This document shows, piece by piece, positions 1 through 64,000 of a stretch of DNA of 64,000 nucleotides. Under the pieces are notes generated by a model, which was given only the letters and a program-made list of their open reading frames with translations, was not told the DNA's origin and did no database searches. The stretch is from a virus, in IMG/VR virus record IMGVR_UViG_3300023210_000013, positions 51,582 to 115,581 of that record; one strand, given 5' to 3'. How positions within the stretch are numbered: the first letter of the stretch is position 1; every line of letters starts with the position of its first letter. Made by a program: the position numbers and the translations under genes.

Positions 1-751
1 CAGCTCTTAATCTACCCTCTATAAGGCCTAGTTGATTATTTACAGGTTCTCCTGCAAACATCATATTTTCTAGAATTCTTTGTTTTAAAGCGTACTCATA
101 ATATTCATTGCAATAAGGATGATCTAATACCAATAAGTTACCGTCATTGTCTTCCATTGCTCCTTGGAAGTTTATATATACTTTACCAGTCTTAAAATTA
201 GTTTTAATAAACCCATCTTTTATTTCAGCTATGTTTTGTGATCTTTGATTTAAAACCGCTGAATCACATGTTGCATCATTGACAGTTGTAATAGTTAAAG
301 GGCTAAATGCAGTGTAAGTTCTAAACTCTGCACTTGATGTTTGATGTACTAATTTATAACCTGTCCCATCAGGACAATCTTTTATTACACACACGTCATT
401 ACAAGAAGCATCTTCACAAGGACCTGTTCTTCCTGGAGCAGGTACATAATCTACACCTACTGTTTCAACATGTGTACCAGATGGCATTGTATGTTCTATG
501 GTATAATTTCCTGTAACAAATGCATAATTTAAATATGCAAAGTCATGAGGTAATCTTGCTTTGTTATGTTCAACATCTAAAATAACTTCTTTAGTTCTAT
601 GTATTTTTAACCCTAAGTCATAGTTTACTCTTGTTGCTACTTTAATTAATTGAGCTGCATCAATCATTCCTTCCAAAGCATATGTTGAAAAGTCAATTGA
701 AACATCTTCCATCAATGAATCAAACGTTCTATATTTATGTGATATTGCCAT
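1..751 (-). CDS. Tail ring/tubular protein, crAss-like (partial, runs off the left edge; not in the ORF track)
   Basis: Hand translation from ATG at 751, which overlaps the upstream stop as TAATG: MAISHKYRTFDSLMEDVSIDF...IKTNFKTGKVYINFQGAMEDNDGNLLVLDHPYCNEYYEYALKQRILE. Open to position 1. The C-terminal pattern resembles crAss-like ring proteins. Confidence 0.7.
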   Translation of the reverse strand, partial: MAISHKYRTFDSLMEDVSIDFSTYALEGMIDAAQLIKVATRVNYDLGLKIHRTKEVILDVEHNKARLPHDFAYLNYAFVTGNYTIEHTMPSGTHVETVGVDYVPAPGRTGPCEDASCNDVCVIKDCPDGTGYKLVHQTSSAEFRTYTAFSPLTITTVNDATCDSAVLNQRSQNIAEIKDGFIKTNFKTGKVYINFQGAMEDNDGNLLVLDHPYCNEYYEYALKQRILENMMFAGEPVNNQLGLIEGRLRA

Positions 752-1422
752 TATCTATGTAAATTAATTTTGTTATCAGAATCTTCAGAAGGAATTCTTA
801 CAGTACTCATCATTACTTGCAATACCTGACTTTCTATTTCTGCAAAAAGTGATTCTGGTATATTCATTGCCTGCTCATAACGTGGAGTGCATTCATCTTT
901 GCTATCACAAAGCCAATCAGATATATCATCATCAAAAACTCCTTCAAGTTTTATAGCATCCCATTCTAAATCAGGTAAATATAAATACCCATCCATATAC
1001 CAAAAATATTTTTGCTTATTGTATCTGAATGAGGTTGTTTTAGTAAGTGAGGTATATGTTCCTGGTTGTGTTGCTTTAAGTTCAGTAGAGCCATCAATAG
1101 AACTTACAGTTCTTATTAAAGCTCCCCAATAACCTTCTAGCATTTTAGGAAGTTTAGTTTTTGTACGTTTTATTGTACATCCGGATTGGATGCCTGTACA
1201 ATGAGCTTCTACTTTATCTACTTCAATTAATTCTATAAAAGGAAGTGTTTTCCAAATTGCACTAAATTTTAATAACTTATTTGCGTGATCTTGTCTTCTA
1301 ATTAAAAGTTGTGCAAACTTTAAAATTAAACTATATACGTATCTGTCAGTAACAAAAGCGTCCTGGGACTCTGCTTTTACCTGACCACGTACTCTTGATA
1401 TAACTTCTCCTATATTTGTCAT
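751..1422 (-). CDS. Tail ring/tubular protein
   Basis: 223 aa; ring-protein-like motifs (YFWYMDGYLYL, IPESLFAEIE); sits next to the IHF-like gene as in crAss-like phages. Confidence 0.6.
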   Translation of the reverse strand: MTNIGEVISRVRGQVKAESQDAFVTDRYVYSLILKFAQLLIRRQDHANKLLKFSAIWKTLPFIELIEVDKVEAHCTGIQSGCTIKRTKTKLPKMLEGYWGALIRTVSSIDGSTELKATQPGTYTSLTKTTSFRYNKQKYFWYMDGYLYLPDLEWDAIKLEGVFDDDISDWLCDSKDECTPRYEQAMNIPESLFAEIESQVLQVMMSTVRIPSEDSDNKINLHR

Positions 1423-1427
1423 TGTGT

Positions 1428-1994
1428 CTATGTTTCAAATTCATCATAGTCCTTCAGTGTTTTTGTAGTTGAAGTTAAATTTGGATCATACAGTTGTGAA
1501 ACTTTTATCTTACTTTGCATTTTTAAATACTTTGTCCAGTTCAGAGGATATTCTTGTGCTACCGTTCTTTTAAATTCTCTGTTGGCAACAAAAGACCATA
1601 ACTCTCTGTTTTTGAACTTATACTTAGTTGACCAATTTGTGTAAAATATTTTTCCTATGTTTCCGTCTGTATCCCAATTTTTATTTCTTAATACTTTACC
1701 ATATTCATTAGATCTTGAATAATCAATGTTTACTGTTTTTGCCGGTGGGCAAGTCCCAATAAATAAATAACCCAATGAGTCTGGTAACTCTACACCTTCT
1801 CTATGTTTTATAACTCCTTCCCACAATGCTCTATTGTATAGCTTAATTATTTGTTTTAACTTAGCATCATCAATATGGGCATATAAGGGTTTACGCTCTT
1901 TAAATTCTTTAAATGTTTCTTTATTGAGAAGACCTAATGTTTTCTTCCTATACCTAGGAGCATTTAAATCAGGCTTCTTAAAATTATTTATCAT
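1428..1994 (-). CDS. HU/IHF-like DNA-binding protein
   Basis: Helix followed by GVELPDSLGYLFIG beta-arm pattern; typical crAss-like IHF gene in the tail module. Confidence 0.6.
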   Translation of the reverse strand: MINNFKKPDLNAPRYRKKTLGLLNKETFKEFKERKPLYAHIDDAKLKQIIKLYNRALWEGVIKHREGVELPDSLGYLFIGTCPPAKTVNIDYSRSNEYGKVLRNKNWDTDGNIGKIFYTNWSTKYKFKNRELWSFVANREFKRTVAQEYPLNWTKYLKMQSKIKVSQLYDPNLTSTTKTLKDYDEFET

Positions 1995-2054
1995 ACTTAC
2001 TACATTATTAATTTACAAAAAAAAGCTCACTTATGAAAGCTAAAACGTGCTTCT

Positions 2055-3278
2055 TTACAAAGCTTGGTAAGTTAATTCACAAATGTTACCCATTGTAGGG
2101 TGTTGTAACTCTAACTTACCTGATCTTCTATTACCAACAAATTTATTTGAATAATGATAATAATCAGTCTTACCTAAACTAGGTAAAGTTTTTTCTATAA
2201 AGCCTGCTGTTTCATTTGATGTCATATACTCTACTTTTCTATCAGTATGTATGTGACCTTTAAATAATGTTCTGTTTGTAGTATCACCCCATGCCTTTGG
2301 GTATTCTGATGCATATATTAAAGGGTTGTTTTTACTACGCTTATCTCCATGTTCAAATGCATTAAAGTTATTATGCCAAACATGTACTTTTCTTTCTTCA
2401 TATTTTACATCCCAAGTTATTTCATCAGAAGTAATTGATTTAGAAAGCGCGTGTGCTAAATGAAAAGATGATAATCTATCATGATTACCAGGAACATAAA
2501 CCACTACTAATTTGTTACAAAAAGCTTTGATATAATTAATTGCCCAATGCATTGCATCAAAGGCCTTCATATAAGCCTCTGTAGAGCTCATACAATTGTC
2601 TAAAGGAGTTCCGCTTGTAGTTGTGCCATGAAAGGTATCCATGTTGATTAAATCACCTCCTACAACAAAGTACATTGTATCTATAGAGTGAGCTGGTGTA
2701 GCTCTTTCTAATAAGTTTATAATTGTGTCTTCAAAATCTTTATCTATTGTTTCATTACCTTCTTTACCAAAATGAATATCTTGCAATGAAATTACACCAC
2801 AAACCTTTTCTTTATTTTGTACTATACCTGAATTGGTTTTAGGTATTTTATAAGTTTTGGGAGTCCAAGATTCTAATAATTTTTCAAAATCACTTGATGA
2901 AGTTTCCTTAACTCTTGATATTAAGGCTGATACGCGCCAATGGTCTCCCATTTGCTTATTCCAATATTGAGATAATTTCCATATTGAAGTATCAATTTTT
3001 AATAATGATATTATTTCTTCTGCTGATTTTGGTTCATGATTAAATGTACCAGATATTTTCCCTGTACCTTTATCAAGATCTATTGCCTCTGTAACATTAA
3101 CATCTTGTGATATTTTCTGTAAATGTTTTTTCTTTTTTTTAGATAACCTTCTTTCTAAAAGAACTTCTTTTTTAAGCTTTACATATTCTGATTCTAAAAT
3201 ACCTAATTTAGCTGCACAATATGTGGGATGTTTTTTCCACTTTAAAGTTTCTTTTATTTGTTCCTTGAGGTTTTGCAT
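2055..3278 (-). CDS. Calcineurin-like metallophosphoesterase
   Basis: All metal-binding motifs present: DIHFG, GGDLIN, GNHD, EHGD, GHIH. Start MQNLKEQ (3278) preferred because a promoter-like octamer lies at 3303-3310. Confidence 0.85.
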   Translation of the reverse strand: MQNLKEQIKETLKWKKHPTYCAAKLGILESEYVKLKKEVLLERRLSKKKKKHLQKISQDVNVTEAIDLDKGTGKISGTFNHEPKSAEEIISLLKIDTSIWKLSQYWNKQMGDHWRVSALISRVKETSSSDFEKLLESWTPKTYKIPKTNSGIVQNKEKVCGVISLQDIHFGKEGNETIDKDFEDTIINLLERATPAHSIDTMYFVVGGDLINMDTFHGTTTSGTPLDNCMSSTEAYMKAFDAMHWAINYIKAFCNKLVVVYVPGNHDRLSSFHLAHALSKSITSDEITWDVKYEERKVHVWHNNFNAFEHGDKRSKNNPLIYASEYPKAWGDTTNRTLFKGHIHTDRKVEYMTSNETAGFIEKTLPSLGKTDYYHYSNKFVGNRRSGKLELQHPTMGNICELTYQAL

Positions 3279-3326
3279 AATAATGAAGATTTTTAAATTT
3301 ACCAAATATAATGAATTTCTTCTAAT

Positions 3327-3356
3327 AAAAAAAAGAGGCCCCTAAACGGAGCCTCT
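3327..3356 (-). terminator. Intrinsic terminator
   Basis: AGAGGC...GCCTCT stem followed by a T-run on the minus strand, downstream of 3407..3964. Confidence 0.6.
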
Positions 3357-3406
3357 CCAACGTTAGTAGTAGAAAACCAACAAACCACCACTTCTCTGTT
3401 GTTATT

Positions 3407-3964
3407 TTATAAAGTAGTAATCAATATTTCAACTGAGTCACAATAGACTCCACCAAATAAAGATTGCACTTTTATTTTATAATCTGTTGCTGTAGTTAAT
3501 CCTGTTATTTCAAACTTTGATTCAAGAACTGAAATAGGAGTTAAATTAGCTGTAGTCCATCCCGAAGGTGTTACTACTGTATCATACTGAACATTAAAAC
3601 TTGCACTTAAAGATGAAGCACCATTCCACACTACAGTAGCTTTATTAGCTTCAATTCCTTGAGCATATACATTGTAAGGAGCATGATGTACATTATCTGC
3701 AGTACATGCGCCTAAACCATTAACCATTGTTAAAGCCATTTTTTGTAAAATCTGATCAAGTCTTTCTCCTGATTGAATTTTAAAAATACCTGCTGCTGTT
3801 TCTATTTGAAAAGAAGTTCCACAATAACTAACACACTCAGTACATTGAACATCATCACAACGTTCATTACCTACTGAACATTCTGTATATCCGCAAGGTG
3901 TAGCATAACTGCTGTCTTTGCACCCACAAGGTTTTGAACTATTTTTATTACAATTACAGGACAT
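3407..3964 (-). CDS. Cys-rich fibre/structural protein with C-terminal FN3 domain
   Basis: 12 Cys; CxxCVxYxG...IxxGxxLxxILxK motif; FN3 signature (W...Y...ITGLTTATDYKIKV). Confidence 0.65.
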   Translation of the reverse strand: MSCNCNKNSSKPCGCKDSSYATPCGYTECSVGNERCDDVQCTECVSYCGTSFQIETAAGIFKIQSGERLDQILQKMALTMVNGLGACTADNVHHAPYNVYAQGIEANKATVVWNGASSLSASFNVQYDTVVTPSGWTTANLTPISVLESKFEITGLTTATDYKIKVQSLFGGVYCDSVEILITTL

Positions 3965-3981
3965 ATTATTTTATATTTTTT

Positions 3982-5664
3982 TTAAGGTTGAGGTAGACAT
4001 ATTTGTTCAAGAGTTACTGTTACACCTGGTACAGGTGTGTAAGCACGCGCACATATAGTTATAACCGGTCTTACATCTGGTTCAGCACTAAATAATATAG
4101 TTTGGTCAGGAAATCCGTCACAATTAACATATTGAAATGCTGTTGATTGGTTTGCTATTCCTTCAACTCTATATTGATTACATATTTGTGGTGTTTCTGC
4201 TTGAGCTGTTTCAAAAGGAACATCATCACAATACGTTGTAAACCCATTTAAGTTTATTACAAGTTTAACTACATAACTTGTTTCAGCAGATAAGCCCGTT
4301 GCATTAAAGCTTACAACAGCACCTGGGTTATTTCTAACTTCAGTGAATGCTATTGTTTGCGGTAAAGAAACTGTCATAACATATAAACTATATGTTGCTG
4401 TTGTTCCTAAATTATTTGTAAATGCTACCGTTGCTGTTGAATCTGTTATAGAACTAACACCTATATCTGAAGGGCAATTAGATGGGCTAGATAGAGTTTT
4501 ACTAATACTGTCACTACACTGGTTAGTACCATCTGTTGCACAAAATGCAACTTGCGTTGTAAATCCTTGAAATTTATTAAGTGATGCCAAAGATACTACC
4601 ACAGGTGATCCTGATTGAGCAATACTTATATCTGTAGTAGTTGATGTAGATCCACCAATACCATCTGTTATTGTAAGAGTTGTAAAACCATTACAATCAC
4701 TATATGCTGGTGGTATGTTACATCCTGAAAAATTAAAAGAAATAGATGATGCATTTCCTGTAGCATCTGTATTAAGAGTTGCTGAATAAGCAAATGTAAT
4801 ATCATCACACCCACTTCCACAACAAGTTGTTTGTATTGATTCTATTGCAGCATACATATCACATACTATAGCCCATAAGTTACCATGAGATTGAGCAAGT
4901 GTTGATGGGTTATTAACCCAACTACCAGCTGAACCGTAAGTAGCACTACTTGATAACATTCCTGTTGATCCAGTTATACAACTTTGATTGATTGCTAAAC
5001 CTATTAAGGCAGGACTACCAACTGCATTTTCTAAATTACATAATTTAGATTCAACTTCTGATAACAAAGCTGTTACAGCCATTGATAAACCAGGATTGAT
5101 ACATTGGGATATAAGACTTCCAGATCCACCGCCTCCTGCCGGAGTACATGATCCATCTGTTAAAACACAATTTTCTAATGTAATTAATCTTGTTTCATGA
5201 TTATTAATAGTAACATTAATTAAATTAATACTATCTAATATATCACAAATTTTTCCAGCTAGATACGCTGCATATAAATCTAATCTTAAAGCTGTTATTT
5301 GTTGAACTCCTACAGTATAATATAAACATATTGGTAAATCTATAGTAGGTAAAACATACGCTGGTTTTTCAGTAGTATTACATATTTTATCAATAATTAA
5401 CTGTAAAGTATCTGAGAGTTTTTTTGGAGCTTCTTGTCCTCCAGGTAATACACATTTTAAATCAAGACCTGAAAGATCAGGTTCTCCTGCAACTGAATCT
5501 ATAATTTTACAAAGCTCTTCAGCAAGCTTTGCAATAACTTCACTTACACTGTCACCATTGCATATGTCTATACACGGTAGATCCGGACCTTGCCAGATGA
5601 CACAATTTGAAGATATGTTAGAGCACGGTGTTGTGCTTCCATTATTCGTTGGTATCATAAACAT
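3982..5664 (-). CDS. Cys-rich fibre protein with FN3-like domain
   Basis: 28 Cys; N-terminal CVIWQGPDLPC..ICNGDSVSEVIAKL motif; repeated helical units ending K(I/L)C; FN3-like ATGLSAETSYVVKL. Confidence 0.65.
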   Translation of the reverse strand: MFMIPTNNGSTTPCSNISSNCVIWQGPDLPCIDICNGDSVSEVIAKLAEELCKIIDSVAGEPDLSGLDLKCVLPGGQEAPKKLSDTLQLIIDKICNTTEKPAYVLPTIDLPICLYYTVGVQQITALRLDLYAAYLAGKICDILDSINLINVTINNHETRLITLENCVLTDGSCTPAGGGGSGSLISQCINPGLSMAVTALLSEVESKLCNLENAVGSPALIGLAINQSCITGSTGMLSSSATYGSAGSWVNNPSTLAQSHGNLWAIVCDMYAAIESIQTTCCGSGCDDITFAYSATLNTDATGNASSISFNFSGCNIPPAYSDCNGFTTLTITDGIGGSTSTTTDISIAQSGSPVVVSLASLNKFQGFTTQVAFCATDGTNQCSDSISKTLSSPSNCPSDIGVSSITDSTATVAFTNNLGTTATYSLYVMTVSLPQTIAFTEVRNNPGAVVSFNATGLSAETSYVVKLVINLNGFTTYCDDVPFETAQAETPQICNQYRVEGIANQSTAFQYVNCDGFPDQTILFSAEPDVRPVITICARAYTPVPGVTVTLEQICLPQP

Positions 5665-5788
5665 CTTATTTTAAAACCTAGTAACTTACCGGTATATAAT
5701 ATAATATACAAAAGTTTTTGCAATCAAACAAGTAGTTCAATCACTTTAAGTTATAAAATAAGATGTTATGTATATAGTATACTAATAA

Positions 5789-6061
5789 TTAGTTATCTAC
5801 TAGTGCCGGTTCTGCTTCAGAAATAGCACCATCTGCTAAAGAAATATTAACTTCTCCATACGTTTCTTGTAACGTAGCAGACATTTCTTTTAATGAATTT
5901 TTTAAAGATGCATGATCTTGAAGTAATTCATATTTAGCAATTTCAATATTACCTAAATTTACTAAAGCATTATTAATATTAGATTGTAAAGTTTGTAAAG
6001 CTACTAATTCTTCAGATGTAACTTTTTTTGATTCTACAACTTTTTTTAATTTTTTTGCCAT
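5789..6061 (-). CDS. Small coiled-coil protein, possible fibre assembly chaperone
   Basis: 90 aa coiled coil ending YGEVNISLADG; lies downstream of the fibre genes. Confidence 0.5.
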   Translation of the reverse strand: MAKKLKKVVESKKVTSEELVALQTLQSNINNALVNLGNIEIAKYELLQDHASLKNSLKEMSATLQETYGEVNISLADGAISEAEPALVDN

Positions 6062-6122
6062 GATGGTTTATTTTTATAATGTTTATACTTCAAAGATAAT
6101 AAAATTATTTTAATTATAATTA

Positions 6123-7313
6123 CTATCTAGGTACCATTTTTTGCATGTAAATAGTCAAACCATTTTCTAATTCAAATGCCATAGTACCAAACTTCTCATC
6201 AAAATAAGCATTTTTAACTCCTTCCATACTACCACCATCTGCACCTGCAGGACCTGCCGGTCCCGGTGCTCCTGCAGTACCTGTATTACCTTTTGGACCT
6301 GTTGATCCAGCGGGCCCTCTAGCTCCTGCTGCCCCGGTATTACCTTTAGCTCCAGCCGCACCAGCTGCTCCAGTAAGCCCTCTTGCACCGGCTGCTCCTG
6401 CAGCACCAGTATTACCTTTAGCTCCAGCTGCTCCAGCCGCACCAGCTGCTCCTGTTAGTCCTCTAGGTCCTTGTAAATTTGTAGCTTCTCCTACCCATAT
6501 ACCTTTACTATCAATTACTGTTGTACCTGCTATAGCTAGAAAACCTACATCAGCTACATTTTTTAATTTTAATCTACCGTTTGTAGTTAATGACATTGCT
6601 CCATCATTATTTCCTTGACCTTCATATTTCCAAACCCATCCTCGGTCTGCATCATTATTCATTTGAAATACTGTAGCATAATCATTTAAATAACCATAAG
6701 ATTGACCAGATACCATACCAAGACCATAAGTAGTTGAATTACCCCAGAATCTATATTTACTTGAATTATCACCTGAATTAGTATAGTGACTTGCTCCACC
6801 ATTTGGTCCGGCTGGACCTACTGCACCAGCATCACCTTTGGCTCCAGCTGCTCCGGCTGCACCTGCAGAACCGGCAGGCCCTCTAGCACCAGCTGCCCCA
6901 GCTGTCCCGGCTGCTCCTGTAAGTCCTCTTGCTCCTGCTGAACCCGCGTCTCCTTTTGCACCTGCGGCTCCAGCGTCTCCCTTAGCACCTGCTGGTCCTC
7001 TTGCACCAGCTGATCCGTTAGTACCGTCTGTTCCTGCAGGTCCTCTATCACCTTTAGCACCCGCTGCTCCATCTGCCCCATTTGAACCATCTGTTCCTGC
7101 GGGACCTCTTGCTCCATCAGCTCCGTCACTACCATTAGTTCCATTAGTCCCGTCAGCACCTCTTGCACCACCGTCACCCTTTGGACCTGTTAATCCTACA
7201 CCCCCGGTATTTCCTTTTGGGCCTACAAATTGAGGAAAATTAGTAGTATTAAAGTTTCCTGTGTGTAATGCTTCATTACCACCAATTGTTGTTCCTTGTT
7301 TTAAATCTGCCAT
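6123..7313 (-). CDS. Collagen-like fibre protein
   Basis: Two long Gly-X-Y tracts flanking a beta-rich fibre domain. Confidence 0.85.
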   Translation of the reverse strand: MADLKQGTTIGGNEALHTGNFNTTNFPQFVGPKGNTGGVGLTGPKGDGGARGADGTNGTNGSDGADGARGPAGTDGSNGADGAAGAKGDRGPAGTDGTNGSAGARGPAGAKGDAGAAGAKGDAGSAGARGLTGAAGTAGAAGARGPAGSAGAAGAAGAKGDAGAVGPAGPNGGASHYTNSGDNSSKYRFWGNSTTYGLGMVSGQSYGYLNDYATVFQMNNDADRGWVWKYEGQGNNDGAMSLTTNGRLKLKNVADVGFLAIAGTTVIDSKGIWVGEATNLQGPRGLTGAAGAAGAAGAKGNTGAAGAAGARGLTGAAGAAGAKGNTGAAGARGPAGSTGPKGNTGTAGAPGPAGPAGADGGSMEGVKNAYFDEKFGTMAFELENGLTIYMQKMVPR

Positions 7314-7314
7314 T

Positions 7315-7416
7315 TTATTGTATATTTTGATTTGCTGTCACTAAACATTCAGTTGAAGAACACCCTGAGCCTTCTCCACCACATACTTCACACAAATATA
7401 ATTCTTTATTATTCAT
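7315..7416 (-). CDS. 33-aa Cys-rich micro-protein (not in the ORF track)
   Basis: MNNKELYLCEVCGGEGSGCSSTECLVTANQNIQ*; fills the gap between two fibre genes and overlaps the upstream stop. Confidence 0.5.
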   Translation of the reverse strand: MNNKELYLCEVCGGEGSGCSSTECLVTANQNIQ

Positions 7417-9271
7417 TGTCTTCTATTATATTATGTGCATTTACACTTCCTCTTTTAGTAGATTTACCTAACACACCTGTAATACCAAGTGGATCTACTT
7501 CATAAATTCCAGGTAATGCCCACCATGTTTTATGTGATGTCTTACCATTATAGTAATCTAACCATCTTAAATGTATTTGATCATCTCCTTCTTTAAATCT
7601 AGAGACTCTAATATTACCCCCATTAGCTCCTACACTACCAAGTGTTTTTGTATTGTTATCAGCACTTCCATTTTCATAATTACCAAAAGCTCTACACCAG
7701 TGTTTAGTGTAAAACTCATTACCTTGAGCATCAGTAAACCAATGCGGTAAAAACCAATAAGCCATTAATGACCATTTATCTTTTTCTACATTACCTGCTC
7801 CTGGGTAATGTGAATAAGGGTTTGTTGTATTACTAGTTCCTGAATAAGCATATGTAGGTACTAGTGAACCATTACTTCTTGTATGTGTACCTAGATAATT
7901 ATTACCAGAAGTTTTTTCTTGACAATTCATCCAGATTAATCCAACATACATTTTATTAGAATCTATATTAACATAACCTATTTCACTATATCTGTTAGAA
8001 TCACCTGTTAAGTTTTTACCTTCATGGATGCTATATTCATTTCTTGCAGTAAGCGTTCTATTAAACCATCTTACTTGTTCTGTATCAAATCCAGATCCAT
8101 ATTGAGAATCTCCAAGGTTTGGTCTATTAGTTAAGTTTTTAGGTGAAGCCCATAAATCATAATAACTACCAGGATTACCTAATTGAAAACCTATATGTTC
8201 TGAAACATGTTGCCCAGATAAAATATTTGATTGAATAGATGCATAACCTTTTGAATAAGGATGCATTCCACAACGTTGTATCTGTATATTCCGTATAGAA
8301 GAAATACCCTCATCAATAGAATCAGTCATATGATAATGTCCAGTTCTTAAATATTTAGCGGGAGCTCCACCTGTATTACTACCACTTGGTGTATCTCTTG
8401 CAGGACTCCACATAAAATAATAATCAAATGTTTCCCATTCTACAGACTTAGAATCTTTTGAAGCAGATCTAATCCAACCATCTGAATCAGATGCAGACCA
8501 AAAATATGATCTTACACTACCTCCAGCAGCAAACCTATCTCTAGATATTTTATGCTGCCCTGTCATTCTAACATATTCTCCTTCATATAATGATGCTCTA
8601 CCAGTTTCTGGTATTGTAAAATATTTATGATGAAAACCATATCCTGTACCGTCATAGTTTATTTCAACCATGCTTTCACCATTATCTAAATCAGGACCAT
8701 AACCTTCACTTCCAACTTCTCCCCAAATAGATGGTACTGCGTAAGAAACATATGCAGCATCTGCACCTGATGTATTTGTATGCAACACCTCTCTTATAAT
8801 TCCCAATGCTGATGTACCTATTGCCGCATAAGGATGTCTATGTGTAGGTCCTAAAGATAAACCTGGTAAATTAAACCAATGATTTGCTCTAACCATATCC
8901 ATACTTTCTGCAAGATCTGAATTAGTTCCTATTGCATCAAATGATGATAAACAATAAAAAACATTTCCAAATTCATTAGAATGTATTGCTTTTAACTTGT
9001 TTGCTAAATTAGTTCTTTCTGCATCAGATGCATATACATCATATCTTCTAATGCCTTCAACCAATGTCATTTCTGGATGACTTATAATAGCAAGTGATAA
9101 TCCCCTACCTCCTACATTTTCTCCTTGTTTACCATTATCCCATCTTATATATCCGGCACCAGTTTCATTAGCGTTATAACTTGTACCCTTGACCTCAATA
9201 AGGGAATGTAATGCCCCTATGTGATCATGTATATTATTAACTTTTAAATCTCTGGTTTTAGTCAGTCTCAT
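7409..9271 (-). CDS. Tail-associated protein with N-terminal ILEI/PANDER (GG-lectin)-like domain and carbohydrate-binding-like domains
   Basis: GRGLSLAII...RRYDVY...LANKLKAI...LSSFDA...RHPYAAIG pattern; aromatic-rich beta-sandwich segments. Confidence 0.6.
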   Translation of the reverse strand: MRLTKTRDLKVNNIHDHIGALHSLIEVKGTSYNANETGAGYIRWDNGKQGENVGGRGLSLAIISHPEMTLVEGIRRYDVYASDAERTNLANKLKAIHSNEFGNVFYCLSSFDAIGTNSDLAESMDMVRANHWFNLPGLSLGPTHRHPYAAIGTSALGIIREVLHTNTSGADAAYVSYAVPSIWGEVGSEGYGPDLDNGESMVEINYDGTGYGFHHKYFTIPETGRASLYEGEYVRMTGQHKISRDRFAAGGSVRSYFWSASDSDGWIRSASKDSKSVEWETFDYYFMWSPARDTPSGSNTGGAPAKYLRTGHYHMTDSIDEGISSIRNIQIQRCGMHPYSKGYASIQSNILSGQHVSEHIGFQLGNPGSYYDLWASPKNLTNRPNLGDSQYGSGFDTEQVRWFNRTLTARNEYSIHEGKNLTGDSNRYSEIGYVNIDSNKMYVGLIWMNCQEKTSGNNYLGTHTRSNGSLVPTYAYSGTSNTTNPYSHYPGAGNVEKDKWSLMAYWFLPHWFTDAQGNEFYTKHWCRAFGNYENGSADNNTKTLGSVGANGGNIRVSRFKEGDDQIHLRWLDYYNGKTSHKTWWALPGIYEVDPLGITGVLGKSTKRGSVNAHNIIEDNE

Positions 9272-9275
9272 TTTC

Positions 9276-10682
9276 TTATACTATAAATCTCATTGTTGTT
9301 CCATCATATGTAATAACTGATCCATTAATACCTAATGATGTACCGTCAAATGTTAAGTTTGCTTCCCCATTAACTGTTGTTCCACCTGTAGCTGTTATTA
9401 CTCTATTGTTACTATTATTTAAAACATCTAAAGTAGGTCCTGTTGCACCGTCAGTTCCGTCAGTCCCATTGGTACCGTTAGTTCCATTAGTTCCGTTTGT
9501 TCCATCAGTACCATCAGTACCATCAACACCAGGATCACCTTTAGCCCCAGGGTCACCCTTGGCTCCTGGATCACCTTTTTCACCGGGCTCTCCTTTTTCA
9601 CCAGGATCCCCTTTAGCTCCGGGATCTCCATTAGTACCATCAGTACCATTGGTGCCATCTACTCCGTTAGTTCCATTGGTTCCATTGGTTCCGTCTGATC
9701 CATTTGTTCCTGGATCACCATCAACCCCATCAACCCCATTGGTTCCATCACTTCCATCTGTTCCGTTGGTACCATTTGTACCATTTGTACCATCTGTACC
9801 CGGATTACCTTTGTCTCCTTTAGGTCCTGTATTCCAAGAACATGCACCTGAATCTGAGTTATAAGTTGAATCACCGCCAGGAAGTATTATAACACCAGGC
9901 ATCCATTTTAAAGATCCCGTGTCTGCATTATGTTGAGCAATAAGTAACCAATTTTCATTAGGTATAACACTTGAACCATTATAATCAAGAACATGCAATG
10001 TACCTGATTGATAATCTTCACCGTATTTTTGTATCCAATATAATCCCCACCATCCTGGAACGTCAATTCCTGTATTAGCGGGTATATCTATGTGACCATT
10101 ACTACTTAAGTTTTTACTTACAGGTATACAGATAATCCTAGATGTCCACTTTAATACACCGTTTTTCCAAGTAACAGTACCACCACCACTCATAGAGTAG
10201 TTAGCATGTGCACCTTCAAATACAGTTGTTAAATCTTGATCAACTGTTGCACCTGCACTAATACCATCTAATTTTGTTTTTAATGCTGCTGTAAAGTTCT
10301 TTGTGGTTAATCCACCGTCACCTACAGAATATGTTGTGTCTTTATCTGATGTTGTAACCGTTGATGTTGTATCATCTGCATGAGTAAATGTAATTGTATC
10401 ATTACTAACTGATGCTGATTTAATTGGGTTTACACTAGCATCTAATTTATTACCAATGCTGGTAGATATAGTTGTAGAAAAATTAGGATCATCACCTAAT
10501 GCAGCTGCCAATTCATTTAATGTATCTAATGTAACAGGTGCGGAATTAACTAAGTTTGTTATAGATGTTGTTACAAATTCTTTTGTAGCAACAGTTTTAC
10601 CCAAGTGAGTCATTACATCAGTAGATGCAATCTGTTCTCCGCTTATGGTTAATTCTCTTTTAGATGGTGTAGTTGTTGCCAT
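9276..10682 (-). CDS. Tail fibre with collagen-like tract
   Basis: Classic fibre motif LVNSAPVTLDTLNELAAALGDDPNF plus a GTN/GTD/GDP Gly-X-Y tract. Confidence 0.85.
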   Translation of the reverse strand: MATTTPSKRELTISGEQIASTDVMTHLGKTVATKEFVTTSITNLVNSAPVTLDTLNELAAALGDDPNFSTTISTSIGNKLDASVNPIKSASVSNDTITFTHADDTTSTVTTSDKDTTYSVGDGGLTTKNFTAALKTKLDGISAGATVDQDLTTVFEGAHANYSMSGGGTVTWKNGVLKWTSRIICIPVSKNLSSNGHIDIPANTGIDVPGWWGLYWIQKYGEDYQSGTLHVLDYNGSSVIPNENWLLIAQHNADTGSLKWMPGVIILPGGDSTYNSDSGACSWNTGPKGDKGNPGTDGTNGTNGTNGTDGSDGTNGVDGVDGDPGTNGSDGTNGTNGTNGVDGTNGTDGTNGDPGAKGDPGEKGEPGEKGDPGAKGDPGAKGDPGVDGTDGTDGTNGTNGTNGTNGTDGTDGATGPTLDVLNNSNNRVITATGGTTVNGEANLTFDGTSLGINGSVITYDGTTMRFIV

Positions 10683-12460
10683 TATCTTAATCTTTTTCTA
10701 TTATGTTTGTGTTTGATATTAGTCTTTTTTGCTGCATCATGCATGGATGAATAATTCACACTCATAGAACCAGCTTCAACATAAAAAGGACTTCTATCAT
10801 AAAAACCTTTTGCTGAAATCTTTACTTTTAATTGTGTACCTGTAGAAGTGAATACATGAGATTCACTTGAGGTCATATTATATGATTCATACGTTGATCC
10901 ATTATCATTAGACACTTGAGCATTTACAGTGCAATTAGCAGGTATAACAAAATTATCCATATTATGTAAAAAAACCATATCAACGTTTGCATTATTTTCT
11001 AATGTAAACGTACCATATACTACATGCCAATCACCTATAAGTTCATATGGATGTTGATCTTCTCTATGTATTTTAAAAGAATGACCATCACCTGAGTATC
11101 CCATCCTTATCCAGTATTTACTACCGTTAGCTGATTCCATTAAAACAGGTGAGTGACCGTAGTCACTTTGTGCTGTAGAACCTCTACCATTAGTAGTTGT
11201 ATCTTCTTTGTGGCTGCTTCTTCTTCTAGGAGCCCAGGTTTTACCTGCACCTATATCATGATAACATAAGTCCAACATTGCCCATCCTCTGTCAGCACCA
11301 ACAAACATAAAATTCTTTGAACCTGGTAATTTATCAGTAGGAGTACCTTCTGTCTTTTGAAATTTTGATCCTACTCTTAAGTAACCGGGTTGATTAACAT
11401 TTGTAGTAACATTATTTAATGGGTTAGCTTCTATTACATTTGGAACACCTCCGGTAAAACAAGGAGTATAATCTACTTTTAATATATGATCATATCCACC
11501 ACACATTATAACATTTGGTTCTGAGTTAGGGTTTATAACAAATAAACCAGGATCTCTATTATACCCATTAACTGTCTTAACTGAATTAGTTCCTGCTACA
11601 GTATCTTCTAAATCACACCATAGTGTTTTTGCGTCATTTGTTGAAGCATCTAGTATAACAGTAAATCCACCGTTCCCTTCATAATCCCAATAATACATTC
11701 TATCATTTACTTCATCATAAGATAAAGAACCTCTATAACCATTTCTATCATTAGTTGCAGAACCATCATATTTAGTTACTGAAGATTCTAACATTTGTTG
11801 TTCTCCTGTAAGTAAATTTCTTCTTGGAAATTTTTTGTAATGTCTAGCATCATGTTCTGAAGCATATATCCAATCACCCGCGGCACACAAACCACCAGCA
11901 TACCAATACCCAGTTCTTCTGACATATCCATTTGCTCTTGAGTTTGTACCAGATGTATCAATAAAATCTGTAGGGTTTGGATGACTTGGTCTATCTTCTC
12001 TAATTACGGCACCTCCATTAGTAATACCATCTTTAGCACCTCTATAATCAAATATAGAATAGCCATATACATTGTAAGACATAACAACAGCTTTACCAGC
12101 ACCCTTAGCCATAGCTACAGATTGCATGTGATTATATGTACTAGTTGTGTCTCTCCATAATGCATGACTATCATGATATAACTTAGTCATTGTACCATCA
12201 TTATTAAGTCTTCTGAAAGCTACGCCATCACCCCAACCACATGTCATTAATATATCACCATCTATATCATATGAGTTATGTCCACCAATACATCTTTCTC
12301 CACCATCATATTCACCTGATCCGCTATTAATAATGGCATTACTCATCCCTCCCTTTTGAACAGGACCTAGTGCATGAGTACCCTCATAGTCTGTCATAAA
12401 ACAACCAACAACTTCAGAAGCTGAGTCTTTATTTAATATTGCACTTGAAAATCTAGCCAT
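10682..12460 (-). CDS. Putative receptor-binding/tail protein, beta-propeller-like
   Basis: 592 aa, beta-rich; C-terminal VSNDNGSTYE...GTQLKVKI domain; translationally coupled to the fibre gene. Confidence 0.55.
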   Translation of the reverse strand: MARFSSAILNKDSASEVVGCFMTDYEGTHALGPVQKGGMSNAIINSGSGEYDGGERCIGGHNSYDIDGDILMTCGWGDGVAFRRLNNDGTMTKLYHDSHALWRDTTSTYNHMQSVAMAKGAGKAVVMSYNVYGYSIFDYRGAKDGITNGGAVIREDRPSHPNPTDFIDTSGTNSRANGYVRRTGYWYAGGLCAAGDWIYASEHDARHYKKFPRRNLLTGEQQMLESSVTKYDGSATNDRNGYRGSLSYDEVNDRMYYWDYEGNGGFTVILDASTNDAKTLWCDLEDTVAGTNSVKTVNGYNRDPGLFVINPNSEPNVIMCGGYDHILKVDYTPCFTGGVPNVIEANPLNNVTTNVNQPGYLRVGSKFQKTEGTPTDKLPGSKNFMFVGADRGWAMLDLCYHDIGAGKTWAPRRRSSHKEDTTTNGRGSTAQSDYGHSPVLMESANGSKYWIRMGYSGDGHSFKIHREDQHPYELIGDWHVVYGTFTLENNANVDMVFLHNMDNFVIPANCTVNAQVSNDNGSTYESYNMTSSESHVFTSTGTQLKVKISAKGFYDRSPFYVEAGSMSVNYSSMHDAAKKTNIKHKHNRKRLR

Positions 12461-12614
12461 TCTTTAATTTTTTTATTTCTTCTTCACAACGTACTATGTT
12501 TTTCTCCAATAAAACTTTTAAAGTTAAGTCATTATTTTCTATAGAAGTTTCATTTTCTAAATCAGTTTTATATTGCTCTAATTGCAATTCCCAATATTCT
12601 AAACTTTCTTCCAT
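12453..12614 (-). CDS. 53-aa acidic helical protein (not in the ORF track)
   Basis: MEESLEYWELQLEQYKTDLENETSIENNDLTLKVLLEKNIVRCEEEIKKLKNG*; fills the gap between two tail genes. Confidence 0.6.
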   Translation of the reverse strand: MEESLEYWELQLEQYKTDLENETSIENNDLTLKVLLEKNIVRCEEEIKKLKNG

Positions 12615-12615
12615 A

Positions 12616-15600
12616 TTAATTATATATTACATCAACCCAAAACTGAGTAAAATTATTATCTTTTGATACAGCATGCATGAATGATGTATTTAATCCATCA
12701 TACAACAATACAGAATTATTTTTATTTAAAGAATCTACATTTGTATGACTTTCTCCATACAATTTATAAGTATTTATAAATCTAGAGTTTATTGAAGGTT
12801 GATTCCATTGAACAAAATGAGCGGTATTTAAAGACACAGAATATATATTTGCTACATCATTAGTTGGTATACCATAATCAATTGATGCTGTTAAAGGATC
12901 AGAATAAATACCATGTTTGACAGCATATACTTTATAATGTATTTTACCTGATTGCGTAAATGAATCATCTATAACACTCATATTCTTTTCAAAATCTTCC
13001 TTAGAAAAAATTGATATTAAACCAAAACTATTTTCATTAACAGCACTGAATATTAAATATTCATCATTATCTTCTTCTGCTTGTTCAAAAGTTACATTTA
13101 TAGTATCATTTACAACAGATAGTATTAAGTTAATTGGTTTAGCAGGTTTAGCTATTCCTAAGTCTGCAGCTGTTAATACTCTAGTACCATGTGAGGTAAG
13201 AACCCCATCTGTCATATAAAGATTATCAATAATAGTAGCTCCACTTGTATTAATATCTGAGTCAGTACCTATTATTGTATTGAATGCTAGACTTGGTTTA
13301 TTAAGTATTAAAGCATCACCACTTGTTGCATTCCAATCTGCCTGAACATTTTGTTCAGCATTAACAGGAGCATAAGAAGTAGGAATGTTATCTGCTGTTA
13401 CATCCCCTGAAACAATAAGATTTGCATTTCCATTACTAGCAGGTTTTAAAACCATTGCATCATAAAGAGTACTTCCTGAAGGTGTAAATCTCCATCTCCA
13501 CCAATCATTATTATTGTCATCAGTTAAATTAAAATCAAAGTAAGTATGCGTACCATCTATGGTTGTTGTTATAGATGCAGCATCTGATGATTGTGCAGCA
13601 AATGTCAAGTTTGTAACTCCTGTTAATGAAGTATGGTTGTGAGCACTTGGTGCAAATGTAGTAGGCTTATTAAGTATAAACGCATCACCTGAAGCAGCAC
13701 TCCAGTCTGATTGTACGTTTTTCTCAGCATCTGTAGGTGCATGAGTTGCTTCACTATGCGTATATGCAGCATCCCAGTTTGAATCTTTTCTTGTTCCTGC
13801 TCCTGTACCGGTTGCCGGTTTGGAATATATACCATCTTTATACATTAACTGACCATCAGCTAATATTACTGTTGTTGTTTCAGTACCTCCTATAGTAAAA
13901 GAATCTCCACCACCGTAAGAAGCACTATTTGAGTGACTATATTTAATATGTCCAATTTGAGAATCAGGGACATTAGTACTAAATGTAAGATTAGTAGGTT
14001 GACCATTTGTTACTGATCTTAAATTAAGTGCATCTCCATCTTTATTTATTGTTATAGCACCATCAAAACTTCCTCCATTTTTAGCAGAGACAAAATCTGT
14101 AGGAATAGTTCCTGTGGTATATCCTGCATCAGCATGATTACCCCATCCATGTGCAGTTACACCATTAGCCACATCCGTAGTAGAAAAGTTATCTGTAGTA
14201 TGAACTTGTGCCCAGTCTTCTTGCCAAGTACCACTTCTTTTATTTCTTATATGAAGCTCTCTTTTGTGAAAGTCTTCAAACATCTGAACTGCCCAATCTG
14301 ATGAATCCCAATACTTGGTGGTTAATAAGCCATCTGATGCACCTACTGGATCATCTGTAGCACCACTTACATCCCATATGTGAATACCTGATTCCTTTAT
14401 AGTGTCACCGTTTGCATTTAATCTAGGATTTAATTTTAAGTATCTTCCATCATGATCATGAGTAGAAGGATCAAATGTAGTTGGCTTGTCTTCTACTTCA
14501 CTCCAAGTAGGTTTATGACCTGTTGAAAACAATGCATTTCCATTATGTCTAAGTAAACTACCAGAATGTGTTGTAAAGGCTATACCATCTCCTATGTCAT
14601 TTTGAGAACTAATCTCTAATGTAGAACCAGCATGACCACCAACACCCACAGTATGTCTTATATATGCTCTATCAGATGGATCTGTAGTTCCTTCTTTATC
14701 AAAACCAGTAAAATCAATCATTCTACTTTGATTGGTAGTAGTTGGATCACCTGTTAAAAGTATATTACCTTTTATACTAAGGTCACCGGTCATTGTATCA
14801 CCTGTAATATTTACATAATCAGAATCATGATTGTGATTTCCAGGAGCATAGTTTTGAGTTCCTACCCATACTTGTGTAGCTAAGTTTTCACCTGATGATT
14901 TAGGTAATGCTTGAAAGTTTACACTTCCACTATAATCCCAAGTCCAAGGATCTAATGTTTGACCACCAGAATAATTACTTAGTAAAAATAAACTCTTAAA
15001 AGGAAAATAATTATGAGATACATCAGTCCAATCAATGTCAATTTCAACACGCATCTTGTTTTTACCATCATGTAAAGAACTAGTTGTGTGCACGTTCATA
15101 CCACGTTGGAAATTGGAATAAGTCCATCTAGTCTTTTCATTCCAGATAGTTCCGTCAAACGTTTCTATTTTAACATCACATGTATGATTGCTTGTATCAG
15201 ACCAAGTACTTTGTAAAACAAACAAAGCTGTTGTTGGCCATCCACTACTTCTATTTATAACAAATCTAAAACGCTTATTTGCATGTTCTAAATTAAAACC
15301 GGTTTCTTCTCTACCATCAAATAAAACATCTAAACTTTGAGTCCATGCTTCCCAAGCACTTCCATTCCAAAATTCAACATCTGAATACTCCCTAAATCTA
15401 AAAGTATCAAAAACAGTATTTTCAGTAAATAAACGTAAATAGTTTGCTTGATTGTAAGAATCATAAAATTGCTGTCCATCAGAAAAACTATGATACTTAT
15501 GTCCTGCATATTCATAGCGTCCATCTAAATCAACTGTTTGATTTGTATTACCTGATACAGTAAGTGTTAGAACACCATTGCCTGTATTAAAACTTGCTCC

Positions 15601-16032
15601 TGATAGGTAATGATTTGTATTTGTATTTGTATCAGTTGAAGAAATTGTAATTTTTCCTCCAGCACTGTAGCTGAGAGCCACATTATCTCCCGCAATGAAA
15701 TCTAATGTGCCCTCAGACTGTACAGTAGTTTTTTGAACCCCATTTGTTTTAAGGTTAAAAGACTTATAATTATCATAATCATGTGTATGTCCAGATAAAG
15801 CATATCTATTATCCAAATCAACGGTTACATTATCTGATCCAGTAACGGTTCCTGTTAGAACTCCTGTTGCTGTATCAAAAGACAAAGCAGAAAGAAATTT
15901 ATTACTTCCTGTTTGTTGTGTTGTCCAAGTAACCACACCATTTCCATCTGTAGTTAATACTTGATTGGCTGTACCATCAAGCATAGGGAGAACAAAATCT
16001 CCGTGTTTAAGATGTGATAATTGTTGAATCAT
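12616..16032 (-). CDS. Long tail fibre protein
   Basis: 1138 aa; internal repeats (SFDTATGVLT..VDLDxRY twice; NVQxDWxAxSGDAxILNKP twice), GDTMTGDL, GWGNHA and four HxH motifs. Confidence 0.8.
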   Translation of the reverse strand: MIQQLSHLKHGDFVLPMLDGTANQVLTTDGNGVVTWTTQQTGSNKFLSALSFDTATGVLTGTVTGSDNVTVDLDNRYALSGHTHDYDNYKSFNLKTNGVQKTTVQSEGTLDFIAGDNVALSYSAGGKITISSTDTNTNTNHYLSGASFNTGNGVLTLTVSGNTNQTVDLDGRYEYAGHKYHSFSDGQQFYDSYNQANYLRLFTENTVFDTFRFREYSDVEFWNGSAWEAWTQSLDVLFDGREETGFNLEHANKRFRFVINRSSGWPTTALFVLQSTWSDTSNHTCDVKIETFDGTIWNEKTRWTYSNFQRGMNVHTTSSLHDGKNKMRVEIDIDWTDVSHNYFPFKSLFLLSNYSGGQTLDPWTWDYSGSVNFQALPKSSGENLATQVWVGTQNYAPGNHNHDSDYVNITGDTMTGDLSIKGNILLTGDPTTTNQSRMIDFTGFDKEGTTDPSDRAYIRHTVGVGGHAGSTLEISSQNDIGDGIAFTTHSGSLLRHNGNALFSTGHKPTWSEVEDKPTTFDPSTHDHDGRYLKLNPRLNANGDTIKESGIHIWDVSGATDDPVGASDGLLTTKYWDSSDWAVQMFEDFHKRELHIRNKRSGTWQEDWAQVHTTDNFSTTDVANGVTAHGWGNHADAGYTTGTIPTDFVSAKNGGSFDGAITINKDGDALNLRSVTNGQPTNLTFSTNVPDSQIGHIKYSHSNSASYGGGDSFTIGGTETTTVILADGQLMYKDGIYSKPATGTGAGTRKDSNWDAAYTHSEATHAPTDAEKNVQSDWSAASGDAFILNKPTTFAPSAHNHTSLTGVTNLTFAAQSSDAASITTTIDGTHTYFDFNLTDDNNNDWWRWRFTPSGSTLYDAMVLKPASNGNANLIVSGDVTADNIPTSYAPVNAEQNVQADWNATSGDALILNKPSLAFNTIIGTDSDINTSGATIIDNLYMTDGVLTSHGTRVLTAADLGIAKPAKPINLILSVVNDTINVTFEQAEEDNDEYLIFSAVNENSFGLISIFSKEDFEKNMSVIDDSFTQSGKIHYKVYAVKHGIYSDPLTASIDYGIPTNDVANIYSVSLNTAHFVQWNQPSINSRFINTYKLYGESHTNVDSLNKNNSVLLYDGLNTSFMHAVSKDNNFTQFWVDVIYN

Positions 16033-16061
16033 GATTAAAATTTATAATTACACTTTTTTAC

Positions 16062-17951
16062 TTATGATATTTTAATAACTGCAACTTGTAAATCAAATGG
16101 AGATGGTTTATCTAACATAAGTGTTAGAGTATTTACATCTGTTTGTACCATTGCAACAGAAAGCATTTCTTTTGTTTTAGCATTCCAAACTTGAGCAATT
16201 ATACACTCAGCATCTAATTGATGGTCAACAATGTATTCAGTTTCACCTGCAGTAAAATCTTTACAAAATCTTACAGCAGCCTGTCTAGCTGCAACTAAAT
16301 CACTAGCACCTTTAGGAGTTACCGTTCTTCCAGTATCTGTTCCTGTAATTGTTTCAGCACTTGTTGCTAACTCAGCAATACCAGGATTAGTTACACTTGC
16401 AGTTTCAGCTGTTACCGTAACAGTAGCACCTTCTCCACCCGCACTAACGTCTATACCTGCACCTGCAGAAATAGTCTTAACGTAATCTCCTGTAGTATCT
16501 GTACCAAGGGCAACAGAGTTAGGAGCTACACCAGATGCAGTAACAGTTGCTGTAAGAGTTACATCTTGACTACCATCAATAGATACAGAACCAGTAGCAT
16601 CTCCAGCTAAAGTAATTGTTCTTGCAGTTGCCCATATTGAAGCAGTATCAGCGTTTCCTTCTAAATCACCAATAAATGCATTAGCGCGTACATCATAAGA
16701 AGCACCAAAGTCCCATCTATCTCCAGATTCATCCCATAGTAAACTTACATTTGGAGAAGTACCACGTTCAACTTCAAAACCTGAGTTTTGAGAAGGAACA
16801 CCTACTTCATTAGCATTAAGTTTAATAATAGCATCACCAATATTAACTTCAGTTGAATCAACTTGTGTAACCGTTCCTTTAACAGTTAAGTTACCTGCAA
16901 CAACAACGGTAGATAAAGCTCCACCAAGTGTTAATTTATTAGCTCCTATAGAAGAAGCTATAGCAGCATCAGCTGCAGTAAAATCTAAACCAGTAAGCCC
17001 AGCAATAGAAGTTGAAGTACCACCTAAAGCAACAGTAGTACTACCGTATGTAACACTGCTATTGGCAAGTGAACTATTAGGTACATTTGAAAGACCTAAT
17101 GCAATAGTACCATTAGTAGTAATTGGTGAACCTGAATCCACATCAATACCATCTGATCCTGTAACTGCTACAGAAGTAACACCTGTAAATGCATTAAAAG
17201 GTAAATCACTTACACTATAATACTCAGCTGCTGATGCATCATCAGATACAAGAATTTTCCAATCATCTTTAATAGTAACTCCTGTCTTATCTGCAGTTGC
17301 TAAAATAACGTTATCAGTTCCAGCATAATCAACATTAATTGTAATTGTATCACCTAGTGATACTGCACCTCCATCTTGTAGACCAGCACCTGCGGTAACA
17401 GTTACTGCGCTATTAGCAAGAGAGCTATTTGGAACATTACTTAAACCAAGAGCAATAACACCACTTACTGTAACAGGACTATCAGCAACAGTTATTCCAC
17501 CAGTACCACTAACTCCAATACTTGTTACAGTACCTAAGTTATCAGTAAATGGTAAATCACCAACGTATGCATGCTTTACATCATCAGTAGCCCCATCACT
17601 ATAAATAATAAAGTCTCCTGTTTCTATTGCAGCACCTGAGTCATCAGTAGCTGCTAATATAAAGTTATCAGTTCCTGCATAGTCTACGTTTAAAGTAACA
17701 GCACCTTGAGTACCACCACCTGTTAAACCCACACCTGCTGAAACGGCTGTAATATCCCCTGCTGCATTTACCCATGCGGTTCCATTCCAGATCTCTAAAG
17801 CTTTATCTGTGCTATTGTAAATAATTTGCCCTTCTACTGGTGTAGCGGGTCTTGTTGCAGTTGTTAATGGATGAATTACAGCATTCTGCAATTCATTTTG
17901 CTGCAAGTCAATGTTTAACGTCTCTAAATGAGACAAATACTTAATTGCCAT
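16062..17951 (-). CDS. Virion fibre/structural protein
   Basis: IDLQQNELQNAVI N-terminus; repeats VDYAGTDN and IALGLSNVPNSSLANS; SGFEVERG and TARTITLAGDATGS fibre motifs. Confidence 0.75.
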   Translation of the reverse strand: MAIKYLSHLETLNIDLQQNELQNAVIHPLTTATRPATPVEGQIIYNSTDKALEIWNGTAWVNAAGDITAVSAGVGLTGGGTQGAVTLNVDYAGTDNFILAATDDSGAAIETGDFIIYSDGATDDVKHAYVGDLPFTDNLGTVTSIGVSGTGGITVADSPVTVSGVIALGLSNVPNSSLANSAVTVTAGAGLQDGGAVSLGDTITINVDYAGTDNVILATADKTGVTIKDDWKILVSDDASAAEYYSVSDLPFNAFTGVTSVAVTGSDGIDVDSGSPITTNGTIALGLSNVPNSSLANSSVTYGSTTVALGGTSTSIAGLTGLDFTAADAAIASSIGANKLTLGGALSTVVVAGNLTVKGTVTQVDSTEVNIGDAIIKLNANEVGVPSQNSGFEVERGTSPNVSLLWDESGDRWDFGASYDVRANAFIGDLEGNADTASIWATARTITLAGDATGSVSIDGSQDVTLTATVTASGVAPNSVALGTDTTGDYVKTISAGAGIDVSAGGEGATVTVTAETASVTNPGIAELATSAETITGTDTGRTVTPKGASDLVAARQAAVRFCKDFTAGETEYIVDHQLDAECIIAQVWNAKTKEMLSVAMVQTDVNTLTLMLDKPSPFDLQVAVIKIS

Positions 17952-17979
17952 AATTGTTTTTTTTATTATTATTTTTTTT

Positions 17980-18537
17980 TTAACTTAGATATGCTGTTCC
18001 AGCTACAGGTACATCAAAATTAACTTTCATATTGTTTACATCAATATTAGTTACTTGACCATTTATATCTGTGCCATCTGGCATTTCCATTCTTATATTA
18101 GGATACTTGTCTAAATTGTGTTCTATTATCCATTCTGTTGAATCTGTTTCTTGAGTAAATACAAAACCATCAACTACTTTATTATTTAATTCTCTTTGAA
18201 TTTCTTTTATAGATGTTAGTATATTTTCTAGTACAGAGTTATCTGGACAGTATGTTACAGAAGGACAGGAAGCACTACTTGTATGAGATACTTTTGGTTG
18301 ATCTACATATGGAGTACTTGTTAAGTACCCAACATTTTCATTAACCGTAACTCCAACACAAGAAGTTTCACATTTAAGTTTGCTTTGCCAATCACACAAT
18401 TCTTTTTCTAAAGCAGCTGCCTCAGCATCTACAACACAACATGGTATCATACCATAGCGTAAAGCCACAAAATTTTTATATGTGGCTGTAGCAAACTTTT
18501 TTTGTATTTGTATTTCTTTAATTAAGGCAGTGTCCAT
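17980..18537 (-). CDS. Virion structural protein (Cys-rich N-terminus)
   Basis: C-terminal FTQ..STEWIIEHNLDKYP...GTAYLS beta-sandwich common in phage structural proteins. Confidence 0.6.
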   Translation of the reverse strand: MDTALIKEIQIQKKFATATYKNFVALRYGMIPCCVVDAEAAALEKELCDWQSKLKCETSCVGVTVNENVGYLTSTPYVDQPKVSHTSSASCPSVTYCPDNSVLENILTSIKEIQRELNNKVVDGFVFTQETDSTEWIIEHNLDKYPNIRMEMPDGTDINGQVTNIDVNNMKVNFDVPVAGTAYLS

Positions 18538-18539
18538 CT

Positions 18540-18668
18540 TTATTTTTTAACTGTGTTCTTTTCTGTTTCGTATGCAGTTTTACATGTCTTATGAACTATA
18601 GCACCATCTGATGCTTTTGCTTTTTGACAACCACATGAAAACGCTTTGTTACATTTTACGCAAGTCAT
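18540..18668 (-). CDS. 42-aa Zn-finger-like micro-protein (not in the ORF track)
   Basis: MTCVKCNKAFSCGCQKAKASDGAIVHKTCKTAYETEKNTVKK*; CxxC-CxC-HxxC; AACCA leader upstream. Confidence 0.65.
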   Translation of the reverse strand: MTCVKCNKAFSCGCQKAKASDGAIVHKTCKTAYETEKNTVKK

Positions 18669-18686
18669 AATTTTGGTTTATTTATA

Positions 18687-19238
18687 TTAACACCCTACTG
18701 TTTTGCAAGATATTTTTTGTAATCTTTTTTTAGCATAATCATATAAAGCCATTCCTTCTTTAGGGCTATTACAATATTCTACTTTAGCAACAGCTGCATC
18801 TACTAAAGTTCTTATATACTTCATTTCATCAATAAGATCTTTTCTTTCACTATGAGGTTCACAATCTTTAACATCTATGTGACATAGTGTTTCATAGTAT
18901 AAAGTAAGTAAAGTAGTAACACGTAAATGATTATATTCAACGTAGACCTTTTCTACTGGAGCTACACTATATTTAATAATATAGATACCATCAGACAAAG
19001 GAGTTCTAGATGAACCACAGTTTTCTGTTTGAACAGCTAGTTGGCATCCGTTAAGATGCAGGTTAAAGTTTGTATCAACTTTAATTAAAACAGGTACGTT
19101 ATACCCCGGAGATGTAATTAAAAGTTCACCGCAGTCTATATCAAGTATTTCAGAATACTGACTAGTATCTCTAACGCTTAATATCTCTCTATTAGATACT
19201 GTAGGAACTTCTAAACTTAATATATGCTTATCAGCCAT
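18687..19238 (-). CDS. Conserved virion structural protein
   Basis: LSDGIYIIKYSV motif; position between capsid-associated and fibre genes. Confidence 0.55.
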   Translation of the reverse strand: MADKHILSLEVPTVSNREILSVRDTSQYSEILDIDCGELLITSPGYNVPVLIKVDTNFNLHLNGCQLAVQTENCGSSRTPLSDGIYIIKYSVAPVEKVYVEYNHLRVTTLLTLYYETLCHIDVKDCEPHSERKDLIDEMKYIRTLVDAAVAKVEYCNSPKEGMALYDYAKKRLQKISCKTVGC

Positions 19239-19307
19239 GATTATTGTATTTTTTGTAATTACTGTACTACATAGATAATATACAAAAAAACCTTCAGATT
19301 AGGAAAT

Positions 19308-19339
19308 AAAAAAGGTGAAGAATTTCTTCCTCACCTTTT
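19308..19339 (-). terminator. Intrinsic terminator, possibly bidirectional
   Basis: AAAAGGTGA...TCACCTTTT inverted repeat flanked by A and T runs. Confidence 0.65.
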
Positions 19340-19362
19340 AAATTATTTAGATTTTATTAATC

Positions 19363-20586
19363 CTATTGATCAATAGAGTCTTCTCTAACTATTGGATTAC
19401 CTGATGCAGTTGCAGCAGCAATCAATATATCTAGTAAAGCTTCTACCTCACCTTGTGTAACTGTATCATCACACTTAACAAAAATCTCATAAACATATTG
19501 ATCATTATCAAATACGCTTGATGCATTGTTTAAACGTGGGATACTATGTTGTACATAGTAAGTTTTGTATAAAGCACTACGGTCTACAGCAGAAAGAACT
19601 TCTTCAGAACCTTCAATCTCACGCATACGTGCAGAGTCTGCATTACCTTGATGGTAAGGAGCCTGAGCATAAGATTCAGTTAATAGTAAGTTTCTTAGTA
19701 CACCTTCACCAGTTTTTTGTTCCATTGTTCCTGGAGTAGTAACTACTGTTCCACAGTCATTACATGGGTTTCCAGTTTCATCTAAAACAGATGCAATCAA
19801 TTGTACAGGTTCTTTACCAAAGTAATCTCTTGTATCAAAAGAAGCATTTCCAAATTTAGTGTCTACGTAAGAACCTTCTAATTTAAGTTTAGCTGATACT
19901 ACATCAGTAACTGGATCTGTTGAAGCAACATAGTTACCAGAAGCAGCAAGACCTAAAGCTTGTTCAATTGTAAATGTAGCAGTTACTACAGATCCTGAAG
20001 CACTAGTTGTAATTTCAACACCACCTGCAGAAGCTTCTTTTACGAAAGGTTCAAGGATTGGGTCAGCCAATAACATTTTTCCAGCAGTAGCAATTGCTAA
20101 AGCAGGATCAGTAAATTCTTGACCATCAATACAACATACACCAGCAGAATCACCAATACCATAAGCATTACGGTTTAGGAAACGTAGAGCTGGAGCTCCT
20201 TTAACATCTAATCTCAAAAATAGAGAAGATCCACAAGGAGAACATTTAGGACCAACTTCTACTTCAACAGTAGCTGCAGTTGCAGATACACAAGTAGATT
20301 CCCATACTCTTGTCAAGTAACGTGGATTGATTCCTTTAGATTTAACAGATTCAGCGTAACCACCGTGGTTTTTGTTACCAGCAATAGTATCACTTGCATG
20401 TAAAGATCCTTGAACTAGATAAGCAAGTCCAGGAGCTGGAAAAGCACCAGTTGCGTGAGCAGTCCAGTCTTTACCATCAACTAATGCTAATTGGCCAGCA
20501 GCCAACGCAGAAGTTTTTGTTCCATCAGCAGCAGAAGCATCTGTTGCTAAAAAGCTTTTGTAAAAAGCATGATTAAAATAAGCCAT
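19363..20586 (-). CDS. Probable auxiliary capsid / abundant virion protein
   Basis: 407 aa, flanked by a promoter-like motif and a terminator; position downstream of MCP as in crAss-like phages. Confidence 0.55.
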   Translation of the reverse strand: MAYFNHAFYKSFLATDASAADGTKTSALAAGQLALVDGKDWTAHATGAFPAPGLAYLVQGSLHASDTIAGNKNHGGYAESVKSKGINPRYLTRVWESTCVSATAATVEVEVGPKCSPCGSSLFLRLDVKGAPALRFLNRNAYGIGDSAGVCCIDGQEFTDPALAIATAGKMLLADPILEPFVKEASAGGVEITTSASGSVVTATFTIEQALGLAASGNYVASTDPVTDVVSAKLKLEGSYVDTKFGNASFDTRDYFGKEPVQLIASVLDETGNPCNDCGTVVTTPGTMEQKTGEGVLRNLLLTESYAQAPYHQGNADSARMREIEGSEEVLSAVDRSALYKTYYVQHSIPRLNNASSVFDNDQYVYEIFVKCDDTVTQGEVEALLDILIAAATASGNPIVREDSIDQ

Positions 20587-20667
20587 TGTTTTTCAAATTT
20601 AATTGTTTATAAATAAAAGTTTGTGCTTTGTGCACATATATAATATACTAAAATATTATCAAATATA

Positions 20668-21141
20668 CTAAGCTAAGAACAATAATTTGTACTTAGCTGC
20701 ATTTATAGAGTCTTTAATAAGATCTATATTGCTTACTACTTCAGAATGAGGCATAACTTCTTGCAATTCATATGCTTGGTTTGACAACGCTCTTAAGTAT
20801 GAAATTGCACCTTCTACACTTTCTAATGTAACAGGAGCTTTTTCTGGGTAACGTAAGATGACTTCACAGGCACCTTGATAACCTTCTGCAACAACATCAA
20901 TTTGTTCTGGTAAAGCATCATATATTTCATTGAGTGCTTTGTGTTGTGCAAATGATCCTACACCTGTTACTTGAAGGTGTAGTTTATGAAGACTAGTTCT
21001 AGCATTCATTATTTCTACTACAAAATCTCCAGTTAAGCCATCCACCATTTTCATGTTGTCAGATCTTACTGAAGCAGATACTTTAGTTCCTGGTCTAGAA
21101 AGTCCTTTTGCTTTTGCTTTAAGTGGTTTTTTATAATCCAT
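20668..21141 (-). CDS. Ferritin/Dps-like protein (DUF5856-like)
   Basis: HKLHLQ..SFAQHKALNEIYD...VAEGYQG...KYKLLFL four-helix ferritin-like signature. Confidence 0.75.
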   Translation of the reverse strand: MDYKKPLKAKAKGLSRPGTKVSASVRSDNMKMVDGLTGDFVVEIMNARTSLHKLHLQVTGVGSFAQHKALNEIYDALPEQIDVVAEGYQGACEVILRYPEKAPVTLESVEGAISYLRALSNQAYELQEVMPHSEVVSNIDLIKDSINAAKYKLLFLA

Positions 21142-21842
21142 TAATTATTTCTTTCTGCTGTTTGCTGGTTTGTTTGATATTGATTAAAGTTTTCTATATC
21201 TCCTGCAATTAATGATGCAGTCTCATCTAGTAAAACTTCTACTACGTCATCCTTAAATTCACTTTCAACATTTACTGTTGAAGCAGTTCCATCATAGGGA
21301 TTTTGACAACCCGCAATCTGTATAAGAACGGGTTGTCTATAATATGTTAACACAACTTCTGTTATATCAAACTCTCTTTTATATACTCTAACTTTATTAT
21401 CTATCCATGTGCAGAATGTTTCTCCCCATTCATAGTCAGGACGTTTTAAAGGATCTCTAAGTATTAAATCAACATTAGCTTCTTCTGATAGATATACGGT
21501 CATAGATCTAGGATCAGGACAACACTTGCTTGTAGCAAATGCTGTAATTCTCTTATACTCCATGTAGTCAGCTGGAATTGTAGTACTTTCAAAATAAGTA
21601 GGTTCTGCTGAACCAGTTAAAGGGATTTCTTTTAAAAGAAGTTGTAAATCATCAATTCTTCTTTTAGACATTTCATCACCTTCCTTATAAAGATTGTTAC
21701 CATGCAATTGCCGTCTAACCCATTCTACCTGAGCTTTGTTAAATGCCTCTACTATTTGCCAGCATTCTATGTTATCATAGTCATTACTAGCAAGTTTATT
21801 AAGTCTTTGCTTGAGTTTAATTTGTAGAGTTTGATTGTTCAT
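21141..21842 (-). CDS. Head-tail ring/adaptor protein
   Basis: FNKAQ, RIDDLQLL and LTYYRQP motifs of crAss-like ring proteins; second gene downstream of MCP. Confidence 0.65.
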   Translation of the reverse strand: MNNQTLQIKLKQRLNKLASNDYDNIECWQIVEAFNKAQVEWVRRQLHGNNLYKEGDEMSKRRIDDLQLLLKEIPLTGSAEPTYFESTTIPADYMEYKRITAFATSKCCPDPRSMTVYLSEEANVDLILRDPLKRPDYEWGETFCTWIDNKVRVYKREFDITEVVLTYYRQPVLIQIAGCQNPYDGTASTVNVESEFKDDVVEVLLDETASLIAGDIENFNQYQTNQQTAERNN

Positions 21843-21852
21843 TATTTATTTA

Positions 21853-22869
21853 TTAAGCGTTCCAATATGGTTCAACCTTAGCCATTAAAGCTAACAACGT
21901 ATCTTCATTACTTGGACTCTTTAAATATTCCATAACTTCAGCAGGTCTTTTACCTAGCTTTTCAGAACTATCTAATAACTCAATCCAACCAGAAGCCTTA
22001 GTAACAAGGAACCTATAATATAATGAGTCTTTAGTTAAAGCTCTGATTTTCAAGTCTTCCATTGAAGATTTGGCAGCTTCTATAAATCCTTCAGCAGCTC
22101 TTTTCTTGTTAGACTCAGGACCATTTCCATTAATAAATGAATCCATGTTTTCATACATGATATCATTTGGTGTGGACTTAGTATACTGAACACTATCAAT
22201 ATCAACAGCTTTTGCTACATACATTAATTTAGTTGTGTCCTTATCATATAGCTTTTGTAATTCAACTAAAGCTCTATTTCTAAGTTTTGTATATGTTGTT
22301 CTTTCACTAATTGTTTCTTGCAATTGATCCAAATAAAACTTTGGTGCATTCACTGCTTTCTTTGCTTCCTTTAAAGACCTTGCTACAATAGAAAATCCTC
22401 CTGCATTAATTGCATAAAGTTTTACTAAATCATAAGGATCCTTTTGTGGATCTAAAAATACAGGCTCATTACCGCATCTTATACTAATTCTAGACCAAAA
22501 TTTATCATTGTCTGGTTTTAGTAATGTTACTTTATTCCAAAAATCTTTATCATCTACATCTAATACATTAGATGCAAGTTCTGCTTCCAGTTGTGCAACT
22601 GTAGCTCTAATCTCTTTTATTTTTTCTGCTTTCTCTCCTGGAGGTAGCATCTTTACGTCAGGGGCAAATTCATTTAACCCTGTAACGTATCTCTTAACAC
22701 CGTTAAGTTCAAGACAAGCTAGGCTTTCTTCATGCCATACTCCATCATGAAGTGACATTCCATAATTTTCTAAACCCATGTTTTGTTTGCTTTCATTAAA
22801 GAAAGGCCTAACAGCCATGGTCTCATTTTTTCCTTGTTGGTACTTTTCTACAATTGTGTAACTACTCAT
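21853..22869 (-). CDS. Conserved crAss-like protein downstream of the major capsid gene
   Basis: 338 aa; RYVTGL, FWSRI and FLDP motifs; synteny. Confidence 0.55.
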   Translation of the reverse strand: MSSYTIVEKYQQGKNETMAVRPFFNESKQNMGLENYGMSLHDGVWHEESLACLELNGVKRYVTGLNEFAPDVKMLPPGEKAEKIKEIRATVAQLEAELASNVLDVDDKDFWNKVTLLKPDNDKFWSRISIRCGNEPVFLDPQKDPYDLVKLYAINAGGFSIVARSLKEAKKAVNAPKFYLDQLQETISERTTYTKLRNRALVELQKLYDKDTTKLMYVAKAVDIDSVQYTKSTPNDIMYENMDSFINGNGPESNKKRAAEGFIEAAKSSMEDLKIRALTKDSLYYRFLVTKASGWIELLDSSEKLGKRPAEVMEYLKSPSNEDTLLALMAKVEPYWNA

Positions 22870-22997
22870 TTACTTTGGTTTTAAAAATTAATAACTATTA
22901 TGTTGGTCTCAAAAGTACAAAATTATGTACATTATTATTAATATTTCTATAGTCAAGTTTAACCTTGACTGTAGTTATTTGAGCTAAATAACATAAT

Positions 22998-23027
22998 AAA
23001 GGGAGGCAATTTATCACCGCCCCCCTT
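22998..23027 (-). terminator. Terminator after the major capsid gene
   Basis: Minus-strand stem GGGGG(G)...CCTCCC followed by TTT. Confidence 0.55.
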
Positions 23028-23042
23028 AATTATTAAGTATGT

Positions 23043-24662
23043 TTAGAATGATCCTCCTGTAACAGGGTTTCTCATTACTATTTTCAATACTTTAGTTGGA
23101 TCCTTCACCCAGATAGCTGGCATGGTTTGAGACATCATGACTCTATAACCGTTAAAGTTTCCAGAAGAAGCAAATCCTTGAGTTCTTCCCATGTAGTCCA
23201 TAGTACCATTTTGGTAGAACCACTTAAGTTGATTATCCCAAGATAACTTCAATAAGTGAATATTATCATTTCCACCTTCAGTTACATCAAAGATGATAAA
23301 GCTGTAAGAGCTTAAAGGGCGTCCATCAATTAATGGATTCTCTACATCATTAGTATGTAAGTTATCAAAAGCAGGGTTCAATACAAACTTAACATTAGCT
23401 AAGAAAGGAATAGTAAAGCTTGTGTAAGCAAAACCAAAATCAAGATCCATTCCTGATCCTTTAACAGCACCAATGTCACTAGCGTTTTGAACTAATCCAG
23501 AACCATATACTTCATCAGCAATAGCTTTGTTGATTAATTGCATTCCACCAATACCAGTTTGTACAACCAATTGACGTTGTGGGTCCGGTCCTTTGAACTC
23601 AACTTTACCTTGGTAGAAGTTATATAGTTCAGACTTAAACATATCAAGTGTGAAAGAAGACTTGTTATATACTCTTTTGAAAGAGTTATCTAACTGAGAC
23701 CATAAACCTACTGATAATCTAATATCATCTGGTCCGTCTTGTCTTACTCTACCACCTTTACCCCACATAAGGTAAGTTTCAATATCATTTGCAATCTTAG
23801 ACAAATGTGCTGCCTCAAGATTTGTAACAAATGTTCTAGATAATTTACCGCTTTCAAATGCATCACGTGCACCAGCTTTACCCATACCTGCAACTAATTC
23901 TTCAATTGAAGATACAGAAGGGTTAGCAGCGTTTTGATCAAAGTTTCTCCAGATCTCAGTAACTGGTACTGTACCATCTGCATTCAATCCACCTTTAATC
24001 ATTAAATCAGCCTTAGAAGAAATTGAATAATGAACATGTGCTTCAGCTCCACCTACAAAGTTGTAGAATTCACGGAAACCAGATCCAGTTTCAATATCAG
24101 AGAAACGCTCTCCATACTCACCTCTTGCAGAACCTTTTCTAAAGAATTTAGTTCCAGAAGATAAATAAGCATTATCTAAAGATGAAGCACTGTTATTGTT
24201 TACTAACTGTACAGTATAGATGTATCCGTCACCCGCTGGGATGATGTCATCAGCTGTAATGTAAAGTTCAATACCATTGTACTTATCATAAGTAATAATG
24301 TCACCATGTCCAAAAGCACGCTTAGAAAGCTTTACTTTGAATGTTGTTCCATCAATACCTTTTTCTGCATTAGCAGGCTCAATGTCTGCTACCACAAAAG
24401 GTAAATCTTGTGCTACTGGAGTTTGCCATTTGTACTCTCCACGAGCGTTGTCTACCATAATTGTATTCTTTCCACCAAAAGATGCCATTTGATACAAAGG
24501 CATTTCTACCTTCTGGGTCATAGCCCAAAGATCAACTGGTCCCATATCCATAGGCTCAGACGATCCAAGCATTTGGGTTAGGTGATAAGAATCAACGTGA
24601 GAACTTGCTTTGTAAGCAGTGTCTCTCAAGAAAATTCCATTGTTTAATACTGGAGTTGCCAT
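23043..24662 (-). CDS. Major capsid protein (crAss-like)
   Basis: 539 aa; order terminase-portal-scaffold-MCP; YLMWGKG, GLWSQL and IWVKDPTK motifs. Confidence 0.85.
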   Translation of the reverse strand: MATPVLNNGIFLRDTAYKASSHVDSYHLTQMLGSSEPMDMGPVDLWAMTQKVEMPLYQMASFGGKNTIMVDNARGEYKWQTPVAQDLPFVVADIEPANAEKGIDGTTFKVKLSKRAFGHGDIITYDKYNGIELYITADDIIPAGDGYIYTVQLVNNNSASSLDNAYLSSGTKFFRKGSARGEYGERFSDIETGSGFREFYNFVGGAEAHVHYSISSKADLMIKGGLNADGTVPVTEIWRNFDQNAANPSVSSIEELVAGMGKAGARDAFESGKLSRTFVTNLEAAHLSKIANDIETYLMWGKGGRVRQDGPDDIRLSVGLWSQLDNSFKRVYNKSSFTLDMFKSELYNFYQGKVEFKGPDPQRQLVVQTGIGGMQLINKAIADEVYGSGLVQNASDIGAVKGSGMDLDFGFAYTSFTIPFLANVKFVLNPAFDNLHTNDVENPLIDGRPLSSYSFIIFDVTEGGNDNIHLLKLSWDNQLKWFYQNGTMDYMGRTQGFASSGNFNGYRVMMSQTMPAIWVKDPTKVLKIVMRNPVTGGSF

Positions 24663-24707
24663 AATTGTTAATTGTTTTTGTTGTTATTATTTATTTATCT
24701 GTGTTTA

Positions 24708-25997
24708 TTAAAACCGTTTAAATATGTTGTTGGACCTTGGGATTTTTCTTTTAGAGCTAGCACGTTTGCTTTCTTGCTCTCTTTCTTGAACTCCCAGTGA
24801 TGATCCACCAGCATTGCTTTGTTCTGTCTTAAGTTTCCTTACTGTATTCTCAACACTTTTTTGTGCACCTTTATCCATAATCTTTGATTTATATCCATCA
24901 GGATCAGATAGCAACCATAGTGCTTCTGAAATCAAAGTATAGTTTGGTTCTACAAATTGGTATTTTTCCAACAGGTGACCTAACAAATTTGTATTCTTCC
25001 CACTTACAGAAGGATAGCTTGGTTGAACCAAACCATTATAAAGCATTGCTTGAGTTTTCTTATCAAGTTTTACTTCTCCTAAATTTCCTTCTTTAAGAGT
25101 ATTATATACGTTTTCCATATACTGATGAGATGCTTGTTCTTGCTGTTGCTTTTTCATTTGCTGTTCTTCCAGCTTTTGAGCTACAACTTTTGCTTGCATC
25201 TTGTCCAATTTAGGTTTAAACTTAGAAGCTTGTTGTTCTAATTTTCCTAAATCTTTCCAGATTTCTATCTCTTCAGTAATCTCCTCATCATCCCCATATC
25301 CGGTAGCTTTTAAATAATCTCTAATAATCACTTCTTGATGTGACTCTTTTTTGATATCTAAATTCTTTTTTTCTTCACTTTGTGCAAGTGTAGAAAATAA
25401 CCCTTTTAGGTCTGTCCCTCCATCAGCAACATATCTTGCTGCTACTTGGAGTTCTTGAGGTAAGCTGTCAAAGAACTGTTTGGGAGTTTCTCTTCGTACT
25501 TGATTAGCTTTTTCTTCTAAATTAGCTTGAATCAATTCTTCCCAATCTTTAGCAGAATAATCTGCTAAATCTTTATCATCATCAAAAGGAACAATTTTGT
25601 CTTCTTTAATAAGTTTGCTAAATACATCACTTATACCAGAGATTTTTTTTCTTCCTCTTTTTTCTTCTTTTTCTTCTTCTACATCATCTTCAGCATCAGC
25701 AGCAAATTCATCTAGTAAATCACTTACTTCTTCTTTAACGTCATCTGCAATTACTTTCGTTCCTGCATCAAATGTAGTTTCTTCACTGGCATCTGCCTCT
25801 GAAGTTTCAGTTTCTTCTTTGTCTGCAAATGAAAAATCTGCTTTCTTAGAAGGACTACTAAATATTGACCTAGGTTTATCTTCGTTCTCTTCTGGTAATG
25901 TAACACTATCTGTTGCTACACCAGGATTAAACATTTCATCTATGTCAATGTCTACTTGAGCTACTTTGCTCTCAATTGTTTGGTTTTCTGCTGCCAT
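24708..25997 (-). CDS. Probable capsid scaffolding protein
   Basis: Highly acidic N-terminal half with coiled coils; between portal and MCP. Confidence 0.65.
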   Translation of the reverse strand: MAAENQTIESKVAQVDIDIDEMFNPGVATDSVTLPEENEDKPRSIFSSPSKKADFSFADKEETETSEADASEETTFDAGTKVIADDVKEEVSDLLDEFAADAEDDVEEEKEEKRGRKKISGISDVFSKLIKEDKIVPFDDDKDLADYSAKDWEELIQANLEEKANQVRRETPKQFFDSLPQELQVAARYVADGGTDLKGLFSTLAQSEEKKNLDIKKESHQEVIIRDYLKATGYGDDEEITEEIEIWKDLGKLEQQASKFKPKLDKMQAKVVAQKLEEQQMKKQQQEQASHQYMENVYNTLKEGNLGEVKLDKKTQAMLYNGLVQPSYPSVSGKNTNLLGHLLEKYQFVEPNYTLISEALWLLSDPDGYKSKIMDKGAQKSVENTVRKLKTEQSNAGGSSLGVQEREQESKRASSKRKIPRSNNIFKRF

Positions 25998-26147
25998 TAT
26001 ATTATTGGTTTATATAATTACTATTTCTTATATATACAATATAAAAAGAATTTTCTAAATAAACTTATAAAATGCAAATGAAATATATCATTTGTTGCAG
26101 TATATAGCTATCTATATTTTTTCTTTTTGTATTTATATCAAAATCTT

Positions 26148-28904
26148 TTATTTTTTCTTTTTAGACTCAGATTTAAAATCATATTTATTTTTGTTCTCAC
26201 GTGCTATTTGCAGTTGCTTGTCTGCTATTTCTCTTTTAGCAGAAAGCTCTTCTCTTTTAATTTGAAGTTTGCTTTGTTCAACATTATTCTTGATGCTAGC
26301 TTGTTCTCTATTAAAGTTCATTTTTTCTCTACCATCTCTTTCTTTTCTAATACCTTCCATAGAATCTTGGAAGTCACTAACTTTATTTTCATTAATGTCA
26401 GCCATAGATCCAAAACCAGCAGCTCTAATTTCTGCAGTTTCTAATCTATTCATTCTATCTTTTTCAGCTTCCATAGATTCAAACTCACGCTTAAGTCTTT
26501 GTTCTTCTGCATTAGCTTCTAATTGCTGCTGTTGCATTTGCTGTTGTTGTTGCATTTCTTGCTGTCTTTGCATTTCAGTTTTACCTTCAGCATCTTTAAG
26601 TATATCTGATACTTCAGCAATTGAATCTGCTTTTATAATATTACCAAGATCATAAATGCTTGCACCACTTGTGTTATTTTGAATAGCAAGTTGTTTTAGT
26701 TGTTCAAGAACAGCTCTGTGATTTGTTTTAGTTGTTGCAAATACATTAAAGTCTCTTAGCATTAAATCAGTACCGTTGATAGTAAAGTTTACTTTTTCTG
26801 CTGCAGATGACATATAGCTTAACCTAACACTAGGATTAGTACTATAATAGAACTGAGCCAAGTCAGTTCTCATTTGATGAACTCTAGGCATTAAGTGATC
26901 TGCATGCTGAGTAAAATAAATTTCAGTCTGAGCATAAGATTGATTTAATGCTTGGGTTACACCTGTTGCAGTTTCTTGACCAATAGGTGCTCCTAGTCTT
27001 TGCGCATTAATTCCAATTGCATCAAATGCTTGTTGTTTGAAATAATTTGCTAATTGTATTCTAGACATTAATCTACCTGTCTGCTCCATGTTAAGAGTTT
27101 GGTAGTGATTAAAGTTTGTAGCGTTTTCTGTATTTGTAATAGAAGTATCTAAAGGTAACATTTGGAAATCCTTCATAGCTACAAATGCTTTGCTGTAATT
27201 TCCTTTTCCCCAATCTTCTCCCATTGAATGTCTTGGTAAAGCGTTTTGGTCAAACATAATGATTGTACCTAACTCATCTACAAGAATATCAGCTATCTGA
27301 TTGTTTACCATATTATACCCAATCTGATATGCTTTCATAAGATCTATTAAAGAAGTAGACCTTGTATTCCTATCAGAAAATACTCTACCTTCTACAGGTA
27401 GTTTACAACCATATAATGAAGTATCACCTTTAAATTGAAAAGGTATTCTTCCTGGCTTTTCTCTATTGATTCCTAAGTATATTGGGCTTATGTTATCTGC
27501 AACCTCAGTTTTCCAACTCATTGGAGAGTTAGGTCCTATTTTAACACCACCCCATGTTTCATTAATCCATATCCAATCTACATGTTCTCCTTGAAAAAGA
27601 TTTTCTTTGGATTTATTTTTATATAATGAATTATCATAAATAGGTTTTTCAGTTACTTTAAATGTTTCATCAATAATTTCTTGAATTACTTCACCATCTT
27701 CAGTAATCTTTGTAAGGTGTCCTACTTTTCTTTGAGTTTTCCAATATGTTGTTGTACATCTCATTAAAGAAGACTCACCCCAATTAGCCATGTCTTCTCC
27801 TTCATTTAATATTGCACTTACAATATCATCTCCCATAGTACCACCATTACCTGTGTTACTTATAAATTGTCTATAAGATAAACTAGGTGATTCAGTATTC
27901 CATGAGTGAGATTTAGTTGGATCATAAAATGAACCATCATTTTGAACACCATTCAATTGATACTGTCCATTCTGAGCAGGATGGATCTCTTGTAAGGAAC
28001 GCAATTGCTTTTCACTCATCAAGTATCCATACTTATCTATAACGTCAGCTACGGTCATTAAATCAAGTTTACCAACGTAATTAGATTGAGATATATATCT
28101 TACATCTGGAGATTTGTGATAAAATGTTAGAACAGGATTCCATAGTTCTATTTCATAATCATCTTCCATCATTCTAAAATGCCAGAACTCTCTATCTGTA
28201 ATAAGCATATCACGGAATGCGCGCTCTTCAAGTTCTTGCATCTTGAACCTTTCTTCATCAACATTCAATTGATGAGATGCCCATTCTTCTACCATTGATC
28301 TATAATCTTTAGAAAAGAAATCTTCAATCTCTGGTAATGTTTTTAAATTTTCTGGAGCCATTTGTTGTTGTGCTTCCTCTGATTGTGGGTCCATACCCAT
28401 TTCAATCATTCTAGAAAGTAGTTGCTGTGAAGCATCTGATAACAAATTTTCTTCTACCAATGCTCTTTTTTGCTCAAGCATTTCATTATAAGAAGTATCA
28501 TCTACAGCTCTGAATTGAACTTTAGAATATCTTTTAGTAAATTCTCCTGATAGTACGTTTACAACGTTAGGTATAATTGGATAAAACTTTAGTTCTAATG
28601 CTGACTCATCTTCTTTAGTTAATACATCAACTAAATCTTTGTAATCATTATCTTCTTCTACTATATAATCAGTCTTATCTATAATACCTTTTGCTAACTT
28701 GTAATTCTTTAAAAGTTTTCTAGAATTCTCTTTTAAAAAGTTCATTCCCTGAACCTCTAACCAATCAAGATTCCAAGCAGCCCAATTATCATCTTTTTTC
28801 TTTGCACCTATAAACTGTATAGGTTGGGTTAAGCTGGTGCTTCCGTTATATCCGGATTCAGCTTTAGCACCATTCTTTAGTTGCATTGCATTAAATACTT
28901 TCAT
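26148..28904 (-). CDS. Portal protein
   Basis: 918 aa directly after terminase; YPIIPNVVNVLSGE motif; Q-rich coiled-coil C-terminus. Confidence 0.85.
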   Translation of the reverse strand: MKVFNAMQLKNGAKAESGYNGSTSLTQPIQFIGAKKKDDNWAAWNLDWLEVQGMNFLKENSRKLLKNYKLAKGIIDKTDYIVEEDNDYKDLVDVLTKEDESALELKFYPIIPNVVNVLSGEFTKRYSKVQFRAVDDTSYNEMLEQKRALVEENLLSDASQQLLSRMIEMGMDPQSEEAQQQMAPENLKTLPEIEDFFSKDYRSMVEEWASHQLNVDEERFKMQELEERAFRDMLITDREFWHFRMMEDDYEIELWNPVLTFYHKSPDVRYISQSNYVGKLDLMTVADVIDKYGYLMSEKQLRSLQEIHPAQNGQYQLNGVQNDGSFYDPTKSHSWNTESPSLSYRQFISNTGNGGTMGDDIVSAILNEGEDMANWGESSLMRCTTTYWKTQRKVGHLTKITEDGEVIQEIIDETFKVTEKPIYDNSLYKNKSKENLFQGEHVDWIWINETWGGVKIGPNSPMSWKTEVADNISPIYLGINREKPGRIPFQFKGDTSLYGCKLPVEGRVFSDRNTRSTSLIDLMKAYQIGYNMVNNQIADILVDELGTIIMFDQNALPRHSMGEDWGKGNYSKAFVAMKDFQMLPLDTSITNTENATNFNHYQTLNMEQTGRLMSRIQLANYFKQQAFDAIGINAQRLGAPIGQETATGVTQALNQSYAQTEIYFTQHADHLMPRVHQMRTDLAQFYYSTNPSVRLSYMSSAAEKVNFTINGTDLMLRDFNVFATTKTNHRAVLEQLKQLAIQNNTSGASIYDLGNIIKADSIAEVSDILKDAEGKTEMQRQQEMQQQQQMQQQQLEANAEEQRLKREFESMEAEKDRMNRLETAEIRAAGFGSMADINENKVSDFQDSMEGIRKERDGREKMNFNREQASIKNNVEQSKLQIKREELSAKREIADKQLQIARENKNKYDFKSESKKKK

Positions 28905-28906
28905 AC

Positions 28907-31099
28907 TTATCTAAAATTTTTATATGCTGATCTTTTTTTACCCTTTTGACCACCGTGTACAGTTTTTCCTCTTCCAATATTCCTAAACGGACTATACTTT
29001 AATTTATGCAAATTTTTTGACTTATCCAAAGAATTTGCGTCATCAGATTCAGTTCTTTTCAAATAACCTCTATTTGACTCCTGTATACGGACAAAAGCTA
29101 CCAACGCTGAAAAGGCAACAAGCCTATCTACGTTGAGCCCTGGGTAAAAAGCTAGCATTTCTTTAATTAACATTGGATCTGGTATTCTTGTTATTCCAAG
29201 AGTTGTATTTAGTACATTACCTTCAGCATCAGTTTCTTGATCAATTTCTTCTCTTAAAAATTCAATAGCATAAGAAATAAGATGTTGCTTAAATAATGTC
29301 CCTGTGTTTTTCCAACCGTATTCTTGATATACAGTCTTGTTAGATCCCAGATCTTTTAAGAATAATATTTGTGCTTTTGGTACAAGATATTTTTGCTTTC
29401 TTTTGGCAATCATATGTTGTATAAATAGAGATATATTATTCTCTACAATAGTCCAAGCATTAAACCATATTATTATTTTTTCTAACTGCTCATGTGTTTT
29501 ATTAATATCATCATATCTACCACACCATGCAGCTACTAATTTTGCGTTTTCTATAAAAACTTCTAATCCATTAGGTCCTTCACGTTTTATCTCTACAGCA
29601 TTCTTATATACAAAAATACTACAAAGGGAATCAGATGTAGTTGTTTTACCTTCTGATACAGGATCAATAGAAGCATAGTATGCTCCAAACTCTGGATTAG
29701 GTACTGGTCTTTCCCATACAACAAGACATCCTGTTTTGTCTTGCATTTTTTTATCTACAGGAAATTTATTAATGGGTAATTTATTAGAACGTTTAGCCTC
29801 AATACCTTTTTGTGTTCTGTCTAATTCTATATGCTCATATGCATATTCTTTATCTTCAATTACTTTAAGTTGTCTTGAAAGTAAGCCTTGAGGAAACACA
29901 GATTCTTTTCTATATGCAAAAGCTTCTGCAATATTTGTAGGTTTCTGAGAAATACGCAATTGATATTGTTCAGCTCCTAATTCATTCTTCCATCTTTTTC
30001 TTTCAAGGAATATTGCATCAAGAGCTTCTTTAACCAATGTGTTACCCCACTCATCAATATGAGGTGGCATAGACCACTGTTCAGGAATAAATAACCCTGA
30101 TATACCAATGGTACCATCTTTGTCTATTAGATTTGTTTCTACGGGGTATATATCATTATTGATAGGGTTCATTACCATATCCTTCAATGGTTCACATTGA
30201 TTTAAATCACCTACTGATCCAGCTGCTATAAACATACCTGTTGTTACCATACCTGATGACATTGCAGGACGTAGGTACTCATATGTCTGCATCATCTTAG
30301 GAGCAATACCGGCTTCTTCATGAAAGAAGTAAGTAGTTGGTCCACCAACACCTGTAGTAGCATTTTTTTCAAAGGATGCCCCTTGTATTTTTGATTTAAG
30401 TCCTCTAGAAGTTTTTCTATTACCTACTTTAACTTCAATTTGTTGTTGCCACAATAATACTTTTTCTGGATTACTTGGTCTATACCAAGCAGTGTGTTCA
30501 TTAAGGAAAGTTTTATATTCATCTAAAAACTTCCAAGATCCTTTATCATTAATATAATCTTTTAAGGATGCACCAATTTTACACGTACTACCTTCTTCAA
30601 ACCAATACGTATTAATTATTTTTCCCATATGAAAATATGAGGAAGCTATCTGACGTTTTTTAAGTATAGCACTATGTTTGTAATGTAACTCAGCTAGTAT
30701 TTCATATAAAGCCATGTGATACTGTGCATCACGTACTTTAGCAAAACCATAATGTTTTTCTTCTTTATCATATATTGGTAAAAAATTTAACCACATATAA
30801 TAATCTCTTGTTAAATACCAAGTAAGGGGTCCATCTTTATAGATAACCCCTTCACGGCATTTGTCTTTCTCAGAGTTCCAATACAGTATAAAATCTTTAG
30901 ATCTAAAAGGTGCTAAACAATAAACATTCTCTTTATTGAATCTTCTAGCCTCTTGATTAAATACTAAAGCTGTTTTATTAAATTGATACTGACCTGGTTC
31001 TTTAAATACTGATTTAACAAAATCTATAAACTCTTCTCTTGTTTCATATTCAGTATCCGTCCATTGGCCATTATCCCATGTTGGAACTATTTTATACAT
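28907..31099 (-). CDS. terL: Terminase large subunit
   Basis: Walker A-like LKKRQIASS, Walker B FFHEEAG, nuclease SIDP and NVDRLVA. Confidence 0.88.
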   Translation of the reverse strand: MYKIVPTWDNGQWTDTEYETREEFIDFVKSVFKEPGQYQFNKTALVFNQEARRFNKENVYCLAPFRSKDFILYWNSEKDKCREGVIYKDGPLTWYLTRDYYMWLNFLPIYDKEEKHYGFAKVRDAQYHMALYEILAELHYKHSAILKKRQIASSYFHMGKIINTYWFEEGSTCKIGASLKDYINDKGSWKFLDEYKTFLNEHTAWYRPSNPEKVLLWQQQIEVKVGNRKTSRGLKSKIQGASFEKNATTGVGGPTTYFFHEEAGIAPKMMQTYEYLRPAMSSGMVTTGMFIAAGSVGDLNQCEPLKDMVMNPINNDIYPVETNLIDKDGTIGISGLFIPEQWSMPPHIDEWGNTLVKEALDAIFLERKRWKNELGAEQYQLRISQKPTNIAEAFAYRKESVFPQGLLSRQLKVIEDKEYAYEHIELDRTQKGIEAKRSNKLPINKFPVDKKMQDKTGCLVVWERPVPNPEFGAYYASIDPVSEGKTTTSDSLCSIFVYKNAVEIKREGPNGLEVFIENAKLVAAWCGRYDDINKTHEQLEKIIIWFNAWTIVENNISLFIQHMIAKRKQKYLVPKAQILFLKDLGSNKTVYQEYGWKNTGTLFKQHLISYAIEFLREEIDQETDAEGNVLNTTLGITRIPDPMLIKEMLAFYPGLNVDRLVAFSALVAFVRIQESNRGYLKRTESDDANSLDKSKNLHKLKYSPFRNIGRGKTVHGGQKGKKRSAYKNFR

Positions 31100-31383
31100 T
31101 AATGTTCTTTTAAGATTGCGTATATATCACCAAAGTTAATCAATAAGTGTTTCTCTCCGTCATGTAATAATTCAGTTGGTACACAAAAGTCAGCATATTG
31201 AATTAAATCACCCACTTTAATTGTATCATCTAATTCATTACCTACAGCAACAACAAAACCTTTGTACTCTTTTGTTTGTGCAATATCAGGTATAATAATA
31301 TTTGTACCAGGCACAAATTTATCTGCTTGTTTTAGTTTTATCAATACCTTTTTTCCTACTGGAATAATTGTTGTTTTCTTCAT
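31099..31383 (-). CDS. groES: Co-chaperonin GroES
   Basis: IIPVGKKVLI, IIIPD, GFVVAVG, IKVGD and DIYAIL match the Cpn10 pattern. Confidence 0.85.
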   Translation of the reverse strand: MKKTTIIPVGKKVLIKLKQADKFVPGTNIIIPDIAQTKEYKGFVVAVGNELDDTIKVGDLIQYADFCVPTELLHDGEKHLLINFGDIYAILKEH

Positions 31384-31471
31384 TTTTGTTTGATTTATTA
31401 CTTTCTTTATTTATTTCAAAATTTGGCTCATCCCAATAACAGAATACCCATCCTTCTTTTTTGTTACTCAT
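31319..31471 (-). CDS. Possible 50-aa micro-protein (not in the ORF track)
   Basis: MSNKKEGWVFCYWDEPNFEINK...; starts 1 nt after the upstream stop but overlaps groES by 65 nt. Confidence 0.3.
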   Translation of the reverse strand: MSNKKEGWVFCYWDEPNFEINKESNKSNKNEENNNYSSRKKGIDKTKTSR

Positions 31472-31472
31472 A

Positions 31473-31991
31473 TTACATTTGATCATATGCTAAACCAGCA
31501 CCACCTCTTACAGAACTTTGTTGTTCTTCTTGCATATCACTAAATGCACCTTTATAAGAATTACGTATCTGCTCAAATTTAGCAGCTGCATTTACCATTG
31601 AATTAATATTACCGTCTCTACCATGTTCTATGGCTGTTGTTTCCATATACCTAGCTAATCTATCAAGCATTGATTTAATTCCTTTATACGCTCTGTATGT
31701 AGGTGTTTCATAAAGCTTTTGACACATTTCAATTGAGTATCTAATTTTTGCATCTTCTGGAGATTCTTCTAACTTTATTTCTTCTATAATTAAATCTTCT
31801 TTTTCATGTTCTGGAACATTAAAGAAAGGGTTCATATCAGGATTAGGGCAAGTCATATAAAATAAATATTGGTACACTTGCATATAAGTATCAGGGTATT
31901 CCACCATTAAATCTTTAAGAAAGTTTAATGTATAACAATGTTCTGATGGAATAACTGCACCATTTTGAATATCAAATAATTTTACTAGCAT
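31473..31991 (-). CDS. Conserved protein, candidate terminase small subunit
   Basis: 172 aa, helical; upstream of terL; assignment is positional only. Confidence 0.45.
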   Translation of the reverse strand: MLVKLFDIQNGAVIPSEHCYTLNFLKDLMVEYPDTYMQVYQYLFYMTCPNPDMNPFFNVPEHEKEDLIIEEIKLEESPEDAKIRYSIEMCQKLYETPTYRAYKGIKSMLDRLARYMETTAIEHGRDGNINSMVNAAAKFEQIRNSYKGAFSDMQEEQQSSVRGGAGLAYDQM

Positions 31992-32803
31992 TTTTTATTG
32001 TCTTTAAACCACATGATTAGATTATCAACCTCATCCTTTAAATATGGTAGGTTATACATTTTAATTTCTTCAATAGCTGGTTCTCCATTGACCATTTTAG
32101 TAATTGGATACCCATGATCATTTTCACCAACTTTTTGAAATTTGACGTGTTGAATTACAAGCTTTCCTATTTTTAATCTAGGGTTGTGCTTTTTAATAAT
32201 ATACGCATAAATACTTAATTGTAGGTTATAATGATTCAAATTACAATCATCAAGATTGTTTACAGGGTTAAACATCTTAGATGTAATACCCTCCCAATTT
32301 GTAAATCCTTTCTCTTTAACTTCTTTATTTGTCTTATAATCAGTGATATTTATTTCACCATTTACAATTTCAACTAAATCTGCTTGGCCACATAAACCTA
32401 AAGACTTTAAGTAAACAAATAATTCTGGATATACGCCATCTTTTAGCTTTTGTTCCGGTGCTACTTTTACACCTTCATCTGTAATATCTGGTTTTACAAT
32501 AGGAAGTTCAACACCTTCTCTTGCAATTGTCTGAAAATCAAGCATATCTGATTCACGTTGATTATGATACCAGTTACCTAAACCTATAGCCCTTTGTGTT
32601 TCAGTATCCCAAGCATTTAGTATTTCTTTATCAGTCATACCATGCCACTTAGATCTTTTGTTTTTAGAAGATTTTTTAGCCTGTGCTTTAGCATCAAACT
32701 TAGGTTTAAACATACCAATGAAAGATGTTACACTTGTCCAGTTTATTTTGTCTTGATCATTGCTTTCATAGACATGACCTTCTTCTTTAAATATTACTGC
32801 CAT
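31985..32803 (-). CDS. PD-(D/E)XK (RecB/Cas4-like) nuclease
   Basis: SVT...GNWYH...GQADLV...ITDYKT...YNLQLSIY. Confidence 0.85.
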   Translation of the reverse strand: MAVIFKEEGHVYESNDQDKINWTSVTSFIGMFKPKFDAKAQAKKSSKNKRSKWHGMTDKEILNAWDTETQRAIGLGNWYHNQRESDMLDFQTIAREGVELPIVKPDITDEGVKVAPEQKLKDGVYPELFVYLKSLGLCGQADLVEIVNGEINITDYKTNKEVKEKGFTNWEGITSKMFNPVNNLDDCNLNHYNLQLSIYAYIIKKHNPRLKIGKLVIQHVKFQKVGENDHGYPITKMVNGEPAIEEIKMYNLPYLKDEVDNLIMWFKDNKKC

Positions 32804-32807
32804 ATTA

Positions 32808-32897
32808 TTAAGTTATTGTAGTGTACCACCATCCTTTTTCTTGATTAGTAACAACACTGGTTATTTCTTTATTATATATGTAATTTATTTGTACCAT
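32808..32897 (-). CDS. 29-aa micro-protein (not in the ORF track)
   Basis: MVQINYIYNKEITSVVTNQEKGWWYTTIT*; fills the intergenic gap. Confidence 0.4.
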   Translation of the reverse strand: MVQINYIYNKEITSVVTNQEKGWWYTTIT

Positions 32898-32907
32898 TTT
32901 GTTTTAT

Positions 32908-33210
32908 TTATTGTTCTAGTTTTTCTTCTTCTTCCTCTGTTAACCAAGCTTTCCATTTGCCTTTTGGACATTCAGAAGATAAAGATCTAGTCTTAAATTC
33001 AAGACTACATCCACACTCACTACAACATGGTTGAGTTCCAGGAACTAAACAGCTTTTTCCTTTAAGATCTAAATAAGTACATCTATTACATATGTGCATT
33101 CTGCTGTCAGATATAATTTCTACTTCTTGTTTTTTAAAAAAAGTATTAATGGCTCCTTCAGATATTTTATCTATATTTTTAAAAGCTTTTATTAATTGTC
33201 CTATTTTCAT
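32908..33210 (-). CDS. Zn-binding protein (DUF6171-like)
   Basis: RxxICxxC...CxxCGC...KTRS..SECPKGKW. Confidence 0.65.
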   Translation of the reverse strand: MKIGQLIKAFKNIDKISEGAINTFFKKQEVEIISDSRMHICNRCTYLDLKGKSCLVPGTQPCCSECGCSLEFKTRSLSSECPKGKWKAWLTEEEEEKLEQ

Positions 33211-33563
33211 TTCTTTAACTTAAAGTTTTTTCTATCTTCTCTTTGTTGCATTATTGCATCTCTGGCAGATTCTAATGTTTGTATTTTTTCTTTTACAGAG
33301 ACGTGTTTGTCATATCCATCATAAGTATTTTTGACTAAATTACCTAAGTAACTTTTATTCTTTTTAATAGCCTTATCTAACTTTTGTTTTCTTAAGTTAA
33401 ATGTACCTAATCCAAATATACTTACATTAGGTGAGCTGAGGTTAGATAAGTTCTTACGTATTTTAGCGTAATAGAAAGTAATGAAATCATCTACTACATC
33501 TTCATGTACACCTACCTTATCAGCAATACCATTTCTAAATTCTTTATGATGTTTTGGTTTCAA
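33207..33563 (-). CDS. HU/IHF-like protein
   Basis: IADKVGV...VSIFGLGTFNLR is the HU beta-hairpin signature. Confidence 0.65.
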   Translation of the reverse strand: MKPKHHKEFRNGIADKVGVHEDVVDDFITFYYAKIRKNLSNLSSPNVSIFGLGTFNLRKQKLDKAIKKNKSYLGNLVKNTYDGYDKHVSVKEKIQTLESARDAIMQQREDRKNFKLKK

Positions 33564-33915
33564 GGCCTAAAATTTTATAATCAAGTAATACGCTACCTTT
33601 TGTCTGTACGTTTATTGCTTGATTTAATAATATTTTCTTTTTATTCTTTCCTATCTTAGTTATAAGATTTTTCTTACTTGCTTTTGCAATAGCATTACGT
33701 GCTGACTGAGGACTTTTAAAAATCCCCAGTTCAGTCACATAATTACAAAATTTAGTAAGCTCTATTTCATGTTGTTTACCAAGTTCAGCCAAACACTTAA
33801 GGTCTGCAGAACTTATTAAGATGTCATTAAAGAAACAATAAGATAGTATTTGATACTTTATTGTAACATTAATGTCAACTTTTAACTTAAAATCTACTTT
33901 GTTTACTAGAGCCAT
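33544..33915 (-). CDS. Winged-helix DNA-binding protein
   Basis: SPQSARNAIAKASKKNLITK recognition helix and wing pattern. Confidence 0.5.
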   Translation of the reverse strand: MALVNKVDFKLKVDINVTIKYQILSYCFFNDILISSADLKCLAELGKQHEIELTKFCNYVTELGIFKSPQSARNAIAKASKKNLITKIGKNKKKILLNQAINVQTKGSVLLDYKILGLETKTS

Positions 33916-33919
33916 TTGT

Positions 33920-34837
33920 TTATTTTAAAGATAATAACATATCTATTAACCCTGGGTGAGGATAGCAATCAAATTTATCTCTCCTTACATTAGTATGAGT
34001 TAATAGACCTTTTACTTTACCGTAATAAGCATCTTCTTGAAATTCAAATGCTTTAGTTGGTCCATACTTTTTAATCCATTGTACTAAACCAATTCTAATA
34101 TCTATATTGTCTCTTTCACCAATATATCTTAACCATTTTTCTAATTCAGTTAATTGTTTATCAGAATAGTTGTGCCAAGTTAAGTAACCTTTAAAAGGTT
34201 CAGCTAAAGTACATGTTTGTTCTGGGGTTGCTTTTTGACCAGCATAAGTCAATCCGTCTTTTAAATATCCAAAGTTATTTAATTCAATACCTACTGAATG
34301 ACGATTCATATAACCTGATCCGGTTTTTCCTAAGTGCCATCCTTGACCTCCTTCTGGAAAAGCTTGAACCATTACACCATCATGATCTGCATTATTATTA
34401 GTAATCTTTTGACCACCTAATACAAATTCAGTTGCTACACGTCCTCTACTATCTCTACCCCAATGGTCTACAGTTTTGTATGGACTGTTCCAACCTGCAG
34501 TATGATGTAGAAAGATATACTCATTGTGTATTGGTCCTTCTAGATACTGACCTTTAGGTAAATAGTGTTTATGTATTTTTTGATTGTAAGCAGTTTCAAA
34601 GAATTGTTCCTGCTGATCAGTGTCTTCATCAATGGCTTCATAGCCATAAGGTCTAACAAATAACATCTGCATGGTTACAGCTCCCACCATACCATCAGGT
34701 TTTAAGTCATTACTTAATTGATATTGAATCACTCTTTTTAAAGTAACTTCACCAAAGACGCCATCTGCTTTGAGTCTAAGCATTTGTTGTAGCTTAACTA
34801 CTTCAGGACCTTTAGATCCCAGCTTTAGTAAATCCAT
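33920..34837 (-). CDS. Endolysin: peptidoglycan-binding domain plus Zn N-acetylmuramoyl-L-alanine amidase
   Basis: LLKLGSKGPEVVKLQ..ADGVFG..PDGMVG (PG-binding); LHHTAG, SVGIEL, TH...KFDC (Amidase_2). Confidence 0.9.
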   Translation of the reverse strand: MDLLKLGSKGPEVVKLQQMLRLKADGVFGEVTLKRVIQYQLSNDLKPDGMVGAVTMQMLFVRPYGYEAIDEDTDQQEQFFETAYNQKIHKHYLPKGQYLEGPIHNEYIFLHHTAGWNSPYKTVDHWGRDSRGRVATEFVLGGQKITNNNADHDGVMVQAFPEGGQGWHLGKTGSGYMNRHSVGIELNNFGYLKDGLTYAGQKATPEQTCTLAEPFKGYLTWHNYSDKQLTELEKWLRYIGERDNIDIRIGLVQWIKKYGPTKAFEFQEDAYYGKVKGLLTHTNVRRDKFDCYPHPGLIDMLLSLK

Positions 34838-34839
34838 AG

Positions 34840-35121
34840 TTAAGACTTTTTAAGCGTGCGTGTCTTAGCCATTTCTTTTTCAAACTCTTCTGCAGCTTCA
34901 GGTTTTTCACCACCTTCTTCTTGAGCAGCATAAGCTTGTGCTAAGAACATTTGAGCTTGTAGTCTTTCTACTCTTGCTTTTTCTACGTCTCTTAAAAGTT
35001 CTTCATACTCCTTCTGTACTTTAAGGTGTTTGATGTTTTCTTTGTAGAATGTGGTAATCTCAACTCTTCTTTCAGCAAGTTCTTCTTTGCTAAGTTCTGG
35101 TGCTTGTTTTTCTGTTGACAT
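34840..35121 (-). CDS. Hypothetical coiled-coil protein
   Basis: 93 aa, charged and helical; directly upstream of the endolysin. Confidence 0.55.
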   Translation of the reverse strand: MSTEKQAPELSKEELAERRVEITTFYKENIKHLKVQKEYEELLRDVEKARVERLQAQMFLAQAYAAQEEGGEKPEAAEEFEKEMAKTRTLKKS

Positions 35122-35239
35122 AATTGTTGGTTTTATATTTATACCAACAAATATAGAAAAAAAGTTTAAATAAAAAAAGTTTAAGGGACTTATTTATAAT
35201 TAGATTTTAAATCCGGTGTGAACGTAATTTAGATTACGC

Positions 35240-35371
35240 TTATTTTTTTACGCACTTGTTTACCATTTTAGTTCTACCAGAACTAGTTTTTTTACCACTT
35301 GGTGATTTCTTTTTACCTACAGCTTTGTATCCTTTCCAACAGCTAAGTCCTTTCTTCTTTGCTTTTGCCAT
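35240..35371 (-). CDS. 43-aa highly basic protein (not in the ORF track)
   Basis: MAKAKKKGLSCWKGYKAVGKKKSPSGKKTSSGRTKMVNKCVKK*; TAATG-coupled to the upstream gene; CWxGY...CV motif. Confidence 0.7.
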   Translation of the reverse strand: MAKAKKKGLSCWKGYKAVGKKKSPSGKKTSSGRTKMVNKCVKK

Positions 35372-35625
35372 TACTTTCTTGATTTAGCTCCTGAACATTT
35401 CCAACGCTTACGTGATAAGTTGTTTGGTGTGTTAGGATCATTAGCTTTTTTCTTAGACACTCTTTTCTTAATACCTAAACTTCTAGCACAATAACTGTCA
35501 CCCTTAGACGTACCGGGTTTTACTCTAGGTCCACCACCTTTAGCTTTACCTGCTTGACCGTAACTAACTTTTTTACCAGACTTGGTTATCTTAACTTTTG
35601 CTTTTCCTTTCCTTGGTGTTGCCAT
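35371..35625 (-). CDS. 84-aa basic protein (DUF6321-like)
   Basis: Start MATPRK at 35625 (TAATG overlap); KVSYGQ..PGTSKGDSYCARS...DPNTP...RKRWKC. Confidence 0.65.
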   Translation of the reverse strand: MATPRKGKAKVKITKSGKKVSYGQAGKAKGGGPRVKPGTSKGDSYCARSLGIKKRVSKKKANDPNTPNNLSRKRWKCSGAKSRK

Positions 35626-35933
35626 TATTCTTTTGTATTTAATAATTTTAAAAGAACACCACACTTCTCATACTCTTCAAACTCTTCAAAAAAAGCTATC
35701 ATGTTTTCAAGATCTTCTGTAGTGTGACCATTATCTACGTCATGTGCTACAGCAGTCATCCCATCAGGTTCTGCATCTAGAATCTCTGTGAATGTGGTTT
35801 CTTTTGTTACCATTCTATAAGAATTATTAAACGCTTTATGCATAAGCATATCTTCTACTTCTATTTGCTCTGTCTCAGTTAAGCCTTCAAACATTGAGTC
35901 ATCCATCTCTGAAAAGTCATCATAATCACCCAT
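35625..35933 (-). CDS. Acidic protein with UVR-like C-terminal helix pair
   Basis: Very D/E-rich; ends FEEFEEYEKCGVL; first gene of the minus arm. Confidence 0.6.
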   Translation of the reverse strand: MGDYDDFSEMDDSMFEGLTETEQIEVEDMLMHKAFNNSYRMVTKETTFTEILDAEPDGMTAVAHDVDNGHTTEDLENMIAFFEEFEEYEKCGVLLKLLNTKE

Positions 35934-36178
35934 AGTTACAGTTTTTTTAATTGATTCTTATATATATAATATACTAATTTTTAATGTCAAAATTAAATTT
36001 TTTTTAAACAAAATACAAATATAAGATCCCCCCTTCTATTACAAGCAAATGTTGCCCCCGGTCCTCAGAAAGTTTTATGTATGGCATTGGTGAGAGGTGG
36101 TACTATTCAACTCCCCAGCAAAATTTTGCGGTTATGGTACCCCCGCTTCTGCGGTACCAACACTTAAATTATATCATT

Positions 36179-36469
36179 ATGTACTTTTACAAATTTACAA
36201 ACTCAAACAAAGGAATCGTTACAACTGAGCAACCTCTAACTGGTAGTGCTACCAAGAAGATCACCAAGGTTATTGGTGGTGTGGAAATGGAAGTCCTACA
36301 ACAACGTGATCAAATAGAAGGTCTCAAGTTTGGATTTACTGCTATAAGCCCAGACGTTGTGGCTCAAATGGACCTGAAGGTTGGTGATGAGTTGCCACTG
36401 GAACTGACAGACAAAGCTGTCAAAAACAGAGAGGGTGAAGAAATCCCAAATCTGTACTGGGCTCACTAA
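36179..36469 (+). CDS. Small early protein, paralog 1
   Basis: Start MYFYKFTN at 36179 chosen from the alignment with paralog 2; ends GDELPLELTDKAVKNREGEEIPNLYWAH. Confidence 0.75.
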   Translation: MYFYKFTNSNKGIVTTEQPLTGSATKKITKVIGGVEMEVLQQRDQIEGLKFGFTAISPDVVAQMDLKVGDELPLELTDKAVKNREGEEIPNLYWAH

Positions 36470-36651
36470 GAGTCCCAATGTTAAAGCACCAAGTGTCAAA
36501 GCTTGGTGCAATAACAACAACAACAATGGGAAGGTGAAAGCTCCCATCCTTGTTGTCCCTCATGCTGCAGCCATTACTTATCTTTTAAAATTAAAGGCAT
36601 TGGTGATGTTCCCATGCCGCAGACATTAGCTATCTTTTAGCCCTGGAATAA

Positions 36652-36683
36652 GATCCCTCTCCCCCCCATTGATCCCTCTCCCC
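36652..36683. repeat. GATCCCTCTCCCC direct repeat, forming a G-quadruplex motif on the minus strand
   Basis: Copies at 36652-36664 and 36671-36683; minus strand reads GGGG-AGA-GGG-ATCAAT-GGGGGGG-AGA-GGG. Confidence 0.7.
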
Positions 36684-36728
36684 AGCTAAATGTTGCAATC
36701 AATTAATCATTTAAACTTGCATAAAATT

Positions 36729-37004
36729 ATGACGTATTTTTACAAACTTACGCAGACTGGTAAAGGAATAGTAACCACTACTGCACCGTTGAACAAAACA
36801 ACGGAAATCAAAAATATTGGTGGAGTTGAAACTGAAGTAAGAGTTCAGAATCAAGATGTATCATTTGGCTTTACTGCTATATCAGCAGACACTGCCGCGC
36901 AGATGAACCTAGCAATAGGTGATGAACTGCCACTTGAAATCACAGATAAGCCTGTGAAAAACAAGGATGGTGAGGTAATACCCAACATGTTTTGGGCTCA
37001 CTAG
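36729..37004 (+). CDS. Small early protein, paralog 2
   Basis: MTYFYKLTQTGKGIVTT...FGFTAIS...GDELPLEITDKPVKNKDGEVIPNMFWAH. Confidence 0.75.
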   Translation: MTYFYKLTQTGKGIVTTTAPLNKTTEIKNIGGVETEVRVQNQDVSFGFTAISADTAAQMNLAIGDELPLEITDKPVKNKDGEVIPNMFWAH

Positions 37005-37018
37005 CACATGATGCTAAC

Positions 37019-37058
37019 ATAACACGGAGATCTAATAAATCTCTGTGTTATTTTATTT
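37019..37058 (+). terminator. Terminator-like hairpin
   Basis: ATAACACGGAGA/TCTCTGTGTTAT 12-bp stem followed by a T-rich tail. Confidence 0.6.
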
Positions 37059-37299
37059 AAAACACACGTTGCACACTAAAGGTGACATCATATAACCCAT
37101 ATAAGCACACTTTAAGCAATGATATTAATTATCTTATCCATATATATAGATATAGCTATAAAGATCACTTAGGCAGAGCAAACTATTACATAGTAGTTGT
37201 TATCTCTCTCTATAGTATCTTATGTATCTCTTCTTATATGAATAGTATTATATTACCCGGAATATTACAACAGGCACATAGATATATACCTGTATAAAC

Positions 37300-37610
37300 A
37301 TGGTTGGTCTAATCCAGTGAGCTGCTGGCGTAAGAGAGAACTTACAGTAATCTAAACTCAACTAATAGAATAAGTGTAGCAAGACAAAATAAAGGCTAAG
37401 ACGTTAGTCATCCTACTGTCACTAGATGACAGCTTGTAAATGCCATGTCAGCAGGGATGCTACACTTATATCTATAACTCTTAATGGTTAACGTCAGATA
37501 CATGTATCAAATAGTTAATCAGTTATATACTTTTGTGAATTAACAGTATACCTGGAACCCATCGTGGTGTAAAGGCAGACAGGTTGGGATACCCTACAAA
37601 AGTATATTAT
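37300..37610 (+). ncRNA. Candidate structured ncRNA modules 1 and 2
   Basis: ORF-free; perfect 12-bp closing stems 37370-37381/37458-37469 and 37525-37536/37596-37607 with internal hairpins; G-U pairs fit the plus strand. Confidence 0.5.
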
Positions 37611-37654
37611 ATAATAACATCACCTAAAGCTGAAGAGCATTGTACTATCCTATT

Positions 37655-37870
37655 ATGTCAAAAGAAATAACAAGTACAATATTTATAAAAGATGCAGAGA
37701 TAGATAAGTTTGTATTATCTATTGGAGGTAGTATAAGAACCACACCATTTAAAACATATAAACCACCTGTTGGGTTATCATTTGATTTTAATTGGGTAAG
37801 AGATGGTGTTGAAATAGACCTATTCAAAATAATTAATCATTTAAAACTAAATCGTAATGGTAAAGACTAA
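37655..37870 (+). CDS. Hypothetical protein
   Basis: 71 aa from ATG 37655. Confidence 0.45.
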   Translation: MSKEITSTIFIKDAEIDKFVLSIGGSIRTTPFKTYKPPVGLSFDFNWVRDGVEIDLFKIINHLKLNRNGKD

Positions 37871-38057
37871 AACTATGCTATTAAGCATAACCGTATTCAT
37901 AATCACAGTAGTAATATTTAACACACTCGTATGGTATCTACAAGATACTTGGACATTCAAAGAATGCTTTGGCCATGGTGCAACAATAGGCTTCTCAGTT
38001 ATATTTGCTTGGATACCTGCTGGTATCGTAGGAAATGATTACTACAATCGTATTTAA
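37857..38057 (+). CDS. Small membrane protein (2 TM)
   Basis: Two hydrophobic segments; AATCATTTAA leader. Confidence 0.6.
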   Translation: MVKTKTMLLSITVFIITVVIFNTLVWYLQDTWTFKECFGHGATIGFSVIFAWIPAGIVGNDYYNRI

Positions 38058-38059
38058 AG

Positions 38060-38770
38060 AGAACACCCGTGAGGCTAGCGGGCGTGTTAGAGTGTCACGT
38101 AGATACACTTAAGAGGATAGCTTGTCAGCTTGGCTCTGCATATGTTAGGACTATAGGTCTGTTGTAGGTTTGACAACCCTGAACCATATGTTGATTTGCT
38201 AGTTTAACATAAACTAGAATCGTCAACCGGGGAAACGGTCAAGTAGAGGTAACCAAGCTCTACATTTTTTTAACAATATTATAAATAACTAGTCAATAAA
38301 AGCAGTAGTGGCTACCTGCAGATAAACAATGTTAAGTTGAAGGTGGAATAGTTAGACTATTCATAAGCCCATGTGTATGTAAACTGCATACAATAGACTC
38401 ATCATCGTGGCCTTGACTAGTTTTCTATTAAAGTCTAAAAGCAAAGATAACCTCACTTGTAAAACAAGGGTAGATACCATAACAATTGGTTGAGTGAGTA
38501 AAGAATCAGGGAAATAAGGTTATGCGTTAAAACCTGAATGATTGCTATAGACTAAAAATACGTGTTTAGGTAATTCTAAACTAGTGTGACACACATGAAG
38601 TGAAGTAGGTTAATTACCTATAGTGTCTAATCAACCAATGAGTATGTTGGTAGGTGTTGGTCTCACCTGATAATCAAATGACTTATTCCTAACTATGTAA
38701 AGCAATAATGTAATTCTCATAGGACAACCGTGCCAGTTGAAGTTGGATAAAATAGACTGGCTTTTTTTAC
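38060..38770 (+). ncRNA. Candidate structured ncRNA modules 3-6
   Basis: About 710 nt without an ORF; nested stems, closing helices, a pseudoknot and two terminator-like ends (38243-38271, 38732-38768). Confidence 0.55.
38732..38768 (+). terminator. Intrinsic terminator
   Basis: GCCAGT...ACTGGC followed by T7. Confidence 0.6.
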
Positions 38771-38793
38771 AAACCACTTAACAAAATCATATC

Positions 38794-38982
38794 ATGGATA
38801 AATTTACTAGAATTAGCGTACACATTGCTGCTTATTTTGTAGCATTCAATCTATTTAGAGTTGCACACCACTCATCAGGAGAAGGTAACTGGCAAATCTC
38901 TATTATGTTCTTCGTATTAGGCGTATTCACAATGTATATACCGTCAATGCTAACAGCAAAAGAAAAAAAAAATAATCACTAA
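38794..38982 (+). CDS. Small membrane protein (2 TM)
   Basis: Two hydrophobic helices and a basic tail; AACCACTTAA leader. Confidence 0.6.
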   Translation: MDKFTRISVHIAAYFVAFNLFRVAHHSSGEGNWQISIMFFVLGVFTMYIPSMLTAKEKKNNH

Positions 38983-39001
38983 CCATTTAATCATAAGAAC
39001 T

Positions 39002-39163
39002 ATGAAAACTAAATCACTTTACTTATTACTTGCATTGTTTCTGGTTACACCAGTACTACAATCATGCGGATCATCCAAACGTGGATGTAAAAAGATGAGA
39101 AAATACCGTACTTACTCATTTGGAGACAACCAACAAGAAACACAAACTTACAGATTGGGATAG
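39002..39163 (+). CDS. 53-aa lipoprotein (not in the ORF track)
   Basis: MKTKSLYLLLALFLVTPVLQS-CGSSKRGCKK...; basic n-region, hydrophobic h-region, lipobox LQSC; AACCATTTAA leader. Confidence 0.7.
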   Translation: MKTKSLYLLLALFLVTPVLQSCGSSKRGCKKMRKYRTYSFGDNQQETQTYRLG

Positions 39164-39209
39164 ATAGACTATCCCTTTTACATTTATCAACCACTTAATC
39201 TTATCAATC

Positions 39210-39494
39210 ATGAGAATACACATTAAAGAACCAAGCAGATTTGCTATGCTCAATGGAAACATTGTGCTTACACACTTTCAAGACACACACAATACTATCA
39301 TACGTAACAGTGATGGAGATATACAACGTGTTAAGAATGAAAAATTAGAAGGCTTAACTTTAGAAGAGTTAAATGAAGGCCTATTAGAGAACATATCGTT
39401 ACGTGAAGTAGCTGCAATAGAAGAATACATTGTAGTTGGTGATCATAATAATGATGATGAATCATACATGGCTTACGTCACATCTTATTCTTAA
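39210..39494 (+). CDS. Hypothetical protein
   Basis: 94 aa; AACCACTTAA leader. Confidence 0.6.
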   Translation: MRIHIKEPSRFAMLNGNIVLTHFQDTHNTIIRNSDGDIQRVKNEKLEGLTLEELNEGLLENISLREVAAIEEYIVVGDHNNDDESYMAYVTSYS

Positions 39495-39520
39495 CCAATT
39501 AATATCTTAATATACACTTT

Positions 39521-39646
39521 ATGAAAAATTTAAAAATCAAATTTGGCTACGCTGAATTCATTGGGCTTGGAATAGCTTGGCAGTATGATAGAGCAGCTAT
39601 CATAATACCTTTTCTTATGATTGAAATCATATGGAAAAAGAGATAA
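39521..39646 (+). CDS. 41-aa hydrophobic micro-protein (not in the ORF track)
   Basis: MKNLKIKFGYAEFIGLGIAWQYDRAAIIIPFLMIEIIWKKR*. Confidence 0.55.
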   Translation: MKNLKIKFGYAEFIGLGIAWQYDRAAIIIPFLMIEIIWKKR

Positions 39647-39676
39647 TAACTATCAGACTTAAAAACAAACACGCAC

Positions 39677-39822
39677 TATAGATCGTACTAACAATACCAG
39701 TACTTCTATATCTTATATAATGATCTTACTACTGTGGGATCATAAATGTTAAACATGGTGATGTATGTTTAAGTGGTGAATGGATCTTACCTGGGAATTC
39801 CTGGGTAAGGTTGCATTCTTTT
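39677..39822 (+). ncRNA. Four tandem hairpins, candidate structured RNA or leader (module 7)
   Basis: Hairpins at 39677-39710, 39720-39743, 39749-39772 and 39778-39818, then TTTT; several G-U pairs. Confidence 0.45.
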
Positions 39823-39834
39823 ATAAAAGAAATT

Positions 39835-40383
39835 ATGTCTACAACAATATCAGAACAAACCGTATACAACTTACTTGTATCTGCATTAGATAACAAGTCT
39901 ATAGATAAAAGCTTATTTGTTAAAGCAGTAATGAAAGCCTGTAATGGGTCTTCAAGAATGGAATATTTATTACATTTACTGCATAACAAAGGAAGTATAA
40001 TAACCAAACAAGGAGATTACTTTACCACAATAGCACCAAAGTATCATCAAGGTGATAAATTTAACTATGATACTTTAAAAGATCTAGGCTTATGTACTGA
40101 TGACTATGAAGTCTACGGTAAAATAGTTAATGATGAAGGTTGGGGTAATGATTATGATCCTTTTTATGGTAGAGTTAAAACCATATTATTTTACCATGAC
40201 ACAGATGGTAAGATGAAACATTATGATGAGACTATAAATACTTCAAGTTTAAATATAATTAATAAATCTCAAATATCATATTTTAAAAGTTTAACTCATG
40301 GCAAAGATCTCAAAAGAACTCCTAAGAAAAGAAATCAAGGACTGGAAAACCTTGAAGAAATTACTACACAGACAAGTAGTTAA
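39835..40383 (+). CDS. Hypothetical protein
   Basis: ATG at 39835 (MSTTISEQ) preferred over the TTG start. Confidence 0.6.
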   Translation: MSTTISEQTVYNLLVSALDNKSIDKSLFVKAVMKACNGSSRMEYLLHLLHNKGSIITKQGDYFTTIAPKYHQGDKFNYDTLKDLGLCTDDYEVYGKIVNDEGWGNDYDPFYGRVKTILFYHDTDGKMKHYDETINTSSLNIINKSQISYFKSLTHGKDLKRTPKKRNQGLENLEEITTQTSS

Positions 40384-40516
40384 CTTTGGACCTTATATGG
40401 AAAAAAAGTATAAGATGAGAGATAGCAATCTAAGCCAAGTAGAAAATAACAGAGAAGCTATCAGAATAATACTTAAAAATTATGTCCAAGAACTACAGGT
40501 TTGGAATAGTTTCTAA
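40298..40516 (+). CDS. Hypothetical protein
   Basis: 72-aa ORF in the early operon. Confidence 0.55.
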   Translation: MAKISKELLRKEIKDWKTLKKLLHRQVVNFGPYMEKKYKMRDSNLSQVENNREAIRIILKNYVQELQVWNSF

Positions 40517-40730
40517 GGAAGTTATTGAAGATCCTGAGTTAAGCCTGGGTGCTAAAGCATTATATAGTTTATTATGTACTTATGCAAATAAGCAAAGAGA
40601 GTGCTTCCCTTCCATATCAACCCTGTCAGATTATTTAAATATCTCTACCAGATACACGGATAAACTGATAAAGGAACTGAAATCCAAAGGTTATATTGCC
40701 AGAACAGGTAGAGTTCTAAAATTAAAATAA
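40482..40730 (+). CDS. Winged HTH protein (HTH_36-like)
   Basis: LSLGAKALYSLL...CFPSISTLSDYLNISTRYTDKLIKELKSKGYI. Confidence 0.8.
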   Translation: MSKNYRFGIVSKEVIEDPELSLGAKALYSLLCTYANKQRECFPSISTLSDYLNISTRYTDKLIKELKSKGYIARTGRVLKLK

Positions 40731-40844
40731 AATACATAGCTATATATATGCTGTTTATTTAGAGTACTTAACCTTATATAGGTTATAATTACTGTATCAA
40801 TACGTTTTAAATTATTACTTTTACATATATACTATGTACAAAAA

Positions 40845-41123
40845 ATGATTTACCAATTACCAAATGGACGTATAATAGAACTATCAGTGGAGCAATTCCT
40901 AGATCTAAATGATACAGAACTTAAAGACCTTAATGGTTTAAGTACTGCATACAGTCATGAGTGTGGTAATCCTTTCTATAACTTATTTTGTAAAACAACA
41001 GATGACAAAGAAATCACTATGGTTGAAACTCTTCTAGAAGATGAAGAATTCTCCCATGATTTATTTGATGTTGATGTACAAGAAAAGCTAGATGATGATT
41101 ACTTTCACAGAGATGACACATAA
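40845..41123 (+). CDS. Acidic hypothetical protein
   Basis: MIYQLPNGRII...; acidic C-terminus. Confidence 0.6.
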   Translation: MIYQLPNGRIIELSVEQFLDLNDTELKDLNGLSTAYSHECGNPFYNLFCKTTDDKEITMVETLLEDEEFSHDLFDVDVQEKLDDDYFHRDDT

Positions 41124-41159
41124 TATCATATAAATCTAATTTTTTAAAACCAAAGAAAA

Positions 41160-41777
41160 ATGCAAAACAAAGTTCAAATTGTCCCTGATGAGTTAGGGAA
41201 CGTAATCTGTATGTCTAATAATCCTGAGTTTGGATATGTAAGACTATCACAAGACAGCCATAAAGTAACAAATGGTTTTGTTAAGAAAATACCACTTAGT
41301 ACACTGTTACACGGTGAGTTAGAAAGCTTACGTAGCATGGATGTTCAAAACAAAACTGAATTATCTGGTAAAATTATTGTTAAAGAACAGCTTACACCAT
41401 TTAGTACAGAAAACTCTGATAGAGATTATAAAATAGCAGGTAACACTGGTATTATTTGTTGTGTACATGGTGAACCTATTTATAGGAAAACATTCTTTAC
41501 TGAAGATGTAACAGCTGAAAACATATTACTTGACCATACTAATGGTGATGCAATACGTTCAGCTAATAATGCACCTGTTGATGCTAAAATGCTTAAGATA
41601 AACAAATCTAAGCCAGTAGCAGTAGTAACACCAGAACAAGCATTTGATATAGAAGACAAGACTACTGATAATCAAGTAGATCTTGAAGATGCTATTGAAG
41701 AAGCTAATGACACTGAAGTAGTTGTCAATGAACAAGAAGAAGTAGAAGTCTTAGAAGAATCTACATTTGAGTTATAA
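41160..41777 (+). CDS. Hypothetical protein with acidic tail, possibly ssDNA-binding
   Basis: Beta-rich N-domain and long acidic tail ending TFEL; followed by a terminator. Confidence 0.6.
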   Translation: MQNKVQIVPDELGNVICMSNNPEFGYVRLSQDSHKVTNGFVKKIPLSTLLHGELESLRSMDVQNKTELSGKIIVKEQLTPFSTENSDRDYKIAGNTGIICCVHGEPIYRKTFFTEDVTAENILLDHTNGDAIRSANNAPVDAKMLKINKSKPVAVVTPEQAFDIEDKTTDNQVDLEDAIEEANDTEVVVNEQEEVEVLEESTFEL

Positions 41778-41798
41778 ACTTTAACTCATTAATTATTA

Positions 41799-41830
41799 AA
41801 GAGCCTCAGTAGAAATACTGGGGCTTTTTT
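41799..41830 (+). terminator. Intrinsic terminator
   Basis: AGCCTCAGT-AGAAAT-ACTGGGGCT followed by TTTTT. Confidence 0.8.
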
Positions 41831-41860
41831 ATTTACTAACCATTTTACATCCTTTCACAC

Positions 41861-42373
41861 ATGCTAACACAAGAACAAAAACAAACCTTAGAGCTTCAGA
41901 ATAATATAGCTATTCTGCAAGCAAGAGAGTCCCGCTATATGTATTTAGGCTTATTGTCTGAATATCAGTTACAACCTGAGATTATTGCTCAGAAACTTGT
42001 TTATACAAAGTTAAATCCTCAACAACATTTCTTATTTAAGAGAGTGTTACACGGTTTAAACATTTATAAACCTGAAGAACAATCCAATTTACACTGGGAT
42101 AAGAAAAGACGTGTAAAAAAAGTTTGGCAACGTGGTCAACGTGAAGTTAATGCTTGGAAACAAGTAATTTGCAATAAGTATGCAGCAAAAATCCTTGGTA
42201 ATTTTACTAAGACTGGAGCTGGTGAATACTTAAACTCAATCCCTGTGGATGAGATAGACCATGAATACATTAATACTATGTCTTTAAAAGATTTAGGAAT
42301 TAAGTATGAAGACTTGATACTATTCTATATGAATAAAGGCTTATTACCTAGAAACTTTTTATCTTTGAAATAA
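41861..42373 (+). CDS. Hypothetical protein
   Basis: 170-aa ORF. Confidence 0.6.
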   Translation: MLTQEQKQTLELQNNIAILQARESRYMYLGLLSEYQLQPEIIAQKLVYTKLNPQQHFLFKRVLHGLNIYKPEEQSNLHWDKKRRVKKVWQRGQREVNAWKQVICNKYAAKILGNFTKTGAGEYLNSIPVDEIDHEYINTMSLKDLGIKYEDLILFYMNKGLLPRNFLSLK

Positions 42374-42774
42374 TGAAGACAAAAAAGAAAATATGTAACA
42401 ATTGCAATACTGAGCAGTTCATTTGGAAAAATGATAAAGGCAGCCGGTATTGCAAAAGTTGCTGGTATAGATCAATGGAAACTAAAAAACCATTGAAAGC
42501 TAGAAAACCTTTGAATCCAAAATCAAAGAGAATGCAAACCACAGATTTAGCGTATAGTAAATTACGCAAGAAATTTATGGAACAGAAACCAATGTGTGAA
42601 GCAGCACTTCCTGTATGTAATGGGCCATCAACTGATGTTCATCACAAAAAAGGACGTGGTAAATATCACCTTAAAGTAAGTACTTGGTTATCTGTATGTA
42701 GACAGTGTCACACATGGATAGAAGAACATCCTCATGAAGCAAAAGAATTAGGATTTTCTGAATCAAGACATTAA
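42373..42774 (+). CDS. Zn-finger/HNH-type endonuclease
   Basis: CxxC..CxxC N-terminus; C...DVHHKKGR...VCRQCHTWIEEHP. Confidence 0.7.
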   Translation: MKTKKKICNNCNTEQFIWKNDKGSRYCKSCWYRSMETKKPLKARKPLNPKSKRMQTTDLAYSKLRKKFMEQKPMCEAALPVCNGPSTDVHHKKGRGKYHLKVSTWLSVCRQCHTWIEEHPHEAKELGFSESRH

Positions 42775-42790
42775 TCATAAAAAAAGCAAG

Positions 42791-42955
42791 ATGAAAGAAA
42801 AATTTATTAAAAGCCGTAAAGAATACTATGAATCAAAAGGTTTAGGTCAAGGTAAAACTGAAAGACAATATAAAACAGCAATGAAAGTTATATTGTATTC
42901 ATATTTTGTATTAATATTAGTAACATTATATCTTATATATGATACGTATTTATAA
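42791..42955 (+). CDS. 54-aa membrane micro-protein (not in the ORF track)
   Basis: MKEKFIKSRKEYYESKGLGQGKTERQYKTAMKVILYSYFVLILVTLYLIYDTYL*. Confidence 0.55.
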   Translation: MKEKFIKSRKEYYESKGLGQGKTERQYKTAMKVILYSYFVLILVTLYLIYDTYL

Positions 42956-43136
42956 AAAACAAAAACATAAAGCTGCTATATCTGATTATGTAACTAAATT
43001 ACAGTGGGACACTATCAATACTGTACTTGATGCACAGAAAACTGGTAAGTGGACTAAGAAAACAGAAGTTCATTTAAATAACAACGCAAAGCTTATAAAA
43101 AAATACCAAAGAAGATTAAGCCTTTTAAGATTTTAA
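42939..43136 (+). CDS. Basic hypothetical protein
   Basis: 65-aa ORF abutting the helicase. Confidence 0.5.
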   Translation: MIRIYKKQKHKAAISDYVTKLQWDTINTVLDAQKTGKWTKKTEVHLNNNAKLIKKYQRRLSLLRF

Positions 43137-43137
43137 A

Positions 43138-44238
43138 ATGACATACAGAGAAGTAGTACAAAAAGATGCATTAGCTATAGCTGTGCAACATAAAAGATGT
43201 GGATTAGGCGTATCAATGGGTGTAGGTAAAACAAGAATTGCTATACAACACTTACAAAGAAACTATAATCCTTTTATAAAAGCCTTGGTAGTAATACCAA
43301 AAAATGCAGTAGCACAGTCTTGGATTGATGAATTAGGTAAAATGGGAATAGAATCCTTAGTTAAACACATAACGTTTACTACATATTTATCATTAAAGAA
43401 ACATGAACCTAATGATTATGATGTTGTCTATTTAGATGAATGCCATAGCTTGTTAGACAAACATGAACTTTTCTTGTCAAAATTTACAGGAAAAATACTG
43501 GGTTTAACAGGTACACCACCAGTAAGATCAGGAACAGAAAAGTATAGAATGGTTGCAAAATATTGCCCTATTAAATATGAATTCTCTGTTGATGAAGCAA
43601 CTGAAGGTAAAATCTTAAATAACTATTCAATTGTAGTACATGAATTAACTTTATCTCAAGTTCCAAATTATAAAAAGAAGAACAAGAAGGGTGGTTTTTG
43701 GCATACAACTGAATTAAAAGATTATAACTACGTAACTCAAAGAGTAGCTGAGGCTAATACACCTAAACAAAAGCAATTTGCTTCTATTATGCGTATGAGA
43801 GCTTTGATGGACTATACTACTAAAGAAGTATATACTAAAGCACTGCTTAGTAATCTTTCAAGTAAAGCTATTGTATTTGCTAATACACAAGATCAAGCAG
43901 ATAGAATTTGTAAGCATAGTTATCATTCTAATAATCCACAATCTGATTATAACCTTGAGTTATTTTCAGATGGAAGAATAGATAAACTATCTTGTGTAGC
44001 TCAATTAAGTGAGGGTATATCAATACCTAATCTTAAACAAGGAGTTATTATGCATGCGTATGGTAATGAAAGAAAGACTGCACAAAGAATTGGTAGACTG
44101 TTAAGATTAAATCCTAATGATACAGCAATATGTCACATTCTAATGTACAAAGGTACACAAGATGAAAGATGGGTTGAGACATCATTAAAAGGTTTTGATC
44201 AAACAAAAATTAAACATTATAATCCTTTAAAACAATAA
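43138..44238 (+). CDS. Superfamily 2 helicase
   Basis: MGVGKT, DECH, GLTGT, EGISIP and QRIGRLLR motifs. Confidence 0.9.
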   Translation: MTYREVVQKDALAIAVQHKRCGLGVSMGVGKTRIAIQHLQRNYNPFIKALVVIPKNAVAQSWIDELGKMGIESLVKHITFTTYLSLKKHEPNDYDVVYLDECHSLLDKHELFLSKFTGKILGLTGTPPVRSGTEKYRMVAKYCPIKYEFSVDEATEGKILNNYSIVVHELTLSQVPNYKKKNKKGGFWHTTELKDYNYVTQRVAEANTPKQKQFASIMRMRALMDYTTKEVYTKALLSNLSSKAIVFANTQDQADRICKHSYHSNNPQSDYNLELFSDGRIDKLSCVAQLSEGISIPNLKQGVIMHAYGNERKTAQRIGRLLRLNPNDTAICHILMYKGTQDERWVETSLKGFDQTKIKHYNPLKQ

Positions 44239-44240
44239 TC

Positions 44241-44471
44241 ATGGGAAAAATGAAAGAAGTTCTTATGGACATGATCCAGAAAGAGTATGGTTCTTATGAA
44301 AATTATCAAAGAACTTTAAATGAAGATGCCGCTACACAGTGGGTACATAAAGATACACCTTGTCCTAATTGTAATAGACAAACTTTAATGCAAAATGAAA
44401 ATTTAGCAATTAATTGTGATGCATGTGGTCAAAGTTATATTGAAGTTGATAACGCTTTAAGATTTAAATAA
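44241..44471 (+). CDS. Zn-ribbon protein
   Basis: CPNC...CDAC. Confidence 0.6.
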   Translation: MGKMKEVLMDMIQKEYGSYENYQRTLNEDAATQWVHKDTPCPNCNRQTLMQNENLAINCDACGQSYIEVDNALRFK

Positions 44472-44472
44472 T

Positions 44473-44727
44473 ATGGAACATATAGATACAATAGACGGAT
44501 TAGAAGTAGAAGTAGAATATCTTTATGATGAAGGAGAACCAACAGTTTGGACAGAATCAAACGGTGATCCAGGAACACCAGGTTATCCACCAAGTGTAGA
44601 AATATTAGCAGTATTCACTATCTTAAAAGATAAAAATAACAAAGAGCTTAGAGTTGATATATTACCAATATGGGATTATGATTTAGAATCTTTAGAAGAA
44701 GAAATACTAGAAAAAAACTACAGATGA
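44473..44727 (+). CDS. Acidic hypothetical protein
   Basis: 84 aa with GDPGTPGYPPSVEI. Confidence 0.55.
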   Translation: MEHIDTIDGLEVEVEYLYDEGEPTVWTESNGDPGTPGYPPSVEILAVFTILKDKNNKELRVDILPIWDYDLESLEEEILEKNYR

Positions 44728-45107
44728 AAAACAATATATCATTAAATGCTATAATAAAGGGTGGTCAAATTGATTACCCTTTAAATGCAGATAAGAAAAG
44801 ATTGCTTAATTTTTTAGCTAATACAACTGAAGGAGCTAATGTAGAAATATTCATTAGTGTTAATGACGGAAAAGGTACCAATGCTCAACTTGCAAGAATA
44901 CACGCTATGTGTAGAGAACTTGCAAATGAAATAGGTTATACTTTTGAAGAAATGAAACTTCAGATAAAAAGAAAAGCAGGACTCTGTTTTATGAAAAATA
45001 ATACAGAATACTGCAAGTCTTTTGCTAAATGTGATAAAGAAGAGCTAAATCTTGCTATACAAGCTTGTATTGAAGCTGGAGATTTTAGCAATATGAACTT
45101 AAGATGA
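44724..45107 (+). CDS. NinB/Orf-like recombination accessory protein
   Basis: TNAQLARIHAMCRELANEIGYTFEEMK...SFAKCDKEEL pattern. Confidence 0.55.
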   Translation: MKNNISLNAIIKGGQIDYPLNADKKRLLNFLANTTEGANVEIFISVNDGKGTNAQLARIHAMCRELANEIGYTFEEMKLQIKRKAGLCFMKNNTEYCKSFAKCDKEELNLAIQACIEAGDFSNMNLR

Positions 45108-45503
45108 TTTCTTTGGTTCTTTAGTTAATTTTAAAAGAATATCTATTGCATCCTTATCTAAATTAGTACTCTTAAGTGAATCAGTCATTTCTTGTTCAGT
45201 TATCATACGGCCATCATCTATAATAAGATTTTGTTCTTTTGCTTTAGCTTTAAAAAGTTGTTGCAATGAAAACAAAGTATAGATTTGTTGCTCATAGTCT
45301 TCTAAGATTATACTTTTATCTTGATTTACAACAATCTTTTCAAATTTTGCAAATGTATCTTTTAAAGTTGATGGGTCAGGAACTACACTAGTAAAGTAAT
45401 TTAGTAGTATTAAATCTAAACCTGCTATATAATTTGTATGTACTTCAATACCTGTAATATTCTTACTGGTATCATATTGTGGTGCTAATTTGTAATCAGA
45501 CAT
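45099..45503 (-). CDS. Hypothetical protein, the only minus-strand gene in the replication arm
   Basis: ATG 45503 (MSDYKL); TACATTTG promoter octamer at 45519-45526; divergent from the UDG gene. Confidence 0.6.
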   Translation of the reverse strand: MSDYKLAPQYDTSKNITGIEVHTNYIAGLDLILLNYFTSVVPDPSTLKDTFAKFEKIVVNQDKSIILEDYEQQIYTLFSLQQLFKAKAKEQNLIIDDGRMITEQEMTDSLKSTNLDKDAIDILLKLTKEPKKSS

Positions 45504-45533
45504 AATAAATATTTTTAACAAATGTAATCATTT

Positions 45534-46235
45534 ATGGAAAAAAAAACAATAAATATATTAGAAAAGAAAAAAGTAATAAAAGAACAGTTAGAAAATTCAG
45601 GTTGGGAAAAATTGTTGTATCCATTTATTGATTCTATTGGCTTTGAACACATTTTAACTAAATTGTTAGATGAAGTAAATAGCAACAGAAGATTTACACC
45701 AGGCATATTAGATTGGTTTAAACCTTTTATAGAATGTAAAAAAGAAGATTTAAAAGTAATAATGATTAATCAAGGTCCATCACCTCAAATAGGTGAGGCT
45801 GATGGTTTAGCATTTAGTTCAGGAAAAACAAGAGTACCTGACTATATACTTAATTACATTTTAGATTATCAAGAAGACAATAACATTATAGAAAGAAGAA
45901 TCACTGATTTAACAGTGTGGGCAAACCAAGGTGTATTATTACTAAATTCAACTATTACAACTGAAATTAATAGAGTTGGATCTCATTACATGATATGGCA
46001 TTCATTTATAACATATTTGTTATATGAATTAAATAAAGATAAATGTAATTACTATGTTGTTATGTTTGGTAAAAAAACCTTTGAATGGGAAGTTTACCTA
46101 TCTAATCATACATCAATCAAGCTTAAACACCCGTCATCTGCTTTGTATAAAAACAAAAAGTGGGACGGTGAAAATGTGTTTAATAAAATTAATTTGCATC
46201 TAAAAAATCAAGGAAAAAGCTTGATAAAATGGTAG
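45534..46235 (+). CDS. ung: Family-1 uracil-DNA glycosylase homolog with atypical active site
   Basis: GLAFS, WANQGVLLLN and HPS are retained; GQDPY is replaced by NQGPS. Confidence 0.8.
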   Translation: MEKKTINILEKKKVIKEQLENSGWEKLLYPFIDSIGFEHILTKLLDEVNSNRRFTPGILDWFKPFIECKKEDLKVIMINQGPSPQIGEADGLAFSSGKTRVPDYILNYILDYQEDNNIIERRITDLTVWANQGVLLLNSTITTEINRVGSHYMIWHSFITYLLYELNKDKCNYYVVMFGKKTFEWEVYLSNHTSIKLKHPSSALYKNKKWDGENVFNKINLHLKNQGKSLIKW

Positions 46236-46271
46236 CAATTTCATAAATTTGTAAACAGTAAAATAAACCAA

Positions 46272-46760
46272 ATGCTTAACAATCAACTAATTAACCTAGA
46301 CTTAGAAATAGCTCAATTTAAAAAAACACTACTTGATAAATATGGTGTAGATGTTTATATATATGAGAAATTAAGAAGTTCTGGTTATATGAGACCCACA
46401 GTTTCTCAAATAGAAAAAGCTTGTGTTCAAGTAATGCATGAAATGTATCCTGATTATATAAACTACACAAACCTCAGCGTTCTTTTACGTAAAAGAGAAA
46501 TTGTAATGTTTAGAAAAATCTATTGTTATTTAGGTTATCATGCTAAATATACATGTGATCATGTTGGAAAACATGTTAATAGAGATCATTCTAGTGTTAT
46601 ACATGGTAAAAATAGTGTTGAAGACATGCTTCACATAAAAGATAAAGATTATGTGAAAGCAATGCAAAAAGTTACAAAAATAATACAAAAATATGTGGGA
46701 ACTACTCCAAAAAATCATAGCGGAACGCTTAACACCCAATCAGTGCCTACTTCTATATAG
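46272..46760 (+). CDS. DnaA domain IV (C-terminal HTH)-like protein
   Basis: RKREIVMFRKIYCYL...VGKHVNRDHSSVIHG matches the DnaA_C signature RDHxTV. Confidence 0.75.
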   Translation: MLNNQLINLDLEIAQFKKTLLDKYGVDVYIYEKLRSSGYMRPTVSQIEKACVQVMHEMYPDYINYTNLSVLLRKREIVMFRKIYCYLGYHAKYTCDHVGKHVNRDHSSVIHGKNSVEDMLHIKDKDYVKAMQKVTKIIQKYVGTTPKNHSGTLNTQSVPTSI

Positions 46761-47289
46761 TCTTAAAGAAAAGACTCAGGTTAAATTACCTAACCTACCA
46801 GAAGATTTACAAGCATTACTTGAAGAAGGATTTATAACTAAAGAGTTAGATAATCCATATATAATAACAACTAAAGGTAAAACCTTTATTACAAAGTATG
46901 ATAATTACTTTATAAAAGCCAAGAAGAAAACTAACATCCAATTAATGGGGAAAGAGTTTTTAACACATATTGAAGCTTATAGAACAGTATTTCCTGCAGG
47001 TAAATTACCACATGGTAAACCAGCAAGACAAAATGTAAAAGCTTTGGCTGAATCATTTAGGTGGTTTTTTGAAACTTATGAGTATGATTGGCAATTAGTT
47101 ATGAAAGCTACTAAAATGTATGTTAATGAATATAGAGCAACAGACTATTTATATATGTCAACAAGTCAATACTTTATTTGTAAGCAAGATAAGCACAGAG
47201 TAAAAACCTCAGCTTTATCAGATTACTGTGACATGATTAAAGATGGAGTTCAAACAGAAATACACACATTTAAAGAAAAAGTAGTATAA
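46693..47289 (+). CDS. Hypothetical replication protein (N-terminal winged helix)
   Basis: LQALLEEGFI...ITTKGK winged-helix pattern; upstream of the helicase. Confidence 0.55.
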   Translation: MWELLQKIIAERLTPNQCLLLYSLKEKTQVKLPNLPEDLQALLEEGFITKELDNPYIITTKGKTFITKYDNYFIKAKKKTNIQLMGKEFLTHIEAYRTVFPAGKLPHGKPARQNVKALAESFRWFFETYEYDWQLVMKATKMYVNEYRATDYLYMSTSQYFICKQDKHRVKTSALSDYCDMIKDGVQTEIHTFKEKVV

Positions 47290-47290
47290 C

Positions 47291-47449
47291 ATGGCACCAA
47301 ATAAAATAACAGAAGTATTAAATAAGTTAAACCTTGTACTTGAAGATTTTCAAATGCTAAGAGATGGAACATGGGTTCCAGATAAACAGTCATGTAATGA
47401 CAGCATTGATAATATAGAAAGTATTATATACACAATAGAAAATGAGTAA
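47291..47449 (+). CDS. 52-aa protein (not in the ORF track)
   Basis: MAPNKITEVLNKLNLVLEDFQMLRDGTWVPDKQSCNDSIDNIESIIYTIENE*; fills the gap and overlaps the helicase start. Confidence 0.6.
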   Translation: MAPNKITEVLNKLNLVLEDFQMLRDGTWVPDKQSCNDSIDNIESIIYTIENE

Positions 47450-48398
47450 ACCAACAGAAGCATGGGCAGGACAATATGCTTCATTTAATGAAGCTCTTAA
47501 GTATATGCTTAGGAGATCAAATGGAGAAGAGAAATCTATATATACACCGTGGCCAAAATTTAATGATGCTACTACTGATGGTTTAGAATGGAACACTCTA
47601 ACAGTTATTGGTGGTAGACCTGGTTCAGGTAAGACTCTTATTAAAGATCAGATAATTAGGGAATCATTTACATTAAATCCTAATGATGATTTTAGAGTAT
47701 TAGAATTTCAGTTTGAGATGGTGGGTAGAACCTCAGCATTAAGACAATTTTCATCACACACCGGTAAAACATATAAAGAATTATGTAGTGCAGGCCATCA
47801 ACTTACACAAGATGTCCTTAATACATGTCATGAGTATGCTAAAGAAAGAGTTAAATACCCAGTAGATATTATATCTACACCAATGACTGTAAATCAAATG
47901 CGTGATCAAATTGATATGTATATGAATTTGCATAAAGGGAAAAAAACTATAATTACTTTAGATCACACTATGCTTGTAAAGAGAGCTCCTTATCAAAATA
48001 ACAGTTTAGATATGTTGTTTGAGTTGGGTGAGTTTTTTACACAAACAAAACGTGATTACCCGGTTATGTTTATTGCATTATCACAATTAAATAGAAACAT
48101 TGATAATCCAGAACGTGCACAACAAGGTAAGTATGGAAACTTTATTCTTGAATCAGATATATTTGGTTCTGATGCTATGTTACAACATGCTGATACTTTA
48201 ATAGGTATTAACAGACCGGCAAAGCAAAAGATTAGGCTTTATGGCCCAGATAGATATATCATAGAAGATGATAGAACTTTAGTATTACACTTTCTTAAAG
48301 CGCGTAATGGTGACACCAGAATGAGTTTCTTTAAAGCAATGTTTGAAAAAATGGAAATTGCAGAAATGGATACTCCTTCACAAGAAGAACGTAGATGA
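47442..48398 (+). CDS. dnaB: DnaB-like replicative helicase (motor domain only)
   Basis: GGRPGSGKT, FEM, LDH, LSQLNR and KARNG motifs. Confidence 0.9.
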   Translation: MSKPTEAWAGQYASFNEALKYMLRRSNGEEKSIYTPWPKFNDATTDGLEWNTLTVIGGRPGSGKTLIKDQIIRESFTLNPNDDFRVLEFQFEMVGRTSALRQFSSHTGKTYKELCSAGHQLTQDVLNTCHEYAKERVKYPVDIISTPMTVNQMRDQIDMYMNLHKGKKTIITLDHTMLVKRAPYQNNSLDMLFELGEFFTQTKRDYPVMFIALSQLNRNIDNPERAQQGKYGNFILESDIFGSDAMLQHADTLIGINRPAKQKIRLYGPDRYIIEDDRTLVLHFLKARNGDTRMSFFKAMFEKMEIAEMDTPSQEERR

Positions 48399-48931
48399 TA
48401 ACAACAAAAATATTAGAATTTAAAACTTTAAAAATGACTCCAGAAGAACGCAAAAAAAAAGTTGCAGTATTGAGAGAGCTGCATGAAGACTACTTTCAAA
48501 CAGAAGGTATAATTAGCGCAGCATATATTCCTAAGATGGCTTACAGGCCCTCTGGTAAGGATGAACTACATGTAAGTTTCTTTCCAAGTGAGCTTGAAAG
48601 AAATAAAGATATTTATACAGAATTTGTAAGTATAGATTATGATTCAGAAGATCCAAAAAGAACATTGTATTTACATAAATATAATCCACATTGGAAAAGT
48701 GAATATGAAATGATTGAGTCTAATAGCGGATTTCAAAGACATATTATTCCTGCATCAGAACTAAAAGTAGTTAGTGATGTTACAGCAAATCAAAATAAAA
48801 ATGATATTTTTACACTTGAAGAAATTTCAGATCTTCCAAATCCAGATGAAACTTATTCTTTTAGAGGTTTAGTAGAAGTGTTGCAAAGGATAGCTAAAAG
48901 TATAGAGAAAATAGAAACCAAAATTAAATAA
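48395..48931 (+). CDS. Hypothetical protein
   Basis: 178-aa ORF in the replication operon. Confidence 0.6.
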   Translation: MITTKILEFKTLKMTPEERKKKVAVLRELHEDYFQTEGIISAAYIPKMAYRPSGKDELHVSFFPSELERNKDIYTEFVSIDYDSEDPKRTLYLHKYNPHWKSEYEMIESNSGFQRHIIPASELKVVSDVTANQNKNDIFTLEEISDLPNPDETYSFRGLVEVLQRIAKSIEKIETKIK

Positions 48932-48937
48932 ATAAGT

Positions 48938-49618
48938 ATGGCAAACAGTGTGTTAGTTATAGCTGAGTCTGGCTCAGGTAAATCAACGTCTATTAGAACA
49001 TTAGATCCTAAAGAGACAGCAATTATTAATATTGCAAACAAACCATTACCTTTTAGAGGGTGGAAAAGTAATTATACAGTTTTAGATAAATCCAATCCAA
49101 ATGGAAATCTAGTTAACGTATCAAGTGGGCCTGGTGTATATAAAGCCATGCAACACATAAGTGAAAAAATGCCACATGTCAAAGTTTTAGTTGTTGATGA
49201 CTGGCAATATATGTCAAGCTTTGAGTATTTTGATAAAGCCAATGAAAAAGGCTATGATAAATTTACTCAAATAGCAGCAAATCTTGCTCAGGTTGCAAAA
49301 CTACCTAAAGATTTAAGAGAAGATTTAACTATCTTTTTCTTAACTCATGCGGAGGAATCAACTGATGTGAATGGTAACCGTAAAGTTAAAGCAAAGACCG
49401 TAGGTAAAATGATAGATAATGCCCTTACATTAGAAGGTTTATTTTCAATTGTTTTATTTGGTAAGGTCCGTAAAGAAGATGATGGTACGCTATCTTATGG
49501 TTTTGAAACTCAAAACAATGGAGAGAATACTTGTAAATCACCAATGGGTATGTTTGAGGATAGCTTTATCCCTAATGACCTAGCATATGTTAGAGATGCT
49601 ATATTAGCATATGAATAA
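48938..49618 (+). CDS. P-loop ATPase (AAA_24/Sak4-like)
   Basis: AESGSGKS, VVDD, LTH and KSPMGMF; upstream of the SSB-like gene. Confidence 0.8.
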   Translation: MANSVLVIAESGSGKSTSIRTLDPKETAIINIANKPLPFRGWKSNYTVLDKSNPNGNLVNVSSGPGVYKAMQHISEKMPHVKVLVVDDWQYMSSFEYFDKANEKGYDKFTQIAANLAQVAKLPKDLREDLTIFFLTHAEESTDVNGNRKVKAKTVGKMIDNALTLEGLFSIVLFGKVRKEDDGTLSYGFETQNNGENTCKSPMGMFEDSFIPNDLAYVRDAILAYE

Positions 49619-49670
49619 ATTAAAGCAACAATCAACAATCATTAATAATTAAAATTTAAAATCAGAGAGT

Positions 49671-50344
49671 ATGTTAAGCACAAGCGGAATGTCAGCCGGA
49701 AGCGGCAAAGTTAAACCAGTTATTGATTCAGGAAATCAATTACTTAAAATCAATTCTATTACATTAAATGCACCACCATATGACCAAACGGCATATGATA
49801 TGGTATTAAACGTAGAGTCTGGCCCAATGGGAGCAGACTTTGAAGGTTTTTTAGTGGATGTTAATAATCCATCAGGACCACGTTACAATGGTCAAGTAGG
49901 TAGAGTTAAATTTCAACGTTATGCATTCAACAATGCAACTCTTCCAAGCGGTAGAGAAGTAAAAAGAGATGAAGGTTTGTTAAAAGCTTTAATCAATCTT
50001 GCTGAAGTTGTTGGAAAACGTTCAGAAGTAGATGCTATCCAAGCAAACACTATTGAAGATTTTGTAAACAAAGCTAGCACTATTATATGTGATGGTAAAT
50101 TTTACAATTTCTGTATTGGTGGTAGAGAATGGGAAAACAAAGAAGGTTACACAAACCTTGATATGTTTTTACCAAGATTTACTGCTCAAGCAGTGCCAAT
50201 GGAAAGTCAAGAAGTTGAAAATAGTAAGTTAATTACTTTTAATGCTTCTGAACATGTTATTGCATTGAAAAATAAACCACAAGCTCAAGCAGTTAACACT
50301 TTGAACCAGTATCTGGTCCAGTAGGTGGAGACTTTGACTTATAA
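49671..50344 (+). CDS. Probable single-stranded DNA-binding protein; acidic tail lies in the -1 frame
   Basis: Between ATPase and primase. Frame 0 stops at 50324; the -1 frame from 50300 reads FEPVSGPVGGDFDL* with stop at 50342-50344. Confidence 0.6.
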
Positions 50345-50356
50345 TTAATATAAAAT

Positions 50357-50382
50357 GGGAGGCCTACGGGTCTCCCTATTTA
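50357..50382 (+). terminator. Intrinsic terminator
   Basis: GGGAGGCC-TACG-GGTCTCCC followed by TATTTT. Confidence 0.75.
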
Positions 50383-50386
50383 TTAT

Positions 50387-51364
50387 ATGATTAGCACCAA
50401 AAATTTAGTTAGTAAAATAGAAGATATTCCAAGTTATTGGATATTCCAACACTATTTAAATCTACAAGAACAGTTAACAGGCCAGGATGTTAAAATTAAT
50501 TCAATTTTTAACTCTAATGATAAAACGCCAAGTTTCTGTATTTATGTAGACACATCTGTTATGCAGTATAAGTTTAAAGACTTTTCTACTGGAACTAATG
50601 GAAGTAAGATAGATTTGGTTATGCATTTATTTAACATGACTTTCTCAAATGCAAGTATTAAAATTGTAGATGACTACAATGAAGCAATGAGAAATGGTAA
50701 GGTAAAGTTTGTTACACTTACACCTGAAGTTAAATGGAAAATGGATTATATCCAGACAAGAAATTGGAATCAAACTGATGCAGATTTTTGGCTTTCTTTT
50801 AATATAGGATCATCCTTACTAAAAGAATATAATGTCAAAGCTTTGGATTATTATACCATGATCAAAGAGAAACAAGATGGTTTAGAAAAAATGACTTTTC
50901 AAAAACCTACAACATATGGTTATTTTACAAATGACGGAAGTCTAATTAAAATATACCAACCTCTTAGTAGTAAGCATAAATTCTATAATGTATTAGATTA
51001 TATGCAAGCTTTTGATCAATTGACCTACACTCAACCATATTTAGTTATATGTTCATCTCTAAAAGATGCAATGTGTTTAAAATCTTTTAATTATAAATTA
51101 GAAGTAATAGCACCATCTAGTGAGAACAGTATGATTAAACCTTATGTAATTAATAATTTAAAAAATAAATACAAAAAGGTAATTACATTATTTGATAATG
51201 ATGACGCAGGAAAGAATGCTATTGATAAGTATGCTAAAACATACAATATTAATGGTTGTGCTCTTTCTATATGCAAAGACATATCAGATGCTGTAAAAAA
51301 ATATGGAGTTGAGAAAGTAAATGCAGAGTTAAAGCCTTTGCTTATACAAACCTTAAAAAAATAA
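50387..51364 (+). CDS. DNA primase (TOPRIM, crAss-like)
   Basis: DKTPSF..FKDFS, SSLKD, FDNDDAG and KDISD motifs. Confidence 0.85.
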   Translation: MISTKNLVSKIEDIPSYWIFQHYLNLQEQLTGQDVKINSIFNSNDKTPSFCIYVDTSVMQYKFKDFSTGTNGSKIDLVMHLFNMTFSNASIKIVDDYNEAMRNGKVKFVTLTPEVKWKMDYIQTRNWNQTDADFWLSFNIGSSLLKEYNVKALDYYTMIKEKQDGLEKMTFQKPTTYGYFTNDGSLIKIYQPLSSKHKFYNVLDYMQAFDQLTYTQPYLVICSSLKDAMCLKSFNYKLEVIAPSSENSMIKPYVINNLKNKYKKVITLFDNDDAGKNAIDKYAKTYNINGCALSICKDISDAVKKYGVEKVNAELKPLLIQTLKK

Positions 51365-51367
51365 TAT

Positions 51368-51844
51368 ATGAAATGGTTTATACCAGGTAATGTTCCAAGT
51401 TCAAAAAATGGACGTAGATGGACAGGAAAGTACTTTATAGCTAGTAAAGCTACTATGACTTATAGAAAAGATACAAAATCTTACTATGAGGATTTTGCCA
51501 CACCTTTTAAAAAAGTATTAGCAAAATATGAATTTCCAGTAAAAATTGGTTTTACATTTCACAGAGGGAGCCGTCATAAGTTTGACTATTTAAATCCTGC
51601 ACAAACGGTGCAAGATGATATGGTTAAAGCAGGGTGGATTGAAGATGATAATGCTGAATTTATGATTCCAGCATTTGAACAATACATATATGACAAAGAA
51701 AACCCTGGAGTATGGATAGAAATATTAAAAGAAAATGAATTAAAAAAAGATGGACTCAAAGGACAAAAAAGCGGAACAAAAAATAAAGACAATTCTAAAT
51801 CTTCTGAAAGCAAAAGACCAAGGAATACAGGAAATAAAAATTAA
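51368..51844 (+). CDS. RusA-like Holliday junction resolvase
   Basis: PSSKN, FDYLN, QDDMV and IEDDN motifs. Confidence 0.7.
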   Translation: MKWFIPGNVPSSKNGRRWTGKYFIASKATMTYRKDTKSYYEDFATPFKKVLAKYEFPVKIGFTFHRGSRHKFDYLNPAQTVQDDMVKAGWIEDDNAEFMIPAFEQYIYDKENPGVWIEILKENELKKDGLKGQKSGTKNKDNSKSSESKRPRNTGNKN

Positions 51845-52121
51845 TTTTTCAGGTAGTGGAGACTCTGGTGATATTGATGATGTAGAATTTTACACATTTT
51901 ATGGAGGTACCGTTTCACCTAAAGAAGTTGATACAGATACTTTTGTAGACTTAGCATGGGAACTTATTAGAGAAAAAGTTGATCCGGTAGGTGATTGGGT
52001 TAATAATGAAGGTGGTTATGGTAATATTACTATATACGCTGAAACTGGTAAGTATGACATAGAATATAGTCAAAGAACAACAGAAGATTATGATTGGGGT
52101 GACTGTAGCTTATTTATATAA
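51750..52121 (+). CDS. DUF6878-like protein
   Basis: FSGSGDSGDIDDV...DWVNNEGGYG. Confidence 0.7.
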   Translation: MDSKDKKAEQKIKTILNLLKAKDQGIQEIKINFSGSGDSGDIDDVEFYTFYGGTVSPKEVDTDTFVDLAWELIREKVDPVGDWVNNEGGYGNITIYAETGKYDIEYSQRTTEDYDWGDCSLFI

Positions 52122-52468
52122 TGGCACATCCTAATTTACACGCAAAAAGTTCAGTAAGAAAATGGGGTGGCAAACCTGAAGATTATATTGCAATACATGA
52201 TTGGTTAGATGAAACTAAATCTTGGGTTGGACATAGTATTCATAGAATGTTCCGTCATCATTCAGAAGGAATTTTTGAAGCAGAAAAGTTATTTGGAAAT
52301 AGTTTTACTAATACAGATGGTAAAACAGTATATACAAGATATGTTGCAGAACAACATGTAAAAGAAGATTGTAATAATTACATACCTTCAGCTAAAGAAT
52401 GGTTAACCCATATGAACCGGGAAAAGAAACCAGACTGGATGAGAAAAACACTTAAAATAGAAGATTAA
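52121..52468 (+). CDS. DUF6915-like His-rich protein
   Basis: HPNLHAKSS..WGG..EDY..IHDWLDE..HRMFRHHSEGIF..EQHVKED. Confidence 0.75.
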   Translation: MAHPNLHAKSSVRKWGGKPEDYIAIHDWLDETKSWVGHSIHRMFRHHSEGIFEAEKLFGNSFTNTDGKTVYTRYVAEQHVKEDCNNYIPSAKEWLTHMNREKKPDWMRKTLKIED

Positions 52469-52469
52469 T

Positions 52470-52895
52470 ATGAATGTATTAAGCATATCAGAATATCACG
52501 AGCTAGTAAAAATGTTACGCAGTTCAAAAGATGATAGAGAAATTGTAATTGAAAATTTAAAAAACTTAGACATAGATGATATATATAAAATCTTTGTTTT
52601 AAAAAGTTCTAAATTAGATCACAGAGAAGAAGTATTAAAGCCTCTTAAATTTTTGTTTGATAATGAACCTTTTAAAAGTTTGTATGAAACTGTTGATAGA
52701 AGATGGGGTGGTCAAGATATTGTTCTTGATTTATCTTGGTCAACATTACATAAACTTATCAAAGAAAATTATAGTGATAATCAAGATGTAAAAAATCTAT
52801 TTGAATTAGTATTTAAATCAGAAACAGAGTCTACTATTATTAAAGCATTAAGCTTTGATTTTGTTGACACTGTTGAAACAACTATTAAATGGTAA
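52470..52895 (+). CDS. Hypothetical helical protein (motif shared with 55321 and 56342)
   Basis: LSISEYHELVKMLRSSKDDREIVIENLKNLD. Confidence 0.6.
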   Translation: MNVLSISEYHELVKMLRSSKDDREIVIENLKNLDIDDIYKIFVLKSSKLDHREEVLKPLKFLFDNEPFKSLYETVDRRWGGQDIVLDLSWSTLHKLIKENYSDNQDVKNLFELVFKSETESTIIKALSFDFVDTVETTIKW

Positions 52896-54052
52896 AAACA
52901 GGAGATCAACTTGCTAAAGCAAGTAAAACATTAATACTACAAGAGCCCTTTTACGGGCTCTTTTTAGTTGGCCTTAATAAAGCCATTAGAAAAGACATAC
53001 CAACGGCTGGCGTTAGCAAGCATGGTATTGGTGTACAGTTAAGCGTTAACCCTGACTTTCTTGATTCTTTATCAGAAGATCATAGAGTAGGATTAGTTAA
53101 ACATGAAATATTACATATAAGTTTTGGGCATTTAATTATGCGTGATATTTATAATGATAAAAAATTGTTTAACATAGCCGCTGACTTAGAAATAAATCAA
53201 TATATAGAAACAAAGTACTTACCTACAGGTGGAATAACAATGGATACATTTCCAGAGTTAACTTTACCAGCACGGGCGGGTACTAAAGTTTATTATGATT
53301 TACTATCACAAGCAAAAGATGACGGTACATGTCAATCTCTTGACTCAATGTTAAATGATGAAACAGGGGACAGTCCTTATGATGATCACGGAACTTGGGA
53401 AGAATTTGATGACTTAAGTGAAGCTGATAAAAAACTAGTTCAAAAGCAAGTTGAACATCAGTTAAAGGAAGTTGCTGAACAGACAGAAAAAAGACAAGGT
53501 AGTTTGCCTGGTGAGCTGGCTGAGTTGATTGGTAGATTACGTCATATAGAACCAGCTAAATTTGATTGGAAAGCTTACTTAAGAAGATTTGTAGGAAACT
53601 CTTCTATTTCTTATACAAAGAAACTTAGAAGAAAGTATAACAAACGTTATGTAGCAAATCCAGGACTTAAGATTAAGTTTAAGAATCATATACTTGTTGG
53701 TGTTGATACATCAGGATCAGTATCTAGTGCAGAGCTAATAGAGTTTATGAATGAAATATGCCATATGCATAAGACAGGTCATCAAATTACAGTAGCGCAG
53801 TGTGATACACAATTAAATTCTGTAGAAGAATTCAACCCAAAGAAAGATTGGGCCATAAAAGGTAGAGGTGGTACATCATTTCAACCTGTAATAGATCATT
53901 ACAATGAGCATGGTAAATACACAGCTCTAATATATTTAACAGATGGTGAAGCATACAATCCAGATGACTGTCCTCCAAATACCTTATGGGTAATAAGCAG
54001 TAGAGCAGAACTGAATAATGACTTACCAGGAAGAGTAATAAAATTAAATTAA
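52889..54052 (+). CDS. Zn-metallopeptidase-like plus vWA domain protein (DUF2201 type)
   Basis: HEILH, NIAADLEIN, MIDAS DTSGS, GRGGT and LTDG. Confidence 0.88.
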   Translation: MVKTGDQLAKASKTLILQEPFYGLFLVGLNKAIRKDIPTAGVSKHGIGVQLSVNPDFLDSLSEDHRVGLVKHEILHISFGHLIMRDIYNDKKLFNIAADLEINQYIETKYLPTGGITMDTFPELTLPARAGTKVYYDLLSQAKDDGTCQSLDSMLNDETGDSPYDDHGTWEEFDDLSEADKKLVQKQVEHQLKEVAEQTEKRQGSLPGELAELIGRLRHIEPAKFDWKAYLRRFVGNSSISYTKKLRRKYNKRYVANPGLKIKFKNHILVGVDTSGSVSSAELIEFMNEICHMHKTGHQITVAQCDTQLNSVEEFNPKKDWAIKGRGGTSFQPVIDHYNEHGKYTALIYLTDGEAYNPDDCPPNTLWVISSRAELNNDLPGRVIKLN

Positions 54053-54065
54053 TAAAAACACAATT

Positions 54066-55319
54066 ATGGCACAAGTAAATTTAAACATTGATGACTTAAA
54101 AGGATTTGTAAATCACGTTATTACAAATAACAGATTTTTACAAGAACAAGGAAAACTACCAGTAGCAATAGAAGTAGTAGGAGAATCAGGAATAGGTAAA
54201 ACATCTACAGTAGTAGAATTAGCAAAAGAAAATAATTTACATTTTGTAAAGCTAAACTTAGCTCAGATAGAAGAGTTAGGTGACTTAGTGGGTTTCCCTG
54301 TACGTCAATTTCAGATGTATAAAGAGAAAACAATTAAGAAAGTAGATGATTTAAACTATACGGCAAAAGCAGGGAATGATTTAGCTAAACTAGGAGGTAC
54401 TATTACTAAAAAAGTAGGCCAATGGGTTGATGAGTTAGCAGTAGATGCTTATTTAAAGAACGGCTATAAGATGGCTGGTAAAAATAGAATGTCTTATGCT
54501 GCTCCTGAATGGATTGCTGATGTAAAACAAGGTGGTATATTACTACTTGATGACTGGAACAGAGCTGATACAAGGTTTATACAAGCCTGTATGGAGCTTA
54601 TTGACCGTCAGCAGTATATTTCATGGTCTTTACCAAAAGACTGGCATATAATGCTTACAGCTAATCCAGACAACGGTGATTACAATGTAAATTCATTAGA
54701 TTCTGCACAGAAAACCAGATATATTACTGCAAACCTTAAGTTTGACGTTAATGTATGGGCAAGATGGGCTGAAGAAGCAGGTATAGATTCAAGATGTATT
54801 AACTTTTTGTTATTACACCCGGAGTTAGTAACGCAAGAAACTAATTCAAGATCTATTACTACTTTCTTTAATTCAATCTCAAGCTTTGAGAATTTTGAAG
54901 ACAACTTAAGTATGATCCAAATGATTGGTGAAGGTTCAGTAGGAGACACATTTGCTTCTATGTTTACTACTTTTATTAATAATAAACTGGACAAACTGGT
55001 AACACCTAAAGATTTATTAACTCATGAAAATGAATCATATATTCTTGGAGAGTTAAGAGGTTGTATTGGTCAAGATGATTCATACCGCGCAGATATTGCA
55101 TCAACACTAGCTACTCGTTTAGCTAATTATGCTGTAGTATATTCTAAAGAAAATACAGTTAATCAGAAAATTACTGATAGACTAAAGTCTTTAGCAACTA
55201 AAGATTACTTTACAAATGACTTAAAGTATCTTATTGTTAGAACTATTTTTAATGGAAACAAACAAAAGTTTAATAAACTAATGATGATCCCTGAGATTAT
55301 TAAAATGACAATGAAATAG
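54066..55319 (+). CDS. MoxR-like AAA+ ATPase
   Basis: GESGIGKT, LLLDDWNRA, TANP, LDSAQKTR and NSRS. Confidence 0.85.
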   Translation: MAQVNLNIDDLKGFVNHVITNNRFLQEQGKLPVAIEVVGESGIGKTSTVVELAKENNLHFVKLNLAQIEELGDLVGFPVRQFQMYKEKTIKKVDDLNYTAKAGNDLAKLGGTITKKVGQWVDELAVDAYLKNGYKMAGKNRMSYAAPEWIADVKQGGILLLDDWNRADTRFIQACMELIDRQQYISWSLPKDWHIMLTANPDNGDYNVNSLDSAQKTRYITANLKFDVNVWARWAEEAGIDSRCINFLLLHPELVTQETNSRSITTFFNSISSFENFEDNLSMIQMIGEGSVGDTFASMFTTFINNKLDKLVTPKDLLTHENESYILGELRGCIGQDDSYRADIASTLATRLANYAVVYSKENTVNQKITDRLKSLATKDYFTNDLKYLIVRTIFNGNKQKFNKLMMIPEIIKMTMK

Positions 55320-55320
55320 A

Positions 55321-56349
55321 ATGGCAAATAAATCAGTATATCAAGTCTTTAATACTGATGCATTGACACACTTTGGTTTAGATAGTGCCCCAATATATGG
55401 GGTACTAACTACCAATGGTGTTGAAGATGTATTGTTAACACAAGACAAAACTATTTATGAAAAAATATCACGTTTACTCACAGTTCCTAATGAATCTGAC
55501 ACAACGTTTATAAATAAAAAGAAAGCTTTTATATTACCTAAGTGTGATGTATCTCAAGACAGACTTAAAGCAGCACTAAAAGAACATAAAATTACAGTAA
55601 CTAATGATTATGAACTTGCTGATCTTGTAATAGGTCATGAAGAAATAGAACAAAGAATAGAAAGTGGTAATAATATACCATCTACTTTAATGTTAGCAAA
55701 ACTTTGGAATATGGAATCTGTATCTAATACTGGTGGTTCTATCAAAGCTGTAGATAATCATAATAGTCACACAATTGTAACTAATAAAATTACTGAAGTA
55801 GTAAGATATTACAGTTTAGACATAGAAGAAACACTATATGATGAGTGGATGTTGACAGGTTTAGCAATAAATTTAGCTTATAAAATTGATACAGGTGTTG
55901 TAGGTACTATAGATACACATACCGTATTACATTCTTCAGCTAACAGAATGGTTTTAGATGAGTCTTTACTTGAGATGCTTAAATCTCAATTAAATTCACA
56001 TTCAAGTGATGATTCACATTTAGCAGGAGCTGTTATACCTACAATAGATTATACTAAAAATCATCATTTACTTTGGCAATTTGCACATGATGTTCAATAC
56101 AAAATGCATAAATTTAATAGAAATAAAGATGTTCAATATTGGATTGATCAATCTAATTTTGAATTGTATGCTAATTTTGGTGCTGAAGAAATGATAACTC
56201 ATTTAGAAGAAAATAAGTTACTTGATAAGATAACATTTAGATATCTTGAACCTATTTGTAGAAAAGAAATCAGTATACATAATAGAGAACTTTATGTCTT
56301 TAAAGTAAATGTAAAAAAAGAATATTTAAAATATTTAAAAAATGACTAA
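55321..56349 (+). CDS. Hypothetical protein with BRCT-like N-terminal motif
   Basis: KKAFILPKCDVSQDRLK...KITVTNDYELADLVIG. Confidence 0.55.
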   Translation: MANKSVYQVFNTDALTHFGLDSAPIYGVLTTNGVEDVLLTQDKTIYEKISRLLTVPNESDTTFINKKKAFILPKCDVSQDRLKAALKEHKITVTNDYELADLVIGHEEIEQRIESGNNIPSTLMLAKLWNMESVSNTGGSIKAVDNHNSHTIVTNKITEVVRYYSLDIEETLYDEWMLTGLAINLAYKIDTGVVGTIDTHTVLHSSANRMVLDESLLEMLKSQLNSHSSDDSHLAGAVIPTIDYTKNHHLLWQFAHDVQYKMHKFNRNKDVQYWIDQSNFELYANFGAEEMITHLEENKLLDKITFRYLEPICRKEISIHNRELYVFKVNVKKEYLKYLKND

Positions 56350-57427
56350 ATTATATACCTTTGATATTACATATAGAGAAGGACAAACAATTGATTATAC
56401 ATGCTTTAATGGAAGTTATGTAGGAGAGGATATAGGATTGGGTAGTTGGCACTCACCGGGATATCCTGTAATAAACACACATACACCTTCATCTGTTGAT
56501 TTGCAAGATAAAACAGTATATAGATATCCAAAATTAACTCTACCAAGAGCAAAAATGGATACCTTAAAGGAAAAAAACAATTTAAAAGTTACTAGAAATA
56601 AAGCAAATGCAGATTTTATAATTATTTCTAAAAACTTTATTACTAGTATGACACTTTCAAGTTGGACTTCTTACGTATCATTTGAAAAGTTTGTAAACCA
56701 TCTTAAAGAAGAAAATTATAAACAGGATATTATAGATTATTTTGATAATTATGATAAAAGTGATTTAATGTCACTAAAAAGTAGTTATTATAATGGCCCA
56801 GCTGTTATATCTAAAATGAATGATTTTATAAGAGACAAGGGAGAAAACAATCACTGGTATATTCCTGCAGAGTTTAAGCAACTTTATAATGAAGTTAAAT
56901 CTTGTAATAATCTTGTTTATGATAAGCATATGGTTGCTTTATGTAATGAAGATTCAGTAGTTTTGACTAAAGAAGAGTATAGAAATGTTCAGACCATGAT
57001 AAAAAGTGGTGATAAACAAAACAGAGCTCTTGCAGTAGAACTAATTGCTAATTGTAACTTAGAAGATTCTTTAGACTATGTTGCATTAATTTATTATTTC
57101 TTGTATGACTATTTAAAGGATGCCAGTAACTGGAATAGTGTTAATGTTAAAACACTAAGAAAAAGAATGGATGATTTTACACCTTATGGGAATGCACAGT
57201 ATGGAAATCTGTATGACACTTTTATTAAAAAACTAATAAAAGAAGATTATTTGACCCAATTTGCTTTTGATGAAACTGCTAGATATGCTTTTCACAATGT
57301 TGTAAAAAGATCTATGTCACTAGGTGATGAAAATGCATTTGTTATGGATGTATCATCTATTAAACCAAGTAAAAAATGTGCAGAGGCAATAAAAATACCA
57401 CAAATTTTAACTAAGGAGTTCAATTAA
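56342..57427 (+). CDS. Hypothetical protein with BRCT-like motif, paralog of 55321
   Basis: KTVYRYPKLTLPRAKMD...NLKVTRNKANADFIII. Confidence 0.55.
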   Translation: MTKLYTFDITYREGQTIDYTCFNGSYVGEDIGLGSWHSPGYPVINTHTPSSVDLQDKTVYRYPKLTLPRAKMDTLKEKNNLKVTRNKANADFIIISKNFITSMTLSSWTSYVSFEKFVNHLKEENYKQDIIDYFDNYDKSDLMSLKSSYYNGPAVISKMNDFIRDKGENNHWYIPAEFKQLYNEVKSCNNLVYDKHMVALCNEDSVVLTKEEYRNVQTMIKSGDKQNRALAVELIANCNLEDSLDYVALIYYFLYDYLKDASNWNSVNVKTLRKRMDDFTPYGNAQYGNLYDTFIKKLIKEDYLTQFAFDETARYAFHNVVKRSMSLGDENAFVMDVSSIKPSKKCAEAIKIPQILTKEFN

Positions 57428-57440
57428 AGCCATAATTGTT

Positions 57441-57477
57441 GGGACCTGCCTAAACAACAGGTCCCTCTCCTTTTTTT
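57441..57477 (+). terminator. Intrinsic terminator closing the MoxR/vWA block
   Basis: GGGACCTG...CAGGTCCC, then a short spacer and a T-run. Confidence 0.7.
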
Positions 57478-57489
57478 AACAAAACAAAA

Positions 57490-58476
57490 ATGAACAGAGA
57501 CTTTCAAAAAGAAGATGAATTTTACAAGAAAGATTTTAGGTTTAGTTATTCATCACTAAACAAACTATTATTTTCACCTACCTTATTTTATAAGGATTAT
57601 ATATTATTTGACCGTGAACTTCAGACGGACAAACACCTTGTAGAAGGTAAGCTTGTGCATTGTCTAGTATTTGAACCAGAAAACTTGACAAGTAAATTTA
57701 ACATTGTACCTGGTAAAAGTCCCAGTGACAATATTAGAAAAGTATTAAAGGATATGGCTTTTCATACTGATGCAAAAACATTAACTGCTTGTGATGATGA
57801 AACAATTTTAGAATCACTTAAGAATTTGAATTTATTTCAATCTCTTAAAGCTGATGAGTCAAGAATTGCTAAAGTAAGAACAGAAGATAATGAGCCTTAC
57901 TGGAAGTTTTTAAATAATTCTAATGTTGATGTTGTTGATCAAGATACTTTAAGTAAATGTACAGATAAAGCAAATGTCATTAAAGAAAATAAAGATGTTA
58001 TGTCTTTGTTTGAAAATAAATCAACTGATTTTGATTTGGACCCTGTTGAAATATTTGCAGAACAATACTTAACATGTAAGCTAAATGATAAACCATTTGG
58101 ATTACACGGGTATATTGATTTTTATAAAATAGACTCTGAAAAAAAAGAGGTAACAATTTGTGACCTTAAAACAACCGCTAAAGGAATAGCAAAGTTTGCA
58201 GATACTGTAGATTATTACAACTACTGGTTGCAAGCTTCTATATATATAAAATTACTAATAGAAAATTTAACAGAAGAACAGCAAGATTACAATATTATAT
58301 TTAAATTTGCTGTAATAGATAATTATAATCAGGTTTATGTTTTTGATGTAACTGATAATACATTAGCTAACTGGGGTGTTGCTTTTAATGCGGTACTTAA
58401 CCAGGCTGAGTATCATTATAAGGAAAAAAACTTTAGTTTACCTTATGAATTCTTAGCAGAAACTGTTAAATTGTAA
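57490..58476 (+). CDS. PD-(D/E)XK exonuclease (RecE/DUF3799-like)
   Basis: SYSSL, GKLVH, GYID, DLKT and YWLQASIY. Confidence 0.8.
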   Translation: MNRDFQKEDEFYKKDFRFSYSSLNKLLFSPTLFYKDYILFDRELQTDKHLVEGKLVHCLVFEPENLTSKFNIVPGKSPSDNIRKVLKDMAFHTDAKTLTACDDETILESLKNLNLFQSLKADESRIAKVRTEDNEPYWKFLNNSNVDVVDQDTLSKCTDKANVIKENKDVMSLFENKSTDFDLDPVEIFAEQYLTCKLNDKPFGLHGYIDFYKIDSEKKEVTICDLKTTAKGIAKFADTVDYYNYWLQASIYIKLLIENLTEEQQDYNIIFKFAVIDNYNQVYVFDVTDNTLANWGVAFNAVLNQAEYHYKEKNFSLPYEFLAETVKL

Positions 58477-58477
58477 T

Positions 58478-59056
58478 ATGGGCGTTGTATATACGGATTA
58501 TTTTCAGAAAAGTAAAGTGTTTTTATACCCTTTGCTAAAACTAAAAAAAGGTATAGACTTTGTTCCTGAGCAAACATTTTTTGCTTGGGAAGGAGTTTAT
58601 AAACCGGAAGAGTGTAAATTTCTCTGCTTATACAACACAAAACTTGATAATAAATTTTTAAAATTTGAACTAGATTACTTGAATAGTCATCCTTTGTTAG
58701 AAGCGTGCTTCAGATTAGATGATTGCAACCAACTATATGTATTTGACATGATTGAATACAAACATGATTTATATGCTTTTATAAAAGGTGATTATTCAAA
58801 GTTTAGTTTAAAATCAAAAAATTCTATTGAAGAGTTTTTTGGAAGTGTGGGTAATATATCTAAGTACGTTAATACTTTCTTATACCCTGAAGATTATCAT
58901 ACAGATTATGCTGAATTTTTAGACGTAGAGTTAAGTATTATAGAAAGAGTACATGAATTATGCACACCACCGGATCAAGAAAAAGAAACATTAATACAAA
59001 AAGTTCCCTTAGAACTAGAGATATTTAAAAATAAATCAATATCTTTGAATAAATAA
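58478..59056 (+). CDS. Hypothetical protein
   Basis: 192 aa with a FIKGDYSKFS motif. Confidence 0.6.
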   Translation: MGVVYTDYFQKSKVFLYPLLKLKKGIDFVPEQTFFAWEGVYKPEECKFLCLYNTKLDNKFLKFELDYLNSHPLLEACFRLDDCNQLYVFDMIEYKHDLYAFIKGDYSKFSLKSKNSIEEFFGSVGNISKYVNTFLYPEDYHTDYAEFLDVELSIIERVHELCTPPDQEKETLIQKVPLELEIFKNKSISLNK

Positions 59057-59064
59057 TAAAACCA

Positions 59065-59484
59065 ATGGCTACAATAGGACAAAATATGATGCTGATTAAT
59101 TCAGCATTTAGAAATGCAAAATCTTTTAGTTTATTACCTGTAAGCAGTGACTCACCATATGTTGAGGCAATGTTTGACCCTTCTTCTGGAATTCTTGCTG
59201 TGATTAGTAAAGTGCAAAAAACTTCTTTTCACATGATTCCAAGATTAGATGATAATGGACAACCTCAAAGGTTAAAGACACCAAATCAACAAACTGGTAA
59301 AACAGTTAAAGAACAAAGGGTAAGTATGGATACTTTCTCTGAATTCTATATATCAGATAAAAAAGATATTGAAATTTTCATTCAGTTATTTGCAATTAAC
59401 GCTGATAATTTTGAATGGAAAGAATATTTAGAAGTTGACATCAATAAAACTGAACCTTCTAAAATAATCTTACCAGGTCAATAA
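59065..59484 (+). CDS. Hypothetical protein
   Basis: 139 aa with its own promoter octamer and terminator. Confidence 0.6.
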   Translation: MATIGQNMMLINSAFRNAKSFSLLPVSSDSPYVEAMFDPSSGILAVISKVQKTSFHMIPRLDDNGQPQRLKTPNQQTGKTVKEQRVSMDTFSEFYISDKKDIEIFIQLFAINADNFEWKEYLEVDINKTEPSKIILPGQ

Positions 59485-59505
59485 AGGTCTAATACTCTAT
59501 TGATT

Positions 59506-59541
59506 GCCAAAAGAAGCTCATTAATTTGGGCTTTTTTTGGC
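59506..59541 (+). terminator. Intrinsic terminator
   Basis: GCCAAAAGAAGCTCA-TTAATT-TGGGCTTTTTTTGGC extended hairpin. Confidence 0.65.
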
Positions 59542-59583
59542 TCTAATAGATTTTATAGAGATGAATATACAAACACATAAAGA

Positions 59584-61590
59584 ATGAATCATTGGGTAAT
59601 GGACTATGAAACATTGTATGATTGTTTTACAGCCGTGTTTGAACACTACAAAACTAAGGAAACTAAAGTTTTTGTAATTAGCAGGTTAAGAAATGATCAG
59701 TCAGAGTTTTTAAGTTTCTTAAAACAAAACATAAATAAAAAAGAGTGGCATATATCCTATAACGGATTAGCATTTGATGCGCAAGTCACTCATTATATAT
59801 TAGATAATGTTGATAGTTGGAAAGACCAAGAAGGTTTAGATCTTGATGGTCATTTAACAGCTAACATAATTTACAAGTTTGCTCAGAGAACAATAACAAA
59901 AAGTAACAATAGAGAGTTTGCTGATTATCCTGAATGGAAAATGCAAATAGGTCAAATAGATTTATTTAAAATGCATCATTGGGACAACCCGGCTAAACGT
60001 TCTAGTCTTAAGTGGATTCAGTATAGCATGGATTGGGATAACATTCTTGATATGCCTATTCACCATGGTTCAGAAATACGTAGTCAAGAACAATTAAATA
60101 CTGTACTAGAATACAATATCAATGATGTTAAATCAACTAAAGAAATTTTTAGTAGATCTACTGACTTGATAAAGTTAAGGAAAGAATTGACTGCTACATA
60201 TGATATAAATCTGTTTAGTGCTTCAGAACCTAGAATTAGTAAAGAACTCTTTGCTTACTACATGTCTGATAAGTTAAACATAAACAAAAGAGATCTTAAA
60301 AAAATGAGAACTTTTAGAAAAAGTATAAAGTTTAAAGACATTATACTTGATTATATAAAGTTTGAATCTCCTGAGTTTAAAGGTTTACTTGAAAGGTTTA
60401 AAGCTGTAGAGTTAAACCCTGATAATTTAAAAGGTGCATTTAAGTACTCTTTAGATTACAAAGGTGTTAAGACTCATTTTGGTGTAGGTGGTGTTCATGG
60501 TGCAAGAAAATCAGGTATCTATGAATCAGATGATGATAATATAATTATGTCATCAGATGTTACTTCCTTCTATCCCAATTTGGTAATTAGAAATAAGTGG
60601 GCACCCGGTCACTTTCCTGTAGATGAATTTTGCAATCAGTATGAATGGTTCTTTGAAGAGCGTAAGAAGATACCTAAGAGCAATCCAATGAATTATGTAT
60701 ATAAGATTATACTAAATTCTACTTTTGGTCTTAGCAATGATGTAAATAGCTTCTTTTATGATCCTGAGCTTACCATGCGCATTACAATTAACGGTCAACT
60801 TAGTTTGATGATGTTATATGAAATGTTAATGGAAAAAATACCTGGAGCAATTCCATTAATGCAAAATACTGATGGTGTAGAAATCAAAATACCTAAAGAG
60901 TATAAAGATGACTACCTTGGTATATGTAAACAATGGGAAGATATCACTAACTTACAGTTAGAACATGATGAATATCAAAAGTTAGTGTTGGGTGATGTAA
61001 ACAATTATATAGGGTTAAACAACTGGAAACAAGTTGATATGAGTATTTGGCGTGATGTTAAAGCTAAAAACCCACATTACAAGTACAAAGTTGATGGAGA
61101 TAAGTTTTTCTTTGCTCCTGCTAAAATGAAAGGTAGATATGACTTTTTTAACTTAGCATTGCATAAAAACAAATCTAAGTTGATTATACCTAAAGCTGTA
61201 TACAATTATTTTATACATGATATATTACCAGAAATTTACTTGAATTCTAATAAAAATATCTTAGATTATTGTATAGGTAGTAAGTCCAAAGGTGATTGGA
61301 AACAAGTAGCTAGAAATATTAAAGATGGAGCTTTTCATGAAGAAGAGTTACAAAAAATAAATAGGTACTATATTTCTAATAACGGAGTTAAAATCATAAA
61401 AGTAAACAAAACAGATGCAAGAGAAATTCAGTTAGAAGCTGGTAAATGGATCCAAAAAGTGTTTAACAATATGAAAATAGAAACGGCCTGGGACAAGTAT
61501 GATATAAACAAGGGGTATTATTTAACTGCTATTGAACAAGAAATCAATAACATTTTAGAAGTACCTAGTAATCAATTAACATTATTCTAA
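59584..61590 (+). CDS. polB: Family B DNA polymerase
   Basis: Exonuclease motifs DYET, YNGLAFD and YNIND; polymerase motifs SDVTSFYP, KIILNSTFG and NTDG. Confidence 0.9.
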   Translation: MNHWVMDYETLYDCFTAVFEHYKTKETKVFVISRLRNDQSEFLSFLKQNINKKEWHISYNGLAFDAQVTHYILDNVDSWKDQEGLDLDGHLTANIIYKFAQRTITKSNNREFADYPEWKMQIGQIDLFKMHHWDNPAKRSSLKWIQYSMDWDNILDMPIHHGSEIRSQEQLNTVLEYNINDVKSTKEIFSRSTDLIKLRKELTATYDINLFSASEPRISKELFAYYMSDKLNINKRDLKKMRTFRKSIKFKDIILDYIKFESPEFKGLLERFKAVELNPDNLKGAFKYSLDYKGVKTHFGVGGVHGARKSGIYESDDDNIIMSSDVTSFYPNLVIRNKWAPGHFPVDEFCNQYEWFFEERKKIPKSNPMNYVYKIILNSTFGLSNDVNSFFYDPELTMRITINGQLSLMMLYEMLMEKIPGAIPLMQNTDGVEIKIPKEYKDDYLGICKQWEDITNLQLEHDEYQKLVLGDVNNYIGLNNWKQVDMSIWRDVKAKNPHYKYKVDGDKFFFAPAKMKGRYDFFNLALHKNKSKLIIPKAVYNYFIHDILPEIYLNSNKNILDYCIGSKSKGDWKQVARNIKDGAFHEEELQKINRYYISNNGVKIIKVNKTDAREIQLEAGKWIQKVFNNMKIETAWDKYDINKGYYLTAIEQEINNILEVPSNQLTLF

Positions 61591-62249
61591 TGGCACAAAA
61601 CGTAGAGAAAAAAGCTCCAAAAGGTTCAGTGAAGTTTACAATAACTCTTTCAGAAGAGCAAAAAGCAGCAAAGGATGCTATATTAAAGCATCCTTTTAAT
61701 TTTATAGTGGGTAATGCAGGTAGTGGTAAAACACTACTTGCAACTCAAGTAGCTCTTGATCAATTTTTTAAACGGAATTACAACAAAATTATCATTACAA
61801 GACCTACAGTGTCTACTGAAGATAATGGTTTTCTTCCTGGTTCAGAAAAAGAAAAAATGGAGCCTTGGTTAGTTCCTATTAGATCTAATATGAGGAAGGT
61901 TTATAACAAACCTGCCATACTAGAAAAAATGGAAAATGAAGAGAAGATTGAATTAGTATCTCTTGCACACTTTAGAGGTAGAACATTTAATAACTCAATA
62001 GTTATTATAGATGAGTTTCAAAATTTAACAAGATCACAACTAGCAATGGTTCTTGGAAGATTAGGTAAAGATTCAACAATGATGCTATGTGGAGATAATC
62101 AACAGATTGATTTAAAAGATAGAAATTATTCTGCTATTAATGAAGTAGCAAAAATAATTGGATCTAAATACGTTAACAAGATTATTTTAACAGATAACCA
62201 CAGACACGAGTCACTAATAGAAGTATTAGAATTATTAAAAAACAATTAA
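61590..62249 (+). CDS. phoH: PhoH-like ATPase
   Basis: GNAGSGKT, ITRP, GFLPG, RGRTF, IDEFQN and GDNQQID. Confidence 0.92.
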   Translation: MAQNVEKKAPKGSVKFTITLSEEQKAAKDAILKHPFNFIVGNAGSGKTLLATQVALDQFFKRNYNKIIITRPTVSTEDNGFLPGSEKEKMEPWLVPIRSNMRKVYNKPAILEKMENEEKIELVSLAHFRGRTFNNSIVIIDEFQNLTRSQLAMVLGRLGKDSTMMLCGDNQQIDLKDRNYSAINEVAKIIGSKYVNKIILTDNHRHESLIEVLELLKNN

Positions 62250-63872
<1,623 letters not shown>

Positions 63873-63890
63873 AAAACTAAAAACTAAATT

Positions 63891-64000
63891 ATGGATTATT
63901 TTGAATTAGAATGTGCAGTTGAAAACTGGGCAGAAGAAAAAGGTATTCTTGCTAAAGCTACACCAATGGCCCAGTCATTGAAAACATTAGAAGAAACAAC
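63891..64000 (+). CDS. MazG-like NTP pyrophosphohydrolase (partial, runs off the right edge)
   Basis: MDYFELECAVENWAEEKGILAKATPMAQSLKTLEET matches the W..(E/D)(R/K)G...Q..K..EE start of MazG-like proteins. Confidence 0.6.
   Translation, partial: MDYFELECAVENWAEEKGILAKATPMAQSLKTLEET

What the first reader, a model, noticed from the sequence alone, without database searches (positions are those of the whole stretch)
37300..39822. Array of structured, non-repetitive ncRNA-like modules at the start of the early arm
Seen: intergenic gaps elsewhere are mostly under 200 nt, but about 1.2 kb here (37300-37650, 38060-38790, 39650-39830) has no credible ORF and is packed with complementary segments. 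Four modules share one architecture: a long closing helix (37370-81/37458-69; 37525-36/37596-607; 38287-96/38413-22; 38432-44/38542-53), an A-rich linker, then inner hairpins. The modules differ in sequence, so this is not a CRISPR or tandem repeat. G-U pairs fit the plus strand, pointing to RNA rather than DNA structure. The modules are interleaved with small membrane and lipoprotein genes and follow two paralogous small proteins. I do not recognise a known RNA family. Inference: a polycistronic phage small-RNA cassette expressed right after entry, for example decoys against host RNA-based defence (CRISPR, type III toxin-antitoxin, retrons), processed RNAs, or partners of the neighbouring proteins. 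This is my best candidate for an undescribed system.
Basis: partly seen in the sequence, partly recalled or inferred. Interest (0 to 1): 0.85.

Follow-up and report, generated by a model that had tools for sequence, protein, structure and literature searches.

The report
Swappable folded-RNA cassettes, crAss-like phage
The gene-free stretches at the head of this marine crAss-like phage's early arm hold a string of separately folding non-coding RNA units that closely related strains gain, lose and reorder as whole cassettes; they are a further, unusually modular example of the unexplained early non-coding RNAs already reported for the crAss-like phage phi14:2.

Summary
The genome (115.6 kb, marine crAss-like phage) has only seven ORF-free gaps of 250 nt or more; the two largest (650 and 736 nt) lie here. 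All four closing helices exist, and 3 of the window's 10 perfect long-range helices of 10 bp or more fall in 2.4% of its length. No alternative code, tRNA, tmRNA, Rfam family or decayed ORF explains the gaps.

The best-supported elements are two terminator-ended RNAs: E0 (38058-38271) and E5 (38555-38768). Both show compensatory changes and a clear plus-strand folding advantage. M1 is 98% conserved. M2 and M4 have no comparative support.

New here: in three near-identical Tara strains the breakpoints fall at module borders. M2, M3 and M4 are present, absent, replaced or relocated as units.

Expression could not be tested. Function is unknown; anti-defence is speculation. The closest precedent is the abundant early intergenic RNAs of phi14:2, which share no sequence with these. 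This scan has reported similar RNA islands in other crAss-like phages. Interest is moderate.

The parts
37019..37051 (+). Intrinsic terminator closing the second paralogue gene
   Evidence: 13-bp stem followed by a T-rich tail
37060..37360 (+). Conserved non-coding leader or promoter-like block that precedes the first module
   Evidence: Short collinear conserved islands are shared with L002/L003, L005, L008, L011 and L012. The tblastx match to L005 is in a frame with stops, so the conservation is at nucleotide level, not coding.
37370..37469 (+). M1: stem-closed module, kept in all close strains
   Evidence: The closing helix is 12/12 perfect. The fold is a 4-way junction with z -3.3. Only 2 of 100 positions vary among W, L017, L018 and L024, both in unpaired stretches, and the strains diverge about 10 nt after the helix.
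37514..37618 (+). M2: stem-closed module, strain-specific
   Evidence: The core helix is 12/12 perfect and extends to 23 nt at 78%. Its z-score is only -1.3. In L024 and L018 it is absent and a small ORF takes its place. There is no homologue, so no test of selection was possible.
37655..37870 (+). Strain-specific 71-aa mini-ORF
   Evidence: ORF list. L024 and L018 carry other ORFs at this place.
37857..38057 (+). Conserved 66-aa membrane-protein gene
   Evidence: Homologues occur in L003, L005, L011, L012, L018 and L024.
38058..38271 (+). E0: structured RNA ending in an intrinsic terminator (stem 38243-38263, T-run 38265-38271)
   Evidence: In a 3-strain alignment, 8 of 69 pairs change on both sides, against 2.6+-1.3 in shuffles (0/500) and 0-1 in slid controls. 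The consensus fold is -50.5 kcal/mol on the plus strand and -39.9 on the minus strand. Its 3' domain recurs in the unrelated phage contig L026, where the terminator stem covaries and the loop is conserved.
38280..38429 (+). M3: stem-closed module, mobile between strains
   Evidence: The closing helix is 10/10 perfect. L018 carries it at 90% identity, but directly after the membrane gene and before its E0. Of about 13 differences, 5 fall in predicted pairs and all 5 keep pairing by a switch between G-U and Watson-Crick on the plus strand. One 1-nt indel rules out coding.
38432..38553 (+). M4: stem-closed module, strain-specific
   Evidence: The closing helix is imperfect (6+5 bp). The plus strand folds at -26.5 kcal/mol (z -2.8) and the minus strand at -20.9 (z -1.9). 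M3 and M4 together are replaced in L024 and L018 by an unrelated 147-nt structured cassette (plus z -3.35, minus z -0.66).
38555..38768 (+). E5: structured RNA with constant 5' and 3' parts, a variable centre, and a terminator (38732-38768)
   Evidence: It is 84% identical to L012 8767-8996, above the roughly 68% seen in flanking coding DNA. Compensatory pairs separate W from L012, and the centre is replaced in L024. The consensus fold is -41.6 kcal/mol on the plus strand and -32.7 on the minus strand.
38794..39646 (+). Four mini-genes (62-aa membrane protein, 53-aa lipoprotein, 94 aa, 41 aa), each preceded by a 10-nt start motif
   Evidence: ORFs. The motif AACCAYTTAA sits 21-28 nt before each ATG. 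A terminator lies at 39157-39175.
39647..39825 (+). N3: 3' untranslated stretch with two hairpins and a strong terminator (39783-39812)
   Evidence: 13-bp terminator stem. 39650-39790 folds with z -3.2 on the plus strand. No diverged homologue was found, so selection is untested.

Best explanation
The gaps encode non-coding RNA on the plus strand, built as a chain of independently folding domains.

Proposed transcription units (inferred from terminators):
- Unit 1 runs from the conserved leader (about 37.06 kb) through M1, M2 and two mini-genes. It ends in the structured E0 domain and its terminator at 38.27 kb.
- Unit 2 (38.28-38.77 kb) is purely non-coding. It consists of M3, M4 and E5 with its terminator.

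Role of the closing helices (inferred). Each closing helix insulates the fold of its unit. A unit can therefore be inserted, deleted or moved by recombination at its borders without misfolding its neighbours. That would explain why near-identical strains differ by whole modules.

Fate and function (inferred). By analogy with phi14:2, the RNAs would be made immediately after infection and accumulate as stable species, possibly after cleavage in the closing stems. M1, E0 and E5 are kept in the close strains; M2-M4 come and go. That split, and the constant scaffold with a variable centre in E5, suggest trans-acting RNAs aimed at strain-variable host factors, acting as sponges or decoys.

Shown: the stretch is non-coding; the helices exist; E0, E5 and M3 are under structural selection; the plus strand is favoured; strains swap whole cassettes. 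Inferred: transcription units, processing, accumulation and any trans-acting role.
For: The stretch is non-coding:
- There is no ORF under four genetic codes.
- Strains differ by indels that are not multiples of three.
- Translated searches find no decayed genes.
- The 10-nt start motif that precedes every neighbouring mini-ORF is absent before the modules.

The structure is under selection:
- E0 has 8 pairs changed on both sides, against 2.6+-1.3 in shuffles (0/500).
- E5 has compensatory pairs between the window and L012.
- In M3, all 5 changes that fall in pairs keep pairing by plus-strand wobble.

The plus strand is favoured:
- Consensus folds are about 10 kcal/mol better on the plus strand for E0 and E5.
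- M4 and the alternative cassette in L024 fold far better on the plus strand.
- All terminators in the region point rightward.

The units behave as cassettes:
- Breakpoints among the window, L017/L024 and L018 fall at 37485, 37833, 38278-38280, 38429 and 38559. All but 37833, which lies at the 5' edge of the membrane gene, are module borders.
- M3 is relocated in L018.

The pattern recurs in relatives:
- L012 and L005 share stem-closed modules with 8 compensatory pairs.
- L002/L003 carries five tandem copies of one scaffold with a variable insert.
- The E0 3' domain occurs in a phage with no detectable protein similarity to this one.

Precedent: in phi14:2, long intergenic regions at the head of the rightward early arm are transcribed above most genes and persist late in infection.
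Against: - There are no expression data for this phage.
- M2 and M4 have no homologue, and M2 folds no better than shuffles (z -1.3).
- M1-M3 fold equally well on the minus strand.
- Sliding-window folding energies in the gaps are no better than in coding flanks.
- The alignments hold only 2-4 sequences, partly near-identical, so the covariation statistics are thin.
- No antisense target in the phage genome stands out above chance.
- There is no sequence or model similarity to the phi14:2 RNAs.
Confidence: 0.55

Rival explanations
1. The elements act only in cis on the early mRNAs. They would be structured leaders and 3' untranslated regions that stabilise transcripts, mark processing sites (as the RNase III sites do between T7 early genes), or tune termination and read-through. 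On this reading there is no free-standing RNA product with its own function.
For: - E0 directly follows the membrane gene and ends in a terminator. N3 does the same after the 41-aa ORF.
- M1 and M2 lie between the conserved leader and the first ORFs.
- Five rightward terminators within 2.8 kb imply that read-through needs regulating.
- Closing helices extend to 15-28 nt imperfect duplexes, a plausible double-strand nuclease substrate.
Against: - Unit 2 (M3, M4, E5; about 490 nt) contains no ORF at all.
- M3 works in two different positions relative to genes.
- The E0 3' domain is shared with a phage that has unrelated neighbouring genes.
- The proposed antiterminator alternative fold in E0 is not conserved in L018, while the competing local hairpin covaries.
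Confidence: 0.2
2. The inverted repeats act at DNA level. They could be recombination junctions for cassette exchange (like the promoter-stem-loop PeSL motifs of T4-type phages), an origin of replication, or single-strand hairpin signals for the virion RNA polymerase.
For: - Strain breakpoints coincide with module borders.
- The closing helices are perfect Watson-Crick duplexes, and M1-M3 fold equally well on both strands.
- The cumulative GC-skew minimum and the strand switch lie at 36-38 kb.
- Replication-initiator-like genes lie nearby.
- The phi14:2 virion polymerase transcribes single-stranded or denatured DNA in vitro.
Against: - No shared junction motif flanks the RNA modules, whereas PeSLs are one repeated conserved motif.
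- Arms separated by 60-120 nt extrude poorly as cruciforms (general knowledge).
- E0, E5, M4 and the L024 cassette show plus-strand folding advantages and G-U-mediated substitutions. These would be A-C mismatches on the other strand.
- No iterons were found.
Confidence: 0.1
3. Part of the array (M2, M4 and perhaps N3) is neutral filler. It would be debris of illegitimate recombination in a hyperplastic region, with hairpins that owe nothing to selection.
For: - M2 and M4 are missing from near-identical strains with no visible replacement of function.
- M2 has z -1.3.
- The gaps show no overall thermodynamic excess.
- Related phages fill the same region with small ORFs and short gaps.
Against: - Perfect 12-bp long-range helices are about 12-fold enriched here.
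- Phage genomes are under strong pressure against filler; only 7 gaps of 250 nt or more exist in 115 kb.
- Every module that has a diverged homologue shows structure-preserving change.
Confidence: 0.1

Closest known systems
Early intergenic 'long non-coding RNAs' of crAss-like Cellulophaga phage phi14:2 (g004-g005 and g005-g006 junctions; Drobysheva et al., bioRxiv 10.1101/2020.03.07.982082)
   Same: Both are long ORF-free stretches among the first genes of the rightward replication (early) arm of a marine crAss-like phage. Both are oriented rightward, and function is unknown in both.
   Different: - No sequence similarity was found, and the E0 model does not hit phi14:2.
- One phi14:2 region is a tmRNA gene (L015 4031-4500), whereas this genome has no tmRNA.
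- Expression is shown for phi14:2 and not here.
- Strain-level cassette swapping is shown here and not reported there.
PeSL mobile regulatory cassettes of T4-type phages (Arbiol et al. 2010, PMC2839356)
   Same: Both involve a hyperplastic early region in which closely related phages differ by insertion, deletion and replacement of small units at defined junctions.
   Different: PeSLs are one repeated promoter plus stem-loop motif that flanks protein genes and acts through DNA homology. Here the swapped units are themselves non-coding folds with unrelated sequences, and no common flanking motif was found.
RNase III processing hairpins between T7 early genes (textbook knowledge; not tested here)
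   Same: Both are irregular helices placed between short early genes in a polycistronic early transcript.
   Different: The T7 sites are single hairpins of about 50-60 nt. Here the helices close 80-135 nt multibranch domains. Cleavage is untested.
Stem-closed RNA modules in relatives of this phage (L012 8588-8760 and L005 8644-8822; tandem scaffold family in L002 6948-8822)
   Same: They occupy the same genomic position and share the design of a closing helix around inner hairpins. They show compensatory changes.
   Different: They are different sequence families. None is detectable in the window.

Membership tests
phi14:2-type early intergenic non-coding RNAs of crAss-like phages | Long intergenic region among the first genes of the rightward replication/early arm of a crAss-like phage | tested here: met
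   Crass_capsid hit on the minus arm. The plus arm carries UDG, DnaB, primase and initiator-like genes. The two largest gaps of the genome lie here.
phi14:2-type early intergenic non-coding RNAs of crAss-like phages | Rightward transcription at high level from the earliest time point, persisting late | not testable with these tools
Only the terminator orientation and plus-strand fold asymmetry speak for rightward transcription.
phi14:2-type early intergenic non-coding RNAs of crAss-like phages | Sequence or structure homology to the phi14:2 RNAs | tested here: not met
   blastn gives noise only. Model R1 has no hit in L015.
Any Rfam 15 family (riboswitches, ribozymes, sRNAs, ToxI, 6S, Y-RNA-like and others) | Covariance-model match at gathering score, or at least a suggestive E-value | tested here: not met
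There are 0 hits at gathering score in 64 kb. Relatives also give nothing except tRNAs.
tRNA / tmRNA | Cloverleaf or tmRNA fold detectable by ARAGORN or Rfam | tested here: not met
   No genes in the window or in the whole genome.
Intrinsic terminators | GC-containing hairpin followed directly by a T-run | tested here: met
   This holds for the 3' ends of E0 (38243-38271), E5 (38732-38768) and N3 (39783-39812). It does not hold for the closing helices of M1, M2 and M4. M3's helix is followed by a T-rich stretch, but it encloses 116 nt.
CRISPR array or tandem repeat | Regularly spaced direct repeats | tested here: not met
   Only four short two-copy direct repeats were found.
Retron msr/msd RNA | Inverted repeats flanking the RNA, next to a reverse transcriptase | tested here: not met
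   No RVT_1 match in the genome.
PeSL-type mobile regulatory cassettes | One conserved promoter plus stem-loop motif repeated at cassette junctions | tested here: inconclusive
   Breakpoints lie at module borders, but no shared motif flanks the RNA modules. A 10-nt motif does precede each mini-ORF.

The most novel reading that the evidence does not exclude
The array is an RNA counterpart of a phage anti-defence gene island. It would be a recombining library of self-insulated, stem-closed RNA cassettes made first after DNA entry, each of which titrates or mimics a different strain-variable host RNA-binding defence or regulatory factor. Core units (M1, E0, E5) would be kept and accessory units (M2-M4 and the L024 cassette) exchanged between co-circulating strains.
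Probability: 0.15. Interest if true: 0.8.

Novelty: new variant of a known kind. Interest (0 to 1): 0.5.

Why it matters
CrAss-like phages are among the most abundant phages known, and what their first transcripts do is still open. The one cultured model showed that unexplained non-coding RNAs dominate early transcription.

This locus shows that such RNA islands are modular. Units with unrelated sequences but the same stem-closed design are exchanged between strains that are otherwise 95% or more identical. One RNA domain is shared with a phage that has no detectable protein similarity to this one.

That pattern is what is seen for accessory, host-interaction genes. If the RNAs act in trans, this would point to RNA-based host takeover or counter-defence in this phage order. 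It also gives defined, small units (100-220 nt) that can be tested one at a time.

Tried and rejected
**Explanations tested and rejected**
- Alternative genetic codes (TGA=W, TAG=Q, TAA=Q) do not open the gaps.
- Rfam at gathering score and at a permissive threshold gives nothing for the window or the relatives.
- ARAGORN finds nothing in the window or the genome.
- tblastx of the gaps against all loci shows no decayed ORFs. The one weak L005 hit is in a frame with stops.
- No reverse transcriptase is present.

**Searches that found nothing**
- blastn of the region against GenBank phages gives no match.
- Similarity to the phi14:2 intergenic regions is noise only.
- The repeated scaffold motif of L002 is absent from the window.
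- Antisense targets of the modules in the phage genome are no more frequent than in shuffles (50 against 47). A 16-nt match lies in the same sense inside a coding gene.
- The Bacteroidetes -7 promoter motif is not enriched. The sigma-70 scan gives fewer hits than shuffles.
- Sliding-window folding z-scores show no enrichment in the gaps.
- Pattern scans for the E0 3' domain gave chance hits in coding DNA of unrelated GC-rich phages and of bacteria (L025, L027, L028, L029; L030 was not read). L026 alone is a real relative.
- L020-L023 share only a fused C-terminal domain and were of no use.

**Steps that failed or were unavailable**
- AlphaFold of the upstream paralogue protein failed (pLDDT 38), so there was no fold search. 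Pfam and PHROGs find nothing for it.
Full report
**Context.** The window is bases 51582-115581 of a 115,581-bp IMG/VR virus record that CheckV rates complete. GC content is about 31%. Genes run leftward up to about 35.9 kb and rightward from about 36.0 kb. The leftward arm carries a Crassvirus-type major capsid protein. The rightward arm carries UDG, a DnaA-type HTH protein, DnaB helicase, primase and an initiator-like winged-helix protein. This is therefore a marine crAss-like phage, and the finding lies at the head of its replication module. In the cultured crAss-like phage phi14:2 the replication module is the early, rightward class, transcribed by the injected virion RNA polymerase.

- The three stretches have no credible ORF under table 11 or with any single stop codon reassigned.
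- A crude gene call over the whole genome leaves only seven gaps of 250 nt or more. The two largest (650 and 736 nt) are the ones described.
- All four closing helices are present. Three are perfect (12, 12 and 10 bp) and the fourth is a 6+5-bp interrupted helix.
- Perfect helices of 10 bp or more closing loops of 30-160 nt occur ten times in 64 kb. Three lie in the 1.56 kb of gaps, about a 12-fold excess.
- No tRNA, tmRNA, Rfam family, direct-repeat array or reverse transcriptase is present.

Thermodynamics alone is weak. Module z-scores run from -1.3 to -3.3 and are similar on both strands. Arbitrarily placed 120-nt windows in the gaps fold no better than flanking coding DNA. Had I only folding energies, I would call this unproven.

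**Comparative evidence.** A profile of the two upstream paralogues retrieved relatives from IMG/VR (L003-L014) and metagenomes (L017-L024). The interval between the second paralogue and the next conserved block varies from 2.3 to 6.6 kb. In some relatives it is filled with mini-ORFs; in others (the window, L003, L012) it holds large ORF-free stretches. Three Tara contigs (L017, L018, L024) are strains of the same phage, 94-97% identical in the flanks. They are the key.

The colinear blocks between these strains and the window end at 37485, 37833, 38278-38280, 38429 and 38559. All but 37833, which lies at the 5' edge of the membrane gene, are borders of the folded units.
- L024 and L018 keep M1 but have a small ORF in place of M2 and the 71-aa ORF.
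- L024 and L018 have an unrelated 147-nt structured segment in place of M3 plus M4.
- L018 carries M3 (90% identical) at a different place: directly after the membrane gene and before its own E0.

The units therefore behave as discrete cassettes.

**Which units show selection on structure?**
- *E0 (38058-38271).* It follows the membrane gene and ends in a terminator. Aligned across three strains, 8 of 69 consensus pairs change on both sides and stay paired. Column shuffles give 2.6+-1.3 (0 of 500 reach 8), and structures slid by 1-3 columns give 0-1. One hairpin alone carries four compensatory pairs around a conserved loop.
- *E5 (38555-38768).* It is 84% identical to L012, although flanking coding DNA is about 68% identical. 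It shows compensatory pairs between the two. Its centre is replaced in L024, while the 5' and 3' parts and the terminator stay constant.
- *M3.* The window and L018 differ at about 13 positions. Five lie in predicted pairs, and all five keep pairing through switches between G-U and Watson-Crick that work only on the plus strand. None breaks a pair. A 1-nt indel excludes coding.
- *M1.* Only 2 of 100 positions vary, both unpaired. This shows conservation but cannot show covariation.
- *M2, M4 and N3.* No diverged homologue was found, so these remain untested.

**Strand.** Consensus folds of E0 and E5 are about 10 kcal/mol more stable on the plus strand and use about twice as many G-U pairs there. 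M4, the 5' half of E5 and the alternative L024 cassette also fold much better on the plus strand; the L024 cassette has z -3.35 against -0.66. All terminators in the region point rightward. M1-M3 show no energy asymmetry.

**Wider distribution.**
- A covariance model of the E0 3' domain finds it only in the window's lineage and in L026. It consists of a short helix enclosing a variable hairpin, a 4-bp hairpin with a purine-rich hexaloop, and a terminator with a conserved 9-nt loop. L026 has 41% GC and shares no protein similarity with this genome in the 4.5 kb fetched. There the terminator stem covaries at three pairs while the loop is conserved. The domain ends a roughly 700-nt ORF-poor stretch that also holds a stem-closed module closed by a 12-bp perfect helix (15 bp by eye).
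- Relatives L012/L011 and L005 share two other stem-closed modules with eight compensatory pairs.
- L002/L003 carries five tandem copies of one scaffold whose apical stem holds a variable insert.
- None of these families is detectable in the window.

The common denominator is a design and a location, not a sequence family.

**Precedent.** Drobysheva et al. report that two long intergenic regions of phi14:2 (g004-g005 and g005-g006) are transcribed rightward above the level of most genes from the earliest time point and do not decline. They leave the function open. I fetched that region (L015). One of the two is a tmRNA gene by ARAGORN and scores 46 bits in Rfam, just under the cut-off of 47. 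The other has no match. The window's RNAs share no similarity with either. This scan has logged comparable RNA islands in other crAss-like phages. I reached the phi14:2 precedent before reading those notes.

**Mechanism.** What is shown:
- non-coding DNA;
- real helices;
- structural selection in E0, E5 and M3;
- plus-strand preference;
- cassette-wise exchange.

What I infer:
- Two rightward units are delimited by terminators (leader-M1-M2-ORFs-E0, and M3-M4-E5).
- The closing helices act as folding insulators, and perhaps as processing stems.
- The products accumulate as stable early RNAs.
- Their function is in trans and host-directed, given the core/accessory split and the constant-scaffold/variable-centre layout of E5.

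I put 0.55 on 'plus-strand structured RNA cassettes with a function of their own'. I put 0.2 on purely cis-acting mRNA elements, 0.1 on DNA-level elements and 0.1 on part of the array being filler. A specific anti-defence decoy role has no direct support (0.15).

**Limits.**
- The alignments have 2-4 rows.
- The structure of the upstream paralogue protein could not be predicted, so a protein partner remains an open idea.

**Verdict.** This is a real, modular array of structured non-coding RNA units from undescribed families. It is a new variant of the early non-coding RNA islands already known from phi14:2. Interest is moderate (0.5), mainly for the strain-level cassette exchange and the RNA domain shared across unrelated phages.

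Noticed in passing
L015 (NC_021806, phi14:2) 4031-4500: One of the two published 'long non-coding RNAs' of phi14:2 (g005-g006 junction) is a tmRNA gene. ARAGORN calls it with a tag peptide, and Rfam tmRNA scores 46 bits against a cut-off of 47. A T-arm-like segment also lies at 1806-1843.
   Followed up: partly
L002 6948-8822 (same contig as L003): Five tandem copies of one RNA scaffold. Each has a constant 5' hairpin with a conserved 9-nt loop and a covarying stem, then a 9-12 bp stem that carries a variable insert of 20-110 nt, then a constant 3' tail. The last copy ends in a terminator. There is no Rfam match.
   Followed up: partly
window 37835, 38772, 38981, 39189, 39493 (also 36705, 41838): The 10-nt motif AACCAYTTAA lies 21-28 nt upstream of the ATG of each early mini-gene. 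Three of the window's five exact copies are here. At 38772 it sits only 4 nt after the E5 terminator. It could therefore be a compact early promoter or a translation-start element.
   Followed up: partly
L012 8588-8760, L011 8590-8650, L005 8644-8822: Two conserved stem-closed RNA modules are shared by more distant relatives. Closing stems and inner hairpins covary (8 both-sided changes in 29 pairs). They are absent from the window.
   Followed up: partly
window 37060-37360: A conserved non-coding block follows the paralogue terminator. Short collinear islands are shared by all relatives. In L005 its 3' part continues into the start of the membrane-protein ORF. It is a candidate early promoter or leader.
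   Followed up: partly
window 5660-5767 (minus strand): A 14-bp perfect helix closes a roughly 80-nt loop between two leftward late genes. It ends just before the ATG at 5664. It is the only other perfect long-range helix of 11 bp or more in the window.
   Followed up: no
window 42402-42455: A 9-bp stem with a 36-nt loop lies right after the 170-aa gene. The same stem sequence occurs at the matching place in L005, L008, L011 and L024.
   Followed up: no
L005 13853-14096; L011 13060-13362: Relatives carry a cluster of three tRNA genes a few kb downstream in the early arm. This genome has no tRNA at all.
   Followed up: no
L026 1300-1985: An unrelated 41%-GC phage contig holds a roughly 700-nt ORF-poor stretch. 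It contains a stem-closed module closed by a 12-bp perfect helix (15 bp by eye) and ends in the same 3' domain as E0.
   Followed up: partly

Follow-up and report, generated by a model that had tools for sequence, protein, structure and literature searches.

Comparative sequence analysis suggests a family of structured RNAs with a shared 3' domain in uncultured aquatic phages

The non-coding gap at positions 38058-38793 of the stretch shown above raises the question of what kind of RNA it encodes: a switch that governs transcription of the genes behind it, or a folded RNA with a function of its own. The window, i.e. the whole 64,000-nucleotide stretch analyzed, corresponds to the right-hand part (64 kb) of an IMG/VR virus record of 115.6 kb. 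By its sequence, this virus is a distant crAss-like phage: the portal, major head and terminase proteins have matches among PHROG families, and the terminase shares about 25% identity with its crAss-like counterparts. A GroEL-type chaperonin gene (PHROG 5725, E 1e-170) is present at 62253-63872. The strand of transcription switches near position 36000, and past about 36000 small + strand ORFs are separated by unusually long non-coding gaps. The RNA element treated here has a length of about 205 bases and occupies the first 215 nt of the gap at 38058-38793. Phage genomes are usually read as protein catalogues, while the early region of this phage appears to spend more than 1 kb on folded RNAs.

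The proposed closing helix and the fold kept in relatives

A sequence-only reading of the window had described a multi-way junction RNA whose closing helix, formed by 38127-38139 with 38243-38259, would block a terminator hairpin and thereby control read-through into the downstream genes in the manner of an attenuator or riboswitch. All complementarities listed in that reading are indeed present. AGCTTGG (38127-38133) is complementary to CCAAGCT (38253-38259) and, with one G-U pair, CTCTGC (38134-38139) to GTAGAG (38243-38248); GTAGAG also pairs with CTCTAC (38258-38263), which is followed by A and seven T. The other arms, CATATG/CATATG, TTGA/TCAA, CTAGTTTA/TAAACTAG and ACCG/CGGT, are found as well. 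Both folds are possible in the window and equal in energy by nearest-neighbour rules, with -44.8 kcal/mol for the fold of the earlier reader and -44.9 kcal/mol for the comparative fold described below. The closing helix is part of the MFE structure of 38120-38275 folded alone and is missing from that of 38058-38275, in which the upstream hairpins are included. Pair probabilities in the window ensemble (partition function) are 0.05-0.07 for the closing helix, 0.62-0.74 for hairpin P3 and 0.91-0.93 for the terminal hairpin P7. The MFE of the whole region is not unusual when compared with shuffles (z -1.6 on the + strand, -2.1 on the - strand). With fold energies that are nearly equal and an unexceptional MFE, a single sequence cannot decide between the two folds.

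In relatives identified via neighbouring proteins, non-coding DNA is mostly unalignable except for 37801-38274, which is 78-82% identical in L029 and L021/L023/L024, the similarity stopping exactly at the T-run. A pattern made from an invariant block retrieved 19 viral contigs, all of them true homologues with 69-82% identity. A looser pattern yielded 31 viral contigs and a metagenome scan 51 more loci (TARA, GOS and lake samples), so that the family counts 57 distinct sequences of viral or metagenomic origin; all members but the first four were detected by sequence patterns, and the family boundaries rest on such searches. The fold of class 1, as found in the window, was tested on an alignment (A6) of 26 distinct full-length sequences and 500 shuffles. 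The features are:

37857-38057, + strand: gene for a 66-aa membrane protein upstream of the RNA; protein conserved in relatives
38066-38271, + strand: whole RNA element of class 1, hairpins P1-P7 and U-run; 69-82% nucleotide identity to viral contigs
38066-38082, + strand: P1, hairpin CCCGU/GCGGG; 99% paired, C-G changed to U-A in L130, loop length varying by 3 nt
38091-38109, + strand: P2, hairpin AGUGU/ACACU; 100% paired, two pairs changed on both sides
38112-38137, + strand: P3, local hairpin; outer helix AGAG 38112-38115/CUCU 38134-38137, inner helix AGCU 38119-38122/AGCU 38127-38130
38127-38139, + strand: 5' strand of the proposed closing helix (proposed partner 38243-38259); pairs in the window, not conserved
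38139-38190, + strand: P4 domain; stem CAUAUG/CAUAUG, inner hairpins 38148-38160 and GGUU-UGAC-AACC 38167-38178
38191-38226, + strand: P5, hairpin UUGA...UCAA with inner CUAGUUUA/UAAACUAG; its 3' strand holds the family-wide GUCAA (38222-38226)
38226-38239, + strand: P6, ACCG/CGGU; loop G-GGAA-A, in which G and A enclose a GNRA-type tetraloop
38240-38257, + strand: cross-helix pair C38240-G38257, joining the nucleotide that follows P6 to the final nucleotide of the P7 loop; crosses P7
38243-38263, + strand: P7, terminal hairpin GUAGAG/CUCUAC with 9-nt loop GUAACCAAG (38249-38257); pair probability as given above
38265-38271, + strand: U-run, seven T; together with P7 a moderate putative intrinsic terminator

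The P1-P7 chain is 93% paired in the 26 sequences, and 17 pairs are changed on both sides. None of the 500 shuffles reaches any of the fold measures, and pairing falls to 34-45% when the partners are slid by 1-3 columns. RNAalifold gave the same fold on smaller sets. In P3, where AGCU-UGUC-AGCU lies inside AGAG/CUCU, the outer helix is 100% paired with three out of four pairs covarying and the inner helix is 97% paired with two covarying pairs. The P4 stem is 100% paired and five of its six pairs are changed on both sides; GGUU/AACC is 99% paired and the hairpin at 38148-38160 was read by eye from the alignment. P5 is 99% paired in its outer helix and 98% as a whole (alignment A4). Many pairs are G-U, equivalent to A-C mismatches on the other strand, which points at an RNA read from the + strand. 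The only ORF of the element (38069-38167) is broken by single-base indels in relatives, and the element is thus not coding. On this comparative evidence, the window RNA is a real, conserved, folded RNA of uncultured aquatic phages. All-versus-all column covariation within class 1 was swamped by the lineage of the window and L133 and gave nothing beyond the 38240-38257 pair.

The closing helix does not share this conservation. Over its 13 pairs, both pairing (62%) and covariation score (0.067) equal the shuffle means in the 26 sequences, and 166 and 289 of the 500 shuffles, respectively, do as well. Apart from the window, its near-twin L133 is the only sequence with the full helix. The 3' strand of L159 (GUAGAG-GUAA-CCAAGCU) is that of the window, but the 5' strand is non-complementary and the closing helix is broken; P3 is kept in the same sequence by compensatory changes (GAAG/CUUC, GACU/AGUC). 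The closing helix is also disrupted, with no compensating change, by substitutions in the P7 loop: L021 and L079 have U for A, and six sequences have U for G. G38257, which had been assigned to C38129, covaries with 38240 instead in 40 of 40 sequences. Since P3 covaries in both of its helices, the 5' bases of the closing helix are better explained as the 3' half of P3. Of the arms described, the upstream hairpins, CATATG (P4), TTGA/TCAA (P5), ACCG/CGGT (P6) and the terminator hairpin are conserved; lost along with the closing helix are GTTGT/ACAAC, which is 24% paired in relatives, and part of TTAGG/CCTGA. A weaker alternative pairing of the 3' strand of P3 (CCUC) with GAGG of P7 comprises at most 4 bp and is lost in L130.

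A switch should leave two mutually exclusive helices, both kept in relatives, and a constant class of downstream genes. Among the relatives, the terminator hairpin is the only one of the two helices kept, and it is followed by at least six unrelated families of small ORFs, by RNA modules or by tRNA-like genes, which also speaks against the claimed control of read-through into the downstream genes. What stands of the attenuator proposal is a structured + strand RNA ending in a hairpin and a U-run. We infer that the closing helix is a lineage-specific coincidence. The terminator/antiterminator picture, tempting when read from one sequence, fails in the comparison with relatives, and a false lead is removed.

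The 3' domain and the RNA family

All classes of the family share a 3' domain that consists of GUCAA, the hairpin P6 with its GNRA-type loop, a linker and P7. It was analyzed in an ungapped alignment of 66 columns and 40 distinct sequences from all classes; GUCAA, P6 and GGUAAYCA were fixed in the search patterns and their invariance is partly built in. This applies to the invariant P6 stem, too. The P6 loop reads G-GNAA-A, with N being G, U, A or C within the family and the rest constant. In the P7 stem, four pairs are changed on both sides in 10-16 sequences each, resulting in the variants GUAGAG/CUCUAC, AAGAG/CUCUU, GGAGG/CCUCC, AAGGG/CCCUU and CAAAG/CUUUG. The 9-nt loop is conserved as GUAAYCA plus two bases (GU or RG). 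The pair 38240-38257 (columns 29 and 46 of the alignment) is A-U in 22 and C-G in 18 of the 40 sequences, without exception. Both states occur within class 1 and also within the set of L089 versus L153/L175, pointing at two or more independent switches. As it crosses P7, the pair is a small pseudoknot or tertiary contact.

With a six-bp stem, a 9-nt loop and A plus U7 behind it, P7 has the form of an intrinsic terminator. Its energy alone is -6.3 kcal/mol in the window and ranges from -6.3 to -7.8 kcal/mol; a consensus terminator scan gave no call, its upper limit for the loop being 8 nt. P7 is followed by a T-run in all 27 class-1 members, in three of 13 class-2 members and in 12 of 15 others, and the 13 out of 55 members that lack the U-run keep hairpin and loop. 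As P7 and its loop are intact without a U-run in ten of the 13 class-2 members, the hairpin appears to be part of the RNA and not merely a terminator.

The family is defined by the GUCAA junction, the ACCG-G[GNAA]A-CGGU hairpin, a covarying stem of 5-6 bp, the loop GUAAYCA plus 2 nt and the pair between linker and loop. Window positions 38212-38277 show all of these features and fit the covariance model R1 of the 3' domain with 76 bits (E 2e-17). In the whole viral record, this model finds only the single copy of the window, and there is one copy per genome in the family. Neither did the model detect diverged copies in 69 related loci without the pattern; among these loci the RNA element is either near-consensus or absent.

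An Rfam search, suggested in the sequence-only reading, matched no family. None of the 4227 models of Rfam 15, including riboswitches, ribozymes, GOLLD, ROOL, tRNA and tmRNA, matches the window at its gathering threshold, and at E up to 10 the region 37300-39300 gave chance-level matches only, with no match to a tRNA model. ARAGORN found no tRNA or tmRNA in the window. Over family members in other loci, Rfam reported only neighbouring tRNAs and one pistol self-cleaving ribozyme (RF02679, 52 bits versus a threshold of 34.5; L089:988-1042 = L164:11248-11302), which is located about 0.8 kb upstream of a member of the RNA family. Blastn searches with the region, a class-2 member and the 3' domain gave no true match among 50,697 GenBank phage records, a set that presumably includes T4 and T5. 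A pattern scan of 185,579 prokaryote genomes returned 17 matches, which we read as chance because all are GC-rich and coding-like and lack the GUCAA flank or the stem. The window RNA is, by sequence comparison, a member of an uncatalogued family of phage structured RNAs, one that is spread across marine and lake phages and absent from the catalogues queried (Rfam 15, GenBank phages and prokaryote genomes).

At least three 5' domains that are unrelated to one another occur in front of this 3' domain. In class 2, it is preceded by a covarying H-type pseudoknot with helices Pa (11 bp) and Pb (8 bp), in which eight and seven pairs, respectively, are changed on both sides; the loop of the 11-bp helix Pa pairs with a distant segment. 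Class-2 members sit in tRNA arrays, 3-5 nt ahead of the next tRNA or tRNA-like gene. In L140, for example, the class-2 RNA fills the gap between a tRNA (9909-9980) and a tRNA-like gene, and the class-2 RNA generally lies between tRNA or tRNA-like genes and not inside one. The ten class-2 members without a U-run are directly followed by a tRNA-like gene, and this setting together with the missing U-run points to release by tRNA processing. The tRNA-like genes located 3-5 nt after the class-2 RNA (L162:1524-1616, L140:9550-9656 and L101:711-806) have a length of 93-107 nt and possess an acceptor stem as well as D and T arms, while the place of the anticodon arm is taken by a different, long hairpin; ARAGORN made no call on those of L099 or L101.

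The window copy resides outside any tRNA array and ends in a terminator-shaped hairpin. The stop codon of the 37857-38057 gene is located 8 nt before P1 with no terminator in between. Fourteen loci were examined for their upstream neighbour, which is the 66-aa gene in seven class-1 loci and another stem-closed RNA module in the other seven; in L093, the 66-aa gene follows the RNA instead of preceding it. On the downstream side, the next feature is either a further RNA module or a small ORF that begins 32-37 nt behind the hairpin, and these ORFs belong to at least six different families. The folded RNAs look exchangeable between contexts, and modules are shuffled among relatives. Protein clusters shared by RNA-carrying loci are ordinary early and replication genes, none of them present across all classes, and PHROG scans of the neighbours identified only a terminase of the same family in L102 as well as ligase, polymerase and helicase.

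Possible roles of the RNA

On balance, we favor the view that the element is a stable structured RNA cassette that acts in trans and is not an attenuator. The RNA would be made as the 3' end of an early transcript that carries the 37857-38057 gene and ends at P7-U7, and would perhaps be trimmed later. In class 2, tRNA-processing enzymes would cut out the equivalent RNA. The product would in both classes be a compact, stable RNA of about 205-250 nt, the invariant loops of which may be contacted by a protein or another RNA. It would form one cassette of a modular set of folded RNAs that phages shuffle between their early regions and tRNA arrays. The ends, stability and processing of the transcript are deduced here from sequence context. 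No partner protein emerged from the shared clusters and no target RNA from the complements of the P7 loop within the window, which amount to 12 sites against 14.8 expected, i.e. no enrichment. Counting against action in trans, most class-1 relatives have the start of an ORF about 35 nt behind the U-run, and it is therefore conceivable that the terminator, leaky or protein-controlled, has a role in cis.

Several known systems invite comparison. T4 species 1 and 2 (rnaC, rnaD) and T5 RNA1 and RNA2 are small stable tRNA-like RNAs of phage tRNA clusters, and the question of what such orphan stable phage RNAs do has been open since their description in these phages. The RNA family resembles them in that it is phage-encoded, 100-250 nt in size and without assigned function and that its class-2 members are likewise found inside tRNA arrays, from which tRNA processing could free them. 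The T4 and T5 RNAs, however, are tRNA-like, whereas the window RNA receives no tRNA or tmRNA call, has a 3' domain of its own and lies outside a tRNA array. GOLLD and ROOL are phage-borne and elaborately folded as well, with some members near tRNAs, but the window family matches neither of them in Rfam and is much smaller (about 205-250 nt). With attenuators and riboswitches, the element has in common a structured leader-like RNA ending in a hairpin plus U-run and an alternative pairing that is possible in the window sequence; it differs from them in that this pairing is not conserved, that no constant gene follows and that the hairpin is kept without a U-run. In this family, a compact and strongly constrained 3' domain is combined with unrelated 5' domains, and its members come in two forms, terminator-ended and tRNA-punctuated RNAs. 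An object of about 200 nt can be synthesized and could be used for asking what the orphan stable phage RNAs do.

A bolder version, which we hold to be doubtful, is that aquatic phages possess a new functional class of RNA with the 3' domain as its active core, be it a ribozyme or a high-affinity decoy or ligand for a host protein, and that the interchangeable 5' domains tune it. The host protein could be a defence nuclease or a tRNA-processing enzyme, and the RNA would be delivered from tRNA arrays or early transcripts.

It is unlikely, though worth weighing, that the element is a protein-controlled terminator or antitermination site acting in cis, at which a phage or host factor binds hairpin P6 and/or the loop of P7 and sets passage into the gene about 35 nt downstream. 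P6 is located 3 nt before P7, and P7 itself, with its loop of 9 nt, reaches only moderate stability (-6.3 to -7.8 kcal/mol) and was not called by the terminator scan. In most class-1 relatives, an ORF begins 32-37 nt behind the hairpin, and the conservation of the loop goes well beyond the need of a plain terminator. Such a site would yet leave the large covarying 5' domains (P1-P5 and the class-2 pseudoknot) without a role; P6, P7 and loop are kept in the 13 of 55 members that lack the U-run, ten of them continuing at once with a tRNA-like gene, and no candidate protein co-occurs among the RNA-carrying loci. The lambda nut site (boxA/boxB) and HK022 put are similar in having a short hairpin with a GNRA-type loop near a terminator in a phage early region, and lambda N binds boxB. 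The window element is far larger, however, and the likeness is one of resemblance only, with no N-like protein or boxA identified. A resemblance to the rrn/lambda boxA (GCUCUUUA) falls in the freely covarying strand of P7 and was rejected.

Quite unlikely in our view is a cassette-boundary element, in which the 3' domain and T-run would combine the functions of a terminator, a 3'-end stabilizer and a DNA recombination point for the shuffling of early cassettes. T4-type phages possess promoter-early stem-loop (PeSL) cassettes, which offer themselves for comparison. Such a boundary would agree with the fixed distance at which the 3' domain stands ahead of many different small ORFs, with the shuffling of modules in relatives and with the finding that the element is near-consensus or absent among the 69 related loci. 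Against it stands that the P7 stem is free to vary in sequence as long as it pairs, which indicates selection on RNA and not on DNA identity. The N position of the GNRA-type loop varies freely while the cross-helix pair covaries, and class 2 resides in tRNA arrays and not at ORF boundaries.

Less probable still is a catalytic RNA, be it a new self-cleaving or other ribozyme, or an anti-defence decoy such as a mimic of a CRISPR repeat or a tRNA. The invariant nucleotides of junction and loop, the GNRA-type loop, the cross-helix pair and the pseudoknots in sister classes would suit such a molecule, as would the pistol ribozyme about 0.8 kb from one member and the setting among tRNA-like RNAs. 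No Rfam ribozyme model matches, however, even at E up to 10, and two likenesses, one to the hairpin ribozyme (GUCAACC...GAAAC) and one to a Cas13b repeat (GGGUAAUCA), are short and topologically inconsistent. The Cas13b repeat string had no match in a literature search, and a loose CRISPR-repeat pattern gave chance-level matches in three Bacteroidota genomes. A hammerhead-like string (CUGAAGAG) occurs in few members only, and a likeness to the SRP Alu loop was rejected with the others, these being short, at odds in topology or unverifiable. An attenuator or riboswitch-like element that controls read-through downstream via the closing helix is extremely improbable in the light of the relatives.

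Neighbouring modules and signals of the early region

Tandem paralogous genes for small proteins (YFYK.T...KGIVTT...IGGVE...) are located at 36170-36469 and 36729-37004, each with C-rich repeats ahead, and show 56-78% identity in six viral contigs. They are followed by non-coding modules at 37140-37613 upstream of the RNA, which are 77% identical in L029 with weak similarity in about ten other relatives and are, judged by this conservation, probably further conserved RNAs. Directly at the 5' end of the RNA, L084 (1040-1118), L088, L092 and L093 have a module of about 75 nt with a closing stem of 10 bp (ATAACTAATA...TATTAGTTAT), and a different stem-closed module takes this position in L080, L082 and L085.

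A separate non-coding module with its own hairpin and T7 at the end resides at 38553-38767. It is 88% identical in L078, L084 and L091, where it directly follows the homologue of the RNA described here and the intervening 38286-38552 is absent. This separate conservation shows that modules are conserved individually and shuffled. The motif AACCAnTTAA occurs at 38772-38781, 38981-38990, 39189-39198 and 39493-39502, 21-22 nt (28 nt for the last site) before the ATG of four consecutive small early ORFs. From its position, it could be a promoter or a translation signal. A related motif is present after the T-run of homologues of the RNA, as AACCACTTAA in L106 and as AACCACTAATAC in L127, L155 and L097.

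Follow-up and report, generated by a model that had tools for sequence, protein, structure and literature searches.

A marine crAss-like phage encodes a conserved unit of five genes, comprising X1, a zincin–vWA protein, an AAA_5/MoxR-like ATPase, X2 and X3. The ATPase and the zincin–vWA protein are a pair that has already been described for phages; the three X proteins that flank it are new. The reading we tentatively favour, with a confidence a little short of even, is a MoxR-type machine for protein remodelling and proteolysis whose adaptors or substrates are specific to the lineage. The pair is present in hundreds of phages, and in this clade the genes beside it encode candidate clients or adaptors, which opens its role to a test by co-expression.

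Extent and conservation of the unit

The window is a stretch of 64,000 nt from the 115.6-kb genome of this phage, which also encodes GroES and GroEL and whose host is probably one of the Bacteroidota. Seven ORFs occupy its + strand at 51750–57427, as the first-pass annotation had listed them, and their junctions are tightly packed in the window sequence. The block is placed inside the replication/recombination arm, between a RusA-like gene (51368–51844), which overlaps the start of the first ORF by 95 nt, and a PD-(D/E)XK exonuclease gene, in an array that includes Sak4, primase and polymerase. The structural genes (terminase, portal, capsid and tail fibres) are encoded on the − strand at 751–31099.

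That annotation had treated the seven genes as one module closed by a strong terminator; comparison of 80 related loci redraws the module as five. The two upstream genes encode a DUF6878 protein (51750..52121, + strand; 123 aa; Pfam PF21798, E 7.6e-10) and a DUF6915 protein (52121..52468, + strand; 115 aa with 9 His; Pfam PF21866, E 2.7e-40), assignments that hold, with both passing the Pfam gathering cut-offs (39.3 bits against 24.3 and 137.1 bits against 27, respectively). Of the 80 loci, 16 have the first and 15 the second. DUF6915 occurs in 127 phage records, unrelated phages included; phage Tsamsa has it without DUF2201_N, the zincin domain of the pair, and three phages have DUF2201_N without DUF6915. 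Because the two genes are found in a minority of the loci and DUF6915 is unlinked to the pair elsewhere, we place both outside the conserved unit and read them as a cassette, unrelated to it, that probably entered upstream of X1 in a single subclade. A sequence search of solved structures found no relative of either protein, and a literature search found no paper mentioning DUF6915 or DUF6878.

All 80 loci have the vWA and ATPase genes; X2 is found in 79 of them and X3 in 74, and where either is missing the locus is truncated. X1 (52470..52895, + strand) is a helical protein of 141 aa whose stop overlaps the start of the vWA gene. In 79 of the 80 loci the ORF that adjoins the vWA start belongs to the X1 family, on which ground an assignment of X1 to the variable cassette was dropped; the window carries a long form, and the short homologue in relatives, missed by tblastn, gives a profile that matches X1 with 98.5% probability (E 3.4e-15). 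The vWA gene lies 4–19 nt upstream of the ATPase gene in 72 of 80 loci; in 75 of 79 the distance from the ATPase stop to the X2 start is −1 to +4 nt; the X2 and X3 genes mostly overlap; and in 36 of 70 the X3 gene shares 8 nt with the exonuclease gene.

The block is not closed after X3, as tight junctions run on into the exonuclease gene and g192. The supposed strong terminator is a terminator-like element (57441..57478, + strand), a GC-rich hairpin (57441–57466) with an 8-bp stem and a 9-nt loop, followed by TCTCC and seven T. The hairpin is stable, folding at −16.5 kcal/mol (z −3.24), and has its T run, but it escaped a consensus terminator scan because of the 9-nt loop and a T run that starts 5 nt past the stem. 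Equivalent hairpins are confined to the window's subclade (10 of 42 distinct downstream sequences), where the stem sequences differ and the pairing is kept. RNA-library contigs (one study, two samples) match the block at 95–99% identity and are silent on transcription, ends and levels; that they run across the hairpin has no bearing on termination.

The 86 X-bearing loci all belong to one clade (ATPase identity at least 82%), in which Sak4, primase, RusA, exonuclease and polymerase are just as syntenic. X1, X2 and X3 are therefore kept beside the pair in a way that is indistinguishable from common descent, and their position may reflect descent only. In three of three distant phages inspected (Alteromonas, Pseudomonas and Moorella phages) the ATPase and zincin–vWA genes are adjacent, and hmmsearch and hhalign found no X relative among their neighbours (E at least 0.095); the pair is also beside helicase and polymerase genes in N4-like and Moorella phages. 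The three related proteins that flank the pair here are peculiar to this clade and absent from the other phages inspected. N4-like phages carry the same pair, under the name 'gp24/gp25-like', and a 'gp25-like' annotation is present in one distant phage record. A tblastn search with X2 against 50,697 phage records gave no match, and divergent X3 relatives used as probes beyond the clade returned nothing (P0315) or loci of the same clade (P0291). No match to the vWA protein was found in phage phi14:2, nor to the X3 profile or DUF2201_N in five gut crAss-like phages, empty answers that the tool itself describes as uninformative.

The ATPase and zincin–vWA pair

The zincin–vWA protein (52889..54052, + strand; 387 aa) joins a metallopeptidase domain of the zincin (HExxH) kind to a vWA/MIDAS domain. 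Pfam identifies the former as DUF2201_N (E 2.4e-23, 83.5 bits; cut-off 23.2) and the latter, vWA-like, as DUF2201 (E 2.7e-16, 60.3 bits; cut-off 26.4), and the protein matches phrog_1314 (E 1.8e-64). The HExxH–vWA identity given at first pass is upheld with its site residues intact: H72, E73 and H76 of HExxH and D273, S275 and S277 of the MIDAS are invariant in 57 clade sequences, as are MIDAS residues T329 and D352 in 38. Relatives are found in 490 phage records by tblastn; a search of solved structures by sequence found none.

The ATPase (54066..55319, + strand; 417 aa), of the AAA_5/MoxR–midasin kind, is the most conserved protein in the block, with a median identity of 83.5%. Its Walker A (GESGIGKTS) and Walker B (ILLLDDWNRAD) motifs are invariant in 56 clade sequences and separated by an insert of about 60 aa; Walker B reads DD, at D162 and D163, not DE. 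With both motifs intact and a vWA partner gene adjoining, the MoxR-like label stands. By curated sequence models, the protein appears as only a divergent relative of the MoxR family: it matches phrog_1297 (E 1.4e-36), falls below the Pfam cut-offs (AAA_5, 18.9 bits against 22; AAA_3, 17.2 bits against 27), and finds its nearest solved sequence in the AAA domains of midasin (E 3.1e-7). It is very divergent among phages, with four records reached by tblastn at about 20% identity, the nearest a cyanophage 'MoxR-like ATPase'.

Passages of Iyer et al. (2021, PMC7824862) describe, for group 2.2 jumbo phages, a MoxR AAA+/vWA pair whose vWA protein bears a metallopeptidase at its N terminus. The present pair resembles theirs, as described in those passages, in its DUF2201_N plus DUF2201 and phrog_1297 proteins, encoded adjacently with HExxH, MIDAS and Walker motifs intact; unlike theirs, it is found in a crAss-like phage, with replication genes around it and a very divergent ATPase. 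A role in virion assembly is proposed there for the group 2.2 phages, with an archaeal two-tailed virus as precedent, and the crAss-like pair could likewise be an assembly chaperone that also trims structural proteins, the X proteins being assembly cofactors. The GroES and GroEL genes, which imply heavy investment in folding, agree with such a role. The pair is nevertheless encoded in the + strand replication arm, with the structural genes on the opposite strand, and in N4-like and Moorella phages it again adjoins helicase and polymerase genes; we consider a virion-assembly role distinctly improbable.

Midasin (Rea1/Mdn1), as cited in PMC7159879, strips adaptor-like assembly factors from a complex by means of AAA_5-type modules and a MIDAS domain. 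Its six AAA modules lie in a single giant polypeptide, found in eukaryotes, that lacks a peptidase; the phage instead encodes separate small proteins with a fused zincin. Our literature search found no experimentally shown function for the ATPase/zincin–vWA pair and, judged by title and abstract, nothing relevant on crAss and MoxR.

Relationships and predicted folds of X1, X2 and X3

The first-pass annotation had called X1, X2 and X3 paralogues and quoted a helical motif from each, which we located at residues 4–34, 212–243 and 208–239, respectively. Profile comparison bears out part of this claim. With hhalign, X1 and X3 match at a probability of 72–80% (E 1.4e-5 to 3.5e-5), the X1 family aligning with the C-terminal domain of X3 over 102 columns (79.9%, E 1.4e-5), and the same X3 region is matched by two independent X1 subfamily profiles; no E below 0.045 was obtained in 36 control comparisons. 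These matches moderately support homology of X1 and X3. X2 and X3 are weakly linked by sequence (E 0.0036–0.017), and the X1–X2 comparison (E 0.048–0.21) falls inside the control range. Pairwise BLASTP among the three is marginal (E 0.024, 0.05 and 13). X1 has no match in Pfam, PHROG or NCBIfam and gave noise-level scores, about 0.8, in the ESM Atlas; a search of the same genome found no second copy of any of the three proteins.

The predicted model of X2 (55321..56349, + strand; 342 aa; pLDDT 84) comprises an N-terminal beta unit, a BRCT-like domain with an insert (about 61–209), an ARM/HEAT-like domain (about 208–286) and further C-terminal helices; that of X3 (56342..57427, + strand; 361 aa; pLDDT 90) has a BRCT-like domain at about 51–204 and an ARM/HEAT-like domain at about 205–282. 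In VIA-align, BRCT domains account for 20 of 50 rows for X2 (Z 5.4–7.0; the remainder helical repeats) and 10 of 50 for X3 (Z 5.3–6.3; helical repeats up to Z 7.1), with rmsd values of 2.6–4.0 over 68–82 residues, and X3 205–282 and X2 208–286 resemble AP adaptor, beta-catenin and cohesin SA2 chains (Z 5.3–7.1), all of these scores being below Z 8, "middling" in the tool's terms, and helical matches below Z 13 being possibly generic. The BRCT-like N-terminal segment proposed earlier for X2 and X3 is tentatively supported at the level of fold (Z 5.3–7.0) and has no BRCT sequence match: no Pfam family, BRCT included, was hit by either protein at E up to 0.01. With an E limit of 0.001, Foldseek matched neither X2 nor X3 to a PDB entry, the ESM Atlas gave no usable match for X3, and NCBIfam and PADLOC gave nothing meaningful for the block (one weak PADLOC row). 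None of the 709 X2 homologues is named; the X3 profile matches 936 clusters at 50% identity. Relatives of X3 are also present in BFVD, with four matching proteins (A0A6J5LXR8, A0A8S5QMV2, A0A8S5TL70 and A0A8S5TKB2), the last two encoded by one virus.

In their predicted folds X2 and X3 agree in the order and limits of their domains and in where the BRCT insert falls, and 12 solved chains are matched by both over corresponding ranges. The predicted architecture is the same for both, and their sequence similarity is marginal. An ARM/HEAT-like unit may be common to all three proteins, X1 through its profile match to the C-terminal domain of X3 and X2 and X3 through predicted fold. The resemblance could also be convergence on a common helical hairpin by three unrelated fillers, given that HEAT-like hairpins are frequent, that helical matches of this strength may be generic and that the X1–X2 E value lies among the controls. 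Against this, X1 and X3 match over 102 columns through two independent subfamily profiles, and X2 and X3 agree in domain order, boundaries and insert position, and we judge convergence very improbable.

Single BRCT domains of the scaffold proteins XRCC1, TopBP1, 53BP1 and PARP4 align to X2 61–209 and X3 51–204; unlike in those scaffolds, the BRCT-like fold of X2 and X3 is interrupted by an insert of about 75 residues. An LP[KR] motif in the BRCT-like domain presumably sits where BRCT phosphopeptide binders have S/T-G. A literature search found no paper joining BRCT, bacteriophage, AAA+ and vWA.

The three X proteins differ in rate. Median identity to relatives is 33% for X1, 58% for X2 and 32.6% for X3, the fastest-evolving protein in the block; the variable regions of X3 are its N-terminal part and the BRCT insert, where on average the commonest residue makes up 0.31–0.32 of a column, against 0.66 in the two cores. 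These rates bear on a further reading, in which X2, X3 and perhaps X1 would be replisome or repair scaffolds that act with the flanking primase, RusA, exonuclease and polymerase and adjoin the pair by ancestry only. BRCT-like folds recall the DNA-repair scaffolds XRCC1, TopBP1 and 53BP1, the block is set between RusA and the exonuclease in the Sak4/primase/polymerase array, the X3 and exonuclease genes overlap in most relatives, and the pair is found without X proteins in other phages. X1 and X3, however, evolve far faster than the replication proteins of the block, which would be unusual for a core replisome; the genes for X1 and vWA, like those for the ATPase and X2, adjoin in nearly every locus; and the BRCT matches reach just Z 5.4–7.0. 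We rate a scaffold role in the replisome somewhat unlikely. For a family of partner proteins, as first proposed, the X1 homologue at the vWA gene in 79 of 80 loci and the ARM/HEAT-like unit speak in favour, and the occurrence of the pair without an X relative in three distant phages speaks against.

Possible roles of the unit

Passages of PMC7159879 and PMC7824862 set out a model in which MoxR and vWA proteins act together as chaperones, and describe third components that belong to systems of this kind. The remodelling and proteolysis machine that we favour, already suggested at first pass, draws on known family behaviour and on the invariant catalytic motifs; its earlier form is narrowed by the exclusion of DUF6878 and DUF6915 from the unit. 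Judging from their families, the ATPase and the vWA protein would be a MoxR-type chaperone and co-chaperone pair, in which the AAA+ ring would drive remodelling with ATP, the MIDAS of the vWA domain would grip an acidic residue of a client protein, and the fused HExxH zincin would cut the gripped client. X1, X2 and X3 would be lineage-specific ARM/HEAT-like scaffolds, supplemented in X2 and X3 by the BRCT-like domain, and would serve as adaptors or clients. X2 is probably machine-facing because it is slower-evolving, and the hypervariable X1 and X3 may be target-facing. A possible part in anti-defence or host takeover, also raised at first pass, has one observation in its favour, the very fast evolution of X1 and X3.

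Passages of Kaur et al. (2020, PMC7159879) describe bacterial MoxR–vWA conflict systems of a 'ternary' kind, in which VMAP, for instance, is the third component. As portrayed there, they resemble the phage unit in combining a chaperone/co-chaperone core with linked, more variable proteins and peptidase effectors; they differ in being host-encoded, with a proposed anti-invader role and with VMAP, iSTAND, FtsH or beta-propeller parts. Searches of X1–X3 against Pfam and PADLOC, in a set without VMAP, iSTAND, FtsH or beta-propeller models, returned nothing beyond one weak row, and none of those parts was found in the phage unit.

A more specific version, which we regard as quite unlikely, would make X1 and X3 hypervariable targeting adaptors and X2 a constant bridge, giving a phage-encoded, retargetable degradation system in which the highly conserved AAA+/MIDAS/zincin machine would extract and cleave changing host proteins, such as defence or replication factors. 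If the X proteins are adaptors, a motor conserved at 83% with partners conserved at 33% would point to an arms-race interface; if X2 and X3 are not, they would still be BRCT-like scaffold proteins within a phage replication module.

Gene content of the related loci

The window forms the right-hand 64 kb of a virus record of 115,581 bases with a completeness rating of 100%, whose large terminase shares about 25% identity with terminases of crAss-like phages (Bacteroides and Flavobacterium phages). Structural genes lie on the minus strand up to about 35 kb and are followed by a plus-strand arm, in which a DnaB-like helicase, Sak4, a 217-aa protein, a primase and RusA precede the seven ORFs under study, and a PD-(D/E)XK exonuclease, two small proteins, DNA polymerase, PhoH and GroEL follow them. 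The phage encodes homologues of GroES (31099–31383, minus strand), GroEL (62253–63872, plus strand) and PhoH (61590–62249, plus strand), and therefore has two chaperone systems in addition to the MoxR-like one.

The seven ORFs and their families had been assigned correctly in the first-pass annotation: DUF6878 (51750–52121; Pfam E = 7.6e-10), DUF6915 (52121–52468; E = 2.7e-40), X1 (52470–52895), a zincin–vWA protein (52889–54052), a AAA+ MoxR-like ATPase (54066–55319), X2 (55321–56349) and X3 (56342–57427). Their grouping into one seven-gene module, however, is not borne out by 80 IMG/VR loci whose ATPase is 82–91% identical to that of the window. The vWA and ATPase genes occur in all 80, X2 in 79 and X3 in 74 (the absences being loci that end early), but DUF6878 in only 16 and DUF6915 in 15. 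The apparent rarity of X1 (15/80 by tblastn) is a sensitivity artefact, as 79 of the 80 have an ORF whose end lies no more than 40 nt from the vWA start. In cassette-free loci the product of this ORF is about 100 aa long, with 46 distinct sequences, and its profile matches that of X1 (probability 98.5%, E = 3.4e-15, 118 columns). Because an X1-family ORF precedes vWA in 79/80 loci, the conserved unit comprises X1, the zincin–vWA protein, the ATPase, X2 and X3; one subclade has gained DUF6878 and DUF6915 as an inserted cassette.

DUF6915 is present in 127 phage records (Streptomyces, Bacillus, Gordonia and other hosts), without DUF2201_N in phage Tsamsa; three phages have DUF2201_N without DUF6915. 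The protein is small, His-rich, strongly conserved and 45–55% identical to Streptomyces, Gordonia and Sinorhizobium phage proteins, and DNA within its gene (52166–52368) is 71–72% identical to Bacillus Tsamsa-like phages. The RusA-like ORF (51368–51844) has a tail rich in K, S and N, and this overlaps the start of DUF6878 by 95 nt; RusA of a cassette-free relative has 125 aa and lacks the tail, which may be a by-product of cassette insertion.

The zincin–vWA protein and its ATPase

Pfam assigns the zincin–vWA protein a zincin (DUF2201_N) and a vWA-like domain (DUF2201) only, and its motif is HExxH. The label 'HNH endonuclease', carried by the family in phrog_1314 and many deposited GenBank phage annotations, looks on sequence grounds like a propagated misannotation. 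The ATPase matches phrog_1297 (E = 1.4e-36), falls under the Pfam cut-offs of AAA_5 and AAA_3, and has midasin as its closest solved sequence (E = 3.1e-7). Walker A, a DD-type Walker B, HExxH and the full MIDAS set are invariant across 38–57 distinct clade sequences. Outside the clade the ATPase is almost beyond recognition by sequence. The start of the vWA gene contains a hairpin and T run resembling a terminator (52941–52962), over the conserved EPFYGLF motif; this is probably a coincidence.

The pair itself is already known. By tblastn, 490 phage records contain zincin–vWA relatives, N4-like, jumbo and Vibrio phages among them, and three distant phages carry the gene beside the ATPase, near helicase or polymerase genes. 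Iyer et al. (PMC7824862) described the pair in group 2.2 jumbo phages, with a proposed role in virion assembly with proteolytic processing. Here the same pair occurs, but in a crAss-like phage and as part of a five-gene unit with an X family. That it is a virion-assembly chaperone here too has this precedent in its favour and seems improbable to us; its neighbours are replication genes, and the structural genes lie on the other strand. Among the papers searched, none dealt with the five-gene unit, the X family, the BRCT-like/ARM-like build or the crAss-like phage location.

Relationship of X1, X2 and X3 and predicted folds of X2 and X3

X1–X3 had been proposed to be paralogous on the basis of a shared helical motif. 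Pairwise BLASTP is marginal, and profile comparison upholds this in part. X1 and X3 match over 36 columns exactly at that motif (probability 72–75%, E about 3e-5), and a merged X1 family (56 sequences) matches X3 from 205 to about 323 (79.9%, E = 1.4e-5, 102 columns). X2 and X3 match colinearly over 124–139 columns (E = 0.0036 and 0.017), and X1 and X2 give E = 0.048–0.21. Against 36 control comparisons with 12 unrelated families from the same loci (best E = 0.045), profile similarity is clearly above background for X1–X3 and barely so for X2–X3, but not for X1–X2. An X family that is an illusion from convergent helices would suit the X1–X2 result; given the X1–X3 match, we regard it as very improbable.

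The predicted structures of X2 (pLDDT 84) and X3 (pLDDT 90) are confident and share an identical two-domain layout in VIA-align: a BRCT-like domain with an insert (X2 61–209, X3 51–204) and an ARM/HEAT-like unit (X2 208–286, X3 205–282; Z up to 7.1). BRCT domains account for 20 (X2) and 10 (X3) of the 50 matches listed, at Z = 5.3–7.0; the BRCT-like segment noted earlier has support only at the level of predicted fold. Twelve solved chains are common to both models, with corresponding ranges. Because all Z values are below 8, middling by the scale of the tool, and Foldseek against the PDB gave no match at E up to 0.001 for either model, these fold names are likely rather than proven. By sequence profile, X1 is the counterpart of the helical C-terminal domain alone.

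All 709 X2 homologues and all 936 clusters (50% identity) matched by the X3 profile are unnamed. X2 has no match among 50,697 phage records, and X relatives were undetected in the three distant pair-bearing phages. Among BFVD structures, four resemble X3 (E = 7.6e-10 to 1.3e-7); a crAss-like virus is the source of one, and a single other virus of two. All loci inspected, very divergent X3 forms included, have the same synteny and an ATPase 83% identical. The linkage is thus perfect yet phylogenetically shallow, and therefore inseparable from common descent. That X2 and X3 are independent replication or repair scaffolds, in keeping with their predicted folds and position, is unlikely, though worth considering.

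Median identity to the window is 83.5% for the ATPase, which is better conserved than any other protein in the replication block, 72% for both the polymerase and vWA, 58% for X2, 33% for X1 and 32.6% for X3. In X3, the commonest residue has a mean share per column of 0.66 in the BRCT core and ARM-like unit and 0.31–0.32 in the N-terminal 50 residues and BRCT insert. A motor that stays constant while its neighbours are hypervariable is in keeping with adaptors facing a changing target; relaxed constraint may also produce hypervariable X proteins. With the observed domains, motifs, conservation, adjacency and relatedness in view, we tentatively favour a MoxR-type remodelling machine, for which we infer every activity step and contact: its MIDAS domain would bind a client, the fused zincin would cut it, and X1–X3, produced along with the replication genes, would act as lineage-specific adaptors or clients.

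Gene junctions and intergenic elements

Tight spacing does not mark a border of the unit, because the X3/exonuclease junction (8-nt overlap in 36/70 loci) and that between the exonuclease and the following gene (1 nt in 63/65) are also tight. Related loci contain insertion hot spots (for example locus L009 at 5593–6001, and loci L079 and L080), with gaps of 245–634 nt between vWA and ATPase in 8/80 loci, 110–344 nt between ATPase and X2 in 4/79, and up to 844 nt between X3 and the exonuclease. The block is covered by contigs from RNA libraries, which as such do not show transcription.

Of the strong terminator placed after X3, a stable hairpin stands (57441–57466, z = −3.24), but it is not among the sites from a consensus terminator scan, and counterparts, with different stems, are limited to 10 of 42 distinct relatives, all of the window's subclade. 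The sequence GCCATAATTGT occurs six times in the window with up to one mismatch (17947, 24454, 24658, 35117, 54060 on the minus strand, and 57429), against 1.8 expected and with 0/100 shuffles reaching six. Four copies lie at start codons as ACAATTATGGC, at three minus-strand genes and the ATPase. The copy at 57429 is reversed, directly precedes the X3 hairpin and is kept in the 10 hairpin-bearing relatives.
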